Part shown: positions 1 through 64,000 of the stretch, piece by piece | Layout: the number at the start of each line of letters is the position of its first letter | Position numbering within the stretch: position 1 is the first letter of the stretch | Source: an uncultured Solirubrobacterales bacterium | GTDB lineage: Bacteria; Actinomycetota; Thermoleophilia; Solirubrobacterales; Solirubrobacteraceae | NCBI GenBank assembly: GCA_963815565.1 | Contig: CAWFHB010000003.1 | Coordinates: 470,329 to 534,328 of the forward strand | Direction: 5' to 3' | DNA: 64,000 nt | Program-made: the position numbers and the translations under genes | Notes under the pieces: generated by a model | Databases searched by the model: none | Told to the model about the DNA's origin: nothing | What the model saw: only the letters and a program-made list of their open reading frames with translations

Positions 1-1
1 T

Positions 2-526
2 CGCGGACATCAGCAGGAACTGGGCGTTCGGCAGCATCAGCAGCGGGACCTGCCAGGCCCACCCGCGCTGGCCGTCGGCGTAGTAGTGGAACTCGTCCAT
101 GACGACCTGCCCGACGTCCGCCCCCGGCCCCTCGCGCAGCGCGATGTTGGCGAGCACCTCGGCGGTGCAGCAGATGATCGGCGCGTCCGGGTTCACCGAG
201 GCGTCGCCCGTGAGCATCCCGACGTTCTCGGCGCCGAAGTCCGCGCACAGGGCGAAGAACTTCTCGCTGACGAGCGCCTTGATCGGCGCGGTGTAGAACG
301 TCGTGCGGTCCTCGGCCAGAGCGGCGAAGTGCGCGGCCACGGCGACCAGCGACTTCCCCGATCCGGTGGGCGTCGCGAGCACGAGGTTGTTCCCGCTGAA
401 GAGCTCGATCGCCGCTTCCTCCTGATGGGCGTAGAGCGTCGTGCCGCGCTCCTCCGCCCAGCCGAGGAAGGCCTCGTAGAGCGCATCGGCGCCGGGGGTC
501 TTCGGGAGGGCGGCGAGGAGGCTCAT
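2..526 (-). CDS. DEAD/DEAH-box helicase (SF2, Ski2-like), N-terminal part; runs off the window start
   Basis: Manual translation from ATG 526: [38 protein letters not shown]...ATPTGSGKS (motif I)...[13 protein letters not shown]...VMDEFHY (motif II). Not in the ORF track. Confidence 0.9.
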
Positions 527-579
527 GCGCTCCCGCCACGCTACTCGCGGCGGGGACGCCTGCTACGACTCACGCGGAG

Positions 580-1332
580 ATGACGACCCTTGAGGCCATC
601 GCCGTGCTCGCCGCGGGCCTCGCCGCCGGGACGATCAACGGCGTCATCGGCTCGGGGACGCTCATCACCTTCCCGGTGCTGCTTGCGATCGGCTACCCGC
701 CGGTGGTCGCGAACGTGACGAACACCGTCGGCCTCGTCTCGGGCTCGGCCACCGCCGTCTACGGCTACCGCGCGCAGCTGCGGGGCCGCTGGCGTTGGGC
801 GCTCGGCTTTGCGGTGTTCAGCGCGGGCGGCGCGCTCGTCGGCTCGATCCTGCTGCTGACGCTCCCAGCGAGCGCGTTCCGGGTGATCGTGCCGGTGCTC
901 ATCGCGGTGGCGCTCGTGCTCGTCGTCTTCCAGCCGCGGATCGCGCGCGCGATCCTCGCCCGCCGGACCGAGGGCGCGCCGCCCGACGGGCGCGTGCTCC
1001 GCGGCGGGATCGGCCTCACCGGCGTCTACGGCGGCTACTTCGGCGCCGCGCAGGGCGTGCTGCTCTTCGCGCTCCTCGGGACGGCGCTCCCCGAGGACCT
1101 GCAACGGGTGAACGCGCTGCGCAACCTGCTGGCGGGCACGGCGAACGGGACGGCCGCGATCGTCTTCCTGCTCGTCGCCGACGTGCGTCCGCTCGCGGCG
1201 CTGCTCATCGCCGTGGGCGCGACGGGCGGGGGGTGGATCGGCGCACGCATCGGCCAGCGCCTCTCGCCGACCGTCCTGCGTGCCGTGGTCGTGCTCGTCG
1301 GGCTCGTCGCGATCGCGCAAGTCCTGCGCTGA
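580..1332 (+). CDS. Sulfite exporter TauE/SafE family membrane protein
   Basis: AGTINGVIGSGTLITFPVL and GVYGGYFGAAQG motifs; about 8 hydrophobic segments. Confidence 0.9.
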   Translation: MTTLEAIAVLAAGLAAGTINGVIGSGTLITFPVLLAIGYPPVVANVTNTVGLVSGSATAVYGYRAQLRGRWRWALGFAVFSAGGALVGSILLLTLPASAFRVIVPVLIAVALVLVVFQPRIARAILARRTEGAPPDGRVLRGGIGLTGVYGGYFGAAQGVLLFALLGTALPEDLQRVNALRNLLAGTANGTAAIVFLLVADVRPLAALLIAVGATGGGWIGARIGQRLSPTVLRAVVVLVGLVAIAQVLR

Positions 1333-1353
1333 TCGCGGACGTAGCCTGGTCCC

Positions 1354-2319
1354 ATGACGAAGATCACGAACGCGTTCGACGACACGACCCCGGCGCTCGA
1401 AGTCGTCGACGGGCTGGACCTGACGGGCCGCCGCGCGATCGTCACCGGCGGTGCGTCGGGGATCGGCGTCGAGACCGCCCGCGCCCTCGCCCACGCGGGC
1501 GCGCAGGTGACCCTCGCCGTCCGCGACCTCGAGGCCGGGGAGCGGACCGCCGCCGAGATCACCGCGTCGAGCGGGCGGGACGACGTCACGGTGGCGCAGC
1601 TCGACCTGGCCGACCTCGACTCGGTCGACGCCTTCGTGACCGGATGGACGGGAGCGCTGCACATCCTCGTGAACAACGCGGGCGTGATGGACACGCCGCA
1701 GGGCACGACGCGGCAGGGGTTCGAGCTGCAGTTCGGGACGAACCACCTCGGCCACTTCGCGCTCGCCGTCGGCCTCCACGACGCGCTGGCCGCCGCCGGT
1801 GACGCCCGGATCGTTTCGGTCTCCTCGAGTGCGCACGCCTCTGCCCCGATCGACTTCGACGACCTGTTCTTCGCGCGGCGCCCGTACGAGCCCGGCCTCG
1901 CCTACGGGCAGTCCAAGACGGCGAACGTGCTCTTCGCGGTCGAGGCCACCCGGCGCTGGGCGGGTGACGGCATCACCGCCAACGCGCTCATGCCCGGGGG
2001 GATCTGGACGCCGCTCCAGCGCCACTGGAGCGCGGCGAGGCGCGCGGCCGCCGAGGAGCAGGCCCGCGAGGCGCAGGCGGGGGGCGCGTTCCGGATGAAG
2101 TCGGTGGAGCAGGGCGCCGCGACCTCCGTCTTCCTCGCCGCCTCCCCGCAGGTTGAGGGCATCGGCGGCCGCTACTTCGAGGACTGCGGCGAGGCCGAGA
2201 CCGTCGAGGAGCTCACGGGGATGCACGGCGTGAAGCCGCACGCCTTGGATGCGGAGGCCGCGCGGCGCCTGTGGGACGTATCGGTCGCACTGCTCGAGAA
2301 GGCGCGTGCGGAGCACTGA
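1354..2319 (+). CDS. Short-chain dehydrogenase/reductase (retinol-dehydrogenase-like SDR)
   Basis: TGGASGIG, NNAG and YGQSK catalytic motif; TAGCCT -10 element 6 nt upstream of ATG. Confidence 0.93.
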   Translation: MTKITNAFDDTTPALEVVDGLDLTGRRAIVTGGASGIGVETARALAHAGAQVTLAVRDLEAGERTAAEITASSGRDDVTVAQLDLADLDSVDAFVTGWTGALHILVNNAGVMDTPQGTTRQGFELQFGTNHLGHFALAVGLHDALAAAGDARIVSVSSSAHASAPIDFDDLFFARRPYEPGLAYGQSKTANVLFAVEATRRWAGDGITANALMPGGIWTPLQRHWSAARRAAAEEQAREAQAGGAFRMKSVEQGAATSVFLAASPQVEGIGGRYFEDCGEAETVEELTGMHGVKPHALDAEAARRLWDVSVALLEKARAEH

Positions 2320-2345
2320 GTCGCCGCCCGTGGAAGACTCCTCAC

Positions 2346-4334
2346 ATGCCGAACACGCGTCCTGTTTCCGTCGCCGCGACCGTCGACGACCTCACCTCGG
2401 AGTGGTTCGCCGAGGTGCTCGGCCGGCCGGGCGCGCAAGTGGCCTCGATCGAGGCGATCGGCACCGGGCAGATGAGCCAGAACCACCGCGTCCGCTTCTC
2501 GGACGGGGCCCAGCCGGAGAGCGTCGTCGTCAAGGTCGCCTCGACCGACGAGAACAGCCGCGGGACCGGCGTCGGCATGGGCGCCTACCGCCGCGAGGTC
2601 GCCTTCTACGACCATCTGGCCGAGCGGATCGGGGCATCGCTCGCCGCCTGCCATCACGCCGCCTACGACGAGGCCGACGGCTGGTTCACGCTTGTGCTCG
2701 AGGACGTCGTCGGCGCCTCGCAGGGCGATCAGATCGCCGGCGCCACGATCGAGCAGGCGCGCGCCGCCGTCCGCTCGCTGGCCCGCATCCAGGCGCCCGT
2801 GATCGGCGATCTGCACGTCGGAACCGAGTCGTTCCTCAACCTCCCGAACCCGTTGGACCAGGCGCTCACGACCGCGCTGCTGCCCGGCTTCCTCGAGCGT
2901 TACGGCGACCGGGTCGCGCCCGAGCACGCCGAGGTCTGCCGCACGTTCGTGCAGTCCATCGACGCCTGGGCGGCCGACCGGCGCCCGCCGCTCGGCCTCG
3001 TCCACGGCGACTACCGGCTCGACAACCTGCTCTTCGAGGAGGGCAAGGACGACTGCCGCGTCGTCGACTGGCAGACCGTCTCCTGGGGGCCGGCGCTCTA
3101 CGACCTCTCCTACTTCGTGGGCAGCTCGTTCTCCCCGGAGGATCGCCGCGCGCACGAGGAGGAGCTCGTCCGCCTGTGGCACGACGAGCTCGTCGCCGCC
3201 GGGGTCCGCTCGGTGTCCTACGAGCTCGCCTGGGAGGAGTACCGCCGCCAGTGCTTCGGCGGGATCTTGATGGCGATCGTGGCCTCGATGGTCGTCGAGC
3301 GCACCGAGCGCGGCGATGAGATGTTCATGGTCGTCCTCGCCCGACACGCCCAGCAGGCGCTCGATCTCGACGCCCTCGCGCTGCTTCCCGATCCCTCGGC
3401 CAAGCCGACCGCCCTGCGCCCCGATCCGCAGGATGAAGGGCGGCACGAGCCGGGTCCCGAGGACACCTGGAACGAGAGCTGGTACTTCGACGCCGTCAGC
3501 GACGACGGCACGATCGGTGTCTACCACCGCCTCGGCCGCCAGCCGAACCGCGACTCCGCGATGCTCTCCACCTGCATCACCGGGCCGGACCGCCCCTCGA
3601 TCATGCTCGTCGACGCCGCCGCACCGCTTCCCGCGGCCGACGACGACATCCAGCTGATCGCCGCCCGAGACCTCCGGGTGGAGCAGCACTGCGAGGTTCC
3701 GCTGGAGCGCTTCCGGGTGACCGTGAGCGGTACCGCCGCGGCGCACCAGGACGGCTCCGCGCCGCTCCGTGACGAGGCCGGCGAGCCCGTGGCGATCGCG
3801 CTCGATCTCGTGTGGGAGACCACGGGCGTTCCCTACCAGTGGCGCGCCTCCACCCGGTACGAGATCCCCTGCCGGGTGACCGGGACGCTCCGCGTCGGGG
3901 ACGAGGAGATCACCTTCGCGGGCCCGGGTCAGCGCGACCACTCCTGGGGCGCGCGCGACTGGTTCGCGACCGACTGGATGTGGAGCGGCCTCCACCTCGA
4001 GGACGGCACGCACACCCACGCCGTCGGGGTCCCGGCGATGCCCGGCTACGGCGTCGGCTACGTCCAGAAGGACGGCGAGGTCACCGAGCTCACTTCCCTC
4101 CACGCCACCGAGGAGGTGGCCGAGAACGGGCTCATCACCTCGGCGAAGCTCGTCAGCGAGCCCGGTCCGCTCGAGCTCACGGTCGAGCCCGTCGCCTTCG
4201 GCGCGATCCGCCTCGAGGCGCCGGACGGCCGCGTCGCCCACTTCCCGCGGGCCATGTGCCGCATTACGGCCGCGGACGGCCGCACGGGCTGCGGCTGGGT
4301 GGAGTGGAACCGGAACCAGGGGAAGCCCGCCTGA
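2346..4334 (+). CDS. APH/choline-kinase-like (ecdysteroid-kinase-like) phosphotransferase fused to a C-terminal beta-rich domain (tocopherol-cyclase/AttH-like)
   Basis: HGDYRLDNLLF and VVDWQ kinase motifs in the N-half; WNESWYFD...GQRDHSWGARDW...GWVEWN in the C-half; ATG 2346 in frame with the 2271 ORF. Confidence 0.8.
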   Translation: MPNTRPVSVAATVDDLTSEWFAEVLGRPGAQVASIEAIGTGQMSQNHRVRFSDGAQPESVVVKVASTDENSRGTGVGMGAYRREVAFYDHLAERIGASLAACHHAAYDEADGWFTLVLEDVVGASQGDQIAGATIEQARAAVRSLARIQAPVIGDLHVGTESFLNLPNPLDQALTTALLPGFLERYGDRVAPEHAEVCRTFVQSIDAWAADRRPPLGLVHGDYRLDNLLFEEGKDDCRVVDWQTVSWGPALYDLSYFVGSSFSPEDRRAHEEELVRLWHDELVAAGVRSVSYELAWEEYRRQCFGGILMAIVASMVVERTERGDEMFMVVLARHAQQALDLDALALLPDPSAKPTALRPDPQDEGRHEPGPEDTWNESWYFDAVSDDGTIGVYHRLGRQPNRDSAMLSTCITGPDRPSIMLVDAAAPLPAADDDIQLIAARDLRVEQHCEVPLERFRVTVSGTAAAHQDGSAPLRDEAGEPVAIALDLVWETTGVPYQWRASTRYEIPCRVTGTLRVGDEEITFAGPGQRDHSWGARDWFATDWMWSGLHLEDGTHTHAVGVPAMPGYGVGYVQKDGEVTELTSLHATEEVAENGLITSAKLVSEPGPLELTVEPVAFGAIRLEAPDGRVAHFPRAMCRITAADGRTGCGWVEWNRNQGKPA

Positions 4335-4383
4335 GTCGTCGCTCGCTGGCATCACGAGCGCGCATCAGGGAGGCTCGCTCGTG

Positions 4384-5097
4384 ATGCCCGACATCCGGCC
4401 CCAGGTCTACCGCGACGAGCGCCCCGCCGAAGCGATGGCGCCGTTCCACGCGCACGCGCGCACGCACGACCCGGGCTGGACCTACACGGCGGTCCGCGTC
4501 GTCGCGACCCCCGTCGCGCTCGGGCTCTACCGGATGCACGCCGACGGCCTCGAGCACGTCCCCGCCGAAGGCCCGGTGATCCTCGCCCCGAATCACTTCT
4601 CGAACATGGACCACTTCTTCGTCGGCGCCCGGCTCCGCCGCGAGATCCGCTTCATGTCGAAGTCCGACTTCTTCGGGAAGAACCCGGGGCTCTCGTATCT
4701 CTTCCAGAACGCCGGGCATTTTCCCGTGCGCCGCGGGCACCAGGACGAGGAGGCGTTCACGACCGCGCGGATGCTGCTCTCCGACGGCGGCTGCGTCGGC
4801 ATGTACGCGGAGGGCGGGCGTTCGCGCTCGGGCGGGCTCGGCGAGCCCCGCTCGGGCATCGGCCGCCTCGCGCTGCAGTCCGGCGCCCCGGTCGTCCCCG
4901 CCGCGATCCACGGCTCGCTCGCCGTACGCGGTTGGCGCCGTGGTCGTTTTCCGCAGATCCGGGTGAGCTACGGCACCCCGCTCACGCTGGAGCGGGTCGA
5001 GGAGCCGACCCGGGAGGAGTCCACCGCGGCCGCCCACACGATCTTCGACCGGGTGCGCGAGCTGTACACGGCGTTGGAGGCAGGCGCCGGAAGCTGA
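4384..5097 (+). CDS. 1-acyl-sn-glycerol-3-phosphate acyltransferase (PlsC family)
   Basis: NHFSNMD (HX4D), FPVRRG and YAEGGRS motifs. Confidence 0.88.
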   Translation: MPDIRPQVYRDERPAEAMAPFHAHARTHDPGWTYTAVRVVATPVALGLYRMHADGLEHVPAEGPVILAPNHFSNMDHFFVGARLRREIRFMSKSDFFGKNPGLSYLFQNAGHFPVRRGHQDEEAFTTARMLLSDGGCVGMYAEGGRSRSGGLGEPRSGIGRLALQSGAPVVPAAIHGSLAVRGWRRGRFPQIRVSYGTPLTLERVEEPTREESTAAAHTIFDRVRELYTALEAGAGS

Positions 5098-5133
5098 CGC
5101 GGAGCGACCCGGACCGGGGGTGATACTCGACGG

Positions 5134-6222
5134 GTGCGCGACCAGGCGACCTCCACCCGGCCCCCGAGCGACACGATGGACTGCGATGTCGCGGTCGTCG
5201 GCGCCGGGATCAGCGGGCTCGTGGCCGCCCGACGGCTTGCGGCCGCCGGCCTGCAGGTCGTCGTGCTCGAGGCAGCGGAGGCCGTCGGCGGCCGGGCACG
5301 TAGCTTGCGGCCGCCCGGCGGCACCGGCCGTGTCGACCTCGGCGCGAGCTGGCTCTGGCCGGGGCAGGCCGAGCTCCTCGATCTGCTCGCCGAGCTGGGA
5401 ATCGGCATGCACGCGCAGTACGAGCAGGGCGACGCGTTGCTCGACCACGACCCCCACCTGCCGCCCCACTCGCTCGGACCGAACGGGGCCGGTTCCCTGC
5501 GCATGGTCGGCGGCAGCCAGACGCTGGCCGAGCAGCTCGCCGCCACGACGGACGCCACGGTCCGCCTGGGCCAGGGCGTCACCGCCGTCGACTTCGACCA
5601 GGCCACCGCGCGGCTGACGGTGGCCGATGCACCCGACGTGCTCGCCCGCCGGGTCGTCCTCGCCGTGCCGCCCGTCGCGTGTGCGCGCCTCGGGCTCGAT
5701 CTCGCCCCCGAGCTCCAGGCGCTCCTCGCCCGGACCCCGACCTGGATGCACGGGACCTTCAAGGTCCACGCCGGGTACTCCGAGCCGTTCTGGCGCGTGG
5801 CCGGCGCCTCGGGGCTCGCGCTCAGCCACGTCGGACCGCTCCGGGAGATCCACGACGCGGTGCTCCCCGACGGCAGCGCCGTGCTCATGGGCATGACCCC
5901 GGGTGCCCCGTGGGAGCTGCTGGAGCTCCCGGCGCCCGCCCGCCGGGACGCGGTCCTCAGGCAGCTCGCACGCGTTCACGGCGGGGCCGCGCTGGCGCCG
6001 GACTGGTACCACGAGGACGCCTGGACCGAGCCGCGGAACGCCCCGCTCGAGGCTGGGAACGCCGCGCCGTACGGACACCCGGCCCTCGCCGCCGGCCTCC
6101 ACGACGGGCGCCTCTGGCTCGCCGGGGCGGAGACATCCCCCGTGAGCGGCGGACAGATGCACGGAGCGCTCCTCGCCGGCGAACGGGCCGCACGAGGAAT
6201 TCTTGACTCATTCAAGTCTTGA
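5134..6222 (+). CDS. Flavin monoamine oxidase family FAD-dependent oxidoreductase
   Basis: VVGAGISGL...LEAAEAVGGR, DLGASW, LAGAET...GQMHGALLAGERAA. Confidence 0.88.
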   Translation: MRDQATSTRPPSDTMDCDVAVVGAGISGLVAARRLAAAGLQVVVLEAAEAVGGRARSLRPPGGTGRVDLGASWLWPGQAELLDLLAELGIGMHAQYEQGDALLDHDPHLPPHSLGPNGAGSLRMVGGSQTLAEQLAATTDATVRLGQGVTAVDFDQATARLTVADAPDVLARRVVLAVPPVACARLGLDLAPELQALLARTPTWMHGTFKVHAGYSEPFWRVAGASGLALSHVGPLREIHDAVLPDGSAVLMGMTPGAPWELLELPAPARRDAVLRQLARVHGGAALAPDWYHEDAWTEPRNAPLEAGNAAPYGHPALAAGLHDGRLWLAGAETSPVSGGQMHGALLAGERAARGILDSFKS

Positions 6223-6232
6223 GCGGTAGGCT
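6202..6232 (+). promoter_or_regulatory. furA promoter with FurA-box-like inverted repeat
   Basis: CTTGA-ctcat-TCAAG inverted repeat (6202-6216) overlapping TTGACT (-35, 6203-6208); TAGGCT (-10, 6227-6232) lies 7 nt before GTG 6240; resembles the mycobacterial furA operator region as I recall it. Confidence 0.7.
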
Positions 6233-6239
6233 GGACGCA

Positions 6240-6677
6240 GTGCCGGTGACCGACGATCTTGAAGCGCAGCTGCGCGGAGCCTCCCTCCGCGTGACCCGCC
6301 CCCGGATCGCCGTTCTCGCCGCCGTGCACGACCACCCGCACGGCGACACCGGCTCGATCCTCGAGCGCGTCCGCGCCGAACTCGGTGAGGTCTCCCACCA
6401 GGCCGTCTACGACGTGCTGGCTGCGCTCACCACCGCACGCCTGCTGCGCCGCATCCAGCCCCCGGGCTCCGTCGCGCTGTACGAGCCGTTCCGCGGCGAC
6501 AACCACCACCACGTGGTCTGCCGCTCCTGCGGACGGGTCGCCGATGTCGCGTGCGCCACCGGCGCCGCGCCGTGTTTGCACGCCTCGGAGGACCACGGCT
6601 TCGCGATCGACGAGGCCGAGGTCGTCTACCGCGGCCTCTGCCCCGCGTGCTCCCCTTCTTCACCGCCCACCGCCTGA
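6240..6677 (+). CDS. furA: Fur-family transcriptional regulator FurA
   Basis: LRVTRPRIAVL, VSHQAVYDVL, DNHHHVVCRSC and CPAC Zn motifs; immediately upstream of katG. Confidence 0.93.
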   Translation: MPVTDDLEAQLRGASLRVTRPRIAVLAAVHDHPHGDTGSILERVRAELGEVSHQAVYDVLAALTTARLLRRIQPPGSVALYEPFRGDNHHHVVCRSCGRVADVACATGAAPCLHASEDHGFAIDEAEVVYRGLCPACSPSSPPTA

Positions 6678-8936
<2,259 letters not shown>

Positions 8937-8942
8937 TGCGCC

Positions 8943-8971
8943 GGGTCCGGGGCGCGGGTCGCCCCGGACCC
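8943..8971 (+). terminator. Intrinsic terminator-like hairpin after katG
   Basis: Perfect 12-bp stem GGGTCCGGGGCG / CGCCCCGGACCC with 5-nt loop. Confidence 0.7.
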
Positions 8972-8978
8972 ACCTGAC

Positions 8979-9506
8979 GTGTCCTCAGCGCCGGAGCCGG
9001 CGGCCGGGCCGGGTTCCTCGCGGGCCACGGGCCTGGGGCCGAACCTCCCCTTTCGCCTCGTGGTGTCCGGGATCTGGACCGTGTTCGCGCTGCTGCTCCT
9101 CGGCGTCGATCCGTTCTCGTCCCGGGGCGTGGTCCGGGACGTCCCGTTCCTGCTCGCCACCTACGTGCTCCTGCGGGTGTGGACGACGCGGGTGTGGGTC
9201 GAGCCGGCGGCCGGGCCCGACCCCGCCCGGCTCGTGCACCGCCGGCTCGGGCGTTCGCACTCGGCGCCGCTCCACCCGCCGAACTCGCTGCGGGTCCGCG
9301 CCCCGGCCCCGTTCGGTCCGCGTCCCGAGTGGAGCATCCGGGTGCTCACCCCGGACGGTCTCGGGGTCAAGGTCGCGACGCCGTGGATGACGGACCTTCC
9401 TGCGCTGCGTGCCCGGCTACGCCCGATCGTCGCGGAGCACCCGACGCTGGCCACCGGCGAGCGCGCCCGAGCCTTCTTCGCCCCTCCCCGGGGGCGCCCC
9501 GACTAG
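8979..9506 (+). CDS. Hypothetical membrane protein (2 TM plus a possible PH-like soluble domain)
   Basis: Two hydrophobic segments then a beta-rich region; fills the gap between katG terminator and the convergent gene. Confidence 0.55.
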   Translation: MSSAPEPAAGPGSSRATGLGPNLPFRLVVSGIWTVFALLLLGVDPFSSRGVVRDVPFLLATYVLLRVWTTRVWVEPAAGPDPARLVHRRLGRSHSAPLHPPNSLRVRAPAPFGPRPEWSIRVLTPDGLGVKVATPWMTDLPALRARLRPIVAEHPTLATGERARAFFAPPRGRPD

Positions 9507-9509
9507 GGC

Positions 9510-10379
9510 TCAGAGCTGCGGTGCCTCGGGCCCGGCGACCACGTCCTGCCAGAGCACGGAGGCGCCGAGCTCGTCCTCTCTGCCGTCGGCGACGGCGGCG
9601 GTCACCACGTCCGGGCTCCCGGCGGCCTCGTCGTAGAGCACCACCACCGAGGTGTCGCCGGGGTGCAGGTAGGTCGAGGCGCCGAGGTCGGTGTACCGCG
9701 TGGCCCCGATGCCGACGATGGCCTCGGCTGGGCTTCCGGCCCCGCGCAGGAGCGCGCCGACGTCCTCGAGCGGCGTCCCGTCGGCGCCGCGCTGCTCGCG
9801 GAGCCGCTCGACGATCCAGTCGAGCAGCCGGATCCCGTAATAGGAATAGCCGAGCACCGGGCTGTCGATCCCGTAGGCGTGCGTCTCGGCGCCCCGCCGC
9901 AGGAAGCAGGCGAGGCGCAGTGTCGCGGTGTCCGCCTCGAGGTCCTCGACCGCGAACGCCCGCGTGGCGAGCCCCTTGGAGGCCGCTCCCCAGTTCTTCT
10001 TGTGGCTGATCTTCGCGGCGCCCTCCCGCCGGATGGAGCAGTCGTTGAAGGCGGCGACCGCGCGTGGACGCAGCCCGGAGACCTGGCCGTCCGCGTCGTA
10101 CTCGACGCCGCAGAGCAGGCCGAGCTCCGGTTCGATCTGCAGGTGCACCGCGCCGTCGGAGGCGGGCTTCTCGAGCCGCTCACTCGCGATCGGGAACGTC
10201 TCGAGGAACGTGCCCGAGCCCGGCGCGTAGAACGGGAAGATGCCCTTCGGCGCCTGCGCCTCGGCTTCGACCCCGGTGAAGTCGCCCGCCTCCCCCGCCT
10301 GTTCGAGGTGGCCGGCGAAGTTCCCGGCCACACCGAAGCCGAAGGACTGACGGAGGGTGTCGAGGTCGAGCGTGATCAC
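9510..10379 (-). CDS. DUF5718-family protein
   Basis: FGFGVAGNFAGHLEQAGEA...APKGIFPFY, QIEPE, AFNDCSIRR...KISHKKNWG signature recognised from memory; TAGGCT 6 nt upstream of GTG. Confidence 0.75.
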   Translation of the reverse strand: MITLDLDTLRQSFGFGVAGNFAGHLEQAGEAGDFTGVEAEAQAPKGIFPFYAPGSGTFLETFPIASERLEKPASDGAVHLQIEPELGLLCGVEYDADGQVSGLRPRAVAAFNDCSIRREGAAKISHKKNWGAASKGLATRAFAVEDLEADTATLRLACFLRRGAETHAYGIDSPVLGYSYYGIRLLDWIVERLREQRGADGTPLEDVGALLRGAGSPAEAIVGIGATRYTDLGASTYLHPGDTSVVVLYDEAAGSPDVVTAAVADGREDELGASVLWQDVVAGPEAPQL

Positions 10380-10529
10380 GCGCAGAGCCTAGGCCGGGTG
10401 CACTCCTTCGCGGGCTAGGCCGACCGCAGGACGAACCTGCAGCGCCGGCGCTCGCGCGGCCACCGTCGCCCACGTAGCCGTCCAACTCCAGGTCGGCGAC
10501 CGTCCAGGCGAAGCGGCCCCCGAGTGCTC

Positions 10530-10796
10530 TCAGAGGACGATGCGGCCGGTGGTCGCGGTGGCGATCAGCTTCCCCGTCGCCTCCACCGTGAGCCGCCCCT
10601 CGGCCGTGGCCTGCCGACGGCCGGCGTGCACCACCGTCCCCTCCGCGAGCACGCGTCCGGTGGCGAGGGGCACGGCCCGCAGGTGGCGGACCTGGAGGTC
10701 GCTCGTGGTGTCGCAGCTCCTCGCGGGCAGGACGGTGTGGACCGCGCAGCCCATGCACGAGTCGAGGATCGTCGCGGCGACACCGCCGTGAAGGCA
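10530..10796 (-). pseudogene. PaaI-family thioesterase C-terminal fragment
   Basis: CLHGGVAATILDSCMGCAVHT...DLQVRHLRAV...AEGTVVHAGRRQATAEGRL...KLIATATT; N-terminus missing. Confidence 0.75.
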
Positions 10797-11040
10797 ACCG
10801 CGGCGAGCAGGTCGAGGCGCCGAGCGCCGGTCTCCGCGCGTTCCACGAGCTGCCGCGCGCCGTACGCGAGCCCGGCCAGCCCGACCGGGACGTTCACGAA
10901 GAAGACCAGTCGCCAGTCGAGCTCCACGAGCAGGCCCCCGAGCGGCGGGCCGGCCGCCGCCGCCGCAACCCCATCGGCGGTTCTCCGATCCTCGTCACCC
11001 ACCGCGACTGCGGCGGCGCGATGGACGACCATCGGATCTG
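10790..11040 (-). pseudogene. DHA2 (EmrB/QacA) MFS transporter internal fragment
   Basis: AAAAGPPLGGLLVELDWRLVFFVNVPVG is the DHA2 motif-C region; no start and no rest of the transporter; boundaries approximate. Confidence 0.7.
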
Positions 11041-11109
11041 CGCTCGCTGCGGAGAACGCCTCGGCCCGCGGGACGTCCGGGCCGCCCCGGCGGCTCCGTA
11101 GCCGCCCGG

Positions 11110-11529
11110 TCAGGCGCGTTCGAGGACGACGACCGGGATCTCCCGGTCGGTCTTCTCCTGGTAGGCGTCGTAGTCGGGCCAGGCCTCGACCATCTCGGCC
11201 CAGAGCGTCGGCTTCTCCTCCGGCGTCGCGACGCGGGCCCGCACGGGGAACCGGTCGCCCTTGATCTGGACCTCGATCGCCGGCTCGTCCCGGAGGTTCA
11301 GGAACCATGCGGGCGGCCGGTCGTCGCCACCGCGGGAGGCCACGACGGTGTAGGCGTCGCCGTAGGGCCGGAAGATCAGGGCGTTGATGCGCTCCTCGCC
11401 GCTCCTCCTGCCGGTCGTGATGAGCAGCAGCACCGTCGAGTCGTTTCGCCAGCGGTAGCCGTCCTCGCCGTCGGTCTCGAGGTACCGCTCCACGTGCTCG
11501 GGGCCGTGCAGGTCGATCGCGGACGTCAT
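11110..11529 (-). CDS. F420H2-dependent nitroreductase family (Ddn-like)
   Basis: LLLITTGRRSGEER...VASRGGDDRPPAWFLNL...YQEKTDREIPVVVLE; TAGCAT 6 nt upstream of ATG. Confidence 0.92.
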   Translation of the reverse strand: MTSAIDLHGPEHVERYLETDGEDGYRWRNDSTVLLLITTGRRSGEERINALIFRPYGDAYTVVASRGGDDRPPAWFLNLRDEPAIEVQIKGDRFPVRARVATPEEKPTLWAEMVEAWPDYDAYQEKTDREIPVVVLERA

Positions 11530-11600
11530 GGAGAGATGCTAGACGGCGGCGCGCCACGCTTCCACCGGGCGGCCGCGCGAGCGCGCCTAGGCTGGACCCC

Positions 11601-12098
11601 GTGCTTCCTCCCGCGCTGACCGAGCCCGCGTTCACGATCGCGGAGCGCCTGGTCGCGCGCAGCGAGACGGTCGCGGTCGCCGAGTCCTCGGCCGGCGGGC
11701 TCATCGCCGCCGCGCTGCTCGCGGTCCCCGGGGCGTCCGCCTACTTTCGGGGCGGCGTCGTCTTCTACACGCACGACGGTGTCCGCACGATGCTCGGCGA
11801 CGCCTTCACGGAGGACCCCGGTCGGCGCAGCTCGATCGAGCCGTTCGCCCGTGCGCTGGCGGGCGCGGCGGCCGCGAAGCTCGACGCCGACTGGGGCATC
11901 GGCGAGACCGGCGCCGCCGGCCCGAGCGGCAACCCCTACGGCGACCCGGCGGGCCACGCCTGGGTCGCGGTGAGCGGGCCGTCGCCGGCGACCGAGCACG
12001 TCCTCACGGCCGCTGTGGACCGCCCGGCGAACATGGAGGCCTTCGCCGCTTCCGCGCTCCGCCTGCTCGCGGCCGCGCTCGCGAAAGTCCACCAATAG
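11601..12098 (+). CDS. CinA C-terminal / NMN deamidase (PncC-like)
   Basis: VAVAESSAGGLI, PGASAYFRGGVVFY, GETGAAGP; TAGGCT 7 nt upstream of GTG. Confidence 0.88.
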   Translation: MLPPALTEPAFTIAERLVARSETVAVAESSAGGLIAAALLAVPGASAYFRGGVVFYTHDGVRTMLGDAFTEDPGRRSSIEPFARALAGAAAAKLDADWGIGETGAAGPSGNPYGDPAGHAWVAVSGPSPATEHVLTAAVDRPANMEAFAASALRLLAAALAKVHQ

Positions 12099-12121
12099 GT
12101 ATCGGCAAGCGCGACCGCGGC

Positions 12122-12144
12122 TTTTACTTTTCCTTCTGGTAAAA
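12122..12144. promoter_or_regulatory. AT-rich inverted repeat upstream of the glycine-rich gene (candidate operator)
   Basis: TTTTAC-N11-GTAAAA in a conspicuously AT-rich stretch 7 nt before ATG 12152. Confidence 0.35.
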
Positions 12145-12151
12145 CGGAGCG

Positions 12152-13939
12152 ATGCGCAGTCACGTTGCCGTTGCCCTCGCCGTCTGTTCGATCCTGCCTG
12201 CGACTGCCGACGCGGCCGAGCCGCGGACGGTGACCTACCTCTTCACGGGCGCACCGCAGGAGTGGGTCGTCCCGCAGGGCGTCACGAGCGCATCGTTCGA
12301 TCTCGTCGGCGGGCGGGGCGGCGACGGGTCCGGGCCGTCCTTCACGCCATTCGCCCTCGGAGGGGCCCCGGCACGGAGCCGCGCCGTGTCGACCGTCGTC
12401 CCCGGCGCACGGCTCCAAGTTCGCGTGGGAGGTCGAGGCGGCTTCCAGGACGGACGGCGCGGCTCCTCGGCGGGGGGCTTCAACGGCGGCGGCGGGGTCG
12501 GTCTCTTCGGGAACATCGCTCCTATCGGCGGAGGTGGCGGCGGCGCGTCCGACGCGCGCTCGGAGCCCTACGACCTCATGGACCGGCTCGTCATCGCCGG
12601 TGGTGGTGGCGGCGGCGGCGGGAACGGAGCGGCCGGTCCGGGCGGGGCCGAAGGTCCCTCCGGCGGCGCCGGCGGAAGCGCCGTGGGAGCCGGTGCCGAA
12701 CGTGGAAGCAACGGGCTCGGTCTCGGCGGCAACCCTGGATCGGCCGGCACGGACGTCGCTGGCGGCACCGGGGGAACGGACGGAAACGGGGGAAGGGTCC
12801 CCGCGGACGCGAACGGTTCGCTCGGACGCGGCGGTGTTCCTTCTACCCCGACCCGCGGCTCCGCCGGCCGCGGAGGCGGCGGCGGTGGCGGCCTATACGG
12901 CGGCGGCGCGGGCGGGGCGGGGAGCGTTCCACCGCAGGAGGACGACGGGAGCGGGGCCGGCGGCGGTGGAGCGGGCTCGTCGCTGGCGTCAGGCGGGACC
13001 GTGACTACGGCGAGCAGAGACACGGCCGCCTCGGTGTCGATCACCTATGTCCCCGGGCCGCCGGTCGTGAGCGTGTCCACACCCACCGAAGGGGAGGTCG
13101 TGGCCTTCGGGGCGGCGACCAGCGCCGCGTTCGCCTGCTCGGACGAGCCCGGCGGTGGACCCGGCATCGCCACGTGCACGGACGCCGACGGGCGGTCCTC
13201 CGGTCAGCCGCTGGACACCATCACGCCCGGGGAGCGCACACTTGAGGTGACCGCACGGACCGCCGACGGGCGAACCGCGACGGTGAGGCGCCGCTACGTC
13301 GTCGGCCCCCCACCGGCCGCCGACCCGCCCCCGGGTCCGTCGGGGCCGCCGGCCGCCCTGCCCCTCCCCCCCGCCCCCGCGGCGCCGGGCCCGGCGTTGC
13401 CGCTCGCGCTCTGCGGCGGGGTCCGCATCTCGCTGGTGGACCTGACCAGAAGCGGCGGGCGCGTCCGCGTTGCCGGCATCGCCGAGGCGCGCTTCGCCGG
13501 CAGGACGGTGACCCTCCGGCCCGACCGGGGACCGTCGACGCGCGTTCGCGTGGCCGCCGACGGGGCGTTCAGCGCGAGCGTCCGCGCTCCGCGCGCTCGA
13601 TCGTTCCAAGCCTCGCTCGGCAGTGCGCTGCGCTCGGCGTCCTTCCGCGTGGAGCGCCGCCTGACCGTGCTCGCCCGACGCACCGGTCCCGAGACGACAC
13701 GGGTGACCTTCCGGCTGGCACTGCGCAGCGGGCAACGCGCCTTCACGGCCGACGTGCTGCGCCAGACCTCCTGCACCAAGCGCACCCGCGCCGGACGCGT
13801 GAACTTGGACCGGACCGGACGAGGGACGATCACCCTCCCCAACCCGGTCGGCAGCGATCCCGTCGCCCTCTATCGGGTCGTCGCACGGTTGAAGAGCGGA
13901 AAGGCCTACTCGGTCCCGATCGCCGTTCTCGCGCGGTAG
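12152..13939 (+). CDS. Secreted glycine-rich protein (ALK/LTK-type Gly-rich domain, Ig-like domain, Pro linker, Arg-rich C-terminal domain)
   Basis: Signal peptide; YLFTGAPQEWVVPQGV...GGRGG start of the Gly-rich domain; RLVIAGGGGGGG; FACSDE...GIATC...LDT Ig-like module. Confidence 0.75.
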   Translation: MRSHVAVALAVCSILPATADAAEPRTVTYLFTGAPQEWVVPQGVTSASFDLVGGRGGDGSGPSFTPFALGGAPARSRAVSTVVPGARLQVRVGGRGGFQDGRRGSSAGGFNGGGGVGLFGNIAPIGGGGGGASDARSEPYDLMDRLVIAGGGGGGGGNGAAGPGGAEGPSGGAGGSAVGAGAERGSNGLGLGGNPGSAGTDVAGGTGGTDGNGGRVPADANGSLGRGGVPSTPTRGSAGRGGGGGGGLYGGGAGGAGSVPPQEDDGSGAGGGGAGSSLASGGTVTTASRDTAASVSITYVPGPPVVSVSTPTEGEVVAFGAATSAAFACSDEPGGGPGIATCTDADGRSSGQPLDTITPGERTLEVTARTADGRTATVRRRYVVGPPPAADPPPGPSGPPAALPLPPAPAAPGPALPLALCGGVRISLVDLTRSGGRVRVAGIAEARFAGRTVTLRPDRGPSTRVRVAADGAFSASVRAPRARSFQASLGSALRSASFRVERRLTVLARRTGPETTRVTFRLALRSGQRAFTADVLRQTSCTKRTRAGRVNLDRTGRGTITLPNPVGSDPVALYRVVARLKSGKAYSVPIAVLAR

Positions 13940-13943
13940 GGCC

Positions 13944-14138
13944 TCAGCCCGCGTGGTTCGGGTTGAACGGAAGGGTTCGCACGTCCTCGCGCGGCGGCTC
14001 GGCCGCCCCGCGCTCCTCGGTGGCGAGGGGCTTGACCTCCTCGGGAAGCCCGGGCACCTTCAGCGCGATGCGCCGCCCGTCCTTCATCGTCAGCAGCGGT
14101 GGCTTGCGCTTCTGCGGCTCGCCGGGGATCGCGCTCAT
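13944..14138 (-). CDS. Small hypothetical protein, 64 aa
   Basis: Fills the gap between convergent and divergent genes; TAGCCT (14150-14145) exactly 6 nt upstream of ATG. Confidence 0.6.
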   Translation of the reverse strand: MSAIPGEPQKRKPPLLTMKDGRRIALKVPGLPEEVKPLATEERGAAEPPREDVRTLPFNPNHAG

Positions 14139-14194
14139 GAAAGAAGGCTACCGGGGCCGCCCCGGGGCTTCTGACATTCGGGTCCTGCGCCCTG

Positions 14195-15871
14195 TTGCTG
14201 CCGATGCGCGAAGCTTCCGGCGTGACCACCCACCCCGACGGAACCGCCCCTGACGTCGACTGGGTGGTGATCGGCTCGGGCTTCGGCGGGAGCGTCAGCG
14301 CCCTGCGGCTCGCCGAGAAGGGCTACTCCGTGCTCGTGCTCGAGCAGGGGCGACGTTGGCGCGACGAGGATTTTGCAAAGGACGGGTGGGAGACCGCGAA
14401 GACCCAGTGGCTGCCGCGGCTCGGGCTGCGAGGGATCATGAAGATCACCCCGTTCCGGCACGTGAACGTGCTGAGCGGCGTGGGTGTGGGCGGTGGCTCG
14501 CTCACCTGGGCGAACACCTCCTACGTCCCGCACGCCGAGGCGTTCTACCGCCACCCGCAATGGGCGGCGATGGGCGACTGGCGAACGGTGCTCGCGCCGC
14601 ACTTCGCGACCGCGCAGCGCATGCTCGGGGTGGTCGAGCCTTTCTTCGACGGTCCGAGCGAACGGCTCATGGCCGCGCTCGCGGACGACCTCGGTGTGCC
14701 GGGCGCCTATCGCACCGCGCCCGTGGCGGTCTTCATGGGCGAGCCCGGCGTCGAGGTCGAGGACCCGTTCTTCGGCGGTGAGGGGCCACGGCGCTCGGGC
14801 TGCATCGGGTGCGGGCAGTGCGTGCTCGGCTGTCGGCACAACGCGAAGAACACGCTCGAGAAGAACTACCTGTGGCTCGCCGAGCGCCGCGGGGTCCGCA
14901 TCGAGGCCGGGCGGCGGGTGCTCGACGTGCGTCCCGCGGGGGCCACGGACGGCTCGGACGGCTTCCTGGTCGAGCACGTTGCGACGTCGCCCGCGCGCCG
15001 CTCCGACCGCCAGGTGCTCCGTGCCGGTGGTGTCGTCGTGGCCGGCGGGACGCTCGGGACCAACGAGCTGCTGCTGCGCTGCCGCTCCCGCGGCTCGCTC
15101 CCCCGGCTCTCGCCGCGGCTCGGTCACCTCGTACGGACCAACAGCGAGACCATCACGGCGACGACCGCGCTCGCGCCGGAGGCCGACTACACGAGCGAGG
15201 TGACGATCACCGCCTCGATCTACCCCGACGAGCACACGCACATCACGAACAACACCTACGGCGCGGGCGGCGACGCGAGCGCCGGACTGTTCGTTCCGAT
15301 GGTCGGCGGCGGCTCGCGGCCGGCGCGGCTGCGGAAGCTGGCGGGAGCGCTCATGCGGCGCCCCCGGACGGCGGCCCGCTCGCTGAACCCGTCCGGCTGG
15401 TCCCGGCGCACGGTGATCTTCACGACGATGCAGAGCGTCGACTCCTCGCTGCGCCTCGTCCTGCGCCGCCGGCGCCTCGGCCGGGGCACGGTGATGGACA
15501 CCGCACACGGCGAGGGCACCCCGCCGAGCGACTTCCTGCCGGTCGCCAACCGGGTTGCGGCGCTCGCGGCACGGCGCATCGGCGGCTACGCCCAGAGCAC
15601 CATCCTCGACGTCGGCCGCGGCGTGCCCACGACCGCCCACTTCCTAGGGGGCGCGGTGATCGGGGAGAGTGCCGCGACCGGCGTCGTCGACTCGGCACAG
15701 CGCGCCTACGGCTATGAGAACCTCGTGATCTGCGACGGGGCGGCGATGCCGGCCAACCCGGGCGTCAACCCCTCGCTGACGATCACGGCGCTGGCCGAGC
15801 ACGCGATGAGCCAGGTGCCCGAGCGGGCTCCCTCCGGGCCTCCGTCGGAATGCTGGTCAGACAATCGTTAG
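14195..15871 (+). CDS. GMC oxidoreductase, cholesterol oxidase ChoD-like
   Basis: VVIGSGFGGSVSALRLAEKGY, GVGGGSL, CIGCGQCVLGCRHNAKNTL, TTAHFLGGAVIG, PANPGVNPSLTITALAE; true start may be a few codons downstream. Confidence 0.9.
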   Translation: MLPMREASGVTTHPDGTAPDVDWVVIGSGFGGSVSALRLAEKGYSVLVLEQGRRWRDEDFAKDGWETAKTQWLPRLGLRGIMKITPFRHVNVLSGVGVGGGSLTWANTSYVPHAEAFYRHPQWAAMGDWRTVLAPHFATAQRMLGVVEPFFDGPSERLMAALADDLGVPGAYRTAPVAVFMGEPGVEVEDPFFGGEGPRRSGCIGCGQCVLGCRHNAKNTLEKNYLWLAERRGVRIEAGRRVLDVRPAGATDGSDGFLVEHVATSPARRSDRQVLRAGGVVVAGGTLGTNELLLRCRSRGSLPRLSPRLGHLVRTNSETITATTALAPEADYTSEVTITASIYPDEHTHITNNTYGAGGDASAGLFVPMVGGGSRPARLRKLAGALMRRPRTAARSLNPSGWSRRTVIFTTMQSVDSSLRLVLRRRRLGRGTVMDTAHGEGTPPSDFLPVANRVAALAARRIGGYAQSTILDVGRGVPTTAHFLGGAVIGESAATGVVDSAQRAYGYENLVICDGAAMPANPGVNPSLTITALAEHAMSQVPERAPSGPPSECWSDNR

Positions 15872-15874
15872 CGT
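15854..15874 (+). promoter_or_regulatory. FadR/GntR-type operator and leaderless -10
   Basis: TGGTCAGACAA (one mismatch from TGGTC-N-GACCA palindrome) at 15854-15864; TAGCGT at 15869-15874, 6 nt before GTG 15881. Confidence 0.55.
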
Positions 15875-15880
15875 GACACT

Positions 15881-16018
15881 GTGTTCCTTCGCCCGGTGAC
15901 GAGGCGCCGCGCCCATCCGGAGGCTGCCGATCTGCTGGCGCCGCCCGATGACGCCGCGGCCGCGCACCGGATGCCCGGCGAGCACATCGCCCGCTCCTAC
16001 CGGCGCGCCGACCGATGA
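15881..16018 (+). pseudogene. Internally deleted GntR/FadR regulator remnant (45 aa)
   Basis: VFLRPVTRRRAH resembles a FadR N-terminus, joined to DAAAAHRMPGEHIARSYRR resembling an FCD C-terminal helix; ATGA overlap with the next ORF. Confidence 0.5.
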
Positions 16019-16299
16019 TCGCCGGGCTCGAGGGTCTCATCACCGACGCCGACGTCCTCGCGTCCTACCGGCACGACCAGGCGCCGGCGGGGCTCGTCCC
16101 GGCCGGGACCCCCGCGGCGCTCGCACGGCCGACCTCCACGGCGGAGGTCGCCGCCGCCGTGCGCTTCGCGGCCGAGCGTGGCATGCCGATCGTCCCGCGC
16201 GGTGCCAGCTCGGGGCTCAGCGGCGGCGCGAACGCCGTCGACGGCTGCCTGGTCGTCTCGCTGGAGTCGATGACGCGCATCATCGAGCTCGATGCATGA
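16015..16299 (+). pseudogene. FAD-linked oxidase (GlcD/D-lactate dehydrogenase-like) N-terminal fragment, 94 aa
   Basis: LARPTSTAEVAAAVRFAAERGMPIVPRGASSGLSGGA...VVSLESMTRIIELD, then stop; full-length family members are much longer. Confidence 0.85.
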
Positions 16300-16540
16300 G
16301 CCTCACCCTCGTCCACACCTGCGTGCGCGTCCGCGACCCGCAGGCGTCCGTCCGCTTCTACACCGCGCTCGGCTTCGAGCTGCGCGGGCAGCTGAACTTC
16401 GACGCCGCCTACAACGTGTACATGGGGCTGCCCGGCGAGGGCGACCAGCTCGAGCTGACCGTGAACGTCGGCCGAGAAGAGGCCTACGACCTCGGCGACG
16501 GCTACAACCACATCGCGCTCACCGTCGAGGACATCGACGG
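16296..16540 (+). pseudogene. VOC/lactoylglutathione lyase-like protein, C-terminally truncated
   Basis: MSLTLVHTCVRVRD...SVRFY...LELTVN...YDLGDGYNHIALTVEDID; the final DPDGYxIE strand is absent and the frame runs on into unrelated sequence. Confidence 0.8.
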
Positions 16541-16665
16541 CGGTGCGTTCCCCACGCCGCAGGACGGGCCGCACCCCTCCACCACCTGGAGACCATGCCG
16601 TCGCTCACCTGACCCCGGGCCGCCGGGGCGACCACCGACCTCCCCATCCCCCAGGAGCACACCCG

Positions 16666-18159
16666 ATGAGCACGTCCCCCCGCCTTCTCGAAAACTACAT
16701 CGGCGGGCAGTTCGTCCCGTCGCTGGCCGACGAACGCCAAGAGGTGACCAACCCGGCCACCGGGCAGACGCTCGCGCTCGTGCCGATGGGCGGCGCCGCC
16801 GACGTCGACGCGGCGGTGATCGCCGCGCGCGCCGCGCTGCCCGTCTGGCGTGCGGTCAGCGTCATCGAGCGGGCACGGCGCATGTTCACCCTGCGCGAAG
16901 GGCTCGTCGCCCGTCGGGAGGTCCTCGCCGCGGCGGTCACCGCCGAGATGGGCAAGACCCTCACCGACTCGCGCGCCGAGGTCGGCCGCGCGATCGAGAT
17001 GGTCGAGGCGGCCTGCGCGGTCCCGACCACCATGCAGGGCCGGATCCTCGAGGACGTCTCGCGCGGGATCGACGCCGAGACGATCCGCCAGCCCGTCGGC
17101 GTGTGCGCGGCGATCGCCCCGTTCAACTTCCCGGCGATGGTGCCGTTCTGGTTCCTCCCGTTCGCGATCGCCTGTGGCAACACGTTCATCCTCAAGCCGT
17201 CCGAGCAGGTCCCGATGACCCAGGGACTCGTCTTCGAGCTGCTGGACGAGCTGGAGCTCCCCCCGGGCGTGGTCAACCTCGTCCACGGTGGCCGGGACGT
17301 CGTCGAGGCGCTCCTCGACCATCCCGGCATCAACGCGATCTCGTTCGTCGGCTCGGCGGAGGTCGCCAAGGTCGTCTACGAGCGGGCCGCGCGCGCGGGT
17401 AAGCGTGTCCAGGCCCTCGGCGGGGCGAAGAACCACATGGTGGTGATGCCGGACGCGGTCATGGAGAAGACCGTGGAGGGGCTCATCGGCTCCGCCTTCG
17501 GGGCGGCCGGCCAGCGCTGCATGGCCGGCTCGGTGGTCGTCACCGTCGGCGCGGCGCGCGAGCGGCTCATGCCGGGCCTGATCGCCGCGGCCGCAGCGCT
17601 CAGCGTCGGGGACGGCGCCGACGAGTCCACCGACGTGGGTCCCGTGGTCACCTTCGCGGCCCGCGACCGGATCGTCGCTTGTATCGAGCGGGCCGTGGCC
17701 GAGGGCGCCGTCCTCGAGCTCGACGGGCGCGGGGCCGGTGATCAGGCCGACGGCGCGTTCGTGGGTCCCACGATCCTGAGCGGCGCGGCCCCGGAGATGC
17801 AGGTCGTCCAGGAGGAGGTCTTCGGGCCCGTGCTGACCGTCGTTCACGCCGAGACGCTCGAGGAGGCGATCGGGGTCGTGAACGCCAGCCGCTTCGGCAA
17901 CGGCACCTCCATCTTCACCGAGAACGGCGCCGCCGTCCGCCGCTACCGGCACGACGTCGAGGCCGGGATGGTCGGCGTGAACATCGGCGTCGCCGCTCCC
18001 GTGGCGTTCTTCCCGTTCTCCGGGTGGAAGGACTCGTTCCTCGGCGACCTGCACGCCCACGGGCCGGACGCGGTCGACTTCTTCACCCGGAAGAAGACCA
18101 TCACGAGCCGGTTCTTCTCCGACGGGCAGGCCAGCGGCAGCTACTTCGTAGAGCGCTGA
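16666..18159 (+). CDS. mmsA: CoA-acylating methylmalonate-semialdehyde dehydrogenase
   Basis: IAPFNFPAMVPFW, LKPSEQVP, GGAKNHMVVMPDA, AFGAAGQRCMA, EEVFGPV, FPFSGWKDSFLGDLH; AGGAG RBS. Confidence 0.93.
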   Translation: MSTSPRLLENYIGGQFVPSLADERQEVTNPATGQTLALVPMGGAADVDAAVIAARAALPVWRAVSVIERARRMFTLREGLVARREVLAAAVTAEMGKTLTDSRAEVGRAIEMVEAACAVPTTMQGRILEDVSRGIDAETIRQPVGVCAAIAPFNFPAMVPFWFLPFAIACGNTFILKPSEQVPMTQGLVFELLDELELPPGVVNLVHGGRDVVEALLDHPGINAISFVGSAEVAKVVYERAARAGKRVQALGGAKNHMVVMPDAVMEKTVEGLIGSAFGAAGQRCMAGSVVVTVGAARERLMPGLIAAAAALSVGDGADESTDVGPVVTFAARDRIVACIERAVAEGAVLELDGRGAGDQADGAFVGPTILSGAAPEMQVVQEEVFGPVLTVVHAETLEEAIGVVNASRFGNGTSIFTENGAAVRRYRHDVEAGMVGVNIGVAAPVAFFPFSGWKDSFLGDLHAHGPDAVDFFTRKKTITSRFFSDGQASGSYFVER

Positions 18160-18390
18160 TGCCCGACGCGGATGGCTGGACCGCCGCCCGGGCGCGGGCC
18201 GTCCCCCGCGACGAACCTGGGGCATGCCCGCGAAGCGACGTCCGCGCACCGCCAAGCCGTTCCTCATGCCCTGGGGACGACCTCACCGGGCTGGCGGCGC
18301 GTGGGGCTGCCCGGTGCGGGCGTGACCTCGCCGCCTGCCGAACGCGTACCCCCTGCACCTCCTCGACATAAGAAACGTGAGTACCCCTCC

Positions 18391-18567
18391 ATGCAGCAGC
18401 GCCAGCTCGGCCGTCTCCTCTTCTTGGGTGGAGCCTTCATCGGCTTCGTCCTCTCCGTCAGCCTGTGGTTCGCAGGCAACCACGAGGAGGGCATCTTCGT
18501 CGGGATCTGGGTCCCGTCGATCCTCGCCCTCGGCTCGTTCTGGTTCCTGACCCTCGAAAGGCAGTGA
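18391..18567 (+). CDS. Small 2-TM membrane protein, 58 aa
   Basis: MQQRQLGRLLFLGGAFIGFVLSVSLWFAGNHEEGIFVGIWVPSILALGSFWFLTLERQ; normal GC3-rich codon usage. Confidence 0.75.
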   Translation: MQQRQLGRLLFLGGAFIGFVLSVSLWFAGNHEEGIFVGIWVPSILALGSFWFLTLERQ

Positions 18568-18568
18568 G

Positions 18569-18709
18569 ATGGAAATCCTGATCGCCGTAATCGGCATCCT
18601 GGTCACCGCCATGGTGATCGCCGGCATGGTGCTCATGACACCGGGCAACATCGAGGCCGCCCCGAAACGTCCTCCCGTCCCTGTGGGCGACGGGCCGACG
18701 ACGGGCTGA
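18569..18709 (+). CDS. Small single-TM protein, 46 aa
   Basis: MEILIAVIGILVTAMVIAGMVLMTPGNIEAAPKRPPVPVGDGPTTG; starts 1 nt after the previous stop; below the ORF-track cutoff. Confidence 0.7.
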   Translation: MEILIAVIGILVTAMVIAGMVLMTPGNIEAAPKRPPVPVGDGPTTG

Positions 18710-18806
18710 GCACCTCGGTGAGGCGGCGTGGGCGCGGAGCCCCAGCGTCCGCGCTTGGCTCGCCTTTGCGGATATCGCCGGTGAACGCATGCCGGTGCAC
18801 TCGTGC

Positions 18807-19073
18807 TCAGGCGAGCGCGGCCGCCGTACGAATGAGCAGGACGGTGTGCCCCACGAGCTCCTCGAGGTCGACCGTGTCGCGCCACCCGCCGGTCTCCATG
18901 AGGAGCTCCGCGAACCCGCCCGAGAGCATCGCCGCGCTCAGCTCGAGCGAGCGGACGTCGGCTCGCTCGGGCGCCGGGTGGAAAGCGCGCATCAGCCGGG
19001 CACCGAGGGCTGCGAAGGCCCCGAGCAGTTCGGCACGGTTGTGACGTAGGTCGGCGGTTGCGAACGACTCCAC
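18807..19073 (-). pseudogene. TetR-family regulator C-terminal fragment (no HTH)
   Basis: All-helical ...LELSAAMLSGGFAELLMETG...VDLEELVGHTVLLI typical of TetR ligand-domain ends; no HTH or promoter upstream. Confidence 0.55.
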
Positions 19074-19084
19074 GAGCAGGACAC

Positions 19085-19300
19085 GCCTGCCGTTCCCGGC
19101 GCCGCGTGGTGATCCACGTCCGCGGGTTGCGCCGCGCGACCGTCGTCGTCGCCGGTCGGCGCGTCCGGATCCGCCGCGGTCGCGCGATCGTCGACCTCCG
19201 CGGCCGGGGCACCGGTCGCGCCGTCGTGAAGACCAGCGGCCTCACCGCGAAGGGACGCCGGGTGAAGCGGGTGCAGACCTTCAACCCTTGCCGGCGCTGA
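19085..19300 (+). pseudogene. C-terminal Arg-rich domain fragment of a secreted protein
   Basis: ACRSRRRVVIHVRG...AIVDLRGRGTGRAVVKTSGLTAKGRRVKRVQTFNPCRR; no signal peptide or catalytic domain. Confidence 0.6.
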
Positions 19301-19429
19301 GCGCGCCGGCTCCCGGTTCGAGGAGGCCCGCACCCTCGAATCACGCGCCCGACGCTTCGACGTTCCAGAATCCGGCATTACCGCGCGATATCGGTTGTAG
19401 GCCCTCGGAGCGAGGGTGTACGTCCGCAC

Positions 19430-19804
19430 ATGAAACCCCTCGGACTCTCCGCCTGCGCCCTCGCCGGGCTCTTCGCTGCTCTGCCGACACCCTCCAGCGC
19501 TTCAACCGCGAAGGCCCTTCGCTCGTGTTCGGTGGCCGGTGCGCGAGTCGTCCACCACGCCGACGGCGTGACGTCGAGCGTGAGGGTCATCAAGCTGCGC
19601 CAGCGCGGTACGTCCTGCGCCACCGCCCGCAGCGTGGCCATGCGTACTGCCCGCGCGTTGCTGAACGACACCGCGGTCCCGACGACGATCAAGGGAATGC
19701 GGGTGACGGTCACACGCCCTTGCGCGGGCTGCACCCCGATCTACACCGGGGTTGCTCGCTCCAGCGGACGTCGGGTGACGTTCACCATGAAGGGCGGCGC
19801 CTGA
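19430..19804 (+). CDS. Small secreted protein with 4 non-signal Cys
   Basis: Signal peptide MKPLGLSACALAGLFAALPTPSSA; RSC, GTSCATAR and PCAGC motifs. Confidence 0.7.
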   Translation: MKPLGLSACALAGLFAALPTPSSASTAKALRSCSVAGARVVHHADGVTSSVRVIKLRQRGTSCATARSVAMRTARALLNDTAVPTTIKGMRVTVTRPCAGCTPIYTGVARSSGRRVTFTMKGGA

Positions 19805-19835
19805 GCGGCAAAGCGCTGCTTTACCCCCCTGGGGT

Positions 19836-20758
19836 CTACCCCACGATCGGGAGTGAGCGCTGGTTCGACAGTCGGGTGAGCGTGCGTTGCATGCGGCTGG
19901 TGACGATCTTGTAGCCCTCTTCGACGTCGCCGTTCTTCCCGAGCTTCGCGCGCAGGTCGATCGGCGGCATCACCCTGATCGAGATCTTCGCGGGCAGCGG
20001 AATACGCCCGGGGAAGTCGAGCAGCGTCGCGCCGAAGGGCGGCCCGAGGACCGGCGGGATCACCTTCAGCCGGGCGATCTTGTCGAGCGACAGCGCCTTC
20101 GCGACGCGCCGGCCTCGACCGAGGAAGAGCGCGGTCTCCTGGCCACCGGTCGCCACGATCGGAACGATCGGGACGCCGTGTTCCAGCGCGAGTTTCACGA
20201 AGCCCGTTCGGCCGGCGAAGTCGATCCGACCGGTCTCCCATGAGGGTCGGAAGCTCTCCTCGTCACCGCCGGGGTAGACCAGCAGCGCGGCACCACGCTC
20301 GAGCGCGGTCGCCATGTTCGCCGGTGACGCCGGCACGGTTCCGTACTTCTGCACGAGCGTCCTGGGCCCTTGAAGACAAGGTCGTGGGCGAGCTGATGGA
20401 AGAGGCGGTCGGCCCCGAAGTGGTCGTAGAACGCTTGGGCGAAGACGAACGTGTCGGCGATCATCGTTCCGCCGGAGTGGTTGCCCACGAGCAGCACGGG
20501 CCCTTCCGCGGCGATGCGCTCCATGCCGGACACGTCGGCGCGGAAGTAGGCCTGGCTCATGGTGCGCAGCGTCGACAGCGTTGCGCGGATGTAGTCCGGG
20601 TCGCGCGCCTCGAACGGATCGTCCGGCATCGCCGCGGCGGGCGTGACGTTCAGCAGGTCGAGCGCCGCGACGGTGTCGCGTGCGACAGCCTCGACCATGC
20701 GCAATGCGCCGCGTGCGGCGGCGGACAGATCGGCGGGGCGAGTCTCGGACTCAGACAT
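19836..20758 (-). CDS. Lysophospholipid/glycerol acyltransferase family protein, one frameshift near 20365
   Basis: LLVGNHSGG...LAHDLVF in ORF 20195-20797, continuing as QKYGTVPAS...LVYPGGDEE...FAGRTGFVKLAL in ORF 19836-20354. Confidence 0.85.
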
Positions 20759-20806
20759 GGCTCGCCGCCTCCATGGTTGAGCGCGTGAACGGAACACCCC
20801 GACGTC

Positions 20807-23474
20807 TCAGGGCGCGCCGACCTCGACGGCCTGCTGGAACGTCGGCCGGTTCTGCCACGGGATCAGCGGCTGGGTGACGCCGCCGATCGGGCGGAAGAAG
20901 ATCGAGTCGCAGCAGGTCTGGTCGCCGTCGCGGCCGGCGGCGGCGCAGACCGCGTCATCGCCGTAGGTGCGCGGGGTCGGCCGAGCGCCGTCGCGCAGCG
21001 AGTCGCGCAGCGCGGCGCGGCAGCGCCGCGCGAGCGCCCCGCAGTAGACGCGCGACCAGCCGCGGCGGTCGCCGGTGCGCAGCAGCCGCGCAGGTCGGCG
21101 AGCGCGTAGCCGTGCCAGCCGTCCTGCCAGGCCGAGCCGAGGTGGTCGCCGTGGTTGTTGGGGTCGTTGGCGAGCTCGTTGATGTTCTCGATCGCCTCGA
21201 ACAGCGGCGTCCCGAGCGCGGGCTCGAACTGCGCGTGCATCCAGCGCGGCCACCAGGCGTCGAAGAGCCGCGATCGCCTCGGCGTGCTCGTAGCGGCCGT
21301 CGCGGTCGCGGTCGATGCGGTGCGCGCCGTCGGCGTGCCAGGCGCGCAGGCGTCGACCGCGGCCGGCGCGGCGTCGCGGGCGGCCGAGCAGCCTCAGCGC
21401 CAGCGGCAGGACCTTGTCGGCGCGCAGGTCGACGGTGGCGGCGTCCTCCATCGCGCGTCGACGAGCTCCGGCAGCGTCGCCTTGCGCGCGCCGCGCACGA
21501 GCGGCGCGACGCGGTCGGACAGCAGCTGCGAGCGGTAGGTCGGGCCGTAGCCCCAGTTGTCGTCGGCGGCGCCGTAGCCGCGCGCCTGCTTGTTGTTCCA
21601 GTCGGTCGCCCACGCCTGGTCGACGAACTGCGGGTGCTGCGAGCGCGGCTGGAAGGCCTTCAGCGAGAGCGCGCTCGGGGTCGTAGCCGCGCCACTCGTA
21701 GCCGGCGCGGCCGCGGATCGGCAGGTCGGGGTCGGTGCCCCGCGCGCGGCGCGGGTTGTAGCCGGCGTTCTGGTAGGCGATGTGGTGCGCGTCGACGTAG
21801 AACCAGTTGAACGTGTAGCCGATCAGCGACGCGGCGCGCTGGAAGTCGCGTCGGGCCCTTGATGCGGTCGGGGTCGTTGAAGTAGGCGAACGCCAGCCCC
21901 GAGTCGGGCTCGTGCATGTAGGTCGCGCGCAGGCGCGTGTAGGCGACCGGCCGGCCGCTGGATCGTCGCCGCGGCCGACGACCAGGCCGAGCTTCGTGCG
22001 CTCGGTGACCAGCGTCTCGCTGCCCGGCCGGCGTCGGGTCGGCGGCGTTGGGCTGCCAGGCGTTGCGGCGCTCGAGCGCTCGATCGGCTCGCAGGCGCCG
22101 CGGTAGCGGTAGTGGCGATGTCGTCGGCCGCCGCAGGGTGCAAGGTCGACGGCGAAGGTGTCGACGATGTCCTGCGCCGAGGTCGTCGCGCTCCACGCGT
22201 AGTCGCGCCCGTGGCCGATCTGCACGTACAGGTTGACGCCCGGGAAGGCGACGCCGCGGGCCGAGATGCCCGGCGCCTGGACCTCCTGCTCCATCAGCGC
22301 CTGCGGGGCGAAGTAGCCGGTCTGCGGGCCGAAGACGGCGAGCGGCCGGCCGCTCGCCGACTCGCGCGCGGAGACCAGGATCGCGTTGGACATCGCGCCG
22401 GGGAAGGCGACCTTCGACGGCGGCGCGCCGGGCGCGGCCGGCACGTGGTCGGCTGCCCGAGCCGGTGCCGGCGACCTGGACGTCGCGGTGGTGACGCTCC
22501 GGCGGTCGGGCAGCGCGCGGCCGCGGACCTTGCCGCGGCGGCGCGGGTAGGGGAAGCGCCTGCCGCGGACGGTCGTCGGCGCCGCCGGGTCGTCGGCGAA
22601 GCGGAAGTCGCGCCAGACGCGCCAGCCCGCGCGCGCGCGCCGAAGCGCGCCTGCGCGCGCTCGAGCACGCGCGCCGAGGCCAGCTCGCCGCCGCCGCCGA
22701 CGCCGAGGATCGCGCCGACGACCAGCGCCGTCGCCACCGTGTCGGTGCCCTTCCAGTCCTCGGGGCCCTGCGGCCGGCCGATCGCCGCGTACTCGCCGGG
22801 CAGCTTGGACGGGTCCAGCCGCGCCTCGGCGATGTAGCTGGTTGATCCCGGCCACGTAGTCGCCGAGGTCCTCGCGCAGCATCGCCGCCTCGCGCTCGAA
22901 GCCCGGGCGCGCTCGGCGTCGATCTGGCGCTGCAGGTCGGCCTCGGTGTACGGCGCGACGGTCCAGACCAGGTGGTCGAAGGCGCGGTTGGCCGGCGCGC
23001 CGCCGGCGAACGAGGACAGCTGCGCGCGGCCGACGTGGCGGAAGACGTCGAGGAAGAACAGCCGGTCCTCGGCGGTCGCGTAGCCGGTGCCGAACATCGC
23101 GCCCGCGCGCGTGCGCGCCGTAGATGTGCGGCACGCCCCGGCGGTCGCGCACGATCGTGACGTCGAGCGCGGGTGCTCGGTGCGCTCGACGTCCTCGGGC
23201 TTGACGCCGAAGCTCGCGTCCTTGAAGAAGTCCAGCGCGCGCGGCGGCCCGGTCGCGTAGAGCAGGTCGCGATAGGGCGCGAGCTGGTCGTCGTTGTGGG
23301 CCGGCCGCGCGCCGGTGGCCAGGAACGCGCCGAGCTCGGGGTTCGCGAGCCCGTTCTGGCCCGGCGGCAGGATGTTGCGAAAGCCGCCGGCGTCCTGCTG
23401 GGCGCCTGCGCCGGTGCGGCGGCGGTCAGCGCCAGCGCCAGTCCGGTCATCATTGCTCGCCATGCCCGTCCCAC
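20807..23474 (-). CDS. Penicillin acylase (Ntn-hydrolase) family secreted protein with many frameshifts (sequencing errors or pseudogene)
   Basis: Fragments across all frames: signal peptide; RNILPPGQNG; RDRRGVPHIYG; FGTGYATAEDRLF; MSNAILVS nucleophile region; VFGPQTGYFAPQ; GVAFPGVNLYVQIGHG; WQNRPTFQQAVE. Confidence 0.85.
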
Positions 23475-23604
23475 GGTCGAGCAGCCTATGCGCCGCCGGA
23501 CCCGAGCGCCACCCGTCGACTCACGTCATCGGTCGTGCGCCCGTGCGCGTCTCGGGATCGCCGCGGCGCCGTCGGATCGCGCGGACGGCAACGACAAGCG
23601 CCCG

Positions 23605-24907
23605 TCATCGTGGTTCGGCCAGTCGCTGGTCGAGCGAGTCGGTGTTGGCGGCGGCCCGGAGTGCGCGGCCGATGACCAGGCGCTGGATCTCCGAGGTCCC
23701 TTCGAAGATCGTGAACAGCTTGGCGTCGCGGTACCACTTCTCCACGGGGAAGTCCTTGATGTAGCCCCAGCCGCCCATCGTCTGGATGGCCTGCTCGCAC
23801 GCGCGGACCGCGACCTCAGAGGCCTTGAGCTTGGACATGGAACCCTCGGCGTGCTCGAACGGCTTGCGCTGGGCGGCCATCCACGCCGCCCCCCAAGTGA
23901 GCAGCCGTGCGGCATCGATGTCGGCCGCGAGGTCGGCCAAGGGGCGCGAGACGCCCTGGTTCTCGATGATGGGCTGCCCGAAGGCCTCACGCGAGACGGC
24001 GTAGTCGCGCGCGAACTCGAGGGCCGCCCGGGCGATCCCGATGCGCCTGTGCGGCGACCATCGGCCGGGTTCGTTCGAAGGCCCCCGAGTGCCGCAGAGC
24101 TGCGGCGTTGCACCGCCGCGGCGGGGCCGCCCTCCTCAGCTGTCTGCACGGGGGGGGCGGCGTGGCCCTGCTCCGCGTTCTTGCGCCTTGGCGATCCGCT
24201 CGGCCAGCCGCTCCTCGCCCCCGAGCAGCTGATCGGCGGGCACACGACAATCCGCGAAGACGATCTCGCCGGTGTGGGAGGCGCGGCAGCCGAGCTTGTC
24301 GAGCTTGCGCAGTATAGCGTGAGTCCGGGGGTGCCCTTGGGGACGATGAACACTCCCTGGCCGCGATGACCGGCCTCCGGGTCGACGGTCGCGACCACGA
24401 CGTGAACATCGGCGATGCCACCGTTGCCGATGAAGACCTTCTGCCCGTCGATGACCCAGTCGTCGCCGTCCTTGCGGGCCGTCGTCTGGATCGAGCGAAC
24501 GTCACTGCCGCCGCTGGGCTCGGTCACGGCCAGCGCCGCGAGTTTGAGGTCTCCCGGGGTTCCGAAGCACTGCGGTGCCCACCGCACGAGCTGCTCGTCG
24601 GTGGCCGCCTGGCGGATGGCGGCGAGCGCGAGGGCGGGCATCACGATCGACAGGCCGATCCCTGCGCAGCCCCAGAACAGCTCCTCCATCAGGATCGGCA
24701 GTGACAGGCCGGTCGGATCCATCGACAGCTCCGCGTAGAGCTCCCACTTGTACACCCCTGCCGCGCGGCCTCCTCGATCACCGGCCAGGGGAACTCCTGC
24801 GCGCGGTCGTACTCCGCGGCGGCCGGTCGGATGACGTCCCTCGCGAAGATGTGCGCCTTCTCGCGCAGCGCCTCCTGCTCCTCGGTCAACTCGAGCGTGA
24901 AGCTCAT
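23605..24907 (-). CDS. Acyl-CoA dehydrogenase, at least 4 frameshifts
   Basis: MSFTLELTEEQ...; EELFWGCAG; ALAVTEPSGGSDV; IDGQKVFIGNG; KLGCRASHTGEI; AFGQPIIENQG; QTMGGWGYIKDFPVEKWYRDAKLFTIFEGTSEIQRLVI. Confidence 0.88.
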
Positions 24908-25029
24908 GCTGCGTCCTCGACCGGCCCGTCGAAGAAGGCCGTCGTCGCCGCGAGGGTCTTCCACTCTGACGACCGCGGTGCACCCCCTCTGCCCTCTTCC
25001 GTCATCTCCTCGACGAACGCGTGACTCAT
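24904..25029 (-). pseudogene. 41-aa ORF coupled to the acyl-CoA dehydrogenase; possible collapsed gene remnant
   Basis: MSHAFVEEMTEEGRGGAPRSSEWKTLAATTAFFDGPVEDAA; ATGA overlap with the ACAD start; first ORF after the operator. Confidence 0.35.
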
Positions 25030-25067
25030 GCGGATTTCCCTTTCGTGGACACTCGGGCAGTCTTCGT

Positions 25068-25095
25068 TACTCCCAAGTAACGTTACCGCAGAGTA
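25068..25095. promoter_or_regulatory. Palindromic TetR operator between divergent operons
   Basis: TACTC-ccaa-GTAACGTTAC-cgca-GAGTA, symmetric about 25081/25082; abuts TATCAT -10 (25094-25099) of the leaderless tetR. Confidence 0.75.
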
Positions 25096-25105
25096 TCATG
25101 CTCCT

Positions 25106-25699
25106 ATGGCGACGACCGAGAGCCACAGCGCGGTCGAACGACGCCGCATCCCCCGCGCCGAGCGCGAGCAGTCGATGCTCGACGCGGCGGGCGTGACCTT
25201 CGCCGACCAGGGCTTTCACGCGGCCTCGATGGACGCGATCGCCGAGACGGCAGGGATCTCCAAGCCCATGCTCTACAACTACTTCGGCTCCAAGCACGGG
25301 CTCTACGTCGCCTACATCGAGCGCTCCGGAGAGGCGCTGCTCGCGACGATGCGCGAGGCCTCGACGCGAACAGACGCCCCGGGTGACCGCTTACGCGTGG
25401 GGTTGCTCGCCTTCCTGACCTACGTCGACGAGCACCGCTCAGGCTGGACGGTTTTGTACAAGGAGGCGAGCACGCAAGGTGGTCCCCTGGCTGCCGAGGT
25501 CGCGGGACTGCGGCTGCGGATCGCGGGTCTGCTGAGCGGCCTGTTCGACAACGAGGCGTTCGCACACGCCTTCGTCGGGGCGGGGGAGTCGCTGGCCAAC
25601 TGGTGGCTCGAGCACCCCGACGTGGCCAAGGCCGACGTCGCCAACCTGCTCATGGGCATCGCGGAACTCGAGCTCCCCGCGACCGGACGAACCTCATGA
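25106..25699 (+). CDS. TetR/AcrR family transcriptional regulator
   Basis: REQSMLDAAGVTFADQGFHAASMDAIAETAGISKPMLYNYFGSKHGLY helix-turn-helix. Confidence 0.93.
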   Translation: MATTESHSAVERRRIPRAEREQSMLDAAGVTFADQGFHAASMDAIAETAGISKPMLYNYFGSKHGLYVAYIERSGEALLATMREASTRTDAPGDRLRVGLLAFLTYVDEHRSGWTVLYKEASTQGGPLAAEVAGLRLRIAGLLSGLFDNEAFAHAFVGAGESLANWWLEHPDVAKADVANLLMGIAELELPATGRTS

Positions 25700-26865
25700 C
25701 GATGACAACACTGCCGATGGCCTTGGCAACGCTGACCGATCGCTTCGATCCGACCGCGCTCGAGCTCGGACGACGTCGCGTCCGCGTGCGGTTGGCCGGC
25801 GCGACCGAAGGACCGTTCGACGTCATCCTCGAGGGCGAAACCGCCACGCTCGAGAGCGCCGACACGGCGCGGCGGGCGGACGCCCTGTTGACGGCCGACG
25901 GGGCGACGTGGGCAAGCATCGCGAACGACCTAGGCGGGGGCATGGACGCCTTTCGGGCCGGGCGCCTCAGCGTCCGCCACGACCTCCACCTCGGCGTGGG
26001 GTTCCTCGCCGCCACCGCCGCCGCCGCGACCGCCGGCGAGCACCGCCTGCGCTTCCGGCACATCGAAACCGCCCGAGGAAAGCTGTCGATCAGTGAGGCG
26101 GGCAGCGGCCCGCCCGTCGTCCTCATCCACGGCCTAGGGGCGACGAAGGTCTCGTTCCTCCCGACCCTCGCCGCGCTCGCGCCGACGCGCCGCGTGATCG
26201 CGCTCGACCTTCCAGGCTTCGGAGACTCGGTCAAGCCGATTCGCGCTGCCTACGATGCCCGCTACTTCGCGTCGGCCACGACCGCGCTGCTCGACGCGCT
26301 CGGCCTCGACCGCGTCGACGTGGTGGGCAACAGCATGGGTGGCCGGGTCGCACTCGAGCTCGGTCTCCGTCATCCCGACCGCGTCCGTCGGCTGACGCTG
26401 CTGGCCCCGTCGATGGCCTGGCTCAGGCCACGACCCTGGGCGCCCTATCTGCGCTGGGTCGCGCCGCAACTCGGCCTCATCCAACCAACACCCCGCCCCG
26501 TCGTCGAAGCGATCGTCCGGCGTGTTGTTCCTGGCGCCCAAGAGGAATGGACCGCAGCCGGGATCGACGAGTTCCTGCGCTCATATCTCACCCCGCGCGG
26601 CCGCGCCGCCTTCTACGCCGCCGCGCGCAACATCTACCTCGAGGAACCGCACGGACCCAACGGGCTCTGGACGCGCTTGCCAGATCTCGCGGCTCCTGCA
26701 CTCTTCGTCTGGGGACGCCGCGACCGGCTCGTCCCCGCCCGCTTCGCCGAACACGTACGCAACGCCCTCCCGAGCGCCTCCCACCTAGAACTCGACTGCG
26801 GTCACGTCCCCCAACTCGAACGCCCGCACGAGACCCACACCGCACTCGCACGCTTCCTCGACTGA
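25696..26865 (+). CDS. SCP2 sterol/lipid-binding domain fused to alpha/beta hydrolase
   Basis: N-terminal SCP2-like ADALLTAD...DAFRAGRLSVRHDL; IHGLG, GNSMGG nucleophile elbow, WGRRDRLVP, CGHVPQLE. Confidence 0.88.
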   Translation: MTMTTLPMALATLTDRFDPTALELGRRRVRVRLAGATEGPFDVILEGETATLESADTARRADALLTADGATWASIANDLGGGMDAFRAGRLSVRHDLHLGVGFLAATAAAATAGEHRLRFRHIETARGKLSISEAGSGPPVVLIHGLGATKVSFLPTLAALAPTRRVIALDLPGFGDSVKPIRAAYDARYFASATTALLDALGLDRVDVVGNSMGGRVALELGLRHPDRVRRLTLLAPSMAWLRPRPWAPYLRWVAPQLGLIQPTPRPVVEAIVRRVVPGAQEEWTAAGIDEFLRSYLTPRGRAAFYAAARNIYLEEPHGPNGLWTRLPDLAAPALFVWGRRDRLVPARFAEHVRNALPSASHLELDCGHVPQLERPHETHTALARFLD

Positions 26866-27025
26866 ACGCTGCCACTACGAGGAGACCGGCCGGCGGCGCT
26901 GGCCCGACGCCCTCCCTCGCATGTCTCGGGCGTCGGCGCCACCAAGATCCGCAGCCGGTGGCGAGCATCGCGTCACGGGCGACCCGTAAAACGCGAACCC
27001 GGGACCTGTCCGACGGTCTCACGAG

Positions 27026-27098
<73 letters not shown>

Positions 27099-27149
27099 GC
27101 TGGGACGGGAGTGTAGAGGACCCGCTGCATCCCCGTCCGTCCGCCGTGT

Positions 27150-28142
27150 TCAGCGGTGCTTCACGCCCGCGCTGGCCCCCGGCGCGAGCTGCGTGCCCGT
27201 CACCGGGACGTCACCGAGCGCCTCGTCGATCGCGGCCTCGATGCCGTCCGGCAGCGAGACACCGGCGGCGTGCGCGTTGTCGTGGACCTGCTCGGGACGC
27301 GAGGCGCCGATGATCGCCGAGGCGACCTCACCGCGGCGGAGCACCCAGGCCAGCGCGAGCTGGGCCATGCTCAGGCCCGCCTCCTCGGCGATGGGAACGA
27401 GGCGCTGCACCGCCTCGAGGGTCTCGTCCGTCAACCGCTGCTTGATGAACGTGCTCATCTCGGCAGAGGAGGCGCGCGTGCCCTCGGGCAGCGGCTCACC
27501 CGGCTTGTACTTGCCGGTCAGCACACCTTCGGCGAGCGGCGACCAGACGATGTGGCTGATGCCGTTCTCCTCGGTCAGCGGGAACACCTCCTCCTCCGGT
27601 GCGCGCCAGAGCATCGAGTACTGCGGCTGGCTCGAGATGAACTTCGGGGCTCCGGGGACGTCCAGGGCGGCCTGGATCTGCTCCGGCGTCCACTCGCTGA
27701 AGCCGAGGTGGCGCACCTTCCCCTGCTCGACGAGCTTCGCGAGCGCCTCGACCGTCTCTTCGATCGGCACGTCCACGTCGAACCGATGGCACTGGTACAG
27801 GTCGATGTAATCCGTCTGCAGCCGCTCGAGCGAGGCGTCGCACTGCTTGGCGATCTGCTCGGCCGAGAGCCCCTTGTCGGTCTCGCTCATGGGGAAGAAC
27901 ACCTTGGTCGCCAGCACGTAGGAGCTCCGGTCGTAGCCCTTGAGGATCTCGCCCCAGGCGCTCTCGGCCGCCCCCTGGCCGTAGCCGTTGGCGGTGTCGA
28001 AGAGGGTGATGCCCGCGTCGAAGGCGGCCTTGGTGCAGGCGAGCGTCTGCTCCTTCTCCACCCCGCCCGAGTAGGTGAGCCAGGAGCCGAGGGAGATCAC
28101 CGAGACCTCGAGGTCGGAGTCGCCGAGCATGCGTGTCTTCAT
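27150..28142 (-). CDS. Aldo/keto reductase (KCNAB/Tas-like)
   Basis: VISLGSWLT, FDTANGYG, VLATKVFF, DYIDLYQCHRFD, SQPQYSML, WSPLAEGVLTGKY. Confidence 0.93.
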   Translation of the reverse strand: MKTRMLGDSDLEVSVISLGSWLTYSGGVEKEQTLACTKAAFDAGITLFDTANGYGQGAAESAWGEILKGYDRSSYVLATKVFFPMSETDKGLSAEQIAKQCDASLERLQTDYIDLYQCHRFDVDVPIEETVEALAKLVEQGKVRHLGFSEWTPEQIQAALDVPGAPKFISSQPQYSMLWRAPEEEVFPLTEENGISHIVWSPLAEGVLTGKYKPGEPLPEGTRASSAEMSTFIKQRLTDETLEAVQRLVPIAEEAGLSMAQLALAWVLRRGEVASAIIGASRPEQVHDNAHAAGVSLPDGIEAAIDEALGDVPVTGTQLAPGASAGVKHR

Positions 28143-28234
28143 CACCCGATGATGCCCACCCCCGCCGGTCGCAACTCCTCGCCCAGGCTCGGCCCCGGCC
28201 GCGACTCACCGCATCATGCGGTGTTCTGCCTACC

Positions 28235-30493
28235 GTGATCTCGCCTCGCCCCCTCCTCTTCGCGCTCGCCGCCGCGGCCCTCACCGCGCCTGCCTCGGCC
28301 GTCGCGGACCCCTGCCCCGGCGCCGACAGCTGCCCGTACGTCGCGGTCACGCAGGTCGGGCAGCCGGCCGGCGGCACGCTCCGCTTCCCGCAGGCGGTCG
28401 CCGTCGGCGCCAACCAGGAGGTCTACGTCGGCGACCAGGGCTCACACGTCATCCAGGTCTTCGACGCGAACGGCACCTTCCTGCGCGCCATCGGCGGACC
28501 CGGCGGCAAGGCCGGACAGCTCACGGCCGTCGGCGCCCTGGCCAGCGCCGGCGACGGCTCGATCTTCGCCGCCGACGGTGGCGGCCGGGTCGACAGGTTC
28601 GATCCGAGCGGTTCGCTGCTCGGCAGCTTCGGCTCCCGCGGGCGCGGCGTCGGCCAGTTCGCCTTCGGCGGCGGCCGCGGCAACGACGCGGGCGCGGGCG
28701 GCGGGCTGGCGGTCACCGGCAACACGGTCTTCGTCGCCGACAGCGGGAACGATCGCATCCAGCGCTTCTCCCTCGACGGCTCCGCCGCCACGGTGCTCGT
28801 GCCGCCCGGCCTGCTCGCCTACCCGAAGGGCCTCGCGGTCCGGAAGACCCGGCTCTTCATCGCTGATGACCAGAACCACCGCGTCGTCGTCACCGACACC
28901 GGTGGGCGCCAGCTCACGACGATCGGCACGGGCGAGGGTCCCGCCCCCGGACAGCTGAGCTTCCCCTACGGCGTGGCCGCCGACGCCGCCGGCCGCGTCT
29001 TCGTCTCCGACAACATCAACCACCGGGTCTCCCGCTTCTCGACCGCCCCGGCCTACGGGTACAAGGCGCGCTTCGGCAGCTTCGGCACCGCGCCCGGCCG
29101 GCTCGCCTACCCCCGCGCCCTCGCGGTGGACGCGACCGGAAACGTCTACGTCGCGAACACGGGCAACGACCGCGTCGACGTCTTCGATCGAGGCGGGACC
29201 CTGCTGCGGTCGATGGGCACCTCCGGGCGTGCGCCGGGCCAGTTCAACACCCCCCTCGGCGTGGGCAGCGACAGCTCGGGCATCACCGCGGTCACCGACG
29301 GGGTCAACGGTCGGATCCAGCTGCTGCGCCCCGACGGGTCGGTCGCGGCCGTGTGGGGCTCCCCGAACCCCGGACCGACCGTCCTGCCGCGGCCGATCGC
29401 CGTCGCCTTCGACACCGGCGGCAACGCCTACGTGCTCGATCAGCGCCGCGCCCGGATCGTCGTCTTCAGCCGGGCCACCGGCCGGCCGGTGCGCTCGATC
29501 GGCTCCCAGGGGAAGGGTCCCGGCAAGCTGCTCGACCCGGAGGCGCTCGCGATCTCACAGGGTGGGACGATCGTCGTCGCCGATCGCGGGAACGGGCGGA
29601 TCGCCCGCTTCCGGACCGACGGCAGCGCACTGCCCCCGATCGCCGACACGGGCCCGCTGCGGGGCGTCGCGATCACGCCCGACGGCAGCTCCGTCTACGG
29701 CAGCCGAACGAACAACAAGATCTCCGTGTGGAACGCGGATGGGATCGAACAGCGGGAGTTCAGCGGGAGCGGGCGGAAGGTCGGCCTCTCGGCCGGTCCC
29801 GCCCAGATGGCACTCGACGCCGCCGGGAACCTCTGGGTCGCGGACCGGGCCAACAACCGCGTGCAGCAGTTCGGCCCCGCCGGCGAGCGGCTCGGCGCGT
29901 TCGGCCGCCGCGGCACCGGCCCCGGCGAGTTCATCCAGCCGACCGGCGTGAGCGTCTCCTGCGACGGCAGCCTCACGGTCAGCGACACCGACGGGAACCG
30001 CGTCCAGCGCTTCGTCCTGGCCGGCGCGCCCGCCGCGGGCTGCGGGTCGCTGCCGCCGGTCGCCGTGCCGCCGACGCCGAAGTCCCCGACCCTCCCCGCC
30101 CCCGATGGCCCGCTGCTCACCCTGAAGGTCCTGCGCAGCCGGGCGCTGCTCGGCCGCAGCGGCGTTCCGGTCCGCGTCGGCTGCGACACACCCTGCACGG
30201 TCTCCACGACCGCGACGCTCACCGCGACCCGGCCCGCGACCAAGGCGTCGAAGCGTGCAAAGGGAAAGCGGACCCCGCCCAAGCCGGTCGTCGAGACCCT
30301 GAAGGCCGCCGCGGTGCCGGTTCCCGCCGGGACGTCCCGGATCGTCCGCCTGCGGGTGAGCGCGGAACAGGCCGCACGGCTGCGCCGCGCCCTCGGCCGC
30401 CGCACCGCCCTGAGCCTCACGGTGCAGGCCGTCGCCACGAGCCCGGCCGGCAGCTCGACGACCGTCAGCGAGAGCACCGACGGCACCCGCTGA
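28235..30493 (+). CDS. Secreted NHL-repeat (beta-propeller) protein with Pro linker and basic C-terminal domain
   Basis: Signal peptide; repeated G(Q/R)(L/F)xxPxxxAVDxxGNVYVAxxxNxRV units. Confidence 0.9.
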   Translation: MISPRPLLFALAAAALTAPASAVADPCPGADSCPYVAVTQVGQPAGGTLRFPQAVAVGANQEVYVGDQGSHVIQVFDANGTFLRAIGGPGGKAGQLTAVGALASAGDGSIFAADGGGRVDRFDPSGSLLGSFGSRGRGVGQFAFGGGRGNDAGAGGGLAVTGNTVFVADSGNDRIQRFSLDGSAATVLVPPGLLAYPKGLAVRKTRLFIADDQNHRVVVTDTGGRQLTTIGTGEGPAPGQLSFPYGVAADAAGRVFVSDNINHRVSRFSTAPAYGYKARFGSFGTAPGRLAYPRALAVDATGNVYVANTGNDRVDVFDRGGTLLRSMGTSGRAPGQFNTPLGVGSDSSGITAVTDGVNGRIQLLRPDGSVAAVWGSPNPGPTVLPRPIAVAFDTGGNAYVLDQRRARIVVFSRATGRPVRSIGSQGKGPGKLLDPEALAISQGGTIVVADRGNGRIARFRTDGSALPPIADTGPLRGVAITPDGSSVYGSRTNNKISVWNADGIEQREFSGSGRKVGLSAGPAQMALDAAGNLWVADRANNRVQQFGPAGERLGAFGRRGTGPGEFIQPTGVSVSCDGSLTVSDTDGNRVQRFVLAGAPAAGCGSLPPVAVPPTPKSPTLPAPDGPLLTLKVLRSRALLGRSGVPVRVGCDTPCTVSTTATLTATRPATKASKRAKGKRTPPKPVVETLKAAAVPVPAGTSRIVRLRVSAEQAARLRRALGRRTALSLTVQAVATSPAGSSTTVSESTDGTR

Positions 30494-30520
30494 GGCGGTC
30501 GGCCGCCTACGCTCAGGTGG

Positions 30521-31045
30521 ATGAGCGAGCACCTCCCCGGCAGCCACCGCCCGAGCCTCAACCCCGCGCTCGAGGACGTTCGCTTCTGTCCGCGCTGCGC
30601 GCGTGAGGCGGAGGTCCGCTTCCCCCGTTCGATCTCGTGCCCGCACTGCGATTACGGCGCCTACTACAACCCGAAGCCCGTGGCCTGCACGATCCCACGG
30701 ACCGCGGACGGGGAGATCATCCTGCTGCGGCGCGGCTTCGCGCCCGGCAAGGGGCTGTGGACGTTCCCCGGCGGGTTCGTCGACCTCGGCGAGTCCACCG
30801 AGGAGGCGGCCCGGCGGGAGACGATGGAGGAGCTCCGCATCGAGGTCGAGCTCGGTCCGCTCGTGGGCGTCTACTCCCGGCCCGACGACCGGGTCGTCCT
30901 CATCGTCTACGAGGCGCGTGCGCTCGGCGAGCCCCAGACCACGCCTGAGGCCACGGAGGTCCGCCGCTTCGCCCCGGAGGACATCCCCTACGAGGAGATG
31001 GCCTTCTGGAGCACGGAGGCCGCACTCCGCGACCTGGTCGGCTGA
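30521..31045 (+). CDS. NUDIX hydrolase with N-terminal zinc ribbon
   Basis: FCPRC...[32 protein letters not shown] Nudix box; TACGCT 7 nt upstream. Confidence 0.92.
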
Positions 31046-31067
31046 CCCCGGGCGGGGACGCCTCGCC

Positions 31068-31784
31068 TCAGACGCGGAGGCGGGAGGAGCGCGACACGCA
31101 GCGCATGACGGTGCGACCGTGCCGGCGCGTCTTGCGGCTCACCTTGCCCTTCCGGCACCGCCGAGCGGCCTTCCGGGCCCGCTTCGACCGACGCCCGCTT
31201 GCTCGCGGCCTTGGACGGCTTCGGGGCGCCCTCGGAGCCCTCGACCGGGACGCGAGGCTGCGTCCGAGGCACGCGTGCCGTACTCCGCCGTGTAGGTCGC
31301 CGACGCCTGGCGGGACCCCAGCGGCGTGCCGGAGACCACGCCGACGCCGGTCTCGGTGAAGCGGCCGTTCAGGATGTTCTTGCGGTGCCCGGGGCTCGCC
31401 ATCCAGGCCGCGACGATCGCCCGCGGCGTGCCGCGCGAGCCCTCGCCCCACGCGAGGTTCTCGCCGATGAGCCGCCAGCCCGTGTAGGCCTTGAGGCGGT
31501 CGGTCAGCACGCTGCCCCCCGGGCTCACGTGCGCGAAGAACTGCTCCCGCACGAGCAGCCCGCTGTAGGACTGCGCGGCCGCCTCGAGGCGACCCTCCGG
31601 GACGGAGCGCCGGGAGCCCGGCGTCGGCGCGTTCGGCGTTCGTGAGGCAGACGATGGCCGCTCGGAGGCCGACCGTGTCCGACGAGCCGGCGGGAAGGTC
31701 CGCCCCGGGGCAGTCCGCGGCGGACGCGGGTGCCGCGCCGAGCAGGGCGATCGCGATGAAGGAGAGACAGATCTTGGAGCGCAC
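31068..31784 (-). CDS. Secreted CAP (SCP/Tpx-1/Ag5) domain protein with basic tail; two compensating frameshifts
   Basis: Signal peptide and CLTNAERADAGLPALR in one frame; FFAHVSP...GENLAWG...AWMASPGHRKNIL in ORF 31139-31552; Arg/Lys tail back in the first frame. Confidence 0.82.
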   Translation of the reverse strand: MRSKICLSFIAIALLGAAPASAADCPGADLPAGSSDTVGLRAAIVCLTNAERADAGLPALRPGGSPRGGRAVLQRAARAGAVLRAREPGGQRADRPPQGLHGLAAHRREPRVGRGLARHAAGDRRGLDGEPRAPQEHPERPLHRDRRRRGLRHAAGVPPGVGDLHGGVRHACLGRSLASRSRAPRAPRSRPRPRASGRRSKRARKAARRCRKGKVSRKTRRHGRTVMRCVSRSSRLRV

Positions 31785-31872
31785 CTTCTCCCTCTCGGCC
31801 CGTCAGGCCCGAGCCGCGCGCACCCCGCCGATCGCGTGGACGTTCGTCCTAGTACACGCTCTGGACGCTCGT

Positions 31873-32523
31873 CTACTCGAGCAGGCCGCGGCGCATCGAC
31901 TCGGCCACCGCAGCGGCACGATCGGAGACGCCGAGCTTCTCGTACAGGGACTTCAGGTGGGTCTTGACCGTCGACTGCGACAGGTGGAGCTGCTTGCCGA
32001 TGTCCGGGGCCGAATGGCCGTTCGCGGTCAGCACCAGGATCTCGTGCTCGCGCGGGGTGAGCGCGGGGCGCTCGTCACGCTCGCGGATCTGGATCTCGGA
32101 GGCGAGGCCCGCCTGCACCTCGGAGGAGAGGACGACCTCGCCGCGGGCGACGGCCGCGACGGCGTCGCAGATCCGGTCGCGGCTCGACTCCTTCGAGAGG
32201 TACGCGCCCGCACCCGAGGCGACCGCGCGGTAGACGGTCTCCGAGTCGACGTGCGCGGAGAGCAGGACGACCCGGGTCGGGACACCGTCCCGCTTGATCG
32301 CGTGGAGGACCTCGGAACCCTGCAGGCCCGGCATCTGGACGTCGAGGATCGCGACGTCCGGGGTGATCTGCTTGATCGCTTCGAGCGCTTCACGGCCGTC
32401 CTCCGCCTCACCGACGAGCTCGAACTCAGGGCGTGCCTTGATCGCTCGGGCGACGCCTTCTCGGTAGACCGGGTGATCGTCGGCGACGAAAACGCGGACG
32501 CGGGGTGCTTTGGCTTCGCTCAT
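31873..32523 (-). CDS. NarL/LuxR-family response regulator
   Basis: VFVADDHPVYREG, ILDVQMP, YLSK, LTPREHEIL...HLSQSTVKTHLKSLYEKLGV. Confidence 0.93.
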   Translation of the reverse strand: MSEAKAPRVRVFVADDHPVYREGVARAIKARPEFELVGEAEDGREALEAIKQITPDVAILDVQMPGLQGSEVLHAIKRDGVPTRVVLLSAHVDSETVYRAVASGAGAYLSKESSRDRICDAVAAVARGEVVLSSEVQAGLASEIQIRERDERPALTPREHEILVLTANGHSAPDIGKQLHLSQSTVKTHLKSLYEKLGVSDRAAAVAESMRRGLLE

Positions 32524-32534
32524 GTGACTGGGAC

Positions 32535-32969
32535 CTACCGCTCGGGTGCCACGTCCCGTGGTTCGGGCAGAGGCGCCGCCCACTCTACCCCGCGGCCCAC
32601 CCGGACCGCTTCCGCGCAGATCTCACGTCGCGACGCGGCCTTCGAGAGATACGCGTCCGCCCCCACCTGCCGGGCCCGCTCGACCACGGTCTCGTCCATG
32701 TACGCGCTGAGCAGCATGACCCTCGTCGTGAGCGACGGATCCGCGCTGCGGATTCGCCGGCAGACCTCGAGGCCGTCGAGCCCGGGCATCCGGACGTCCA
32801 GGACGGCCACGTCGGGCAGGAGCTCGACGATGGCCGCCAGCGCCGCGACGCCGCCGTCGACCTCGCCGACGAGCTCGAGCTCCTCGTGGGCGCGGATGGC
32901 ACGGGCCATCCCCGACCGGTACGCGTCGCTGTCGTCGGCGATCAGGATCCGCACCGGCCGTCGGTCCAT
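32535..32969 (-). CDS. Single-domain (receiver-only) response regulator
   Basis: ILIADDS, AVLDVRMPGLDG, LLSAY, YLSK; no output domain. Confidence 0.85.
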   Translation of the reverse strand: MDRRPVRILIADDSDAYRSGMARAIRAHEELELVGEVDGGVAALAAIVELLPDVAVLDVRMPGLDGLEVCRRIRSADPSLTTRVMLLSAYMDETVVERARQVGADAYLSKAASRREICAEAVRVGRGVEWAAPLPEPRDVAPER

Positions 32970-33018
32970 CAGAGGCGGGCGATCCTGCGATGGCCGACGC
33001 CGGCGGGCATCGAGCGGG

Positions 33019-33618
33019 CTAGCCGATCTTCTTGAGGTCGACGACGAACACCAGGGTCTCCCCACCCTTGATGTTGGGCGGCGATCCCGCCTCGCCGTAC
33101 GCCTTCTCCGCGGGGATGACGAGCTCACGACGCCCGCCCGGCTTCATGCCGACGATCCCCTCGTCCCATCCGGGGATGACCTGGCCCTGGCCCAGCGTGA
33201 ACGGGAACAGGTTCTCGTCGGTCTTCCAGGAGGAGTCGAACTCGCGGCCGTCGGAGAACGACGCCCCGACGTAGCGGACCGAGAGCGCGTCCCCGGACTT
33301 CGCGGCCTCGCCCTCGCCGACGACCAGGTCCTTGACGACGAGCGTCTTCGGCGCCTCCCCCTTCGGCTTCGGGATGCCCGGCTTCTTGTCGAGGTCCTGC
33401 GCGTTGGCGATCGGCTCGACGACGGTGCCCTCGGCGAACGTCTTCGCGGCGTCTTCGGCCGGCGCCGCCGCGGCGTCCGGGGTCTCCTCGGCGAGCGCGG
33501 CGGCGGGGCTGTCCCCGGAGCCGTCGGGGATGCCGGAATCCTTCAAGTCGCTGCCGCAGCCGGCGGCGCCGAGCGAGAGGGCGGCAAGGAGGGTCAGGGT
33601 CAGGTGACGGGGATCCAT
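33019..33618 (-). CDS. FKBP-type peptidyl-prolyl isomerase, lipoprotein
   Basis: Lipobox LGAAGC; VRYVG...EFDSSW, FTLGQGQVIPGWDEGI, IPAEKAYG, TLVFVVDL. Confidence 0.93.
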   Translation of the reverse strand: MDPRHLTLTLLAALSLGAAGCGSDLKDSGIPDGSGDSPAAALAEETPDAAAAPAEDAAKTFAEGTVVEPIANAQDLDKKPGIPKPKGEAPKTLVVKDLVVGEGEAAKSGDALSVRYVGASFSDGREFDSSWKTDENLFPFTLGQGQVIPGWDEGIVGMKPGGRRELVIPAEKAYGEAGSPPNIKGGETLVFVVDLKKIG

Positions 33619-33737
33619 GCGCGCATGGTCGCAGGCAGGCGCCGTCGATGCCCCACCGCGAACTGCGGTTTGATGGGAGCGTGCCGGCCGCGCCTCGTTC
33701 CGCTGAACTGCTCCGAGCGGCTGGCCGCCATTCACGG

Positions 33738-34817
33738 ATGGGCGTGCGTGAGCGGCGTGCGCGGCTCGTGATCCTCCTTCCGGCCCTGGTGCAGACGTCG
33801 GTGGCGGCGGGGTTGACCTGGCTTGCCGCCACCGAGCTGCTCGGGCACCCGGCGCCGTTCCTCGCGGTCATCGCGGCGATCATCGTGCTCTCGCAGGCCT
33901 ACGGCCAGCGGACCCGACGTGCGATGGAGTTCGCCATCGGCGTGGTCCTCGGGGTGGTCGTGGCCGACCTCGTGTTGCTCGTCTTCGGGACGGGCGCCCT
34001 GCAGATCGGGCTGATCGTGCTCGTCGCCACGGTCGGCGCGGTGTTGCTCGGCGCCGGGCGCGCGGTGGTCACCCAGGCGGCGACGACCGCGGCGCTCGTC
34101 GCGACGGTGAACGCCGACGTCGTGAACTTCTCTCGCGCGGTGGACGCCCTCCTCGGCGGCGCGGTGGCGCTGCTGGTCGCCTTCGTGCTGCTCCCGATCG
34201 ATCCCGTGAAGTTCGCCTCAGGCCACCGCGCGATGCTCTTGGAGCACCTGGCCGAAGCTCTGGAAGACATCGCTGCCGCGCTCGGGGCCGGCGACCACGA
34301 CCGGGCTGCGGACGCGCTCGCGTGTGCGCGAGAGCTCGACGGCTACGTGGCCGCCTTCGCGGAGGCCGCGATGGTCGGGCAGGAGATCGCTCGGGGCGCC
34401 CCGCTCCGGCGCCGGGCGCTCCCGGTCCTCAGGCGCAACGCGGCCGCGGCGGTGGGGCTCGATCGCGCCTGCGGGAACGTCCGCGTGCTGGCCCGCGGGG
34501 CGATCCGGGCGGCGGATCTCCACGCGCACGTCCCCGCCCCGACGGTCGCCGCGGTCCGCGAGCTCGCCGTCACGGTGCGGGAGCTCGGCCCCGCGATCGA
34601 CCGCCCGGCGGACGTCCCCGCGGTGCGGGCTCGGGCACTCGGCGCCGCCGCGCAGGCCTCCCTCGGCCTCGAGCAGACGACCAACCTCTCCGTCTCCGTC
34701 ATCGTCGGGCAGGTTCGTTCGACCGCGGCGGACCTGCTCGGCGTGCTCGGGGTGGACGCGGTCAGCGCGCCCGATGCGATCCGCGAGGCCGCTCGACGGG
34801 CCGCCGCCGACGCGTAG
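33738..34817 (+). CDS. FUSC / aromatic acid exporter family membrane protein
   Basis: VQTSVAAGLTW...APFLAVIAAIIVL...RAME...GVVLG N-terminal TM bundle followed by a helical cytoplasmic domain. Confidence 0.85.
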   Translation: MGVRERRARLVILLPALVQTSVAAGLTWLAATELLGHPAPFLAVIAAIIVLSQAYGQRTRRAMEFAIGVVLGVVVADLVLLVFGTGALQIGLIVLVATVGAVLLGAGRAVVTQAATTAALVATVNADVVNFSRAVDALLGGAVALLVAFVLLPIDPVKFASGHRAMLLEHLAEALEDIAAALGAGDHDRAADALACARELDGYVAAFAEAAMVGQEIARGAPLRRRALPVLRRNAAAAVGLDRACGNVRVLARGAIRAADLHAHVPAPTVAAVRELAVTVRELGPAIDRPADVPAVRARALGAAAQASLGLEQTTNLSVSVIVGQVRSTAADLLGVLGVDAVSAPDAIREAARRAAADA

Positions 34818-34821
34818 CGGC

Positions 34822-36057
34822 TCAGGCGAGCGGCCGCGTGGGATCAGCCGGGTCGTGCTCCACCACGCCGTGCGGTGCGCCGTAGTCGGCCAGCAGCTCG
34901 AGGAACGGCACCGCGTCGAAGGCCTCCGGTCCGAGCACCCCAACACCCGCCCAGACGTGCGTCTGGAGGAGTTCGAGGGCGATGACCGCGTTGATCGCCG
35001 TCTGCCAGACGACGGCTTGGCTGCCGTCCCGGGCCATCGTCTCCTCGTTGTCGACCACGTGGTGCAGGTAGGTCGCCCGCGGCCGGCCGTCCTTGCCGGT
35101 TCCGGTGACGAGCGTGCCCGCGCAGGTGCGGCCGCTCATCCGGTCGCCGAGCTCGGCCGGGTTGGGCAACGCGGCGGCGACGAGGTCGCGCGGAGCGACG
35201 GGGGTGCCACGGACGTCGACCGGTTCGGTCGCGTCGAGGCCGAGCAGGTGCAGCGTCTTCAGCACGCCGATGAACTCGTCGCCGAGGCCGTACTTGAAGC
35301 TCACGCGGTTGCAGTCCACCCAGCGCGGGACGAGCACGACCTCCTCGTGCTCGACGTTCACGCACTCGATCGGGCCGATGCCCTCCGGAAAGACGAACGT
35401 CTCGGGCTCGGAGAACGGCGCCGTCGTCCTGAAGCCGCCGTCGCGCTCCCAGATCAGCGGCGGGTTCAGGCACTCCTCGATGGTGGTCCAGATGGAGAAC
35501 GTCGGCGCGAAGTCGTACCCGGCGACGACCAGATCCGCGCCGTCGCGGACAGCGACCTCGTCGATGCTCTCGAAGAGATGGTCGGCCGCATAGCGGGCGA
35601 ACACGTCGGAGAGCCCCGGCTCGACGCCGATGCCCACGAGGGCCAGGCGGCCCGCCTGCTCCCACGCCTCACCTTGAGCGAACTGCGCGTCGCCGAGCTT
35701 CACGCCAGGCAGCTCGTGCGGCCGCTCGGGGTGCGGAGTCGAGAGGGTCATGGCCATGTCCAGGTAGGTGACATCCGCGCGCCCGGCCGCAGCGAAGATC
35801 GCCGGGTTCAGCCGCGGGTCGCAGGCGTTCAGCACCGCGTCGATGCGCTCGGCCTCGATGAGCGCGCAGATCGCGTCCGGGTCGGAGGCGTCGCAGGCGG
35901 CAGAGCGCACCCGCGGGTCACCCGCGCGCTCGGCTGCCAGCCGCGCCCGGTCCCCGTCGAGATCGGCGAGCACCATCTCCTCGAAGAAGTCCCGATGACG
36001 AGCGATGGCGGCTGCGGCGGCGCCCACGCCGCCGGCTCCGAGCACGAGGATGCGCAT
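34822..36057 (-). CDS. Saccharopine dehydrogenase family protein (possibly carboxy(nor)spermidine synthase-like)
   Basis: ILVLGAGGVG, YLDMAM, GIGVEPGLSDVFA, FSIWTTIEECLNPP, VEHEEV; TAGCGT 6 nt upstream. Confidence 0.85.
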   Translation of the reverse strand: MRILVLGAGGVGAAAAAIARHRDFFEEMVLADLDGDRARLAAERAGDPRVRSAACDASDPDAICALIEAERIDAVLNACDPRLNPAIFAAAGRADVTYLDMAMTLSTPHPERPHELPGVKLGDAQFAQGEAWEQAGRLALVGIGVEPGLSDVFARYAADHLFESIDEVAVRDGADLVVAGYDFAPTFSIWTTIEECLNPPLIWERDGGFRTTAPFSEPETFVFPEGIGPIECVNVEHEEVVLVPRWVDCNRVSFKYGLGDEFIGVLKTLHLLGLDATEPVDVRGTPVAPRDLVAAALPNPAELGDRMSGRTCAGTLVTGTGKDGRPRATYLHHVVDNEETMARDGSQAVVWQTAINAVIALELLQTHVWAGVGVLGPEAFDAVPFLELLADYGAPHGVVEHDPADPTRPLA

Positions 36058-36130
36058 CCGCTCACGCTACCGGGGCTCGGCGGAGCCAGGAAGGCAGAAC
36101 GCAACGCCCGCGCCAGGCCGCCTGGGCGCC

Positions 36131-36997
36131 TCAGACCGCGATGAGCACGACGCCGAGCACGGCCGCGATCACGCCGATCGCCTGCACGCGAGCGACCCGT
36201 TCGTGCAGCACCAGGATCGCCAGGCCGACCGTCACCAGGGGAAACAGCGAGCCGCAGACCGCCACGACGCTCAGCTGACCGCGCTCCGAGGCAAGGATGT
36301 ACATCAGGGTCCCGGCCAGCAGGAGGATGCCCGGCGAGATCAGGGCGAGGCGGGAGCCGAGGGTCGCGCGCGGGAACTCGGGCGGGTGGGCCAGGCTCTG
36401 GCCGCGGACGAGGACGAGCGCGACGAAGCAGACGACGATCGTGGAGCGTTGGATCGTGAGCGCCCAGAACAGCTCGCCGTCCGCGGCGGCGCCGGGGAGC
36501 GCTGTGAGCAGCAGGCCGAGCCCGAGCGCCGAGAACGCGGCGAAGAGCACGCAGCGGCGGAGATCCCAGTGATCGTGGTCGGCGTCGGTGCTCTCCCGGC
36601 GTGCAGCGAGGACCGCCCCGCCGATGGCCAGCACGATGCCCACGACCTGGAGCGTCCGCAGGGTGTCTCCGCCGACGATCCCGACGACGACGGGCAGCGC
36701 CGCCGCCGTCGCCCCGACCGGCGTGGCGACGCTGAGCGGCCCGTAGCGAACCGCTTCGTAGAAGAAGCCGAGGCCCGCGGCGTTCCCGACCCCGGCGAGG
36801 ACGGCGAGGCCGACTGCGCCCGCATCCGGCGTGGACTCCGAGGAGAGCGCGAGCAGCAGCACCGAGCCGACGAGCGCCGCAAGCTGCCCCGTCAGCAGAA
36901 CCGCGGCGATCGCGTGGCGGCGCATGAGCACCGGCGCGAGGAAGTTCGCGACGCCGTAGGCGAGCGACGTACCGAGGGCGAGGACGATCGCGAGCAC
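36131..36997 (-). CDS. EamA/DMT family transporter
   Basis: About 10 TM segments; GPLSVATPV and LSVVAVCGSLFPLVTVGLAILVLHER motifs. Confidence 0.88.
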   Translation of the reverse strand: MLAIVLALGTSLAYGVANFLAPVLMRRHAIAAVLLTGQLAALVGSVLLLALSSESTPDAGAVGLAVLAGVGNAAGLGFFYEAVRYGPLSVATPVGATAAALPVVVGIVGGDTLRTLQVVGIVLAIGGAVLAARRESTDADHDHWDLRRCVLFAAFSALGLGLLLTALPGAAADGELFWALTIQRSTIVVCFVALVLVRGQSLAHPPEFPRATLGSRLALISPGILLLAGTLMYILASERGQLSVVAVCGSLFPLVTVGLAILVLHERVARVQAIGVIAAVLGVVLIAV

Positions 36998-37035
36998 CGC
37001 CGGGAAGCTTCGCAGCCCTCCGGCGGGGACGGACT

Positions 37036-38191
37036 TCAGCGCTCGTCGAGCCGAGCGACCGCGGCGACGAGGCGGTCGACCTCGTCGAGGCTCGTGTAGT
37101 GCGCGGCCCCGGCGCGAACGGCACCCTCAGCGCTTAGGCCGAGGAGGTCAGCGAGCCCGAGCGCGTAGAAGGAGCCGGCGCCCACGGCGATCTGCTCGTC
37201 GGCGAGCCGCTCGGCCACCGCGGCCGGCGTATGCCCCTCCACCGTGAAGAAGGCGGTCGGCGTCCGCCGGGCGGGAGCGCCGAGGAGGCGGACGCCGGGC
37301 AGCGCCCCGAGGCCGCCGACGAGCGCCGCGGTGAGCGCGTCCTCGTGCTGCGTGATCGCCGGCCACCACGTCGCGGCCAGGTAGTCGGCCGCCGCGCCCG
37401 CCGCGGCGAGGAGCTCGAAGGGCTGGGTGCCCTGGTCGAAGCGGTCCGCGCCCACGTCCGAGGACGCACGCAGCTTGTCGACGGCCAGCTCCGCGAGCAG
37501 CCCGGGCGCGCCGCACAGCACGCCGAGGTGCGGGCCGAACCATTTGTAGGCCGAGCAGACCGCGAGGTCGCAGCCGAGCGCGGCGAGGTCGAGCTCGATG
37601 TGCGGCGCAGCGTGCACGGCGTCGAGGAAGACCCGGGCACCGACGCCGTGTGCGAGCTCGGTGATCGCGCGTACGTCGGTGATCGCACCGGCGACGTTGC
37701 TGGCCGCGGGGAACGCGACCCAGCGGGTGCGATCGCAGAGCTCGGCTGCGACCGCCTCGGGGTGGAGCTCGAGCGTGACGGGATCGGGGTCGACGACGCG
37801 GAGCGTCGCGCCGGAACGCTCGGCGGCGAGCTCCCACGGGCGGACGTTCGCGTCGTGGTCCAGGCGGGTGACCACGAGCTGGTCGCCCGGGCCGAGCGTG
37901 CGCTCGATCGCCCCTGCGACGCGGAAGGTGAGCGCGGTCATCGACGGACCGAAGACGACGCCCTCCGGGTCGGCGCCGAGCAGCGTGGCTACGGACGCCC
38001 GCGCCGTCGTCGGTGACCTCACGGGTCCGGCGGGAGGCCGGGAACGAGCCGCCGTAGTTCGCGAACGCACCGCTGCTCAGGTAGTCGGTCGTCGCGGCGA
38101 TGGCGGCGTCGACGGGCTGGGTGCCGCCAGGGGCGTCGAAGCGGGCCCAGCCGTCGGCCAGGCCGGGGAAGCGTTCACGGTTGAGGCCCAT
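37036..38191 (-). CDS. Cysteine-desulfurase-like PLP enzyme (class V aminotransferase), one frameshift near 38005
   Basis: RERFPGLADGWARFDAPGGTQ...ANYGG in ORF 37148-38248, continuing as LVVTRLDHDANVRPW, AASNVAG, LDAVH, CSAYKWFGPH in ORF 37036-38070. Confidence 0.88.
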
Positions 38192-38766
38192 GCGGGGATG
38201 GTCCCAGAACGCGAGAACCCCGCACGGGGGCGGGGTTCTCGACGACAAGTGGCGGGTCCAGGATTCGAACCTGGGAACTCAGAGAGGCAGCGTTTACAGC
38301 GCTGTGCGTTTGACCGCTTCGCTAACCCGCCGGGGCGCGTGAGGGTAGCGAAACCGCGCGCCAGCGCGGCGTCGAGCGGCGGCCCGGCCTCGACCTCGAA
38401 CTCGGCGTACTTCGAGCCGCCGACGCAGATGGCGGTGGTGGCCTGGATGTGGCGCGATGCGATCCGCCACCGTCGCCCGTCGACGGTGACCACGAACAGC
38501 ACATCGCATCGTGCCGGAGAGAAATGCTTGACGATCTTGTTCCACGACTGGTTGCCCCCGCGTGTGCAGACGGACACGATCCAGTTGCCGTGCCGCGAGC
38601 GTTGCCCGCTGGACTTGACCTGAACCGTGACCGGCCCGCTTCCGTCGTCGGCAATGAAGTCGTAGTCCGGGCTTCGCCCGAGCGGCACGAAGACGCAGGC
38701 GCCGCGCTGTTCGTACCACGCCCGCGCCGAGGCCTCGCCCAAGTCCCCTTGCTGCTGACGGTTCAT
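38077..38766 (-). CDS. PD-(D/E)XK endonuclease of the group-I-intron-associated (PDDEXK_5-like) family; ORF reads through tRNA-Tyr
   Basis: QQQGDLGEA...FVPLGRSPDYDFIAD...VQVKS...TRGGNQSW...CDVLFVVT; nuclease-like part ends near 38390 and the rest translates the tRNA and terminator. Confidence 0.85.
   Translation of the reverse strand: MNRQQQGDLGEASARAWYEQRGACVFVPLGRSPDYDFIADDGSGPVTVQVKSSGQRSRHGNWIVSVCTRGGNQSWNKIVKHFSPARCDVLFVVTVDGRRWRIASRHIQATTAICVGGSKYAEFEVEAGPPLDAALARGFATLTRPGGLAKRSNAQRCKRCLSEFPGSNPGPATCRREPRPRAGFSRSGTIPAWASTVNASPAWPTAGPASTPLAAPSPSTPPSPRRPTT
38212..38241 (-). terminator. Terminator hairpin downstream of tRNA-Tyr
   Basis: Perfect 12-bp stem CGAGAACCCCGC / GCGGGGTTCTCG with 6-nt loop. 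Confidence 0.75.
38250..38331 (-). tRNA. tRNA-Tyr(GTA)
   Basis: GGCGGGT/ACCCGCC acceptor stem with A discriminator, CAGCG-CTGTAAA-CGCTG anticodon arm, long variable arm, GGTTCGAATCC T-arm; uninterrupted. Confidence 0.97.
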
Positions 38767-38770
38767 GGAA

Positions 38771-38784
38771 CGAACATACGTTCG
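38771..38784. promoter_or_regulatory. LexA (SOS) box overlapping the leaderless -10 of the endonuclease
   Basis: CGAAC-ATAC-GTTCG, matching the Gram-positive/actinobacterial GAAC-N4-GTTC consensus; on the - strand TATGTT (38778-38773) lies 6 nt before ATG 38766. Confidence 0.8.
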
Positions 38785-38808
38785 CCGCCGGACGGATCCG
38801 GCGGCGAA
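38781..38808 (-). terminator. Hairpin terminator after the sigma factor gene
   Basis: Perfect 12-bp stem TTCGCCGCCGGA / TCCGGCGGCGAA with CGGA loop. Confidence 0.7.
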
Positions 38809-38819
38809 GCAGGCCCGCG

Positions 38820-39965
38820 TCAGCTGGCGTCGCGCAGCCGCTGCGCCTCGGGCAGCGACTCGAGCTTCTTCAGCGTGTGGTTCTCGATCTGGCGGATGCG
38901 CTCGCGCGTCACGTTGAAGGCACGGCCGACCTCCTCCAGGGTGCGGGGTCGCTGGCCGGTGAGGCCGAAGCGCATCTCGATGACCTCACGCTCCCGCTGC
39001 GGCAGCGCCGCCAGCGCACGGTGCACGTTCTCCTTGCGCAGGTTGTCGGAGGCCATGTCGAACGGGGAGACCGCGTTCTCGTCCTCGACGAAGTCGCCGA
39101 GCTCGGACTCCTCCTCCTCGCCGATCGGCTTCTCGAGCGAGATCGGCTGCTGGCTCATCCGGAGGATGTCGCGCACCTCCTTCTCGGTCACGTCGAGCTC
39201 GAGCGCGATCTCCGCCGGGCAGGGCTCGCGGCCGAGCGACTGCACGAGCTGGCGCTCGACGTGCACGACCTTGTTGAGCTTCTCGACCATGTGGACCGGG
39301 ATGCGGATCGTGCGGCCCTTGTCGGCGATGGCGCGCGTGACGGCCTGGCGGATCCACCAGGTCGCGTAGGTGGAGAACTTGTAGCCGCGGCGGTAGTCGA
39401 ACTTCTCGACCGCGCGGATGAGCCCGAGCGAGCCCTCCTGGATCAGGTCGAGGAAGGTCAGCCCGCGGCCGAGGTAGCCCTTGGCGATCGAGACGACAAG
39501 GCGCAGGTTGGCCTCGACCATCTGCTGCTTGGCGTCCATGTCGCCGCGCTCGATCCGCTTCGCGAGCGAGACCTCCTGCTGGGCGGTGAGCAGCGAGACG
39601 CGTCCGATGGAGCGCAGGTACAGCCGCAGCGAGTCGAGCGACGGCTCGACGGTGAGATCGATGGAGGCCTTCTTCGGCCCGTCCTCGGTCGGCTGCCGGC
39701 GGGCGCGCGCCGCGTTCTCGACCTTCTCCGACTCGCTCGTGGCGAGCTTGCCGGTCGCCCCGACGACGTCGATGCCGTGCTCGACGAGGTAGGCGTGCAG
39801 CTCGGTGATCTGCTCCTTGCTGACCTCCACCTCCTCGAGCGCGGCGGAGATCTGCTCGAAGGTGAGGACGCCCTTGTCCTGCCCCTCCGCGATCAGCGAT
39901 TTGAGCTCGTCCATCTCGACGATGGGTGCCTCATCCGCCAACAGCACTTCCGCTTTCGTGCTCAT
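38820..39965 (-). CDS. RpoD/SigA-type sigma-70 factor with region 1.1
   Basis: [16 protein letters not shown] (1.1), [11 protein letters not shown] (1.2), [14 protein letters not shown]...[26 protein letters not shown] (2.4), [21 protein letters not shown] (4.2). Confidence 0.95.
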
Positions 39966-40108
39966 GTCCGGCTCTCTCCTCATCCCTTGATCAGCCCCCG
40001 GCTCTCTCCTTCCGGCGGGCCCACTCTCCAACCCTTGCGGGTGTCTGAGTGATAGCACAACGAGAGCTAAAGACGGCCTTGACCTGACACCGTGTCCTCC
40101 GCTCCTGG

Positions 40109-40525
40109 CTAGCCCTCCGCGACGAGGCGCGCGCACCCGCGGAGCAGGTTCTTCTGCGGGTCGATCTCCCGGGCGACGAGCGCGAACTCGGACGCCCGGT
40201 CGTAGACCTGCAGCGGCAGATTCCCGTCCGGAGCAGGACTTCCTCGCCCCAGAAGGACCAGAAGCCGGTAGTTCGCGCCTTCGAGCAGCACGGCCGTGTC
40301 CTCGCCGACCGGGAAGCGTTCGCGCTCCTCCACGGCGCCGGCCTCGAGGTCGGAGCGGACCTGCGCGCCGAGGTCGCCCTCGCTCAGGATCACGCCCGCG
40401 CCCCCGTCGAGCACGCACGTGCGCAGGGCGTCCGGAACCGGGTCGCGGTTGGCCGCGACCACGAGGACGAACCCGACGACCACGACGACGAGCAGGGAAA
40501 GCGCTCCGGCCAGCGCCCACTTCAC
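40109..40525 (-). CDS. Hypothetical membrane-anchored exported protein with a Cys pair
   Basis: GTG overlaps the pgsA stop; N-terminal TM, LRTCV...RGCARL. Confidence 0.7.
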
Positions 40526-41100
40526 GGCGCGGCCACCTCGGCCTCCGCCTTCGCCTCCTCGGCCTCGCGCAGCTGGCGGCGGAGCCCGATGAAGTAGTCC
40601 ACGCCCGAGGCGAGGGTGATCGCGACCGTGAGGTAGACGAGCACGTCGAGCCAGGTCGGGCGCGAGTCGATCGCGATCAGGAAGAAGACGCAGGCGACCT
40701 GCACCGAGGTCTTGACCTTCCCCCACATCGCCGCGCTGACGACGACGCCCTGCTGGGAGGCGGCGATCCGCGTGGCGGTGACGAGGAACTCCCGGCCGAG
40801 GATGACGGTCGCGACCCAGGCCTCGACCCGTTGGAGGGAGACCAGGGCGAGCAGCGCCGCGAGGATCAGGAGCTTGTCGGCGATCGGGTCCATCAGCTTC
40901 CCGAACGTCGTGACGAGATCGTCCCGGCGGGCGAGATAGCCGTCCGCGTAGTCGGTGACGGAGGCGAGCGCGAACACGCAGGCGGCGATCACGTCCCCGT
41001 TCGCGGTCTCCTCGAGCAGCGCGACGACGAGCACGGGGACCAGCAGGATCCGCAGGACGGTGAGCACGTTCGGGGCGTTGAGCTGGGTCACCGGGGCCAC
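40522..41100 (-). CDS. pgsA: CDP-diacylglycerol--glycerol-3-phosphate 3-phosphatidyltransferase
   Basis: [24 protein letters not shown]...[18 protein letters not shown]. Confidence 0.93.
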
Positions 41101-41106
41101 ATCGTG

Positions 41107-41967
41107 TCAAGAGTTGACCACGAGGCCGTCGGCTCGGCGCGCGGACCGCGTCACGCCGACGCTCGCGGCGACCACCAGCGCGATGGCGACGACCTGCGAC
41201 GTGCCGAGCGACTGGCCCAGCACGAGGAGCCCGGCGAGGGCCGCCACCCCCGGCTCGAGGCTCATCAGTACCCCGAAGACGTTCGCCGGGATCCGCCGCA
41301 GCGCCTCGAACTCGAGCGAGTACGGGATGACCGAGCTCAGCAGGGCCACCCCGAACCCGATCACGAGCAGGCGCGGGTCGAAGAGCGCGGTGCCGCCGCC
41401 GATCACGCCCGGCACGAGCGGGACGAGCAGCGCGACGATCATCGCGAGCGTGATCCCCGACCCGCCCTCGAAGCTCGGCCCCGCGGCCTGGGCAAGCAGG
41501 ATGTAGGCGCCCCAGAAGACACCGGTGAGCGCGGCGAGCCCGAGGCCGAGGTGGTCGACCGGCGCCCCGCCCGGATCGGTCAGCAGCACGATGCCCACCA
41601 GCGCGAGCGCGGCCCAGAGCAGGTCGCTGCGCCGCTTGGAGGTCAGCACCGCCACGCCGAGCGGCCCGATGAACTCGACGGTGACCGCCACCCCGAGGGG
41701 GAGCCGGTCCAGCGCCAGGTAGAACGTGAAGTTCATGCACCCCAGCACGAGGCCGAAAGCGGCGATGAGCCGCAGCTGCGCCCGGTCGTAGGCGCGCAGA
41801 TCGGGTCGCCAGACCACGGTGAGCAGAAGCGCGCTGAAGAACAGGCGCAGGAGCGTCGCCCCGCTCGGGCCGAGCTCGTCGAAGAGCGTCGTGCCGAGGG
41901 CGGCGCCGAACTGGAGCGAGCCGATGCCCGTGACGACCAGCGCGACGGGCGGGACGCGATCGGTCAT
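41107..41967 (-). CDS. EamA family transporter (RhtA-like threonine/homoserine exporter)
   Basis: SLQFGAALG...[50 protein letters not shown]...FGVLMSLEP. Confidence 0.9.
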
Positions 41968-42038
41968 CGAGGTGGCAGGAGCGGACACGGCGGGCATCAT
42001 CACACCGTCAGCTCCTCTTTCCCGCGAAAGGCAACCTC

Positions 42039-43022
42039 ATGAAGCGCACCACCCTCGGCCCCGACGGGCCCGACGTCTCCGCCCTTGGCCTCGGCTGCAT
42101 GGGGATGTCCGCGTTCTACGGCGCACGCGACGACGAGGAGTCCCTCCGCACCCTCGACCGCGCCCTCGAGCTCGGCGTGAGCTTCTGGGACACCTCGGAC
42201 ATGTACGGCCCCCACACGAACGAGCGGCTGCTCGCCCGCGTGCTCGAGCGCCGACGCGACGACGTGTTCCTGGCCACGAAGTTCGGGATCAAGCTCGATC
42301 CGGAGGATCCGCGGAAGCGCTCGATCGACGGCACCCCCGACTACGTGCGCTCCGCCTGCGAGGCCTCGCTCGAGCGCCTCGGGACCGACCACATCGATCT
42401 CTATTACCAGCACCGGGTCGACGCGGATACGCCGATCGAGGAGACGGTCGGCGCGATGGCCGAGCTCGTCGAACAGGGGAAGGTCCGCTACCTCGGCCTG
42501 AGCGAGGCGGGCGCCGAGACGATCCGCCGTGCCCACGCCGTGCACCCGATCACCGCGGTGCAGTCCGAGTACTCGCTCTGGTCGCGCGACATCGAGGACG
42601 AGGTCATCCCGACCCTCGTCGAGCTCGGCATCGCGCTCGTGCCCTACTCGCCGCTCGGCCGTGGCTTCCTGAGCGGGGAGATCCGCTCGCTCGACGATCT
42701 CGACGAGGACGACTACCGGCGCTTCTCGCCCCGCTTCCAAGGCGACAACTTCGAGAAGAACCTCGCGGTCGTGGACGCGGTCAGGAGTCTGGCCGACGAG
42801 AAGGGCGTGACCGCCTCCCAGCTCGCGCTCGCCTGGGTCATGGCGCAGGGGGAGCACGTCGTGCCGATCCCGGGGACCAAGCGCGTCAAGTACCTGGAGG
42901 AGAACGCCGCGGCGGCCGAGGTCGAGCTCACCCCGGCCGAGCTCGCCCGCATCGCGGACACGCTCCCGCAGCCCGAGGGCGACCGCTACGACGCGACCGG
43001 GATGCGCCTGGTCAACGGCTGA
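42039..43022 (+). CDS. Aldo/keto reductase
   Basis: [59 protein letters not shown]. Confidence 0.95.
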
Positions 43023-43079
43023 GGCTCCGGGCCGGCAGCACCCCGCGCGGGCTGCCGCCGCGCCTGACAGGATCCCGTG

Positions 43080-43817
43080 ATGGCCGAGCTCAAGCTGCCC
43101 GACGGCATCAAGGCGTGTCTCTTCGACATGGACGGGGTGCTCACGCGCACCGCCTCCGTGCACGCCAAGGCGTGGAAGGAGGCCTTCGACGCGTTCCTCG
43201 AGCGGCGGGACGGCGAGGGCTACACGCCCTTCGACATCGAGCGCGACTACACCGCGTACGTGGACGGCAAGCCGCGCGAGGCCGGCGTCCGCGACTTCCT
43301 CGCCTCCCGCGACATCGAGCTGCCCGAGGGTTCGGACGACGACGGTGCCGACGCGGACTCGATCACCGGGATCGGGAACGCGAAGAACGACAAGCTGCTG
43401 GAGGTTCTGGAGCGCGACGGCGTCGACGTGTTCGAGCCTTCGATCGACTTCGTGCGCGCCGCACGCGCGCAGGGGCTGCGGACCGGGGTGGTGTCCTCCA
43501 GCAAGAACACGACGGCGGCGCTCGAGGCGGCGGGCATCCGTGACCTCTTCGAGGCGCAGGTCGACGGGAACACGCTCAACGACGAGGGCATCCGCGGGAA
43601 GCCCGCACCCGACGCGTTCCTGCTGGCGGCCGAGCGCCTCGGGATCGCCGCGAGCGCCACGGCAGTCTTCGAGGACGCGATCAGCGGCGTGCAGGCCGGT
43701 CGGGCCGGCGGGTTCGGCTATGTCGTGGGCGTCGACCAGGCCGGGCAGGCGGACGCACTGCGCGAACACGGCGCGGACGTCGTGGTCAGCGAGGATCTCG
43801 GGGAGCTGATGGCGTGA
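43080..43817 (+). CDS. HAD-family beta-phosphoglucomutase-like hydrolase
   Basis: LFDMDGVLT, YVDGKPR, VVSSSKN, GKPAPDAF, VFEDAISGVQAG. Confidence 0.9.
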   Translation: MAELKLPDGIKACLFDMDGVLTRTASVHAKAWKEAFDAFLERRDGEGYTPFDIERDYTAYVDGKPREAGVRDFLASRDIELPEGSDDDGADADSITGIGNAKNDKLLEVLERDGVDVFEPSIDFVRAARAQGLRTGVVSSSKNTTAALEAAGIRDLFEAQVDGNTLNDEGIRGKPAPDAFLLAAERLGIAASATAVFEDAISGVQAGRAGGFGYVVGVDQAGQADALREHGADVVVSEDLGELMA

Positions 43818-46221
43818 GCAACGGGGCGCTGGACGACAACGCCGGGACGAGCGCGAACGGCTCGGCCGGCGAGATCAACGACCAGTGGCCCGTCGAGCCG
43901 TGGTGTCTGCGCGAGCCGGAGCTCGACCTCGAGGAGCTCGCGCGCGCGGAGTCCGTCTTCGCGCTCTCCAACGGCCACCTCGGCCTGCGCGGCAACCTCG
44001 ACGAGGGCGAGCCGCGCGGCGTCTCCGGGACCTACGTCAACGGCTTCTACGAGTCCTACCCGCTCGAGTACGGGGAGTCCGGTTACGGCTTCGCGGAGGA
44101 CGGCCAGGTCGTGGTCAACGTGCAGGACGGCAAGGTCATCCACCTGATGCTCGAGGACGAGCCGGTGGACGTCCTGCGCGGCGAGGTGCTCGAGCACGAG
44201 CGGGTGCTCGACTTCCGGACCGGCACGCTCGACCGCCGGATGCACTACCGCTCGACCTACGGGCGCGAGGTGAAGATCCGCACGCGGCGCCTGGTCTCCT
44301 TCGTCCAGCGTTCGGTGGCCGCGATCGAGTACGAGATCGAGGCGGTGGGCCAGCCGATGCGCATCGCGCTGCAGTCGAACCTCATCGCGAACATGCCCGC
44401 GACGGCCGAGGGTGGTGACCCGCGCAAGGGCAAGAACCTCGGGACCGTGCTCGAGTCCCGCTTCGCGAACGGGCACAAGCTCCGCGGGATCCTCGTGCAC
44501 GCGACGTCGGCCAGCGGGCTCGTGTGCGCCTCCGGGATGGAGCACGTGATCGACGAGAACGGCCACGAGCTCCACACCGACATCTACTACGAGGACGACA
44601 AGGCGCGCGTCACGATCTCCGCCGAGATCGAGCCCGGCAAGCCGCTCCGCTTCGTGAAGTTCATGGCCTACCACTGGAGCTCCCGGCAGTCCCCGGAGTT
44701 CCTGCGCGACCAGGTCGCTGCCAGCCTCGCCAACGCCTGCGCGGAGGGCTGGGAGGGCCTGCTCGCCGACCAGGAGGAGGCGCTCGACTGGTTCTGGTCG
44801 CGGGCCGACATCACCGTCGAGGGCGATCCCGCGGTGCAGCAGGCCCTGCGCTTCTCGCTGTTCCACCTCTTCCAGGCGGGCGCGCGGATCGAGGGCCGCG
44901 CGATTCCCGCCAAGGGTCTCACCGGCCCCGGGTACGACGGGCACGCCTTCTGGGACACCGAGACCTTCGTGCTTCCGGTGCTCACCTACCTGCTGCCGGA
45001 TGTCGTGCGACACGCGCTGGTCTGGCGCCACTCGATCCTCCCCCAGGCCGACTCGCGCTCGGCGCTCTTCGGGATGGAGGGTGCGCTCATGCCCTGGCGC
45101 ACGATCCACGGCGAGGAGTGCTCGGGCTACTGGCCCGCGGGCTCGGCGGCGCTGCACATCAACGGGGACATCGCCGACGCGGTGCGCCGCTACGTGGAGG
45201 CCACGGGGGACACGACCTTCGAGGCCAACGAGGGCGGCGAGCTCCTCGCCTCGACGGCCCGGCTGTGGATGAGCGCCGGCAGCTACGACCGCGACAAGGT
45301 CTTCCGGATCGACGGCGTCACCGGGCCGGACGAGTACTCGGCGCTGGTCGACAACAACACGTTCACGAACCTCGGCGCCCAGGCGAACCTGCGCGCGGCC
45401 GCCGAGGCCGTCGACGCGCACGACGAGCTCGCGGAGCGGCTCGGGGTCACCCCCGAGGAGGCCCAGCAGTGGCGCGCCGCCGCGCACGCGATGCACATCC
45501 CCTACGACGAGGCCGTCGGCATCCACCCGCAGGATCAGGACTTCCTGCTCCACCAGCCGTGGGACTTCGAGGGCACGAGCCGCTCGAGCAGTACCCGCTG
45601 CTCCTGCACTTCCCCTACTTCCAGCTCTACCGCACCCAGGTCATCAAGCAGGCCGACCTCGTGCTCGCCATGCACCTCTACGGCGACGCGTTCACGCCCG
45701 AGCAGAAGCGGCGGAACTTCGACTACTACGAGGGGCTCACGGTCCGCGACTCGTCGCTCTCGGCTTGCACGCAGGCGATCATGGCCGCCGAGGTCGGGCA
45801 CATGGAACTCGCGCACGACTACCTGCGCGAGGCCGCCTTCGTCGACCTCCACAACCTCCACCACAACACGGGCGACGGGCTGCACATCGCCTCGTTGGCG
45901 GGCGCGGTGCTCGCCGTCACGAACGGGTACGGCGGGATGCGGGACTCCGGCGGGCAGATCCGCTTCTGCCCCCGCCTGCCGCGCGGGGTCGGGGAGGTCT
46001 GCTTCGCGGTCTGCATCCGCGGCTCCCTGCTGCGGGTCACGATCAACCAGGACGAGGCTCGATACGAGGTCGAGGAGGGGTCGCCGCTCGACCTCCTGCA
46101 CTGGGGCGAGGAGGTGCACGTGACCAAGAGCAAGCCGGTGACGTTGGCCACCCCGGAGGTCGAGGATCTCCCGCGTCCGGCCCAGCCCTTCGGGCGCGAG
46201 CCCGCGCGGCACACGGGCTAG
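43814..46221 (+). CDS. Glycoside hydrolase family 65 phosphorylase (trehalose/maltose/kojibiose type), one frameshift near 45585
   Basis: ESVFALSNGHLGLRG, IPAKGLTGPGYDGHAFWDTE, GVTGPDEY, then QVIKQADL...DSSLS in ORF 44524-46221. Confidence 0.92.
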
Positions 46222-46230
46222 GCTCCGCCC

Positions 46231-46812
46231 ATGCCTCTCGTTCCGATGGTCATCGAGCGCTCCGCCCGTGGAGAGCGCGAGTTCGACATCTTCTCCCGCC
46301 TGCTCAACGAGCGGATCATCTTCCTCGGCTCGCCCGTGGACGACCAGGTCGCGAACCTCATCGTGGCGCAGCTCCTGCACCTCGAGAGCTCGGACCCGGA
46401 CAAGGACATCTCGATCTACATCAACACCCCCGGCGGCTCGATCACCGCGGGACTCGCGGTGTACGACACGATGAACTTCATCAAGCCCGACGTCGCGACG
46501 ATCTGCTGCGGCATCGCCATGTCGATGGGGTCGCTGCTGCTCGCGGGCGGCGCGCCCGGCAAGCGGATGGCGCTGCCGAACTCGCGCATCCTCATCCACC
46601 AGCCCTCGGCCGGCTTCGAGGGCCAGGCCAGCGACATCCAGATCCACGCGCGGGAGGTCCTCAAGACCCGCAAGGTCGTCGACGAGATCTACGCGAAGCA
46701 CACGGGACGCCCCGAGGAGGAGGTCCACAAGGCGATGGAGCGCGACCGCTTCTTCAAGTCCGAGGAGGCCAAGGAGTGGGGCCTCATCGACCGGGTGCTC
46801 ACCTCCCACTGA
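46231..46812 (+). CDS. clpP: ATP-dependent Clp protease proteolytic subunit
   Basis: [32 protein letters not shown] (Ser), ILIHQPS (His), GQASDI, MERDRF; TAGGCT 6 nt upstream. Confidence 0.96.
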
Positions 46813-46821
46813 CCGCCGGGG

Positions 46822-47532
46822 TCAGCCTGGCGGGGTGATCCTCACCAGGCGGGCCCGCGCGTTGCCGTCCGCGTCCCGGGCTCCGGGCGCGACGAGCCCC
46901 TCCACGACGAGCCGGCGCCCGAGCTGAATCGTGGCGTCGATCTCCTCCTCGCTGAGCGCGAGCCGATCGGTGCGCAGCCCGAGGGCGACCACGCCGTTCC
47001 AGCCGCCCCACAGGAAGCGCGAGAGCTGGTGCGCGTCGACCTCCGCCCGCACCTCGCCGTTGTCGATCGCCGCCTGGATCGTTGCGCAGAAGGCGTCGAT
47101 GATCGCCGTGAGCCGGGTGGTGATCCCGGCGGCCAGTGCGTCGTCGGCGATCGGGGATCCGACCTCGACGCCGTCGAAGGCGAGGAAGCGGAAGGCGCCG
47201 GGGTGCTCGAGGTGGAAGCGCAGGTAGCCCTCACCGGCCGCCATGACCTGCTCGAGCGGCGTGTCGCCCGCCTCGTAGGCGGCGGCCATGTACCGGCCGA
47301 AGAGCTCGACGGCCCGCTCGGCGAGCGCGTGGTAGAGGCCGTCCTTGTCGCCGAAGTGGTTGTAGATCGAGCCGATGGAGACCTCCGCGCTCGCCGCGAT
47401 GTCCTCCATCCGCGTCGCCCGGTAGCCGTTGACCCTGATCGCCTGCTCGGCGGCGTCGAGGATCGCGGCGCGGGTGCGTGCGGCGCGGCGGGCGCCGCGG
47501 GCGGGGGTGGATTCGGTGGGCGGCGGCTCCAT
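46822..47532 (-). CDS. TetR/AcrR family transcriptional regulator
   Basis: TRAAILDAAEQ...GYRATRMEDIAASAEVSIGSIYNHFGDKDGLY; divergent from the oxidoreductase operon. Confidence 0.92.
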   Translation of the reverse strand: MEPPPTESTPARGARRAARTRAAILDAAEQAIRVNGYRATRMEDIAASAEVSIGSIYNHFGDKDGLYHALAERAVELFGRYMAAAYEAGDTPLEQVMAAGEGYLRFHLEHPGAFRFLAFDGVEVGSPIADDALAAGITTRLTAIIDAFCATIQAAIDNGEVRAEVDAHQLSRFLWGGWNGVVALGLRTDRLALSEEEIDATIQLGRRLVVEGLVAPGARDADGNARARLVRITPPG

Positions 47533-47580
47533 AGTTAGAAGACAGTTGCAAGTATACGCCCGGTGTGGGAGGCTCGCACC

Positions 47581-49041
47581 GTGCCCCTCCATGATGTCGT
47601 GATCGTCGGTGCCCGCTGTGCCGGTGCCACCGCAGCCGCCGAGCTCGCCCGCTCCGGGCTCGACGTCGTCGTCCTCGACCGGGCGCGCTTCCCCTCGGAC
47701 ACGCTCTCCACGCACGTGCTCTTCGGGGGCGGGATCGAGGAGCTCAAGCACATGGGAGCGTTCGAGAAGGTCCTGGAGCACGACCCGTCGTTCATGCGCA
47801 CGCTCGACATCCACTTCGACAACGAGGTGCACGTGAGCGAGAAGTGGGGAGCCGCCGGCAAGACGGACTACGTCATGTGCATCCCCCGGCCGATCCAGGA
47901 CGAGATCCTCGTGGAGACGGCGCGTGAGCACGGCGCCGACGTCCGCGAGGGCTGGGAGTTCGTGGACGTGCTGTGGCGGGGCGGACGCGTCTGCGGGGTG
48001 CGGGCCAAGGACCCCGACGGGGAGCTCCACGAGCTCGGTGCGAAGCTCGTCATCGGCGCCGACGGGCGCAGGTCCACGGTCGCCGCGCGCGTGGGCGCCT
48101 GGAACCCGTACCGGGCTTCGAAGAACGGGCGCGGGCTCGTGTTCCGGTACGTCGACGACCCGCACGTGGGAACGCCGCTCAACGAGACGCTCTCGCAGTG
48201 GCGCGACGGCGACTCCTTCTGCATGACGTTCCCGAGCGCCCCGCGGCCGCGCATGATCGCCCTGGTGATGGGGCCGGCCAGCGACGTGGCCCGCGCCCGC
48301 AAGGATCCCGACGGGGTGTGGGACGAGTTCCTGCGGCGCCACCCGGGCTTCGCGGAGCGCATCGCCGGCGGGACGAACCTGTCGAAGCTCCGTTCCACCG
48401 CCGACGTCCCCGCGTACTTCCGGGCCTCCAGCGGCCCCGGCTGGGCGCTGGCCGGGGACGCGGGGCACTTCAAGGACCCCGTGATCGGCAACGGGCAGCG
48501 AGACGCGATGTGGATGGGCCGCTCGCTCGGCGCCCGCGCCGCGGCGGCGATCGGGAACCCGGAGAGCCTCGACGCCGCGCTCCGGCGCTGGGAGCAGGAG
48601 CGCGACGAGGAGTGCTTGTCGGTCTACCACTTCGCGAACTCGGAGACGCGCATCCAGCCACAGTCCCCCGTGCTCGTGCAGCTCGCCCGGCGCGCGGCCG
48701 GCGGGGTCGGCGACCCGGACCTGGGCGACATCTTCCAGCGGGTGCGTGACCAGCAGGAGGTGCTGCCCCTCACACGGATGGCCGGCGGGTTCGCCGGCGC
48801 CCTGGCCCACGCCGCGCGCCACACGCCCCGTCGGGTCCCGGCGACGCTGCGAGGAGGGCTCGACGACCTGCGGGTGGATCTGCAGATCCGCGCCGAGACC
48901 CGGGCCAAGCGCTTCCGCAGCACCCGCACGGTGACCGGCTCCGAGCACCCGGGCTGGAGCTGGCCCGCGCCCCCGAAGCGCCCTGCGGCACCGGTCGTGG
49001 AGCACCGCACCGAAGCGCCGGCGCTGTCGGTGCTCGCATGA
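47581..49041 (+). CDS. FAD-dependent oxidoreductase/monooxygenase (geranylgeranyl-reductase-like)
   Basis: DVVIVGARCAG...LDRARFPSDTLSTH, LVIGADGRRS, WALAGDAGHFKDP. Confidence 0.88.
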   Translation: MPLHDVVIVGARCAGATAAAELARSGLDVVVLDRARFPSDTLSTHVLFGGGIEELKHMGAFEKVLEHDPSFMRTLDIHFDNEVHVSEKWGAAGKTDYVMCIPRPIQDEILVETAREHGADVREGWEFVDVLWRGGRVCGVRAKDPDGELHELGAKLVIGADGRRSTVAARVGAWNPYRASKNGRGLVFRYVDDPHVGTPLNETLSQWRDGDSFCMTFPSAPRPRMIALVMGPASDVARARKDPDGVWDEFLRRHPGFAERIAGGTNLSKLRSTADVPAYFRASSGPGWALAGDAGHFKDPVIGNGQRDAMWMGRSLGARAAAAIGNPESLDAALRRWEQERDEECLSVYHFANSETRIQPQSPVLVQLARRAAGGVGDPDLGDIFQRVRDQQEVLPLTRMAGGFAGALAHAARHTPRRVPATLRGGLDDLRVDLQIRAETRAKRFRSTRTVTGSEHPGWSWPAPPKRPAAPVVEHRTEAPALSVLA

Positions 49042-50081
49042 GCTCGCGTACGCCCGTCCGGGTCGCCGCGGTCCAGGCCCACCTGGCGCTCGGCGAGGTC
49101 GAGCGCAACCTCGTCCACCTGGAGGACCTGATCCGCGACGCGCACCGCGCGCACGCCCCGCAGCTCATCGTCGTCCCCGAGGCGTGCACCTCGCCGAACG
49201 TCTTCGCCGCGGAGCTGCGCGGCGTCGCGCGTCCGGTCGACGGTGCGGCCTTCCAGCTGCTCACCCGGCTCGCCCGGGAGCTCGACGTCGTCGTGGCCGG
49301 CGGGGCGCTCTCGCGCCGCGGGAAGGACACCTACGGCACGTTTCTCGTGGCCGAGCCCGACGGCCGCGCGCACCTCCACGACAAGGACATCCCGACCGCC
49401 TGGGAGAACCACTACTACCGCGGCGGGGACGACGACGGGCGCGCCCACTTGACCGCGCTCGGGCTCGACCTCGGGATGGCGTCGGGCTGGGAGTGGGCCC
49501 GCCACCGGACCGCGCGGCGGCTCCGCGGGGTCGACCTCGTGCTCGGCGGCATGTGCTGGCCGTCGTTCCCGCTGAACTGGACGGCCCCGGGCCTCGCCTG
49601 GTGGGTCCGGCGCGAGCACGCGATCTGGCGGCGCCAGTGCCGCGAGCTCCCTGGGCAGTTCGCGCGGCTCGTGGGCGCGCCGGTCGTCCACGCGGCCCAC
49701 GTCGGCCCGGTGGACGCCCGGTTCCCCGCGGTACCGGCGATCCCGTGGCGGACGCAGATGCTCGGCGAGACGCAGATCTGCGCGGCCGACGGCACGGTGC
49801 TCGCCCGACGCTCGCTCGAGGAGGGCGAGGGCCACATCTTCGCCGAGGTCCAGCCAGGATCCGTCGCCCCGCTCGACGAGGTCAGCGACCGCTTCTGGAT
49901 CCCGGTCATGACCGCCTCGACCCAGGCGGCCTGGCACGTCATGAACGCCCAGGGCCGGCTCGACTACACCCTGAAGAAGCTCCGCCGGCGGCACGAGTGG
50001 CAGTCCTGGCCGGCGGGCGATCTCCCCGACGAGCTCCCCCCGGTCACCGGGGACGAGCAGCACTTCGCCACGACGCGTTAG
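49038..50081 (+). CDS. Carbon-nitrogen hydrolase (nitrilase-fold) family protein with an atypical nucleophile site
   Basis: VAAVQ, VVPEA (Glu), HDKDIP (Lys), GMASGWE where GxxICWE is expected; ATGA overlap with the upstream gene. Confidence 0.85.
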   Translation: MSSRTPVRVAAVQAHLALGEVERNLVHLEDLIRDAHRAHAPQLIVVPEACTSPNVFAAELRGVARPVDGAAFQLLTRLARELDVVVAGGALSRRGKDTYGTFLVAEPDGRAHLHDKDIPTAWENHYYRGGDDDGRAHLTALGLDLGMASGWEWARHRTARRLRGVDLVLGGMCWPSFPLNWTAPGLAWWVRREHAIWRRQCRELPGQFARLVGAPVVHAAHVGPVDARFPAVPAIPWRTQMLGETQICAADGTVLARRSLEEGEGHIFAEVQPGSVAPLDEVSDRFWIPVMTASTQAAWHVMNAQGRLDYTLKKLRRRHEWQSWPAGDLPDELPPVTGDEQHFATTR

Positions 50082-51550
50082 TCGAGTCCGTAGAGCCCGG
50101 CGTACTTCGTGCGCAGCTGCCGCAGGAGCGGCTCCGGGTCGAGCGCCTGCCCGGTCGCACGCTCGAGCAGCTCGGTCGGCTCGACGGTCCGGCCGTGGCG
50201 GTGGACGTGCTCGCGCAGCCACGCCCCGATCGCGCCGTACTCCCCGGCGGCGATCTGGTCGTCGAGGTCGGGGACCGCCGCGGTGAGCGCCTCCCAGAGC
50301 TGCGCCGAGACGATGTTGCCGATCGCGTAGGTGGGGAAGTAGCCGAGCTCGCCGAAGCTCCAGTGGATGTCCTGGAGGCAGCCGCGCGTGTCGTCCGGGA
50401 CCTCCACGCCGAGCAGCTCCCGCATGCCCGCGTTCCAGGCCTCCGGGAGATCGCGGACGGCGAGCGAGCCCTCGATCATCGCGACCTCGAGTCGGAAGCG
50501 GAGCAGGACGTGGAGCGAGTAGGTGACCTCGTCCGCGTCCACCCGGATCAGGCCGGGCTCGACCGCGTTGATCGCCCGCAGGAGGTCGCGGTCGGTGCAG
50601 TCGCCGACGCCCGCGCCGAACGTCTCCCGCAGCCGTGGCCCCCAGTGACGCCAGAACGGCTCGGAGCGACCGACGAGGTTCTCCCAGAGCCGGGACTGCG
50701 ACTCGTGGATGCCGAGCGAGACCCCGGTCTGCAGCGTCGTGCGTGCGAGTCCCGGGTCGATCTGATGCTCGTAGAGGCCGTGGCCGACCTCGTGCATCAC
50801 CGCGAAGAGCCCCTGCAGGTTCGCCTCCGAGTACCGCGCGGTGACCCGCACGTCCTGCGGGTTCAGCGAGGAAGCGAACGGGTGGACGGCGCGGTCGATC
50901 CGCCACGCCGACTCGTCGAAGCCGAACGTCCGGGCGATGTCACGGCCCAAGGCCTGCTGGCCGGCGACCGGAAAGGGACCGGGAAGGACCGGAGCGGGCT
51001 CTGCGGCTGCGATGTCGGCCACGAGCGGGACGAGCCCCGCCCGCAGCTGCTCGAAGACCTCGGCCACGCGGGCGGTCGTGAGCCCGGGCTCGAAGTTGTC
51101 CATGAGCGTGTCGTAGGGATGCTCGGCGTCATCGAAGCAGTCGACGTACCGGCGGCGCAGCTCGAGGTTCCGCTCGAGGAAGGGGCGGAAGAGCCCGAAG
51201 TCGTTCGTCGCGCGGGCGCGGGCCCAGGGCTCCTGCGCGCGGGCGGCGGCGAGCTCCATCTCGCGCGCGAGCCCGGCGGGCACGCGGCTCGCCTTCCGGT
51301 GATCCCGGCGCACCACGCGGACGATCGCCGCGTCGGTCTCGTCCTCGGGTTCGGCCGCGTCGAGGAGCGCGCCGAGCTCGGGCGCGACGAGCCGCTCGTG
51401 GCCGATGCTCGCGATGGTCGCCATGACCTCCCCGCGCGCCGGCCCACCGTGGGGCGGCATCTGCGTCTGCTGATCCCAGCCCAGTAGCGCCCCGGCCGCG
51501 CCCAGGTCGCTGAGCTCACCGAGCCGGGCGGCGAGCTCAGGCGACAGCAT
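50078..51550 (-). CDS. M32 family metallocarboxypeptidase
   Basis: LLGWDQQTQMP, HPFASS, MHEVGHGLYE (HEXXH), IHESQSRLWEN, IRVDADEVTY, QDIHWS...YFPTY. Confidence 0.95.
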   Translation of the reverse strand: MLSPELAARLGELSDLGAAGALLGWDQQTQMPPHGGPARGEVMATIASIGHERLVAPELGALLDAAEPEDETDAAIVRVVRRDHRKASRVPAGLAREMELAAARAQEPWARARATNDFGLFRPFLERNLELRRRYVDCFDDAEHPYDTLMDNFEPGLTTARVAEVFEQLRAGLVPLVADIAAAEPAPVLPGPFPVAGQQALGRDIARTFGFDESAWRIDRAVHPFASSLNPQDVRVTARYSEANLQGLFAVMHEVGHGLYEHQIDPGLARTTLQTGVSLGIHESQSRLWENLVGRSEPFWRHWGPRLRETFGAGVGDCTDRDLLRAINAVEPGLIRVDADEVTYSLHVLLRFRLEVAMIEGSLAVRDLPEAWNAGMRELLGVEVPDDTRGCLQDIHWSFGELGYFPTYAIGNIVSAQLWEALTAAVPDLDDQIAAGEYGAIGAWLREHVHRHGRTVEPTELLERATGQALDPEPLLRQLRTKYAGLYGLD

Positions 51551-52322
51551 GCTCGATGGCCCCCAGCGTCTCGATCTCGATCCGGATGACGTCCCCGCTC
51601 TTCAGGAACGTCCGCGGGTCCATCGACATGCCGACCCCGCTCGGCGTGCCGGTGAGGATGAGGTCCCCGGGCTCGAGCGTGATCGCCTCGCCGAGGAAGG
51701 CGACGAGCTCCGGGATGGAGAAGACGAGGTCGCTCGTGCGGGCGTCCTGGCGCGGCTGGCCGTTGACCCAGGTCTGCAGCCGCAGGTTCTCGGGGCGGGG
51801 CACCTCGTCGGCGGTGGTGATCCACGGGCCGTAGGGGCAGGAGGTGTCGAAGCCCTTCGCGCGCGTCCACTGGAGCTCGCGCTTCTGCAGGTCGCGGGCC
51901 GAGACGTCGTCGGCGACCGCGTACCCGGCGACCTCGCCGCCGGCCCCCATGACGACGACGAGCTCCCCCTCGTAGTCGAGGCGGGTGACGACCTCGGGGC
52001 AGTGGATCGGCCCGCTCGGTCCGGTCACGCTCGTCGGCGGCTTCATGAAGACGATCGGCTGGGACGGCGGCTCCTTGCCCTGCTCCTGCGCGTGCGCGAG
52101 GTAGTTGAGGCCGATGCCGTAGATCGCGCCGGGCCGCGCGACGGGTGCGAGCAGGGCGACCTCCGCGAGCGGTCGGGAGAGACCGTCGGCGGGGGTGCGG
52201 TCCCCGTCGGCCAGGCGGGAGAGCACGGTGCTCCCGTCGGTGAACGCGTGCACCTCCTCGCCACGGACCTCGCCCGCCTGGGGCTCGGGTCGGTCGGGGG
52301 CCATGAACGTCGCGAGCTTCAC
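51537..52322 (-). CDS. Fumarylacetoacetate hydrolase family protein
   Basis: IGLNYLAH, FMKPP, LDYEGELVVV, DDVSARDLQ, KGFDTSCPYGP, GDLILTGTPSGVG; TAGCTT 7 nt upstream of GTG. Confidence 0.93.
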   Translation of the reverse strand: MKLATFMAPDRPEPQAGEVRGEEVHAFTDGSTVLSRLADGDRTPADGLSRPLAEVALLAPVARPGAIYGIGLNYLAHAQEQGKEPPSQPIVFMKPPTSVTGPSGPIHCPEVVTRLDYEGELVVVMGAGGEVAGYAVADDVSARDLQKRELQWTRAKGFDTSCPYGPWITTADEVPRPENLRLQTWVNGQPRQDARTSDLVFSIPELVAFLGEAITLEPGDLILTGTPSGVGMSMDPRTFLKSGDVIRIEIETLGAIEHAVA

Positions 52323-52747
52323 GGCGGGGAAGCTATCGCGATCAGAGCCCGACGGACCGCGGCGTCCCGCTCCTCGGACTCCTCGTCGCTCCAGTGCCAC
52401 TGCACGCCGTCGGTGATCTCGAAATGGCGGTTGCCGTGCTCCTGCACCCGGTCGACCTCCAGGGAGACCCCGACCACGTTCTCGGCTCCCGGGAGCGGCT
52501 CCGCGACGACCCGGGCGAGCCCCTCCGCGGTGAGCGCGACGTCGCCTGCGGCCAGGACGGTCAGCGACACGCGCGGCACCTCGCGCAGCCGCACCAGCGA
52601 CTCCCGCCGCGGGGCCAACGCGAGCACGACACGGGCGTCGCCAGCCCGCAGGGCGGCCGAGACGGGGATCACGTGCGGAGCCCCCTCTCCGCCCGTGGCC
52701 AGGAACGTGACGGTGCCCGCGGGCCAGTCCGGCAGCGTGATGCTCAT
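52319..52747 (-). CDS. Pyridoxamine 5'-phosphate oxidase / split-barrel flavin-binding family protein
   Basis: VTFLATGGEGAPHVIPVS...SLVRLREVPRVSLTV. Confidence 0.75.
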   Translation of the reverse strand: MSITLPDWPAGTVTFLATGGEGAPHVIPVSAALRAGDARVVLALAPRRESLVRLREVPRVSLTVLAAGDVALTAEGLARVVAEPLPGAENVVGVSLEVDRVQEHGNRHFEITDGVQWHWSDEESEERDAAVRRALIAIASPP

Positions 52748-52878
52748 ACCCGCGACCTACCCCGCCCCTCGTCGCCGGAACCTGACCGTGTCGACGGAGC
52801 ACGCGCGACGGAAATCCTGTTCTATGACGAAACACGGGGCCGCCTGGGAGGCGGCCCGTCCCCGGAGGAGAGCGATAC

Positions 52879-54359
52879 ATGCAGCAGCTGAGCAGCCTGG
52901 ACACGCAGTTCCTGGCCATCGAGAGCCCGACGACCTACGGGCACGTCTCCGGGCTCGCGATCCTCGACCCGTCCGACCGTCCCGGCGGCAAACTGACCCT
53001 CGACGACTTCCGGGCCGCGATCGAGGAGCGCCTGTACCTGCTGCCGCTCATGAAGAACCAGCTCCACACGGTGCCGTTCGGGCTCGACCGGCCCTACTGG
53101 GTGGAGGATCCGCGCTTCGACATCACCTACCACGTCCGCGAGCTCGCCCTGCCCGCACCGGGCTCCGACGCGCAGCTCGCCGAGCAGGTCGAGCGCATCT
53201 TCTCCCGACCGCTCGACCGGGACCGCCCGCTGTGGGAGCTCTACCTGATCCAGGGGCTGCCCGAAGGCCGGGTCGCCTTCATGACGAAGGTCCACCACGC
53301 CCTCGTCGACGGCATGTCGGGCGCGGAGATCATGGGCGTCCTCTACGACCTCTCGCCCGACGGGCGCGAGCTCGAGGCGACGTGACCCGCACGAGGTTCC
53401 CGAGCCGCCGGGGCCGCTGAACATGCTCGCGCGCGGCCTCGCGTCGCTGCCGGCCACCCCGGTCCGCGTGGCCAAGGCGCTCCCGAACACGCTGCCGAAC
53501 ATCGACGTCGTCCCGTCGGTCCTCGGCGTCCCCGGCGTCGAGGCGACGAGCCGGATGCTCTCCCGCATGCGCGGCATGATCAGCTCGGGCGGTGACGGCG
53601 AGGTCGTCGAGCGCCCGAAGATGCACGCCCCGAAGGTGCCGTTCTCCAAGCGGATCTCCCCCCACCGCAAGTTCGCCTTCGGCACCCTCGAGCTGTCGAA
53701 GATCAAGCGGGTCAAGAGCCACTACGGCGTCACCGTCAACGACGTCGTCGTCGCGCTCACGGCCGCGGCCACGCGCGAATGGCTCGTCAAGCACGACGCC
53801 CTCCCGGACGTTCCTCTGCTCGCGCAGATCCCGGTCTCGGTCCGCACCGACGAGGAGGCGGGAACCTTCGGCAACAAGATCAGCGTGATGATCGTGCCCG
53901 GTCCCGACCGACGTCGCGGACCCGGCCGAGCGGGTGCAGGCCGCGCACGACTCGCTGAAGGCCGCGAAGGTGCGCCACAAGGCGCTGCCGGCCCGCGCGC
54001 TCCAGGACATCACCGCGTTCATCCCCCCGGCGATCAACGCGCGCGCCGCGCGCGTGGCGCTCCAGCTCTCCTCGAGCCCGGCCCTGCGGCCGCTCTACAA
54101 CATGGTCATCTCGAACGTCCCGGGGCCGCCGATCCCGATCTACCTGGCGGGCGCGAAGCTCGTGGCGAACTACCCGATCTCGGTGATCACCGACGGCGCG
54201 GGGCTGAACGTGACCGTGCTCTCGTACATGGACCGCGTGGACTTCGGCATCGTCGCCGACCGCGAGCAGATGCCGGACCTGCAGGAGCTCGTCGAATCCG
54301 CCCGGACGGCCCTGGACGAGCTCGACGCGCTGGTCGACGCCGCGGAGGCGGCCGCTTAG
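52879..54359 (+). CDS. Wax ester synthase/diacylglycerol acyltransferase (WS/DGAT), frameshifts near 53380 and 53900
   Basis: MQQLSSLDTQFL, PLDRDRPLWE, KVHHALVDG catalytic motif, VTVNDVV, IPVSVR, FGNKIS, VISNVPGP, GLNVTVLSY. Confidence 0.92.
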
Positions 54360-55241
54360 GCGGCGCGGAGCACGGCGCGCCGCGTGGAGTGCCGCTCGCG
54401 GCGGGCGCGGGCGGCGTGGCGCTCGATGAAGCGCGCGAGCTGCATCGGACGCTCGCGCTGCGGGTGGTGCCCCATGCCCGCCCAGATCTCGCAGTGGGCC
54501 TGCGGGAACGCGCGCCGGAGCGCGTCGACGTGCGCGGGCGGGACGAGCGCGTCGTGCTCTCCCCACAGCGCGGCGACGGGGCCGGTGAAGTCGATCTCGC
54601 GCTCGGCGAAGGCGCGCTTCGAGCGGCCGGCGGCGGCGATCGCCTGCACGGCCGCGGAGACCCCGGGGCCGGAGCGGAACGAGCGGCGGACGACGCGGCC
54701 CATGAGGTCGCGGCTCGGCAGCCGGTGGTGGGCGACGAACGTGGTGTAGGCGGCGGTCACCGTGAGCGGGTTCACGAGCGCGACCGGCAGCGCGAGCTCG
54801 GCGGCCTGCCGGACCCCCGGGAGCATCATGAGCTCGGCGAGCTTGATCGGGCCGAACCCCGCCGGGGCCATGAGCGTGAGGGCGCGAACGTCGGGCGAGC
54901 GCTCGGAGACCGCGGCGGCGACGGCGCCGCCCAGCGAGTGGCCGACGAGCGTGAACGGTCCGAGATCGAGCTGCTCGAGCCCTTCGCACGACGGCCTCGG
55001 CGTAGGCGGAGATGCGCGGTCGGGTCGGGAGCGACGAGCCGCCGAACCCTGGAAGGTCGATCGCGATGCACGGGCGGTGCGTGTCGCGCGCCAGCTGCAT
55101 CCAGCCCTCGGAGTCGTCGAGGAGTCCGTGGAGCAGCACGAGCGGCCGCCCGCGTCCCGGCCACGACCGGACCCGGAGCGTGCGCCCCGCGCTGAGGCGG
55201 AGGTCACGGATCTCGTGGGGTCGGTTCGCAGGAATGGGCAT
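54356..55241 (-). CDS. Alpha/beta hydrolase, one frameshift near 54985
   Basis: VLLHGLLD, DLPGFGGS, then GHSLGG, WGEHDALVP, MGHHPQRE in ORF 54356-55207. Confidence 0.88.
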
Positions 55242-55333
55242 CGTCTAGGAGTACATCGGCAGGACCGGACTGTTTCCCAAGCCTGGCACAGCGGCGTTCT
55301 TGCGCGAGCCGGTCCTTCGTCCAGCGCGGTGAC

Positions 55334-56588
55334 GTGATCGTCAAGCGTGCTCGCCCGGCCCGCCGACCCGACCCCGCATGGTCCGTTCGCCGTCTGCTGC
55401 CGCTCCTCCTGCTGCTGAGCGCTGCTCCCGGCGGCTCGGGCGGCGGCCGCGAGCGGGACCCCGGCGGCTGGCCGCGCACGCTCCAGCTCGGCGTCCGGGA
55501 CGAGGAGGGCGGCGCGGCCGCGCTCGGAGTCCCGCGCCCGGCTCGGGCTGCGCTACCACTACCTCTCGGGCGGCGCCGAGCCCGGGCGGGGCTGGCAGAC
55601 GTGGGCCGACGGGGGCGGCTCCTTCGTCTCGAAGTTCATCGACGACTCGGTGCGGCACGGGTTCCGGCCCGTCTTCTCGCTCTACCAGCTGCGGGAGACC
55701 GGGCGGGGCGCCGCGATGGAGGAGGAGCGGGGGATCCTCACGAACCTGCGCTCCCGCGGGACGATGCGGACCTACTTCGAGGACGTGCGACTGTTCATGC
55801 GGAAGGCCGGGGAGACCGGGCAGCGGACGGTGCTCCACGTCGAGCCGGACATCTGGGGTTACCTCCAGCGGAGCTCGGGCGGGGACCCACGCCGCAGCCC
55901 GGCCGCCGTGGCGCGCACCGGGCTGCCGGAGCTCCGAGGCCTGCCGGACGACGCGAGCGGGTTCGCCCGTGCGTTCGACCGGATGCGCGACCGCTACGCG
56001 CCGAAGGTCGTCCTCGGCTACCACCTGAGCGTGTGGGGCACCGGCGAGGATCCGGCCTACTCGAACCCGTCCGACGCCCGGATCGACGAGCTCGCCACGA
56101 GCTCCGCCCGCTTCTTCACGCGCCTCCGGACGGACTTCGACCTCGTCTTCGCCGAGCTCTCCGACCGTGACGCCGGCTACCGCGAGAAGGTCGACGGCGA
56201 CGGTGGCGCCTCCCGATGGGACGCCGGGGACTTCGTGCGCCAGGCCCGGTATCTCGCCGGGATGGCCGCGCAGACCCGGCGCCGGATCGTGCTCTGGCAG
56301 ATCCCCCTCGGCAACTCGCGACAGGACGACACGCCGTTCCACTACCGCGACAACCGCGTCGAGACGCTGCTCGGGACGGGCTCGCGGTCCACGGCGCTGC
56401 GCCGGCGGTACGCGCGGGCCGGGGTGATCGGGATGCTCTTCGGGAACGCGATCGCCCGGAACACGGGGATCCGCGACGAGGACGGGGACGGGAGGGCCGA
56501 CGACGGAGGTGTCTTCGTGCGCCTGGCGAGCGCGTACCTGCGGCGCCCGGTCGCACTGCCTCACACGCGAACACTGAGGCGGCCGTGA
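55334..56588 (+). CDS. Secreted putative TIM-barrel glycoside-hydrolase-like protein; frameshift near 55540, start uncertain
   Basis: Signal-like RRLLPLLLLLSAAP; RYHYLSGG...GWQTW, PVFSLYQL, VLHVEPDIWGY, SDRDAG, LWQIPLGN. Confidence 0.65.
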
Positions 56589-56611
56589 GGTCCCGCTGCT
56601 AGAGAGCAGGC

Positions 56612-57402
56612 ATGACCCTCACGCTCGGAACCGGACCCCTCGCCGCCCGCGGCTCGACCGCGGAGCTGAACTTCTCGCTCGCGGACGCCCCGAAGCACCG
56701 CATCGTCTTCCAGCCCGACCCGCGACGGCTGCGGGCGGTCGTCGGCGACACGGTGGTCCTCGACACCGTCCGCGCGCACCTGCTGCACGAGAGCCAGATG
56801 CTCCCCCGGATCTACGCCCCGCTCGAGGACTACCTGGCAGAGCGCGCTCACCCCCACCGACACGACGACGCACTGCCCGTTCAAGGGCGACGCGAACTAC
56901 TGGACCGTCCGTGCGGACGGCCGTGAGCTCGTCGACGGCCTCTGGGGGTACGCGAAGCCGACCGCGGAGGCACCCGTTCCTGAAGGGGTTCGCCTCGCTG
57001 TACGAGGACGAGGTGGACGCCTGGTTCGTCGAGGAGGACCGCATCGTGGGCCACCTCAAGGACCCCTACCACCGGGTCGACGCCCACCCGAGCACCCGCG
57101 CGGTCGTCGTGCGCGTGAACGGCGAGGAGGTCGCCCGGAGCGCCCGCCCGATCCTCGTCTTCGAGACCGGGCTGCCCGTGCGCGCCTACGTCCCGCCGGC
57201 CGACGTGCGCCCCGGAGCGGTCAGCGCGGGGAGCGGTCAGCGGAGCGTCTGCCCGTACAAGGGCGAGGCGACGTACTGGACCGTCGGCGGGGTCGAGGAC
57301 GCGGCGTGGAGCTACGAGTCGCCGCTCCCCGACGTGCTCCGCGCGCAGGGCCATCTCGCCTTCGACGACGCCGTGGCCGGGGTCGAGATCGAGCTGGGGT
57401 AG
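56612..57402 (+). CDS. Tandem DUF427 domain protein, frameshifted around 56850-56980
   Basis: RRLRAVVGDTVVLDT...LLHE; CPFKGDANYW in a shifted frame; HLKDPYHRVD, LVFETGLPVRAYVP, CPYKGEATYW. Confidence 0.85.
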
Positions 57403-57448
57403 CCGCGGCCGGGCGTGCCGACCCTGCCGAGCGGGCAGACTGGGGACG

Positions 57449-59095
57449 ATGACGCCCCGCCGCCTCGCGCTCGCCCTCGCCGCAGGCCTCGCGCTGGCCG
57501 ACGCCTCGATCGTCACGCTCGCCCTCCCCGAGCTGCTCGCCGACTTCTCCACCACGGTCGAGGGGGTGGCCGCGGTCATCGGGGTCTACACCGTCGTCCT
57601 CGCCGCGGCGCTCATCCCGGCGGAGCGCCTCATGCGGAGCTTCGGGCCGCGCACGGTGGGGGCCGCCGGGTTCGCGCTCTTCGCGGCCGCGTCTCTGGCC
57701 TGCGGCCTGGCCGGCTCGCTCACCGCCCTGCTCGTCTTCCGCGGCGCGCAGGCCGTCGGTGGCGCCGCCGGGCTCGTCGCCGCGTTCGCGCTGCTCACCG
57801 GCAGGGGGCACGACGGGCTCTCCGCGCGCTCGCTCTGGCTCGGGGTCGCGGTGCTCTCGGCGGCGATCGGCCCGGCGCTCGGCGGCGCCCTCACCCAGCT
57901 CTTCTCGTGGGAGGCGATCTTCCTCGCGCAGGTGCCGCTGGCCGGGCTCGCCGCGGTCGCGGCGGGGGGAGCGCTCGAGCCCCGCCCCGGCTCCCTCGCC
58001 CCCGCCGTGCGCCGCTCGTGGACGGCCGGGATCGCCCTGGCGCTCGTCTCCGCCGCGCTGACGGCGGTGCTCTTCCTGCTCGTCCTGCTGCTCGTCGCGG
58101 GCTGGGGCGTCGAGCCGCTCCGAGCGGCCGTGGCGGTCACCGTGCTCCCGCTCGGGGCGCTCGCCGGATCGCGCATCGAGGGCCCGGCCCGGATTCGCGC
58201 CGCGTCGGGGTGTCTGCTCGTCGGCGGCGGGACGATCGCGCTCGCGTTCCTCCCCGACGCGAACCTCGGCTGGACGATCATCCCCCAGGTGGTCGCCGGC
58301 CTCGGGATGGGGCTCGCGCTCCCGGCCCTCGGCGGCGAGCTGCTGCCCGAGCGCGATGCGGCCGACGCCGCCTGGCTGCTCACCATGCGCCACGCGGGGA
58401 TCGCGGTCGCGCTCGTGCTGCTCGCGCCGATCACGGCCGACCGGCTCGACGCCGCCACCGAGCGGGCGCGGGAGCGTGGCGTCGCCCTCGTGCTCGACGC
58501 GCAGCTGCCGCCGACCGACAAGCTCTCCCTGGCCCCTGACCTGCTGAGCGGCGTGGAGGCCGAGCAGCCCCGGGCCGGGCTGCAGGACGCGCTCGCCGCC
58601 CAGGCCGACCGCTACGACGCGGGGACGAAGGAGCGGCAGGTGCTCGAGGAGCTGGGCGCACGGGCCGACGACACCCTCGTGGCCGCCGTCGGCGAGTCCT
58701 TCCTCTTCGCCTTCCTCATCACGGGCGGGCTCGCGATCGTCGGTGGGCTCCTGCTGCTGCCGGGGGCGCGGCGCCCCGGGTGGGCGGCCGTCGCCGTCGC
58801 GGTCGGCGGCGCCGCGGTCGCCTTCACCGGGATCGAGCGGACGCAGGTCGCGCCGGAGAAGGTCGTGATCGCGGATCCGTGCGAGCGCCGGGCGCTCCCG
58901 GAGACGGACGGCATCACGGGCTTCCTCCAGGACAGGGCGCTCGCGCAGATCGACAAGTCAGCCTGCAAGATCGGGGCCACCCGCGAGGAGTACGTGCTCG
59001 CGCTCACCGACCCGGCCGCCGCGGCGGCGTTCACCGAGCGGTACGGCGTGGATCCGCGCTCCACCCAGGGCATCCTCGACGCGTTGCTCGGGTAG
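57449..59095 (+). CDS. MFS-type transporter with a large soluble insertion and a C-terminal Cys-pair domain
   Basis: ADASIVTLALPEL, FRGAQAVGGA, IGPALGGALTQLFSWEAIF; polar insertion and C-terminal DPC...SAC domain. Confidence 0.85.
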   Translation: MTPRRLALALAAGLALADASIVTLALPELLADFSTTVEGVAAVIGVYTVVLAAALIPAERLMRSFGPRTVGAAGFALFAAASLACGLAGSLTALLVFRGAQAVGGAAGLVAAFALLTGRGHDGLSARSLWLGVAVLSAAIGPALGGALTQLFSWEAIFLAQVPLAGLAAVAAGGALEPRPGSLAPAVRRSWTAGIALALVSAALTAVLFLLVLLLVAGWGVEPLRAAVAVTVLPLGALAGSRIEGPARIRAASGCLLVGGGTIALAFLPDANLGWTIIPQVVAGLGMGLALPALGGELLPERDAADAAWLLTMRHAGIAVALVLLAPITADRLDAATERARERGVALVLDAQLPPTDKLSLAPDLLSGVEAEQPRAGLQDALAAQADRYDAGTKERQVLEELGARADDTLVAAVGESFLFAFLITGGLAIVGGLLLLPGARRPGWAAVAVAVGGAAVAFTGIERTQVAPEKVVIADPCERRALPETDGITGFLQDRALAQIDKSACKIGATREEYVLALTDPAAAAAFTERYGVDPRSTQGILDALLG

Positions 59096-59144
59096 GTCCT
59101 CGCAGGATGAGGACGGAACCTGTGCGTTGTCACAATGGCGCGGC

Positions 59145-59690
59145 ATGAGCTCGCTGCGCGGCAAGCTGCTGATCGCCTCCCCGGCGCTCCTCGACCCGAA
59201 CTTCGCCCGGAGCGTCGTGCTCATCGCCGAGCACACGTCCGGAGGCGCGATGGGGCTCGTCCTGAACCGTCCCTCCGACCAGGAGGTCGCGGGGTCGGTG
59301 GAGGAGCTCGGCGAGGTCGTCGCGACCGGGGATCTCGTCTACGAGGGCGGCCCCGTGCAGCCCGCCGCGGTGATGGTGCTCGCGGAGTTCAACGATCCGC
59401 GCGCCTCGGCCGCGATCGTGCTCGGGGACGTCGGCTTCCTCCCCTCCGAGGGCACCTCGGATCTGCTCGCCGACGGGCTCCGTCGTGCCCGCGTGTTCGC
59501 CGGCCATTCCGGCTGGGGCGCGGGTCAGCTCGACGCGGAGCTCGACGAGGGCTCCTGGCTCGTCGTCGAGGCGCACATCGACGACATCTTCGCGCCGGAT
59601 CCCGACGAGCTCTGGAGCGAGGCGCTCGAACGGAAAGGCGGCGCGTACGCGCGCCTCGCCCGGATCCCGGACGACCCCTCCGTGAACTAG
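59145..59690 (+). CDS. YqgE/AlgH (DUF179) family protein
   Basis: LLIASPALLDPNFARSVVLI, GLVLNRP, EGGPV, FAGHSGWGAGQLDAELDEGSW, PDDPSVN. Confidence 0.93.
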   Translation: MSSLRGKLLIASPALLDPNFARSVVLIAEHTSGGAMGLVLNRPSDQEVAGSVEELGEVVATGDLVYEGGPVQPAAVMVLAEFNDPRASAAIVLGDVGFLPSEGTSDLLADGLRRARVFAGHSGWGAGQLDAELDEGSWLVVEAHIDDIFAPDPDELWSEALERKGGAYARLARIPDDPSVN

Positions 59691-60568
59691 AAAGAAGCGG
59701 CCGCGGCGCGGCCGCTGCGCAGCGCCGCTCCGGCGTCGGTGCCGCCGCACCAGTCACCCGCCGCGAGCAGGGTCCCGCTGCGCAGGAAGGGCTCGGCGAG
59801 CGGGGTGAGCGGGCGGGCGTAGCGCCAGCGGTGCGCCGCGAGGTGGACCGGCGGCGGAAGCTCCATGCCGACCACCGTGGCGAAGCGGGCCAGCAGGTCG
59901 GCGGCGACCGTCCCGGCCTCCTCCTCGAGCAGTGCCGTGGAGAGCTCGGTGTCCGCCTGGAGCACCCAGCGCTCCCCCGGCTCACGACCGGGCTTGGACG
60001 CTTCGGCCACCGCCCAGGCGAGGCCGCCGATCCCCCGGGCGACGGTCCGTGGAAGGTCGAGCGCCTCGTTCCAGGCCACCATCGCGACCCAGCCGGGTGC
60101 GAAGTCGACGGCGCCGGCCCTCGCGGCGAGTTCGGGATCGGGGAGCAGCTCCGCGGCCTGGGGCGCGGGCGCGGTGACGACCACCGCGTCGAAGTCCCCG
60201 AGCGCAGCTTCGTCATCCTCGACGAGCGAGAAGCCGGAGCCGACGGGCACGATCGCCCCCACCCGGACGCCGGAACGTAGGTCGAGCCCCTCCGCCAGCG
60301 CCTTCGCGGGGGCGTTGCCCGCGGGCGCCCCGACGGTGCCGCCCTCGTGCTGGGCCAGCGCGGGTGCGGCGTCGAGCGTCAACGCATGCTCACCGCCGTG
60401 GAGGAAGGGCGCACCGTGGTCGAAGCGGCCGTGCGGGCTGCGCCGCGTCGAGGTCCGGCCGCCCGCCCCACGGGACTTCTCGAAGACGACGACCTCGTGC
60501 CCGGCGACCGTGAGGTCGCGCGCCGCCGCGAGCCCGGCGAGCCCGGCTCCGACGATCGCGACGCGCAC
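59687..60568 (-). CDS. Renalase-like NAD/FAD-dependent oxidoreductase
   Basis: IVGAGLAGL, FEKSRGAGGRTSTRR, FDHGA, AHRWRYA, AGDWC. Confidence 0.9.
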   Translation of the reverse strand: MRVAIVGAGLAGLAAARDLTVAGHEVVVFEKSRGAGGRTSTRRSPHGRFDHGAPFLHGGEHALTLDAAPALAQHEGGTVGAPAGNAPAKALAEGLDLRSGVRVGAIVPVGSGFSLVEDDEAALGDFDAVVVTAPAPQAAELLPDPELAARAGAVDFAPGWVAMVAWNEALDLPRTVARGIGGLAWAVAEASKPGREPGERWVLQADTELSTALLEEEAGTVAADLLARFATVVGMELPPPVHLAAHRWRYARPLTPLAEPFLRSGTLLAAGDWCGGTDAGAALRSGRAAAASF

Positions 60569-60571
60569 GGG

Positions 60572-61573
60572 CTAGCGGAGCTCGGCCGGGTCGACGTCGT
60601 CGAGCAGCCCGAGTGGGGTGATGACGCCGTCCTCGATGACGAGCGCCCCACCCGGCCAGTACGGATGCGGCGGCGAGGCGCCCGCGAGGAGCAGCGGCTC
60701 GTAGACCCAGCAGCCGCTGTTCCAGAGCTTGCGCCCGTCGGCCTCCCACTCGTCGCGGTCGTCCCGAGAGCGGGGCCCGGAGCGGTGCAGGTGGCCGAAG
60801 AGCACGTGCTCCTCGGCGACGCCCAGGCGCGCGTTCACGGAAGCCATGGCGGGCAGCCCGACGCGGCGGAACTGGTAGCCGAGCACGCCCGCGCTCAGCG
60901 GTGCGAGCAGTCCGCTGCCCGGGAGTGCGTCGGCGATCGGGAGCACCGCGACGCCGGCCAGGCGAATGATGCTCGCGAGCCGGTCGATGGGCTCGCCGAT
61001 GAGCGGCGGGAACGCCGAGGCCATCGCCGCGCCGAGGGCGGCGATCGAGGTCCCGAGCGCGCGCTCGTAGTCCTCCGGGGTCGCCGGTGCGGGGACCTGG
61101 GGCTGGCGGACGAGGTGCCGGTCGAGGTAGTGGCCGTGGTGGGCCCAGATCTGCTCGCCGAGGCGGACGCCGGGGTAGCGCACCTGCACCCGCGCGGGCT
61201 TCAGCCAGCCGGCGATCGCCTGCAGGTCCGGGTTGGAGCGGAGCGGGACGCGGTCGGAGAGGCCGATCTGCACGCCGTCCGCGCGCCGCTCGCGCAGCCA
61301 GGGGCGCACGAGCGCGTGGTCGTGGTTGCCGGGCAGCAGGATGACGTCGGTGTCCTCCCCCATGGCGTCGCCGATCGCCCGGAGCACCGGCTCCGCGTCG
61401 GCCAGCGCGCCGCGCGGGCGGCCCTCGAGCATCTCGACCGTGTCCCCGAGAAGGACGAGCCGGTCGACGTCCTCGAGCTCCGCGCAGAGGCGCTCCAGCG
61501 CGGCGGGCCGGCGCAGCACGTCGCGCTGCAGGCGCGAGCCGAGATGGAGGTCGGAGATGACGAGCGTGCGCAA
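60572..61573 (-). CDS. Calcineurin-like metallophosphoesterase
   Basis: VISDLHLG, LLGDTVE, PGNHD, HGH, FGHLH, NSGCW; TTG start with TAGCCT 7 nt upstream. Confidence 0.88.
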   Translation of the reverse strand: MRTLVISDLHLGSRLQRDVLRRPAALERLCAELEDVDRLVLLGDTVEMLEGRPRGALADAEPVLRAIGDAMGEDTDVILLPGNHDHALVRPWLRERRADGVQIGLSDRVPLRSNPDLQAIAGWLKPARVQVRYPGVRLGEQIWAHHGHYLDRHLVRQPQVPAPATPEDYERALGTSIAALGAAMASAFPPLIGEPIDRLASIIRLAGVAVLPIADALPGSGLLAPLSAGVLGYQFRRVGLPAMASVNARLGVAEEHVLFGHLHRSGPRSRDDRDEWEADGRKLWNSGCWVYEPLLLAGASPPHPYWPGGALVIEDGVITPLGLLDDVDPAELR

Positions 61574-61583
61574 GACGGCCAGG

Positions 61584-62858
61584 CTACGCGGCGGCCGCGC
61601 GCTCGCGCAGCGTCGTGGCGACCTCGACCGCGGTGCGCCGACCCGAGGCGAGCGCCCCGTTGAGCGAGGCGGTGTCGCGGTGATCACCGCAGACCCAGAG
61701 CCCGGGTCCGCGCCGCACCGGACGCTGCGGCGGCTCCAGCGCTCCGGGCCGCTGTGCGGGCTGAGCGTGCTCGATGCGGTCCACCCGGAGGCGGCGCCAG
61801 GCGTCGACCTGCGGGCCGAACCAGCCGCGCAGCTGGCCGCGCACCGCGGCGTCCAGCGCATCGTCGTCCTGCGGCGCGAGGCCGGACATGCTCGCGTTGA
61901 CGAGCGAGCGCCCGGCCGGCGCGTAGGCGGGCGCCACGTCGGAGAGCACCGCCACGTTGTTCACCGGGCCGGTGCCCTGCCCGTCGAGGACGAGCGCGCC
62001 GCCCGGGCAGGGCGAAGCGGGTGCATCGAACCATACGCAGGTGGTCGAGACCGAGCCCGGATCCGGCAGGCCGGTCACGAGGTGCGCCGCCTCCGGCCCC
62101 TCGACCGCGACCACCACGGCCGAGGCGTCGAGGCGCACCCCGCCGGTGAGGGTGACGCCGTCGTCGTCGACCGCGACGGCCCGGGTGCCGAGCCGGACGC
62201 TCCCGAACGGGAGCGCAGCGGCGATCTGCTCCGGCAGTTGACCCATTCCCTGCGCGGGCACGACGGTCGGCCCGTCGAGGAGCGAGCCGAGGACGAAGCG
62301 GGCGAAGCGACCGCTGACCGCGAGCTCGGGATCGAGCGTGATCCCGGCGAGGAACGGGCGGAAGAAGCCATCGATGAGGGAGTCGCTCAGGCCGGCGGCC
62401 TGGAGCTCCGCGCGGGTGCTCGGCTCGTCGACCCCCGCCGGGTCACCCGCGGCCAGGCCGTGCCGCACGCTGCGGCGGCTTGCGGCAAGGAGCCGGAGGA
62501 GCGCGACCGCGTCACCGGGTCGCGCGAGTCCGTTCAGGGCGCCGAGCGCGGCGAGCGGGTGCCGGCGCGGGTCGGCCACCGTGATCGCCCGGCCGCCACG
62601 CTGAACGACCGCCCCCGGATAGAACGCCTTCAGGTCGAGCGCGTCGTAGTCGAGCTGCGCCCTGCACTCCGGGTAACCCGCCAGCAGCACCTGGAACCCG
62701 CGATCGAGGAGGAACCCGTCGACGCGGTCGGTGCGCACGCGCCCCCCGACCCCGTCGGAGGCCTCGATCACCTGCACCTCGGCGCCGCGCGCGTTCAGCT
62801 CACGCGCACAGGCGAGGCCGGCCAGGCCGGCTCCTACGACGACGACGGGAAGGCTCAT
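61584..62858 (-). CDS. FAD-dependent oxidoreductase (amine oxidase/phytoene-dehydrogenase-like)
   Basis: VVGAGLAGL, EASDGVGGRVRTDRVDGFLLDRGFQV, VCGDHRDTASLNGALASG. Confidence 0.9.
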   Translation of the reverse strand: MSLPVVVVGAGLAGLACARELNARGAEVQVIEASDGVGGRVRTDRVDGFLLDRGFQVLLAGYPECRAQLDYDALDLKAFYPGAVVQRGGRAITVADPRRHPLAALGALNGLARPGDAVALLRLLAASRRSVRHGLAAGDPAGVDEPSTRAELQAAGLSDSLIDGFFRPFLAGITLDPELAVSGRFARFVLGSLLDGPTVVPAQGMGQLPEQIAAALPFGSVRLGTRAVAVDDDGVTLTGGVRLDASAVVVAVEGPEAAHLVTGLPDPGSVSTTCVWFDAPASPCPGGALVLDGQGTGPVNNVAVLSDVAPAYAPAGRSLVNASMSGLAPQDDDALDAAVRGQLRGWFGPQVDAWRRLRVDRIEHAQPAQRPGALEPPQRPVRRGPGLWVCGDHRDTASLNGALASGRRTAVEVATTLRERAAAA

Positions 62859-62883
62859 CGCGACGGGTACGGCGCCGCGCCGC

Positions 62884-63507
62884 TCAGAGATCGGCGGCGC
62901 CGAACGCGCCGAGCCGACCGAGCGCAAGCTGCACGCCCGGCCCGATGAGCAGGGCGAAGGCGAGCGTGCCGATGCCGATCGTCCCCCCGAGCGCGACCCC
63001 GATGGCGGCGGCCGCCACCTCGATGCTGCCGCGCGTGAGCCGGATCGAGTGGCCGGTCTTCAGGGCCAGCCCGGTCATGAGCCCGTCGCGCGGGCCGGGC
63101 CCGAGACGCGCCGTGAGGTAGATACCCGAGCCGACGCTCACGATCGCGATCGCGGCCAGCACCTCGAGGCCGCGGAGGACGAGGTGGTCGGTCCCGTCAC
63201 CCAGGACCAGGAGCGTCACGTCGATGGCGAGGCCGACGACCACCGCGTTGACGATCGTCCCGAGCCCCGGCCGCTGTCGCAGCGGGATCCAGATGAGCAG
63301 CAGCAGGAACGAGATGGCGATGGTGACCGTCCCGATCGCCACGCCCGTCTGCTGCGTGACGCCTCCGGCCAGGACGCTCCACGGGGAGTTCCCGAGCGCG
63401 GAGTGCACGAGGACGCCCTCCCCGACCCCGAAGATCGCGCAGCCGAGGACCACGCGGGCCAGGCGCGCCGGGGAGGCACGCCAGCGGGAGGGCAGAGCGT
63501 CGGGCAC
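62884..63507 (-). CDS. YczE/YyaS/YitT family membrane protein
   Basis: LGNSPWSVLAGG, GLGTIVN, YLTARLGPGPRDGLMTGL, GGTIGIGT. Confidence 0.88.
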   Translation of the reverse strand: MPDALPSRWRASPARLARVVLGCAIFGVGEGVLVHSALGNSPWSVLAGGVTQQTGVAIGTVTIAISFLLLLIWIPLRQRPGLGTIVNAVVVGLAIDVTLLVLGDGTDHLVLRGLEVLAAIAIVSVGSGIYLTARLGPGPRDGLMTGLALKTGHSIRLTRGSIEVAAAAIGVALGGTIGIGTLAFALLIGPGVQLALGRLGAFGAADL

Positions 63508-63593
63508 GCGCGGCACTGTGGCAGGCCGCGCCCTCGACCGGCGTGTTCCCGAATCCACCTATGGCGTGGATCTGCGAACCCGCCGCCCGCGCT

Positions 63594-64000
63594 TCAGGCC
63601 AGCGTGGAGACCGCCCGCGCGATCGGCGTGTCTCCGTCCATGACCTCGAAGGTCTGCCCGATCGTCTGCGGCGTCTCGAGGACCGCGGCCAGCACGGCCG
63701 CGACGTCGGCACGGGCGATCTCCCCCGGACGGCCGAAGTGCGCCGCGCAGGCGACGGTCCCGGAGGGCTCGTCGTCGGTCAGCCGCCCTGGCCGCACGAT
63801 GGTGAAGTCGAGCCCGGACTTGCTGAGCGCCACGTCGGCCTGCAGCTTGGCCTCGAGGTACGGACCCATCTCACCGGCGCTCCCCGCCTTCTCGGTCCCC
63901 ACCGTGGAGACCATCACGTAGCGGCTCACCCCGGCCGCCTGGGCCGCGCCGATGAGCCGGACGGCGCCGCCGAGGTCGACGTCCCGCTTGCGCTGCGGGC
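63594..64000 (-). CDS. NAD(P)H-binding atypical SDR/epimerase, C-terminal part; start lies beyond the window
   Basis: RYVMVS, YLEAK, TIVRPGRLTD, IARADVAAV. Confidence 0.85.
   Translation of the reverse strand, partial: PQRKRDVDLGGAVRLIGAAQAAGVSRYVMVSTVGTEKAGSAGEMGPYLEAKLQADVALSKSGLDFTIVRPGRLTDDEPSGTVACAAHFGRPGEIARADVAAVLAAVLETPQTIGQTFEVMDGDTPIARAVSTLA

Follow-up and report, generated by a model that had tools for sequence, protein, structure and literature searches.

A free-standing I-Ssp6803I-family endonuclease gene, probably LexA-repressed, whose reading frame crosses the tRNA-Tyr gene of a Solirubrobacterales bacterium

Results

The window, by which we mean the whole stretch of 64,000 nucleotides analyzed here from an uncultured Solirubrobacterales bacterium, contains a gene that is, by both fold and family membership, a free-standing endonuclease gene of the I-Ssp6803I family (PF11645). 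Its lineage consists of homing-type nuclease genes, every clade of which keeps to a single tRNA gene. The account that we consider likely to be right is that of a LexA-repressed gene from a tRNA-straddling lineage that has lost its second domain and, in the window, overruns its proper end through one base. The features on which the argument draws are the following:

38783..38806, minus strand: inverted repeat cgccgccgga-tccg-tccggcggcg, likely the rpoD terminator (read from the sequence)
38771..38784, minus strand: perfect LexA (SOS) box CGAAC-GTAT-GTTCG (CGAACGTATGTTCG; read from the sequence)
38374..38766, minus strand: conserved PD-(D/E)XK nuclease domain, M1 to L131, of the I-Ssp6803I/PF11645 family
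38332..38373, minus strand: nonconserved linker with the putative tRNA-Tyr promoter and an extra G at 38355/38354, from a hand alignment with the nearest relatives, G008 and G004
38342..38347, minus strand: −10-like box TACCCT, 10 nt upstream of the tRNA, a putative tRNA-Tyr promoter element
38249..38331, minus strand: tRNA-Tyr(GTA), the only tRNA-Tyr of the genome, which the nuclease frame reads as GGLAKRSNAQRCKRCLSEFPGSNPGPA
38210..38244, minus strand: terminator-like hairpin 3' of the tRNA (-29.3 kcal/mol, z = -4.4), conserved in G004 and G008
38077..38248, minus strand: nonhomologous run-on tail of the nuclease frame, ending in TGA at 38079-38077
37036..38191, minus strand: class-V aminotransferase-like gene, named by eye, with a frameshift of net +1 nt at about 38008-38005

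A Homing-Type Nuclease Gene beside tRNA-Tyr

A preliminary description of this DNA had likened the gene product to the homing endonucleases of group I introns, noting that no intron is present, and had proposed a search against PF11645. Both the likeness and the missing intron held up. Residues 1-92 match PF11645 (PDDEXK_5; Pfam) with 36.2 bits, above the cut-off of 26.1, and the 2OST profile from the PDB matches with E = 5e-6, the D...VQVK stretch aligning with 2OST, while Rfam at E <= 1 over 37500-39500 returns the tRNA alone and the tRNA-Tyr gene is uninterrupted. In a Foldseek search with the AF2 model of residues 1-145 (pLDDT 84, pTM 0.80), the 2OST chains, that is I-Ssp6803I, took the top four places with TM scores of 0.57-0.70, the best covering 136 columns at 0.70, and were followed by Hjc and EcoRV. 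Residues E11, D34, D36, V50, and K51 are invariant in alignment A1 and Q49 is nearly so; all are present in the window and would form the acidic and lysine active-site motif, with catalytic roles predicted from their conservation. We collected 1802 homologues of the nuclease, mostly 135-150 aa long, among them P0055 of the cultured relative Conexibacter sp. SYSU D00693; the tRNA-Tyr and tRNA-Ala clades comprise 344 and 253 species. PADLOC found no defence-system match for the nuclease, only its 'homing endonuclease' model.

The proposal that the gene is docked at the 5' end of a tRNA gene describes the lineage as a whole. In all 80 sampled homologous loci from other species, and in all 9 nuclease loci in relatives, the gene immediately precedes tRNA-Tyr and has the same orientation. 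Another nuclease clade lies directly 5' of tRNA-Ala(GGC) in 79 of 80 loci, and 29 of 30 other PF11645 loci in Actinomycetota are separated from a tRNA gene by about 0-270 nt, in most cases <150 nt; scored by distance, the homologues are enriched beside tRNA genes, as the preliminary description had supposed. Other PF11645 clades adjoin tRNA-Ala, -Arg, -Thr, and -Ser genes and phage tRNA clusters. On the tree, the identity of the tRNA changes 6 times among the nuclease clades, which is the minimum possible, whereas shuffled assignments average 20.3 changes and none of 200 is as low. T5-like Vibrio phages also have homologues, which overlap tRNA-Tyr or adjoin tRNA-Pro at places that differ between related phages.

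A LexA Box and a Patchy Presence

The stop codon of rpoD (38822-38820) is followed by the inverted repeat, the 3' arm of which shares bases with the start of the LexA box. The box itself ends 4 nt before the nuclease ATG and encloses a −10-like TATGTT (38778-38773); as the last base of this element lies 6 nt before the ATG, the arrangement suggests a leaderless, LexA-repressed promoter. The same motif is found in this genome upstream of lexA, recA, dnaE2, an imuB-like gene, uvrA, radA, and recN, the identities of LexA and RecA being backed by Pfam, and it occurs at 16 sites genome-wide against 2.9 expected. The box is kept in 8 of 10 relatives. With at most one mismatch, it lies upstream of 41 of 80 genes of the tRNA-Tyr clade; in the tRNA-Ala clade, 54 of 80 genes have it exactly and 3 more with one mismatch (57/80), and among 78 control stretches there was no exact box and 4 with one mismatch.

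The gene is present in 13 of 41 close relatives. Within one genus, the same rpoD/tRNA-Tyr junction contains intact copies, pseudogenes, remnants of internal deletions, and clean empty sites:

G001, G032: copies with internal stops
G004: fragmented copy
G014, G020, G035: deletion remnants
G012, G010: empty sites

The insert begins with the LexA box and −10 element, finishes with the nuclease domain, and is flanked by the rpoD terminator and the tRNA promoter; G012 and G010 lack exactly that stretch. It has the makeup of a self-contained intergenic gene with its own predicted promoter. Nuclease and RpoD identities are only weakly correlated, with a Spearman coefficient of 0.16 over 1275 pairs in which the RpoD set may include paralogues, and because RpoD resolves these genomes poorly, the value demonstrates neither horizontal transfer nor strict vertical descent. 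Mobility by homing would be in keeping with the sites and with the family. The genus has two types of tRNA-Tyr and the gene is found with one of them only, a restriction that may simply follow phylogeny; the target site of the nuclease could not be deduced from this comparison of tRNA-Tyr between occupied and empty sites.

These patterns can also be read as the history of a domesticated host gene, vertically inherited as an SOS-induced repair or recombination nuclease or as a toxin–antitoxin-like stress module, with the tRNA neighborhood left as the relic of an old insertion. A LexA box kept across two clades, one copy per tRNA site, an intact domain with its invariant residues in >80 species, C-terminal domains of antitoxin type in sister clades, and the PADLOC result just given would all suit a host gene. 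We nevertheless find domestication rather unlikely: the gene is patchy among close relatives, clean empty sites, deletion remnants, and pseudogenes occur within the same genus, the same tight geometry is seen at six tRNA species and in phage tRNA clusters, and the sole characterized relative is a homing endonuclease with a tRNA gene as its target.

The Reading Frame across the tRNA

According to the ORF listing, the nuclease ORF (38077..38766, minus strand) is open without a stop for 229 aa. The tRNA-Tyr(GTA) gene, placed at 38249/50-38331 on the minus strand by ARAGORN and Rfam in agreement (60.4 bits), is contained in it entirely and on the same strand, and the frame is free of stops across 38331-38249, just as the preliminary description had it. 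Nucleotide 1 of the tRNA is codon position 1 of the ORF, which uses the sole stop-free frame of the three through this tRNA; each of the remaining frames is closed by a stop, one by TAG (nt 8-10) and one by TAA (nt 36-38). At 72% G+C, frames taken from random positions of this genome run for a median of 77 codons to the next stop, and 48% of them are open for at least 84 codons, so the overrun by itself is no more than chance.

Scans for sigma-70 promoters and intrinsic terminators over 37800-39000 gave no match; as the consensus patterns suit this high-G+C actinobacterium poorly, promoters and terminators were called by conservation and folding. The TACCCT box had earlier been named a candidate −10 of the tRNA, and a TANNNT box indeed occupies this position in 19 genomes. 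As occupied, decayed, and empty sites all have it, it is an element of the tRNA gene and no part of the nuclease gene. The hairpin downstream of the tRNA, likewise named before, was recovered by folding. The run-on tail of the nuclease frame spans this hairpin and then, in a different frame, the opening codons of the gene downstream. It shows no similarity to the MazE/AbrB-like domain of sister lineages or to anything else tested, with no AbrB remnant after the tRNA, and is probably without function.

The nearest relatives, G008 and G004, stop at a TAG formed by tRNA nt 8-10, and ...(P/A)AG is the ending of seven close homologues. An uninterrupted frame through the tRNA is therefore no property of the window's own subclade. 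From the EAGPPL codons to the shared block GTTTCGCTACCCTC, the hand alignment with G008 and G004 counts 37 nt in the window and 36 nt in the relatives; the extra G in the linker puts the ORF of the window one base out of register with them. The overrun is thus probably an accident of one extra base, and the idea that it was designed, as advanced in the preliminary description, finds no footing in the window: the closest relatives stop at TAG, the register is shifted by one base, and the tail has no homologue.

The extra G may also be an assembly error. The true gene would then have one G fewer at 38355/38354, end at the TAG of tRNA nt 8-10, and encode a protein of ~147 aa. Removal of one base gives ...VSLPSRAPAG*, which is how the closest homologues end, and the extra base sits in a GG run of an 8-contig MAG. 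A net +1 frameshift lies 330 nt away in the aminotransferase gene, the frame of which changes between 38009 and 38004 in tblastn with the intact G008 homologue. Over ~12 kb of coding sequence compared with G008, restricted to ORFs with coding-like GC3 because shadow-frame ORFs swamp a 40 kb scan, the window has three frameshift-like junctions, the aminotransferase junction, found again, and two further ones. On the other hand, a 42-nt linker is a small target for random error, and run-on ORFs without a second domain are present in short-read assemblies of relatives (L058, L087, and L121), so real run-on cases exist. We regard an artefact as doubtful, and a genuine one-base overrun remains our preferred reading.

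In sister clades, the frame through the tRNA leads somewhere. Downstream of the tRNA, these loci encode a C-terminal domain that is PF04014-like (MazE/AbrB) or PF02604-like (Phd/YefM), the Pfam matches for MazE and Phd being just below the gathering scores. Among the tRNA-Tyr loci with a MazE/AbrB-like domain, 31 of 34 have this domain in frame with the nuclease through the tRNA (p = 3e-12), and compensation in the fusions takes five different mod-3 combinations, each of the 16 total lengths being divisible by 3. The Phd-like domain is in frame through the tRNA in 65 of 69 tRNA-Ala loci, where the spacers have 11 different lengths, of 105 to 153 nt, every one a multiple of 3. Insertions and deletions thus compensate each other, which shows that the frame is kept across the tRNA in these clades. 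In a predicted structure of a fusion, the tRNA-encoded stretch is disordered and the C-terminal domain is folded. The window and G008 form a pair that is sister to a fusion group, and the fusion is probably the older form, according to a tree that places it as ancestral with weak support (SH-aLRT 83-94, 132 columns). We also asked whether the tRNA of fusion loci has adapted to the ORF by avoiding TAG at nt 8-10; these loci did not clearly differ from the nuclease-only ones, most tRNA-Tyr genes have two open frames in any case, and the idea was set aside.

In the 80 homologues, the nuclease frame stops before the tRNA in 38, inside it in 6, and beyond it in 36. The preliminary description had expected that homologues would not normally stop ahead of the tRNA, and these counts do not refute it. 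The expectation had been attached to the proposal that the missing stop is a selected safety device: a cut by RNase P at 38331, or termination at the hairpin, would leave a stop-less message, ribosomes would stall on it, and the nuclease would be tagged through tmRNA and kept scarce. The genome does have a tmRNA, with the tag ADSHEYALAA, and a stop before the tRNA is missing from the window and from 42 of 80 homologues. Relatives with the TAG at tRNA nt 8-10 would lose their stop to RNase P as well, and since the full-length protein of the fusion clades can be obtained from unprocessed transcripts only, the family inherently sets processing against translation. For selB/selC, a comparable proposal has been published (PMC8124441). 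For the window, we nonetheless judge a selected device to be quite improbable. Among nuclease-only relatives the stop is unconserved, falling before, inside, or beyond the tRNA; an ordinary stop precedes the tRNA in nearly half of the homologues; the state of the window is a one-base departure from its own subclade; and close to half of random frames in this genome run equally far.

Discussion

On the reading that we prefer, a lineage of LexA-repressed, tRNA-straddling nuclease genes with a lost second domain and a one-base overrun in the window, the gene would have entered the chromosome downstream of the rpoD terminator and ahead of the promoter of the sole tRNA-Tyr gene, bringing its own LexA-repressed and probably leaderless promoter. 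Genes of the lineage lack a terminator of their own ahead of the tRNA, and roughly half of the loci have no stop codon there either; for this reason the frame and, presumably, the nuclease transcript often enter the tRNA. The probable older form would have used an open frame through the tRNA to couple the nuclease to a small DNA-binding or dimerizing domain, MazE/AbrB-like after tRNA-Tyr and Phd/YefM-like after tRNA-Ala(GGC), with the tRNA encoding a disordered linker. The sublineage of the window would then have lost the second domain, its nearest relatives ending at the UAG made of U8-A9-G10 of the tRNA, and an extra base in the unconstrained linker would have shifted the window gene into the stop-free tRNA frame, adding 84 meaningless codons. 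Cotranscription of the nuclease with the tRNA would be expected from this layout. RNase P cleavage would then leave stop-less messages to be handled by tmRNA, and both the cleavage and the tagging are plausible as consequences of the overrun.

A broader proposal, which we advance tentatively and rate at slightly below an even chance, is that the Thermoleophilia (Solirubrobacterales and relatives) harbor a class of SOS-controlled, homing-type PD-(D/E)XK genes that straddle an essential single-copy tRNA-Tyr or tRNA-Ala(GGC). One ORF would comprise the nuclease, the tRNA promoter, the tRNA as linker, and a MazE/AbrB- or Phd-type domain. The transcript could serve either as tRNA precursor or as messenger, so that RNase P and 3' processing, competing with ribosomes, would set the dose of full-length nuclease, and the cut, stop-less messages would pass to tmRNA. 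The window gene would be a decayed member without the second domain that still runs through the tRNA.

[quoted passage not shown] The Synechocystis enzyme (PDB 2OST) shares the Pfam family of the window gene and is its best structural match (TM 0.70); the D...QxK signature is common to both in the HMM alignment, and both are linked to a tRNA gene. With an identity of ~20%, however, the window gene has no intron, lies upstream of tRNA-Tyr, and carries a LexA box, and its sister lineages continue through the tRNA into a second domain. I-Ssp6803I acts as a tetramer on a 23-bp pseudo-palindromic site (PMC3384342).

A second comparison is offered by SegB of phage T4, the site of which includes the conserved T-psi-C motif of tRNAs and which drives the inheritance of itself and of flanking tRNA genes (PMC2330249). 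Like the window gene, it is a free-standing nuclease gene among or beside tRNA genes that is present or absent between relatives, and phage homologues of the window protein occur in tRNA clusters of the T5-like kind. In contrast, SegB is a GIY-YIG and not a PD-(D/E)XK enzyme, resides in a phage genome and not a bacterial chromosome, lacks SOS control, and has an ORF that is not continuous through a tRNA; its homing has been demonstrated by experiment, whereas that of the window nuclease is a proposal.

The search of the literature on PF11645 and on stop codons inside tRNAs found no description of the nuclease–tRNA arrangement. The coupling of tRNA processing to the fate of a protein, for which the preliminary description knew of no example, does have a precedent: Mukai (2021) proposed, by the same logic, that folding and processing of the nested selC (tRNA-Sec) represses full-length SelB in Alphaproteobacteria (PMC8124441). 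In that case too, the ORF of a protein encloses an entire tRNA gene in the same orientation. The protein is an elongation factor with another biology, however, and selC lies within a C-terminal extension, whereas the tRNA of the sister clades lies between two recognizable domains of a nuclease gene and the part after the tRNA is meaningless in the window. selB/selC is the sole published bacterial parallel that we found.

If the account holds, the PD-(D/E)XK homing family comes to include, beside one cyanobacterial enzyme encoded in an intron, hundreds of free-standing genes on chromosomes, and a nuclease of this type joins the LexA regulon of an actinobacterial class that has been little studied. 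One tRNA gene per clade agrees with the view that endonucleases first stood free at conserved sites and that the intron-borne ones came later. The sister clades would then provide about 100 natural cases of an essential tRNA in frame within a protein gene, with statistical backing for the upkeep of the frame, and would make it a testable question how ribosomes and tRNA-processing enzymes share one transcript and whether their competition doses a dangerous enzyme. The lesson of the window alone is more modest: a long overrun is cheap at such a G+C content and may rest on a single base.

A Nuclease Gene Open through tRNA-Tyr

Judged from sequence comparison, the nuclease gene of the window is best described as a copy, poor in domains and shifted by one base, from a nuclease lineage that straddles tRNA genes and is putatively under SOS control. 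Nested tRNA genes, and homing endonucleases that stand free next to tRNA genes, are already known kinds, and we found no description of such a lineage in the searchable literature. All features noticed in the preliminary description, an ORF running through an entire tRNA-Tyr and a hairpin into the next gene, were present:

38784-38771, minus strand: perfect palindrome CGAAC-GTAT-GTTCG
38766-38077, minus strand: nuclease ORF, open for 229 codons
38331-38249/50, minus strand, as the ORF: tRNA-Tyr(GTA), by ARAGORN and Rfam (60.4 bits)
38244-38210, minus strand: hairpin crossed by the ORF after the tRNA, -29.3 kcal/mol, z = -4.4
37036-38191, minus strand: class-V aminotransferase-like gene following the tRNA, net +1 frameshift at 38005-38008

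Past the hairpin, the ORF also traverses the start of the next gene, ending at 38077. The tRNA gene is the sole tRNA-Tyr gene in the 3.49-Mb assembly. Its first nucleotide is codon position 1 of the nuclease frame. In this frame alone the tRNA lacks a stop; the two alternatives end at TAG (nucleotides 8-10) and TAA (nucleotides 36-38). The overrun by itself carries little meaning, because in this genome of 72% G+C a stop is met after a median of 77 codons from random starting points, and 48% of random frames extend for 84 codons or more.

ORF residues 1-92 matched PF11645 (PDDEXK_5) in Pfam with 36.2 bits against a cut-off of 26.1, confirming the suspected family. A large protein collection contained 1802 relatives, nearly all 135-150 aa long. 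The window copy has all residues invariant in an alignment of 20 relatives, E11, D34, D36 and K51 among them, and Q49 is nearly invariant in the same alignment. The AlphaFold model of residues 1-145 (pLDDT 84, pTM 0.80) was closest to the homing endonuclease I-Ssp6803I (PDB 2OST; TM 0.70 over 136 columns), followed by archaeal Hjc resolvases and EcoRV, and PADLOC returned a generic "homing endonuclease" model alone. An Rfam search for an intron around the locus gave the tRNA as its sole match, in agreement with the earlier reading that none is present.

Linkage to tRNA Genes

The proximity of homologues to tRNA genes, surmised from the window, held in nearly every locus. The nuclease gene was followed immediately by tRNA-Tyr(GTA), in the same orientation, in 9/9 relatives' loci and in 80/80 loci fetched from other species, all Solirubrobacterales/Thermoleophilia, the nuclease match ending from ~11 nt inside the tRNA to 66 nt before it; in four complete chromosomes, the adjoining tRNA was the sole tRNA-Tyr match. 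The link goes beyond conserved gene order. In a sample of 30 PF11645 loci drawn from 401 Actinomycetota genomes, 29 lie within ~0-270 nt, mostly <150 nt, of various tRNA genes: Arg(TCT), Thr(TGT), Ala(GGC), Ala(TGC), Tyr(GTA) and Ser(TGA). Most of these ORFs stop a few bases before the tRNA, stop at tRNA nucleotides 8-10, or traverse the tRNA. On the nuclease tree, tRNA identity changes 6 times, the minimum possible (shuffled mean 20.3; 0/200 shuffles as low), and three nuclease clades can occur within one host family. Besides the window copy, the genome carries a PF11645 gene from another clade that is more canonical (locus L142; C5:343651-344046, plus strand; 97 bits) and likewise tRNA-linked: its open frame runs convergently into the 3' end of tRNA-Ala(TGC). 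The tRNA-Ala(GGC) site of this genome (C7:422258-422333) is empty.

Homologues with 35-39% identity occur in tRNA clusters of T5-like Vibrio phages, Chester gp100 overlapping tRNA-Tyr by 16 nt and Pylo gp101 abutting tRNA-Pro; the nuclease position differs between these related phages. In both (loci L157 and L158), several further small hypothetical ORFs terminate exactly where the next tRNA begins or extend over its 5' end (PYLO_94/tRNA-Glu, PYLO_106/tRNA-Thr, CHESTER_105/tRNA-Pro), and ORFs in such clusters may generally adjoin tRNAs in this way.

Predicted SOS Control

The palindrome overlaps a -10-like TATGTT, the last base of which is 6 nt 5' of the ATG. In this genome, the motif also lies upstream of lexA, recA, dnaE2, an imuB-like gene, uvrA, radA and recN (LexA and RecA identities confirmed by Pfam), with 16 sites observed genome-wide against 2.9 expected. 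Its recurrence among homologues, named by the adjoining tRNA gene, was as follows.

Occurrence of the LexA box upstream of nuclease genes
Relatives' loci: 8/10 exact
tRNA-Tyr clade: 41/80 with <=1 mismatch, many others recognisably degenerate
tRNA-Ala clade: 54/80 exact and 3 with 1 mismatch
Control stretches: 0 exact, 4/78 with 1 mismatch

The nuclease gene is accordingly placed among the predicted members of the SOS regulon. Outside the window, perfect CGAAC-N4-GTTCG boxes at C3:378942, C5:239759 and C7:666405 precede genes of small proteins, some with helix-turn-helix-like N-termini (e.g., MPGRSEWRGGLSREQLEPLVDAGRSLAQIGRELGVS...); these are possibly further SOS-controlled mobile or regulatory genes.

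Frame Conservation across the tRNA in Sister Clades

Among the 80 tRNA-Tyr loci, 38 frames stop before the tRNA, 6 inside and 36 beyond, and most of the latter are not random run-ons. A MazE/AbrB-like domain (Pfam PF04014, E = 5e-5; NCBIfam AbrB model below its cut-off) follows the tRNA in 34 loci, in 31 of them in the nuclease frame without an intervening stop (binomial p = 3e-12 vs 1/3), and usually lacks a start codon of its own. Four fixed landmarks delimited the segments that we measured, namely the start of the nuclease, the 5' end of the tRNA, its T-loop and the KRRVTLP motif of the domain. The three segments show five length combinations modulo 3, each summing to zero, and the 16 distinct total lengths (555-642 nt) are all multiples of three; such repeated compensation of insertions and deletions bears the mark of selection for one continuous frame.

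An independent clade, with 79/80 loci 5' of tRNA-Ala(GGC), has a Phd/YefM-like domain (NCBIfam phd_fam, 23.7 bits vs cut-off 20.8; Pfam PF02604, E = 3e-6) after the tRNA in 69 loci, in frame across the whole tRNA in 65. Its 12 nuclease-to-tRNA and 11 tRNA-to-domain lengths (the latter 105-153 nt) are all multiples of three. In an AlphaFold model of one fusion, the nuclease and the small C-terminal domain are confident, and the tRNA-encoded stretch is modelled as a disordered linker because its pLDDT is <50. The AbrB-type domain was found solely together with the nuclease. Fusion loci fall in two deep groups of the nuclease tree, one of which has the pair of the window and G008, a genome of the same genus, as its sister. 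With modest support, the fusion form is therefore probably ancestral, and the window's lineage would have lost the second domain. In seven loci, mostly from long-read metagenome-assembled genomes, the C-terminal domain is out of the nuclease frame (L088, L093, L101, L173, L191, L202, L204); these are candidates for assembly indels or recent fusion decay.

Overrun of the Window Copy

The two closest genomic relatives, G008 (67% identical) and G004 (a decayed copy), both terminate at the TAG of tRNA nucleotides U8-A9-G10, and seven of the closest metagenomic homologues share the ...(P/A)AG C-terminus that CC-GGC-GGG-(A/T)TAG encodes in that frame. The block GTTTCGCTACCCTC and its 9-nt spacing to the tRNA are common to the window and relatives, but the distance from the EAGPPL codons to this block is 37 nt in the window vs 36 nt in relatives, with GG at 38355/38354 in place of a single G. 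With one base removed, the window ORF would end ...VSLPSRAPAG-stop. Its post-tRNA tail resembled nothing tested. Since relatives end at TAG, the G count differs and the tail lacks similarity, the overrun amounts to a deviation, by a single base, from what is normal in the subclade.

The extra base could itself be an assembly error, and the evidence points both ways: the aminotransferase-like gene just downstream has its net frameshift relative to an intact G008 homologue, and two more frameshift-like junctions lie near 52800 and 53376, whereas ORFs that run on and lack a second domain are also seen in relatives' short-read assemblies (L058, L087, L121). The aminotransferase-like gene is either a pseudogene or carries an assembly indel. 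At ~52770-52840 and ~53376, one 772-aa coding-like G008 ORF aligns to three window frames, which suggests indel errors or gene decay in the window's assembly; reciprocally, G008 has three similar junctions.

Possible Consequences for Expression

The locus has a LexA-box promoter, no terminator between nuclease ORF and tRNA, a promoter belonging to the tRNA itself within the 3' end of this ORF, and a hairpin after the tRNA; the genome has a tmRNA gene. In normal growth, the tRNA would be transcribed from its own promoter; DNA damage would yield a long transcript from the nuclease start through the tRNA, over which ribosomes and RNase P would compete. Processed transcripts would be stop-less and pass to tmRNA. 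In the fusion clades, the two-domain protein could come from unprocessed transcripts alone, and translation through the tRNA should occur at a useful rate because the post-tRNA domain is conserved. The same kind of repression, via tRNA processing, was proposed for selC nested in selB, presented there as the first case of a tRNA gene nested within a bacterial ORF (Mukai 2021, PMC8124441). The window copy would give stop-less fragments or a protein of 229 aa whose tail is junk. There is no sign of selection for this state, and the proposal that its overrun limits a toxic nuclease through tmRNA, still hypothetical, found no support.

Gain and Loss at One Junction

The gene is present in 13/41 close relatives. 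Within one genus, the rpoD/tRNA-Tyr junction shows the following states.

States of the rpoD/tRNA-Tyr junction in genomes of one genus
Intact copies: G000, G008, G006, G021
Internal stop or frameshifts: G001, G004
Remnants, ends alone kept: G020, G014
Clean empty sites, rpoD stop 40-85 nt from tRNA: G012, G010

A TANNNT box ~10 nt 5' of the tRNA probably belongs to the tRNA's own promoter, as empty sites have it too; the nuclease cassette (operator, promoter, ORF) is positioned just upstream. Presence, decay and absence at one junction are what a free-standing homing endonuclease gene should show, and the comparative evidence as a whole lends good support to the suggestion that a selfish nuclease has docked at the 5' end of a tRNA; we infer homing by the window's nuclease. 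As a transfer test, nuclease and RpoD identities gave a Spearman correlation of 0.16 over 1275 pairs, RpoD resolving poorly here. The closest described analogue is T4 SegB, which is encoded within a tRNA cluster and recognises the T-psi-C motif of tRNA (PMC2330249).

The genus has two tRNA-Tyr sequence types, with D-arm TAGCGAAG... or TTCCTGAG... (loci L029-L035 vs L017-L028). Nuclease genes, remnants and recognisable empty sites are confined to the first, a restriction that could reflect phylogeny or target specificity.

Follow-up and report, generated by a model that had tools for sequence, protein, structure and literature searches.

Predicted joint control by LexA and a PafBC-type element at the leaderless promoter of an I-Ssp6803I-like nuclease gene in an uncultured Thermoleophilia bacterium

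The LexA operators known from Actinobacteria and Firmicutes, such as the Cheo box and the mycobacterial SOS box TCGAAC-N4-GTTCGA, have the palindromic core CGAAC-N4-GTTCG in common. These operators overlap the promoters of a regulon that includes lexA, recA, dnaE2-imuB, dinB, radA and HNH-type nucleases. Nucleases of the last kind belong to the LexA regulon of Mycobacterium tuberculosis, where they form the 13E12 family. PafBC-dependent promoters (RecA-NDp) follow the consensus tGTCgg(N10)tA(N3)T in mycobacteria and lack a -35 element, the mechanism of their activation being termed 'sigma adaptation' (Mueller et al., 2021, PMC8635444). PafB reads a GTC triplet, described as conserved across actinobacteria (PMC8635444). 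In M. smegmatis it does so by means of the arginines R46 and R50. Mycobacterial genes carrying both LexA and PafBC motifs are known (PMC8223512).

Two groups of proteins are relevant to the gene under discussion. I-Ssp6803I (PDB 2OST) is a homing endonuclease of the PD-(D/E)XK type encoded by the group I intron in the tRNA-fMet gene of Synechocystis, and the archaeal Hjc Holliday-junction resolvases have a related core fold.

The locus lies within the window, i.e. the whole stretch of 64,000 nucleotides that was analysed, in the genome (3.49 Mb, 72% GC) of a soil bacterium of the class Thermoleophilia. All its features are on the minus strand, apart from a palindromic operator. The 3' part of a housekeeping-type, rpoD/hrdB-like sigma-70 gene (38820-39950, 5' limit approximate; Pfam Sigma70 regions 1.1, 1.2, 2, 3 and 4) ends with a TGA stop codon at 38822-38820, and a perfect 12-bp GC-rich hairpin with a UCCG loop (38781-38808) begins 11 nt further on. 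Read in minus-strand order, the sequence runs TTCGCCGCCGGA-TCCG-TCCGGCGGCGAA (the hairpin, 38808-38781) and then CG-TATGTT-CGTTCC-ATG, where the ATG (38764-38766) opens the reading frame of a nuclease (domain at 38341-38766). The sole tRNA-Tyr gene of the genome (anticodon GTA, 38249-38331; ARAGORN; Rfam RF00005, 60.4 bits) follows. The original prediction had placed a LexA box, a leaderless promoter and a terminator between the sigma and nuclease genes, and all its coordinates and sequences at 38764-38808 proved correct on re-reading. This segment is probably a compact DNA-damage promoter of a leaderless nuclease gene, which would combine activation by PafBC with repression by LexA.

The predicted LexA operator, or SOS box, CGAACATACGTTCG (plus strand, 38771-38784; CGAAC-ATAC-GTTCG), has no mismatch to the palindromic consensus CGAAC-N4-GTTCG. 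It overlaps the -10 hexamer TATGTT, which lies 6 nt from the ATG, and runs from -6 to +7 when counted from the first base of the hexamer. On the minus strand, where it reads CGAAC-GTAT-GTTCG, the box takes in 6 nt at the end of the spacer, all of the -10 hexamer and the next 2 nt. Exact copies of CGAAC-N4-GTTCG number 18 in the 3.49 Mb of the genome, against about 3 expected from base composition. A genome-wide weight matrix gave a clean split between about 14 sites at or above approximately 21.6-21.7 bits and the next site at 16.8 bits, and it was the expected LexA motif, not a different one, that emerged. When the matrix was rebuilt without the nuclease site, the nuclease box, at rank 12, still scored 22.6 bits, and no site beyond the set scored more than 16.3 bits.

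LexA-type boxes with A/T-rich spacers were found directly before lexA, dnaE2, an imuB-like gene, dinB and radA, and boxes of the same type also before a radical-SAM repair-type gene, two HNH-like genes and a few small genes; recA has a weaker LexA box in this genome. The LexA protein itself (230 aa), with its own box before its gene and hence predicted to be autoregulated, is canonical, having an AAG (Ala-Gly) cleavage site and the Ser/Lys dyad formed by the GESM serine and the VKR lysine. Both the composition of the regulon and the overlap of operator and promoter resemble the known LexA systems, whereas the flanks differ, as the operators here favour aCGAAC...GTTCGc in place of the T...A of the mycobacterial SOS box. 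On this evidence, which agrees with the identity first proposed for it, the nuclease box is a real LexA operator of the type used by the predicted regulon of this organism. Damage-inducible expression of the nuclease can be soundly predicted, because a regulon-type box sits on a leaderless -10.

The leaderless nature of the promoter, already suggested in the original prediction, agrees with the dominant promoter geometry of the genome. When TAnnnT hexamers were counted upstream of the candidate start codons of 1233 confident genes, 142 cases were found with 6 nt and 138 with 7 nt between hexamer and start, compared with about 5 at other offsets. Because TAnnnT peaks in this way, leaderless transcription is judged to be common in this genome and TATGTT-N6-ATG to be the standard arrangement. 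At the nuclease gene, the spacer of the box and the beginning of its right half-site together make up TATGTT (38773-38778), and the ATG, with no Shine-Dalgarno sequence upstream, is the predicted transcription start. A scan of 37900-39400 detected no canonical sigma-70 -35/-10 pair. We infer the promoter from this geometry, and the LexA box covers its predicted -10.

The original prediction had the nuclease expressed only on DNA damage. The position of the box on the -10 is in keeping with LexA control, but a PafBC-type '-26 element' had been overlooked, so that activation probably acts on the gene in addition to derepression. Most LexA-boxed promoters carry (T/A)TCCGTCCG upstream. Genome-wide, CCGTCCG precedes TAnnnT at a distance of exactly 10 nt in 15 cases, against approximately 1.3 at other gaps. 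The nuclease promoter has this arrangement, CCGTCCG-N10-TATGTT, with CCGTCCG at 38789-38795 and its GTC triplet (38793-38791) 12 nt before the -10 hexamer. The local motif, cGTCCG(N10)TAnnnT, is in the register of the published PafBC motif. It was also found before recA, both in this genome and in 23 of 30 genomes of the order.

A fused PafBC of 696-723 aa, with two WYL domains, two WCX domains and HTH_PafC, is encoded, and matches the Arthrobacter PafBC structure (PDB 6SJ9) with E = 3.7e-25 and PafB (7P5X) with E = 1.9e-22. The likeness to PafBC-dependent promoters consists in the GTC triplet 12 nt before TAnnnT, the lack of a -35 element, the motif at recA and the presence of a PafBC gene. 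The differences from the mycobacterial system are the local consensus ttCCGTCCG, the natural fusion of PafBC and one of the two GTC-reading arginines of PafB: in the alignment, with numbering inferred, the R46 equivalent is kept and the R50 equivalent is Ala.

A rather unlikely alternative to dual control is that LexA alone acts on an ordinary constitutive leaderless promoter, CCGTCCG being the site of another factor or a mere hairpin arm. Candidates for binding the element in that case are another WYL regulator, some further factor or a lineage-specific sigma contact. The evidence for LexA is independent of PafBC, the second arginine of PafB is not conserved, CCGTCCG is also present before housekeeping genes, and the genome has a gene for a third WYL protein (C7:1138339). 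Control by LexA alone would, however, leave aside that CCGTCCG occupies the register of the published PafBC motif at a promoter with no detectable -35, that the motif is kept at recA across the order, and that CCGTCCG recurs at hairpin-free promoters of orthologous nuclease genes. The idea that CCGTCCG belongs to promoters of the lineage in general was rejected, as GTC is in register in only 26 of 658 leaderless-type promoters (about 4%), among which no upstream consensus was seen.

The genes preceded by the PafBC-type motif include recA, radA, nucleases, lexA and dnaE2, together with pyrG, pyrF, gmk, acpP and some membrane proteins. Because of the latter genes, the predicted -26-type regulon is not one of DNA repair alone, and the occurrence of the motif before nucleotide-metabolism genes and acpP sets it apart from published PafBC promoters. 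In 11 of the 15 LexA-boxed promoters, CGTC-N12-nAnnnT is present, and the box takes one of three registers. In register A, found at this nuclease, both HNH-like genes and radA, the box extends from -6 to +7 of the -10. In register B the left half-site GAACAT is itself the -10, and a GTG start directly follows GTTC (dnaE2, the radical-SAM gene and a gene for a 184-aa protein). In register C the box lies just 3' of the -10 (lexA, a gene for a 118-aa protein and recA). In being placed at three fixed registers within PafBC-type promoters, the boxes differ from known LexA operators.

The hairpin and the operator are interlocked as first described, the 3' arm of the former and the outer arm of the latter having TTCG/CGAA (38781-38784, 4 nt) in common. 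The hairpin is also built partly from the -26 element, which lies within its loop and 3' arm. Its fold is stable (-39.7 kcal/mol, z = -3.0), and perfect stems of at least 12 bp were found at 14 of 1130 gene ends and in none of 1130 gene-internal windows. Its proposed role as a terminator is in line with this stability and with its belonging to a class of gene-end stems; on the other side, no U-tract follows (the tail is CGUAUGUUCGUUCC), the terminator scan of 37900-39400 found no canonical L-shaped terminator, and the orthologous loci, in which the -26 element begins about 10-25 nt past the sigma stop, have no comparable stem in that interval. The hairpin, lacking a U-tract, is a candidate for terminating the sigma transcript or stabilising its 3' end; such a role is plausible, and would be peculiar to this genome.

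The protein encoded downstream was assigned by sequence and by fold. From the ATG at 38766, an open frame of 229 codons runs without a stop through the tRNA gene to 38077, and its first 92 residues match Pfam PDDEXK_5 (37.9 bits against a cut-off of 26.1). The only match in a sequence search of the PDB was I-Ssp6803I (2OST, E = 0.017), while NCBIfam gave no informative family. The AlphaFold model (pLDDT 83, pTM 0.80) likewise had 2OST as its best fold match (TM 0.66, E = 2.5e-6), followed by NhoI and archaeal Hjc resolvases. Across 21 orthologs 32 residues are invariant, including D36 and Q49-V50-K51, and all 32 are present in the local copy.

The protein, with a predicted domain of 142 aa, thus resembles I-Ssp6803I as a PD-(D/E)XK nuclease in its PDDEXK_5 match, its structural neighbour, the conserved D...QVK catalytic motif, a size of about 140-150 aa and the association with a tRNA gene. 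Unlike I-Ssp6803I, it is free-standing, lies upstream of tRNA-Tyr and is wired to predicted DNA-damage control. The relation to the Hjc resolvases (Foldseek probability about 1.0, TM about 0.5-0.6) is a weaker fold match and has no sequence-level membership. A junction-resolving, Hjc-like role would fit SOS/PafBC control.

Searches recovered 35 relatives of the nuclease, with 44-56% identity, in MAGs of Solirubrobacterales and Thermoleophilaceae. The tRNA-Tyr(GTA) gene lies within about 50 nt downstream of the nuclease in all 35 related loci, and rpoD lies upstream in 33. The LexA box, with at most one mismatch, is kept in approximately 13 of 37 orthologous loci, against a chance expectation of about 0.005 per locus, and is not kept in the remainder; in one locus (L033) the GAAC-N4-GTTC core is perfect. 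The -26 element, the -10 and a start codon 5-8 nt away were found in 12-13 of the 37 orthologous nuclease promoters, and 9-11 loci combine all elements, either as ttcCGTCCG-N4-CGAACG-TATGTT-N6/7-ATG or as a register-B variant. Because intergenic sequence would be randomised without selection at about 50% protein identity, the promoter elements that are kept form, on this comparison, a phylogenetic footprint. More than half of the orthologous nuclease genes have no box, no -26 element or neither, so such control is not essential to the gene; many have neither, so control has evidently been gained or lost repeatedly.

The original prediction had regarded SOS timing as favourable for homing. In its full form this reading takes the nuclease as a free-standing homing endonuclease, active or recently so, whose SOS timing would aid the cutting of nuclease-free rpoD/tRNA-Tyr junctions. 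Its nearest relative by both sequence and fold is indeed a homing endonuclease that targets a tRNA gene, and the gene stands between two highly conserved genes. Its distribution is patchy, with only 17 of 201 genomes of the class having it, presence and absence within single genera, and some broken copies. It nevertheless occupies the same locus in 33 of 35 cases, adjoins tRNA-Tyr in all 35 and is single-copy in this genome. Three short nuclease-free sites were read. Two of them (G101 and G005) retain the tRNA promoter and the final 40-70 nt of the nuclease gene, and because the 3' end of the nuclease remains there, they are deletion products and were rejected as uninvaded empty sites; no nuclease remnant was seen at the third (G125). 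The first 13 bases of tRNA-Tyr are identical in some genomes with and without the nuclease, and Rfam revealed neither a group I intron nor any other known RNA at the locus besides the tRNA.

Nuclease and sigma distances were uncorrelated (Mantel r = 0.08, p = 0.23; L005 left out, L003 an outlier), as homing would have it, but the test has low power, the sigma distances being small and saturated, and the closest pairs agree. A search of the literature on LexA-controlled homing endonucleases found nothing directly comparable. Current or recent homing is improbable on balance, and the homing rationale for the damage control is not supported. We conclude that the nuclease, as judged by comparison of loci, is an old, dispensable gene at a fixed position, that present homing is not supported and that past homing is possible.

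The condition of the local copy bears on a further explanation, according to which the site is a decaying relic with no present role, the nuclease drifting towards loss and the operator persisting for want of time. The frame has no in-frame stop before the tRNA, the GC3 of the gene is 0.79 compared with at least 0.9 in typical genes, the protein departs from the ortholog consensus (FIPS to RIAS, GGPKY to GGSKY), and relatives have lost the gene repeatedly. However, the parts of the promoter are all perfect (a box without mismatches, the -26 element, the -10 and an ATG at 6 nt), the frame is open across the whole domain with every one of the invariant residues present, and eight other loci likewise have no stop before the tRNA. 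The local nuclease copy may be decaying, given the missing stop and the altered conserved residues, but a site without any present role is very unlikely.

The tRNA-Tyr gene appears to have a promoter of its own, the predicted -10 TACCCT (38342-38347), which is situated within the 3'-terminal part of the nuclease frame, 10 nt short of the mature 5' end of the tRNA. When the 36 loci were read by eye, a TAnnnT hexamer (TACAAT, TAGACT, TATCCT etc.) was found at this position in nearly all of them. In the other loci its distance to the mature 5' end is about 10-14 nt, and it falls within the nuclease frame or just past it. The hexamer is also kept in the nuclease-free sites. The stop of the nuclease varies in position, and the frame enters the tRNA in 9 of the 36 loci, this one included. 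SOS induction had been proposed to co-transcribe tRNA-Tyr. SOS transcripts probably do run into the tRNA, because no stop signal lies between it and the nuclease; tRNA-Tyr would nevertheless be independent of such read-through, because its own conserved -10 lies inside the end of the nuclease ORF.

A promoter under both LexA and PafBC is the most likely reading of the elements at this locus. In the undamaged cell, LexA bound on the -10 would block RNA polymerase, and the promoter, having no -35, would be weak unless the activator were present. Upon DNA damage, RecA on ssDNA would trigger the self-cleavage of LexA, and PafBC activated by ssDNA would then use the -26 element to bring in the housekeeping holoenzyme ('sigma adaptation'), yielding an mRNA that starts at the AUG. 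Read-through from the sigma gene would place this AUG internally and without a Shine-Dalgarno sequence, so poor translation would be expected, and the 12-bp hairpin would probably end or stabilise the sigma transcript in this genome. The nuclease would thus be a dispensable member of the SOS/PafBC regulon, situated between rpoD and the sole tRNA-Tyr gene.

A bolder proposal, possible though tentative, is that an I-Ssp6803I-type endonuclease was captured by, or exploits, the LexA and PafBC circuits in a single 45-bp leaderless promoter, either as a homing element timed to SOS or as a domesticated, damage-induced Hjc-like resolvase. The proposal extends to almost all of the LexA regulon of Thermoleophilia, which would be embedded in promoters of PafBC type, in three fixed registers.

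Dual control of this kind is known in actinobacteria, and what is new here is the class and the target gene. Thermoleophilia are a deep class of Actinobacteria, most of it uncultured, and the analysis offers a clean picture, at the level of sequence, of their DNA-damage regulon, whose LexA motif has the standard actinobacterial form. The mycobacterial PafBC '-26 element' would extend to this class, with the consensus ttCCGTCCG, and LexA and PafBC-type controls appear to be fused on leaderless promoters in fixed registers. The I-Ssp6803I-like nuclease, conserved yet dispensable and adjoining an essential tRNA gene, is a candidate domesticated or fading homing endonuclease.

Across the whole genome containing the window, TAnnnT was found 280 times at 6-7 nt before candidate start codons (1,233 confident genes), so that leaderless mRNAs are, judged from this spacing, very common in this organism; long perfect hairpins lacking U-tracts were restricted to gene 3' ends. 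In one promoter register, GAACAT serves simultaneously as the left LexA half-site and as the -10 hexamer, with a GTG start codon directly following GTTC, and the operator therefore spans the -10 through +1. This register occurred in the genome at C4:131339, C7:804903 and C4:36509 (contig:position), as well as in the related nuclease loci L004, L012 and L019. In a Thermoleophilaceae subgroup (L005, L006, L015, L016, L018, L021, L026 and L029-L031), a small divergent gene is sandwiched between the sigma and nuclease genes. The start codon of this small gene overlaps either the promoter of the nuclease or the -26 element, resulting in back-to-back leaderless starts.

The sole tRNA-Tyr gene has a -10 (window 38,342-38,347, minus strand; TACCCT, TACAAT or TAGACT) that is conserved in the orthologous loci L001-L046, lies 10-14 nt 5' of the tRNA and is contained in the nuclease frame, at its 3' end. 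The stretch bearing this -10 is retained in deletion derivatives devoid of the nuclease. Among the 36 loci compared, the position of the nuclease stop is variable, 3 to 41 nt ahead of the tRNA, and in nine the frame enters the tRNA. In the window, the frame remains open through tRNA-Tyr (38,077-38,766, minus strand), with no stop ahead of the tRNA; RNase P cleavage of an SOS transcript would then yield a non-stop nuclease mRNA at this locus.

Four additional small genes preceded by a LexA box (C3:378941, C7:666404, C4:36509 and C5:239758) appear nuclease-like or selfish. Two of them encode HNH-like proteins of 258 and 200 aa, another a 184-aa protein that had no match in Pfam but contains a LAGLIDADG-like stretch, 'LRGLIAADG', and the last an HTH protein whose gene is divergent from tRNA-Lys(TTT). 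A further site with a GC spacer, CGAAC-GGGG-GTTCG, is surrounded by the same sequence on two contigs (C7:1260735 and C8:5287); it probably represents repeated sequence or a duplication in the assembly rather than an operator.

The fused PafBC (C6:216837-219008, minus strand) carries Ala at the site matching R50 of Mycobacterium smegmatis PafB, which belongs to the pair of arginines reading the GTC triplet, and this substitution accompanies a local -26 consensus, ttCCGTCCG, that is shifted relative to tGTCgg. The PafBC-like arrangement CCGTCCG-N10-TAnnnT was also present upstream of the leaderless pyrG, gmk, pyrF and acpP and of an OB/HD-domain gene (C7:649840, C7:758126, C7:314136, C7:1172859 and C6:220992). 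Either the regulon of this motif may extend to genes of nucleotide metabolism, or a factor other than PafBC may recognise the element.

Follow-up and report, generated by a model that had tools for sequence, protein, structure and literature searches.

The Glu-Lys-Cys triad is treated as a universal hallmark of the nitrilase superfamily, and canonical members include the PH0642 amidase (1J31/6YPA), the N-carbamoylputrescine amidohydrolase of Medicago (5H8I), and the D-carbamoylases. Laboratory mutants of such enzymes, in which the nucleophile has been removed from an otherwise intact pocket, are deposited with ligand bound according to their entry titles: 6YPA (C146A, glutaramide), 5H8L (C158S, putrescine), and 8HPC (C171A, substrate). 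A nitrilase-fold protein encoded with an FAD oxygenase is found in the DavB/DavA operon (lysine 2-monooxygenase and 5-aminovaleramidase), in which DavA retains its catalytic Cys. A catalytically dead paralog can also be an obligate subunit, as with HisZ, which is co-inherited with HisG and has lost its own reaction but kept its ligand pocket. We know of no described precedent, however, for a pseudoenzyme subunit in the nitrilase superfamily, and a search of the full-text literature for Cys-less nitrilase-fold proteins or for the gene pair described below found nothing relevant.

Here, we analyze a 64,000-nucleotide stretch of DNA (the window) from an uncultured Solirubrobacterales bacterium, in which a nitrilase-fold protein carries Gly in place of the nucleophile and is encoded immediately downstream of an FAD-dependent monooxygenase-like protein (Table 1).

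Table 1. Features of the two-gene module and its surroundings, in window coordinates
Feature	Position	Strand	Basis or remark
TetR-family regulator, 236 aa, divergent	46822..47532	-	Pfam TetR_N, E 1.8e-15
FAD-dependent monooxygenase-like partner, 492 aa as called	47563..49041	+	Pfam FAD_binding_3; true start may be GTG at 47581
ATGA start/stop overlap joining the FAD and nitrilase-like genes	49038..49041	+	Sequence reading
Nitrilase-fold (CN_hydrolase) protein of the Cys-to-Gly clade, 347 aa	49038..50081	+	Pfam, AlphaFold2, VIA-align
Glu48 codon, family catalytic Glu (VVPEA)	49179..49181	+	PH0642 alignment; invariant in 182 orthologs
Lys116 codon, catalytic Lys (HDKD)	49383..49385	+	PH0642 alignment; invariant in 182 orthologs
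Glu123 codon, second Glu of the Glu-Lys-Glu-Cys tetrad (PTAWE)	49404..49406	+	Aligns with the YREK Glu of PH0642; invariant
Ser149-Gly150 (TCG GGC), Gly150 replacing the nucleophile Cys at the strand-turn-helix elbow	49482..49487	+	Alignment and model; codon 150 is GGC at 49485-49487
Cys173 codon (TGC), in the invariant GMCWPS loop (171-176) after the neighboring strand (167-171)	49554..49556	+	Codon reading, conservation

RESULTS

The 347-amino-acid protein belongs to the nitrilase superfamily by fold, by profile, and by its catalytic Glu, catalytic Lys, and second Glu. Pfam CN_hydrolase (PF00795) matched residues 8 to 278 (E 3.6e-16; 59.7 bits against a cutoff of 23.2), and the AlphaFold2 model (pLDDT 91.8) matched the superfamily in Foldseek (E 6e-18). 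When the model was compared by VIA-align with the PH0642 amidase 6YPA, Z was 29.2 and the rmsd was 2.0 A over 238 residues, and the canonical amidases and carbamoylases share its alpha-beta-beta-alpha fold (Z 26-29; rmsd 2.0-2.8 A), its strand-turn-helix elbow, and, at aligned positions, its Glu, Lys, and second Glu. The motifs read VVPEA (45-49), HDKD (114-117), GMASGWE (146-152), and GGMCWPS (170-176). In a phmmer alignment, GMASGWEW lies opposite GVMICFDW of PH0642, so Gly150 is the nucleophile position, and in the model the elbow consists of a strand (143-149) followed by a helix (150-154). The Cys expected at the elbow apex (G-x-x-x-C-[WYF]-[DE]) was not found there; Gly150 takes its place. 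NCBIfam offers no model specific to the protein, every match there falling far below its cutoff, and the protein atlas gave only generic "carbon-nitrogen hydrolase family protein" clusters. We conclude that the protein belongs to the superfamily by descent without being a canonical Glu-Lys-Cys hydrolase.

The loss of the nucleophile is real and under selection. An earlier note, made from the letters of this stretch, had reported that the catalytic Glu and Lys are present and that the catalytic Cys has become Gly, and both observations held: Gly150, Glu48, and Lys116, as well as Glu123 and Cys173, were 100% conserved in 182 distinct orthologs. The same note had placed a second Cys 19 residues downstream, whereas the actual distance is 23, and had allowed for a TGC-to-GGC base error. 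That a sequencing error or a decaying pseudogene explains Gly150 now has a negligible chance. A single unusual codon speaks for it and nothing further, but codon 150 at the 79 orthologous loci with readable codons was GGC 64 times, GGG 9 times, GGA 4 times, and GGT twice, and was never TGC. Moreover, dN/dS of the gene was 0.13 against the nearest ortholog (range, 0.13 to 0.42), the open reading frames were intact, and 27% of positions were at least 98% conserved in the 182 orthologs. The most conserved part within the subfamily is the pocket, comprising Glu48, Lys116, Glu123, the elbow at 149 to 153, and the GMCWPS loop, and the co-occurrence of SGWE and GGxCW, proposed earlier as a check, was found in 115 of 120 close homologs and in all 182 distinct orthologs.

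The Gly-bearing proteins form a monophyletic clade nested in a Cys-bearing subfamily. The homolog search reported 818 proteins. A tree of 103 proteins placed all 41 Gly rows, none of which has the nucleophile Cys, on one side of a branch with an SH-aLRT of 100 and a stem length of 0.48, and the Gly clade is ancient and of single origin. Members came from Solirubrobacterales and other Actinomycetota, plus one from a Dormibacteraeota metagenome-assembled genome (MAG). The nearest Cys-bearing sisters, uncharacterized "carbon-nitrogen hydrolase family proteins" (PEFF ... HDKDxPTMWEN ... CWE ... GGSCWW), are 37 to 45% identical and have in common with the Gly-bearing protein the HDKD-P-x-x-WE block, the C-terminal extension, and often the second Cys, but in them Cys150 is present and the triad is fully intact. 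Several residues near the active site that these nearest relatives conserve (Phe49/Phe50, Ser89, Asn100, and Ser172) are replaced in the Gly-bearing protein. Conversely, Trp153 (92%) and His39/Glu106/His112 (85 to 100%) are conserved specifically in the Gly clade, and the latter three are nearly absent from Cys-bearing relatives. The rest of the catalytic machinery is kept by the Cys-bearing relatives (Glu48, 59/61; Lys116, 61/61; Glu123, 61/61), whereas only about half of the Gly-clade members outside the subfamily keep Glu48 or Lys116, with repeated replacements by Asp/Arg, Ala, Ser, or Gly. Those repeated losses lend support to an earlier suggestion that the protein is a pseudoenzyme or binds a ligand. 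Glu48, Lys116, Glu123, and Cys173 are retained, however, in most basal Gly-clade lineages and in relatives fused to reductases.

Whether another thiol has taken over was addressed by following Cys173 across the family. A less likely but serious alternative is that Cys173 reaches into the room left by Gly150 and, with the aid of Glu48, Lys116, and Glu123, attacks the substrate itself, in which case the protein would still hydrolyze the product of the flavoenzyme as an amidase- or nitrilase-type enzyme. Cys173 and its entire GMCWPS loop are invariant in the 182 orthologs alongside the intact Glu-Lys-Glu, the same residues are kept in the reductase-fused relatives, and acyl-CoA ligase genes, which would suit an acid product, adjoin two divergent loci. 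In solved relatives, what appears to be the equivalent loop lines the catalytic cavity, as with P190-L194 of nitrilase 8UXU (PMC7616060) and Ala183/Ile184 of MtCPA (PMC4812014). Cys173 is already present, though variable, in 25 of 61 Cys-bearing relatives (about 40%; GGSCWW), however, and is thus ancestral rather than a compensating gain. It is also absent from about 13 of the 22 Gly-clade members outside the subfamily, some of which have an intact Glu and Lys, and position 173 is instead Phe, His, or Ser in proteins such as P0130, P0157, P0210, and L035a. Among the 61 Cys-bearing and 22 Gly-clade relatives, we found no gain or fixation of the second Cys with loss of the first that was coupled to intact Glu/Lys. 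Finally, the thiol lies two residues past the end of its strand and does not have the strained geometry of a nucleophile elbow. The relocated nucleophile of the earlier note is thereby weakened as a compensation.

A shift of the nucleophile by a single residue, to Ser149 or occasionally Cys149, is very improbable. Of the 182 orthologs, 179 have Ser and 3 have Cys at position 149, some other Gly-clade members read CGWE, and the residue is hydrophobic in Cys-bearing relatives, all of which could be taken to favor such a shift. Across the Gly clade, however, position 149 may be Asn, Thr, Met, Ala, His, Ser, or Cys, and the residue before the apex, judging from the fold, normally faces the core and away from the pocket. 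Ser and Cys codons are one base apart, and thus their exchange is no strong evidence for a nucleophile.

The nitrilase-like gene is translationally coupled to and co-inherited with the gene for the FAD-dependent partner. The partner lay directly upstream on the same strand at 78 of 80 orthologous loci, and the two genes overlapped by ATGA or GTGA in 73 of the 80; it also adjoins nitrilase-like paralogs of about 50% identity. A metagenome search with P0286 recovered three true relatives, and the one with usable flanks kept the pair (39% identity for the nitrilase-like protein and 50% for the FAD protein). Among 61 genomes of the order, close partner homologs (E below 1e-95) occurred in exactly the nine that have a Gly-clade gene, whereas no close homolog was found beside Cys-bearing relatives in roughly 23 loci, two of which had a weak FAD match of 23 to 33%. 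Cultured strains carry the two-gene module as well: Patulibacter medicamentivorans I11, P. defluvii DM4, and Conexibacter sp. W3-3-2. In relatives such as P0302 of Sporichthya brevicatena, Gly-clade domains are fused to a reductase, which is either NAD_binding_1 plus Fer2 (NAD(P)H/2Fe-2S; among close relatives) or an F420H2 quinone reductase. Apparent FAD-nitrilase fusions (P0310, P0311, L070, and L078) may be indel artifacts at the 4-base overlap and were set aside as evidence; the source MAGs of L070 and L078 are suspected long-read assemblies. Beyond the pair, flanking genes were not conserved among orthologs save the TetR gene in the closest relatives, and we therefore claim no wider operon. 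The TetR gene is separated from the FAD gene as called by 30 bp. A homolog of it was found at 14 of the 15 closest ortholog loci and at few distant ones, and the TetR-family protein likely regulates the pair in that sublineage.

The partner has the features of a group A/E-type flavoprotein monooxygenase or member of the geranylgeranyl-reductase superfamily: FAD_binding_3 (PF01494; E 1.1e-22), an N-terminal GxGxxG, GADG, and GDAGH, with GADGRRS and GDAGHFKDP invariant in A4. It matched the geranylgeranyl-reductase superfamily model TIGR02032 of NCBIfam with an E of 2e-28, which is below the cutoff. The top Foldseek matches of its predicted structure (pLDDT 91.7) were FasV, halogenases, squalene epoxidase, Lsd18, and KMO. 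Halogenases were the best PDB matches in sequence and fold, at just 17 to 20% identity, but no WxWxIP motif was found in the translation (the equivalent region, by eye, may be DSFCMTFPSAP), and a halogenase identity was therefore rejected. The partner thus resembles flavoprotein monooxygenases such as squalene epoxidase and PqsL, which draw electrons from an outside reductase and do not bind NAD(P)H directly.

In a route without any thiol, Glu48 would activate water for direct attack on a reactive oxygenated compound made by the flavoenzyme, for instance an epoxide, a lactone, an imine, or an activated ester, and Lys116 and the backbone NH of residue 151 would polarize the substrate. Such a hydrolase or lyase is unlikely. 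In its favor, the protein retains the general base, the second Glu, and the elements of the oxyanion hole; squalene epoxidase and Lsd18 are among the epoxidases and hydroxylases that the partner resembles; and catabolic and biosynthetic operons commonly combine an oxygenase with a downstream hydrolase. The route is without precedent in the superfamily, however, leaves the invariant Cys173 unexplained, and is purely inferential.

Alternatively, the nitrilase-fold protein might serve the flavoenzyme as target or redox partner, carrying either a Cys/Trp-derived cofactor that the FAD enzyme makes, as in LodA/LodB and QhpG, or a new metal site fed by the fused 2Fe-2S reductase. The Gly-clade-specific Trp153 and His39/Glu106/His112 might be read in this way, as might the fusions to electron-transfer domains and a weak match of the partner to the NCBIfam QhpG model (E 2e-16), but the last is well below the cutoff (59.8 bits against 240) and is no better than the likeness to any group A flavoprotein. 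Moreover, Cys173, Trp151, and Trp174 vary across the clade, and thus neither the Cys/Trp precursors nor the QhpG score is that of a LodA/LodB- or QhpG-type pair. We consider such a role highly improbable. Scarcely better is the chance of a broader version, in which the Gly clade is a new catalytic type wired into electron transfer, with a Cys/Trp cofactor or a His/His/Glu metal site that the FAD partner would either produce or cooperate with. Electrons would reach such a site from the 2Fe-2S or F420H2 reductase domains that relatives carry as fusions. If so, a hydrolase scaffold would have been turned into part of a multicomponent oxidoreductase.

DISCUSSION

How a nitrilase fold functions without its nucleophile may best be explained by its association with a flavoenzyme. 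We propose, at roughly even chances, that the nucleophile-less clade is a pocket-retaining partner of an FAD monooxygenase-like enzyme and has lost canonical hydrolysis, the change from Cys to Gly coinciding with its becoming a dedicated partner. A thioester mechanism would be impossible at the canonical site without Cys, and the protein would thus be no ordinary amidase or nitrilase. Because the essential Cys has been lost in a conserved branch that is paired with a flavin-dependent oxygenase, the protein probably no longer splits amides or nitriles in the ordinary way. The old pocket would most likely serve to bind, or otherwise handle, a small molecule of the carbonyl or amide type, either the substrate or the product of the flavoenzyme, while the FAD enzyme would perform the redox chemistry with electrons from a separate or fused reductase. 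The protein would then be a natural "substrate-trapping" form, akin to the engineered Cys-to-Ala and Cys-to-Ser variants, for which structures with bound substrate or product (e.g., 6YPA and 5H8L) provide a precedent. Those variants are laboratory mutants, however, whereas the Cys-to-Gly change here is natural, ancient, and selected.

Retention of a pocket does not in itself distinguish binding from catalysis. Judged by conservation, the complete invariance of Glu48, Lys116, Glu123, and Cys173 would be at least as compatible with retained catalysis as with binding alone. Moreover, an FAD paralog in a related genome is found with an F420H2-reductase gene and without a nitrilase-like gene. The flavoenzyme family therefore has no structural need of the nitrilase-like protein, which may supply a separate catalytic step.

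Unlike canonical amidases and carbamoylases, the protein has Gly for the nucleophile Cys and is obligately coupled to a flavoprotein gene, and unlike the Cys-bearing sister subfamily, it adjoins a close homolog of the FAD partner. DavB, an amine-oxidase-type flavoprotein, is of a different family from the partner here, and DavA, unlike the protein here, has its Cys. HisZ and HisG offer a parallel to a pocket-retaining partner, but their fold is unrelated, and a physical interaction within the pair here is putative.

The analysis defines a whole conserved clade that lacks the nucleophile, passes down together with a flavoprotein monooxygenase as one unit, and in some cases is fused to reductase domains. 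Genome annotation labels these proteins "carbon-nitrogen hydrolase" or "predicted amidohydrolase," names that probably mislead for several hundred database entries. As a pseudoenzyme subunit, the protein would be without known precedent in the superfamily; if it is active, it would represent either migration of the nucleophile or thiol-free catalysis on the nitrilase fold. Cultured strains carry the module, which is therefore open to direct testing. Ultimately, the two-gene module points to an uncharacterized oxygenase pathway in abundant soil bacteria.

Replacement of the catalytic cysteine

The nitrilase-like protein encoded in the window (here, the query) matched Pfam CN_hydrolase over residues 8 to 278 (E value of 3.6e-16), and its active-site positions were assigned from a phmmer alignment to the Pyrococcus horikoshii amidase PH0642, found in a search of PDB sequences. 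The alignment identified Glu48 (in VVPEA), Lys116 (in HDKD), and Glu123 (in PTAWE) as the catalytic Glu, the catalytic Lys, and the second Glu, respectively, and placed GMASGWEW of the query opposite GVMICFDW. Thus, the nucleophile Cys is replaced by Gly150, and an earlier note that had reported this loss alongside a retained Glu and Lys was correct. The note had also described a Cys in GGMCWPS 19 residues downstream; the residue, Cys173, is present, but the spacing is 23. An AlphaFold2 model built from 30 homologs (mean pLDDT of 91.8) retained the elbow (strand 143-149, turn, helix 150-154) and superposed on PH0642 (Z of 29.2, rmsd of 2.0 Å over 238 residues) as well as on about 200 other superfamily chains (Z > 8). 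The other four clear CN_hydrolase genes of the genome all encode the canonical Cys. At its 3' end, the query gene overlaps a convergent M32 carboxypeptidase gene, leaving no space for a terminator between the two.

Features of the FAD/nitrilase-like gene pair and of related loci
Feature	Position	Strand	Remark
TetR regulator start (ATG)	47532-47530	-	window
TetR-FAD intergenic gap	47533-47562		window; to 47580 if FAD gene starts at GTG 47581
FAD_binding_3 protein, 492 aa	47563-49041	+	directly upstream of nitrilase-like gene
ATGA start/stop overlap	49038-49041	+	nitrilase-like ATG over FAD-gene stop
Nitrilase-fold protein, 347 aa	49038-50081	+	Pfam CN_hydrolase (P0001)
His39 codon	49152-49154	+	query
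Glu106 codon	49353-49355	+	query
His112 codon	49371-49373	+	query
Gly150 codon, GGC	49485-49487	+	nucleophile position
Cys173 codon, TGC	49554-49556	+	in GGMCWPS
3'-end overlap, 4 bp	50078-50081		nitrilase-like and M32 genes
M32 carboxypeptidase	50078-51550	-	convergent
Read-through ORF	L070:6519-9035		FAD and nitrilase-like genes
Read-through ORF	L078:6543-9035		FAD and nitrilase-like genes
Cluster with two Gly-clade genes	L035:7049-12318		G033:C1
Fourth FAD paralog and reductase gene	L170:5043-6952		G033:C1

A TGC-to-GGC base error had been raised as an explanation of Gly150, and no close homolog with TGC at this site was found. The motif x-[S/C]-G-W-E was present in all 120 closest database homologs (59 to 77% identity; Solirubrobacterales, e.g., Conexibacter and Patulibacter), and 115 of these also carried GGMCWP, so that the two motifs co-occur, as the earlier note had asked. 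Across 79 orthologous loci from different species, Gly150 was encoded by GGC (64), GGG (9), GGA (4), or GGT (2), and Cys173 was encoded by TGC (76) or TGT (3). Among 182 distinct orthologs, Glu48, Lys116, Glu123, Gly150, Trp151, Glu152, and the entire loop 171-176 (GMCWPS) were 100% conserved, with at least 98% conservation at 27% of positions overall, and dN/dS against the nearest ortholog was 0.13. We conclude that Gly150 is neither a sequencing error nor the mark of a dying gene. Conservation is highest in the segments that form the pocket, from which the canonical nucleophile is missing, and we infer that the elbow cannot support thioester catalysis.

Coupling to a flavoprotein gene

Of 80 orthologous loci, 78 had a homolog of the FAD partner immediately upstream in the same orientation (one of the two exceptions is truncated by a contig end), and 73 had an ATGA or GTGA junction. 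Three paralogs from a related genome (46 to 50% identity) were paired in the same way, as was a copy on a contig from a soil metagenome, for which identity was 39% for the nitrilase-like protein and 50% for the FAD protein and the overlap was again 4 bases. Moreover, across 61 genomes of the order, close homologs of the FAD protein (E < 1e-95) occurred in exactly the nine that hold a gene of the Gly clade, the relatives with Gly at position 150. Loci of Cys-bearing relatives, about 23 in number, included none with a close homolog and two with a weak FAD match (23 to 33%). The nitrilase-like protein and the flavoprotein are inherited together as one unit, and this partnership, specific to the Gly clade, is our main new result.

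Other flanking genes were not conserved among the orthologous loci, with two exceptions. One is a divergently oriented gene for a TetR regulator, shared by the nearest relatives. The gap of about 30 to 48 bp between it and the FAD gene is comparatively AT-rich, suggesting promoters that face away from each other, possibly without leaders, and an operator for TetR; inverted repeats of at least 8 bp were not found in it. The other is found beside two divergent pairs, L034 and L144, one a paralog in a related genome and the other on a soil metagenome contig. Both adjoin a gene for a GAF-LuxR regulator and one for an AMP-binding protein (acyl-CoA ligase), a hint that these lineages have a carboxylic-acid/CoA pathway.

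Some loci varied in arrangement. At L070 and L078, and likewise for proteins P0310 and P0311, a single ORF of 750 to 840 aa spans both genes. Either the genes are truly fused or a single-base indel may have arisen at the 4-base overlap; the source MAGs of L070 and L078 are suspected to be long-read assemblies. MAG SVL2_sbin.44 carries two ortholog copies (L043 and L047), 76% and 82% identical to the query. On G033:C1, from a related genome, the L035 cluster contains a divergently placed gene with ACGWE, Cys149, and His173 and a second, coupled to an FAD gene, with NGFE and Cys173.

Evolution of the Gly clade

Among 818 relatives retrieved by an exhaustive search without a profile, most of those at 30 to 45% identity had the canonical CWE. 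In a maximum-likelihood tree of 103 full-length proteins, all 41 Gly-bearing rows fell on one side of a single branch (SH-aLRT of 100, stem length of 0.48), such that the Gly label needs only one state change. Because all other superfamily members have Cys, our reading is that the clade arose by one ancient loss of the nucleophile.

Glu48, Lys116, and Glu123 were kept in 59, 61, and 61 of 61 Cys-bearing rows but in 30, 31, and 34 of all 41 Gly-bearing rows, respectively. The losses all lay outside the query subfamily, except in P0128, a garbled row with the look of a frameshift, and replacements included Asp48/Arg116 pairs, Ala, Ser, Gly, and Leu. So sharp a difference indicates that the constraint binding the triad in true hydrolases became relaxed after Cys was lost. 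Glu-Lys-Glu is still intact in basal Gly lineages and the query subfamily.

The Gly clade is set apart by His39, Pro41, Pro53, Gly89, Tyr102, Glu106 (100%), His112, Leu113, Trp153 (92%), and a C-terminal motif, W-Q-x-W-P-x-x-D-L-P, and it has lost Phe49, Phe50, Ser89, Asn100, Trp151, and Ser172, which Cys-bearing relatives carry. His39, Glu106, and His112, found in 85 to 100% of the clade and at most 5% of Cys-bearing relatives, should, judging by strand order, lie on the sheet edge opposite the active site, where they could contact a partner or bind a metal in a 2-His-1-carboxylate-like arrangement.

Discussion

By fold and descent the query belongs to the nitrilase superfamily, but it lacks the defining catalytic Cys, and thus the label of nitrilase or amidohydrolase does not suit it. 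Database names of Gly-clade proteins are generic, and we found no family model (NCBIfam) or solved structure (PDB) for the clade and no paper on the clade or the FAD pairing in a full-text literature search.

The main rival to the function that we favor, that Cys173 took over the nucleophile role, seems rather unlikely. Cys173 is predicted to sit two residues past the strand neighboring the nucleophile strand, and the putative counterpart of its loop borders the catalytic cavity in two relatives of solved structure, at P190-L194 in nitrilase 8UXU (PMC7616060) and at Ala183/Ile184 in MtCPA (PMC4812014). The clade-wide pattern, however, lacks the coupling expected of a relocated nucleophile. Cys173 (GGSCWW) was already present in 25 of 61 Cys-bearing relatives and in 14 of 14 nearest sister-group genes with a readable motif, and outside the query subfamily it was kept in 9 of 22 Gly-clade members, the residue otherwise being Ser, Phe, His, Gly, Thr, Asn, or Ile. 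Cys173 is no compensating gain, which weakens the relocated nucleophile that the earlier note had listed among its alternatives.

The FAD protein model (pLDDT of 91.7) was closest in fold to FasV and other halogenases, squalene epoxidase (TM of 0.72), the epoxidase Lsd18, kynurenine monooxygenase, PqsL, and geranylgeranyl reductase. Of its motifs, GADG and GDAGH are retained, and the halogenase WxWxIP was not found in the translated sequence. Gly relatives at 46 to 55% identity, in nine clusters including one from the isolate Sporichthya brevicatena, are fused C-terminally to FNR-like NAD-binding and 2Fe-2S ferredoxin domains and retain Glu48, Lys116, Ser149-Gly150, and Cys173; in another, more degenerate member, the fusion is with an F420H2-dependent quinone reductase. 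The genome containing L170 holds four Gly-clade genes and four FAD paralogs, the fourth of which has no nitrilase-like neighbor and is start/stop-coupled to an upstream stand-alone gene for an F420H2-dependent quinone reductase (Ddn family). Squalene epoxidase, PqsL, and geranylgeranyl reductases receive electrons from an external reductase, and such a supply would fit the reductases fused or adjacent in relatives.

Laboratory Cys-to-Ala and Cys-to-Ser variants of family members have, by their entry titles, been deposited with ligand bound, and thus a protein that has Gly150 but whose pocket is otherwise intact would be expected to hold a carbonyl- or amide-type ligand without converting it. 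In this view, the nitrilase-like partner would bind or hand over what the FAD enzyme uses or makes. Smaller possibilities are that Glu48 activates a hydrolysis of some reactive oxygenated product that needs no thiol, that Ser149 or Cys149 is the nucleophile, and that the protein has a redox or cofactor role. With about even confidence, we favor a pocket-retaining partner that has lost canonical hydrolysis and may handle the substrate or product of the flavoenzyme with which it is inherited.
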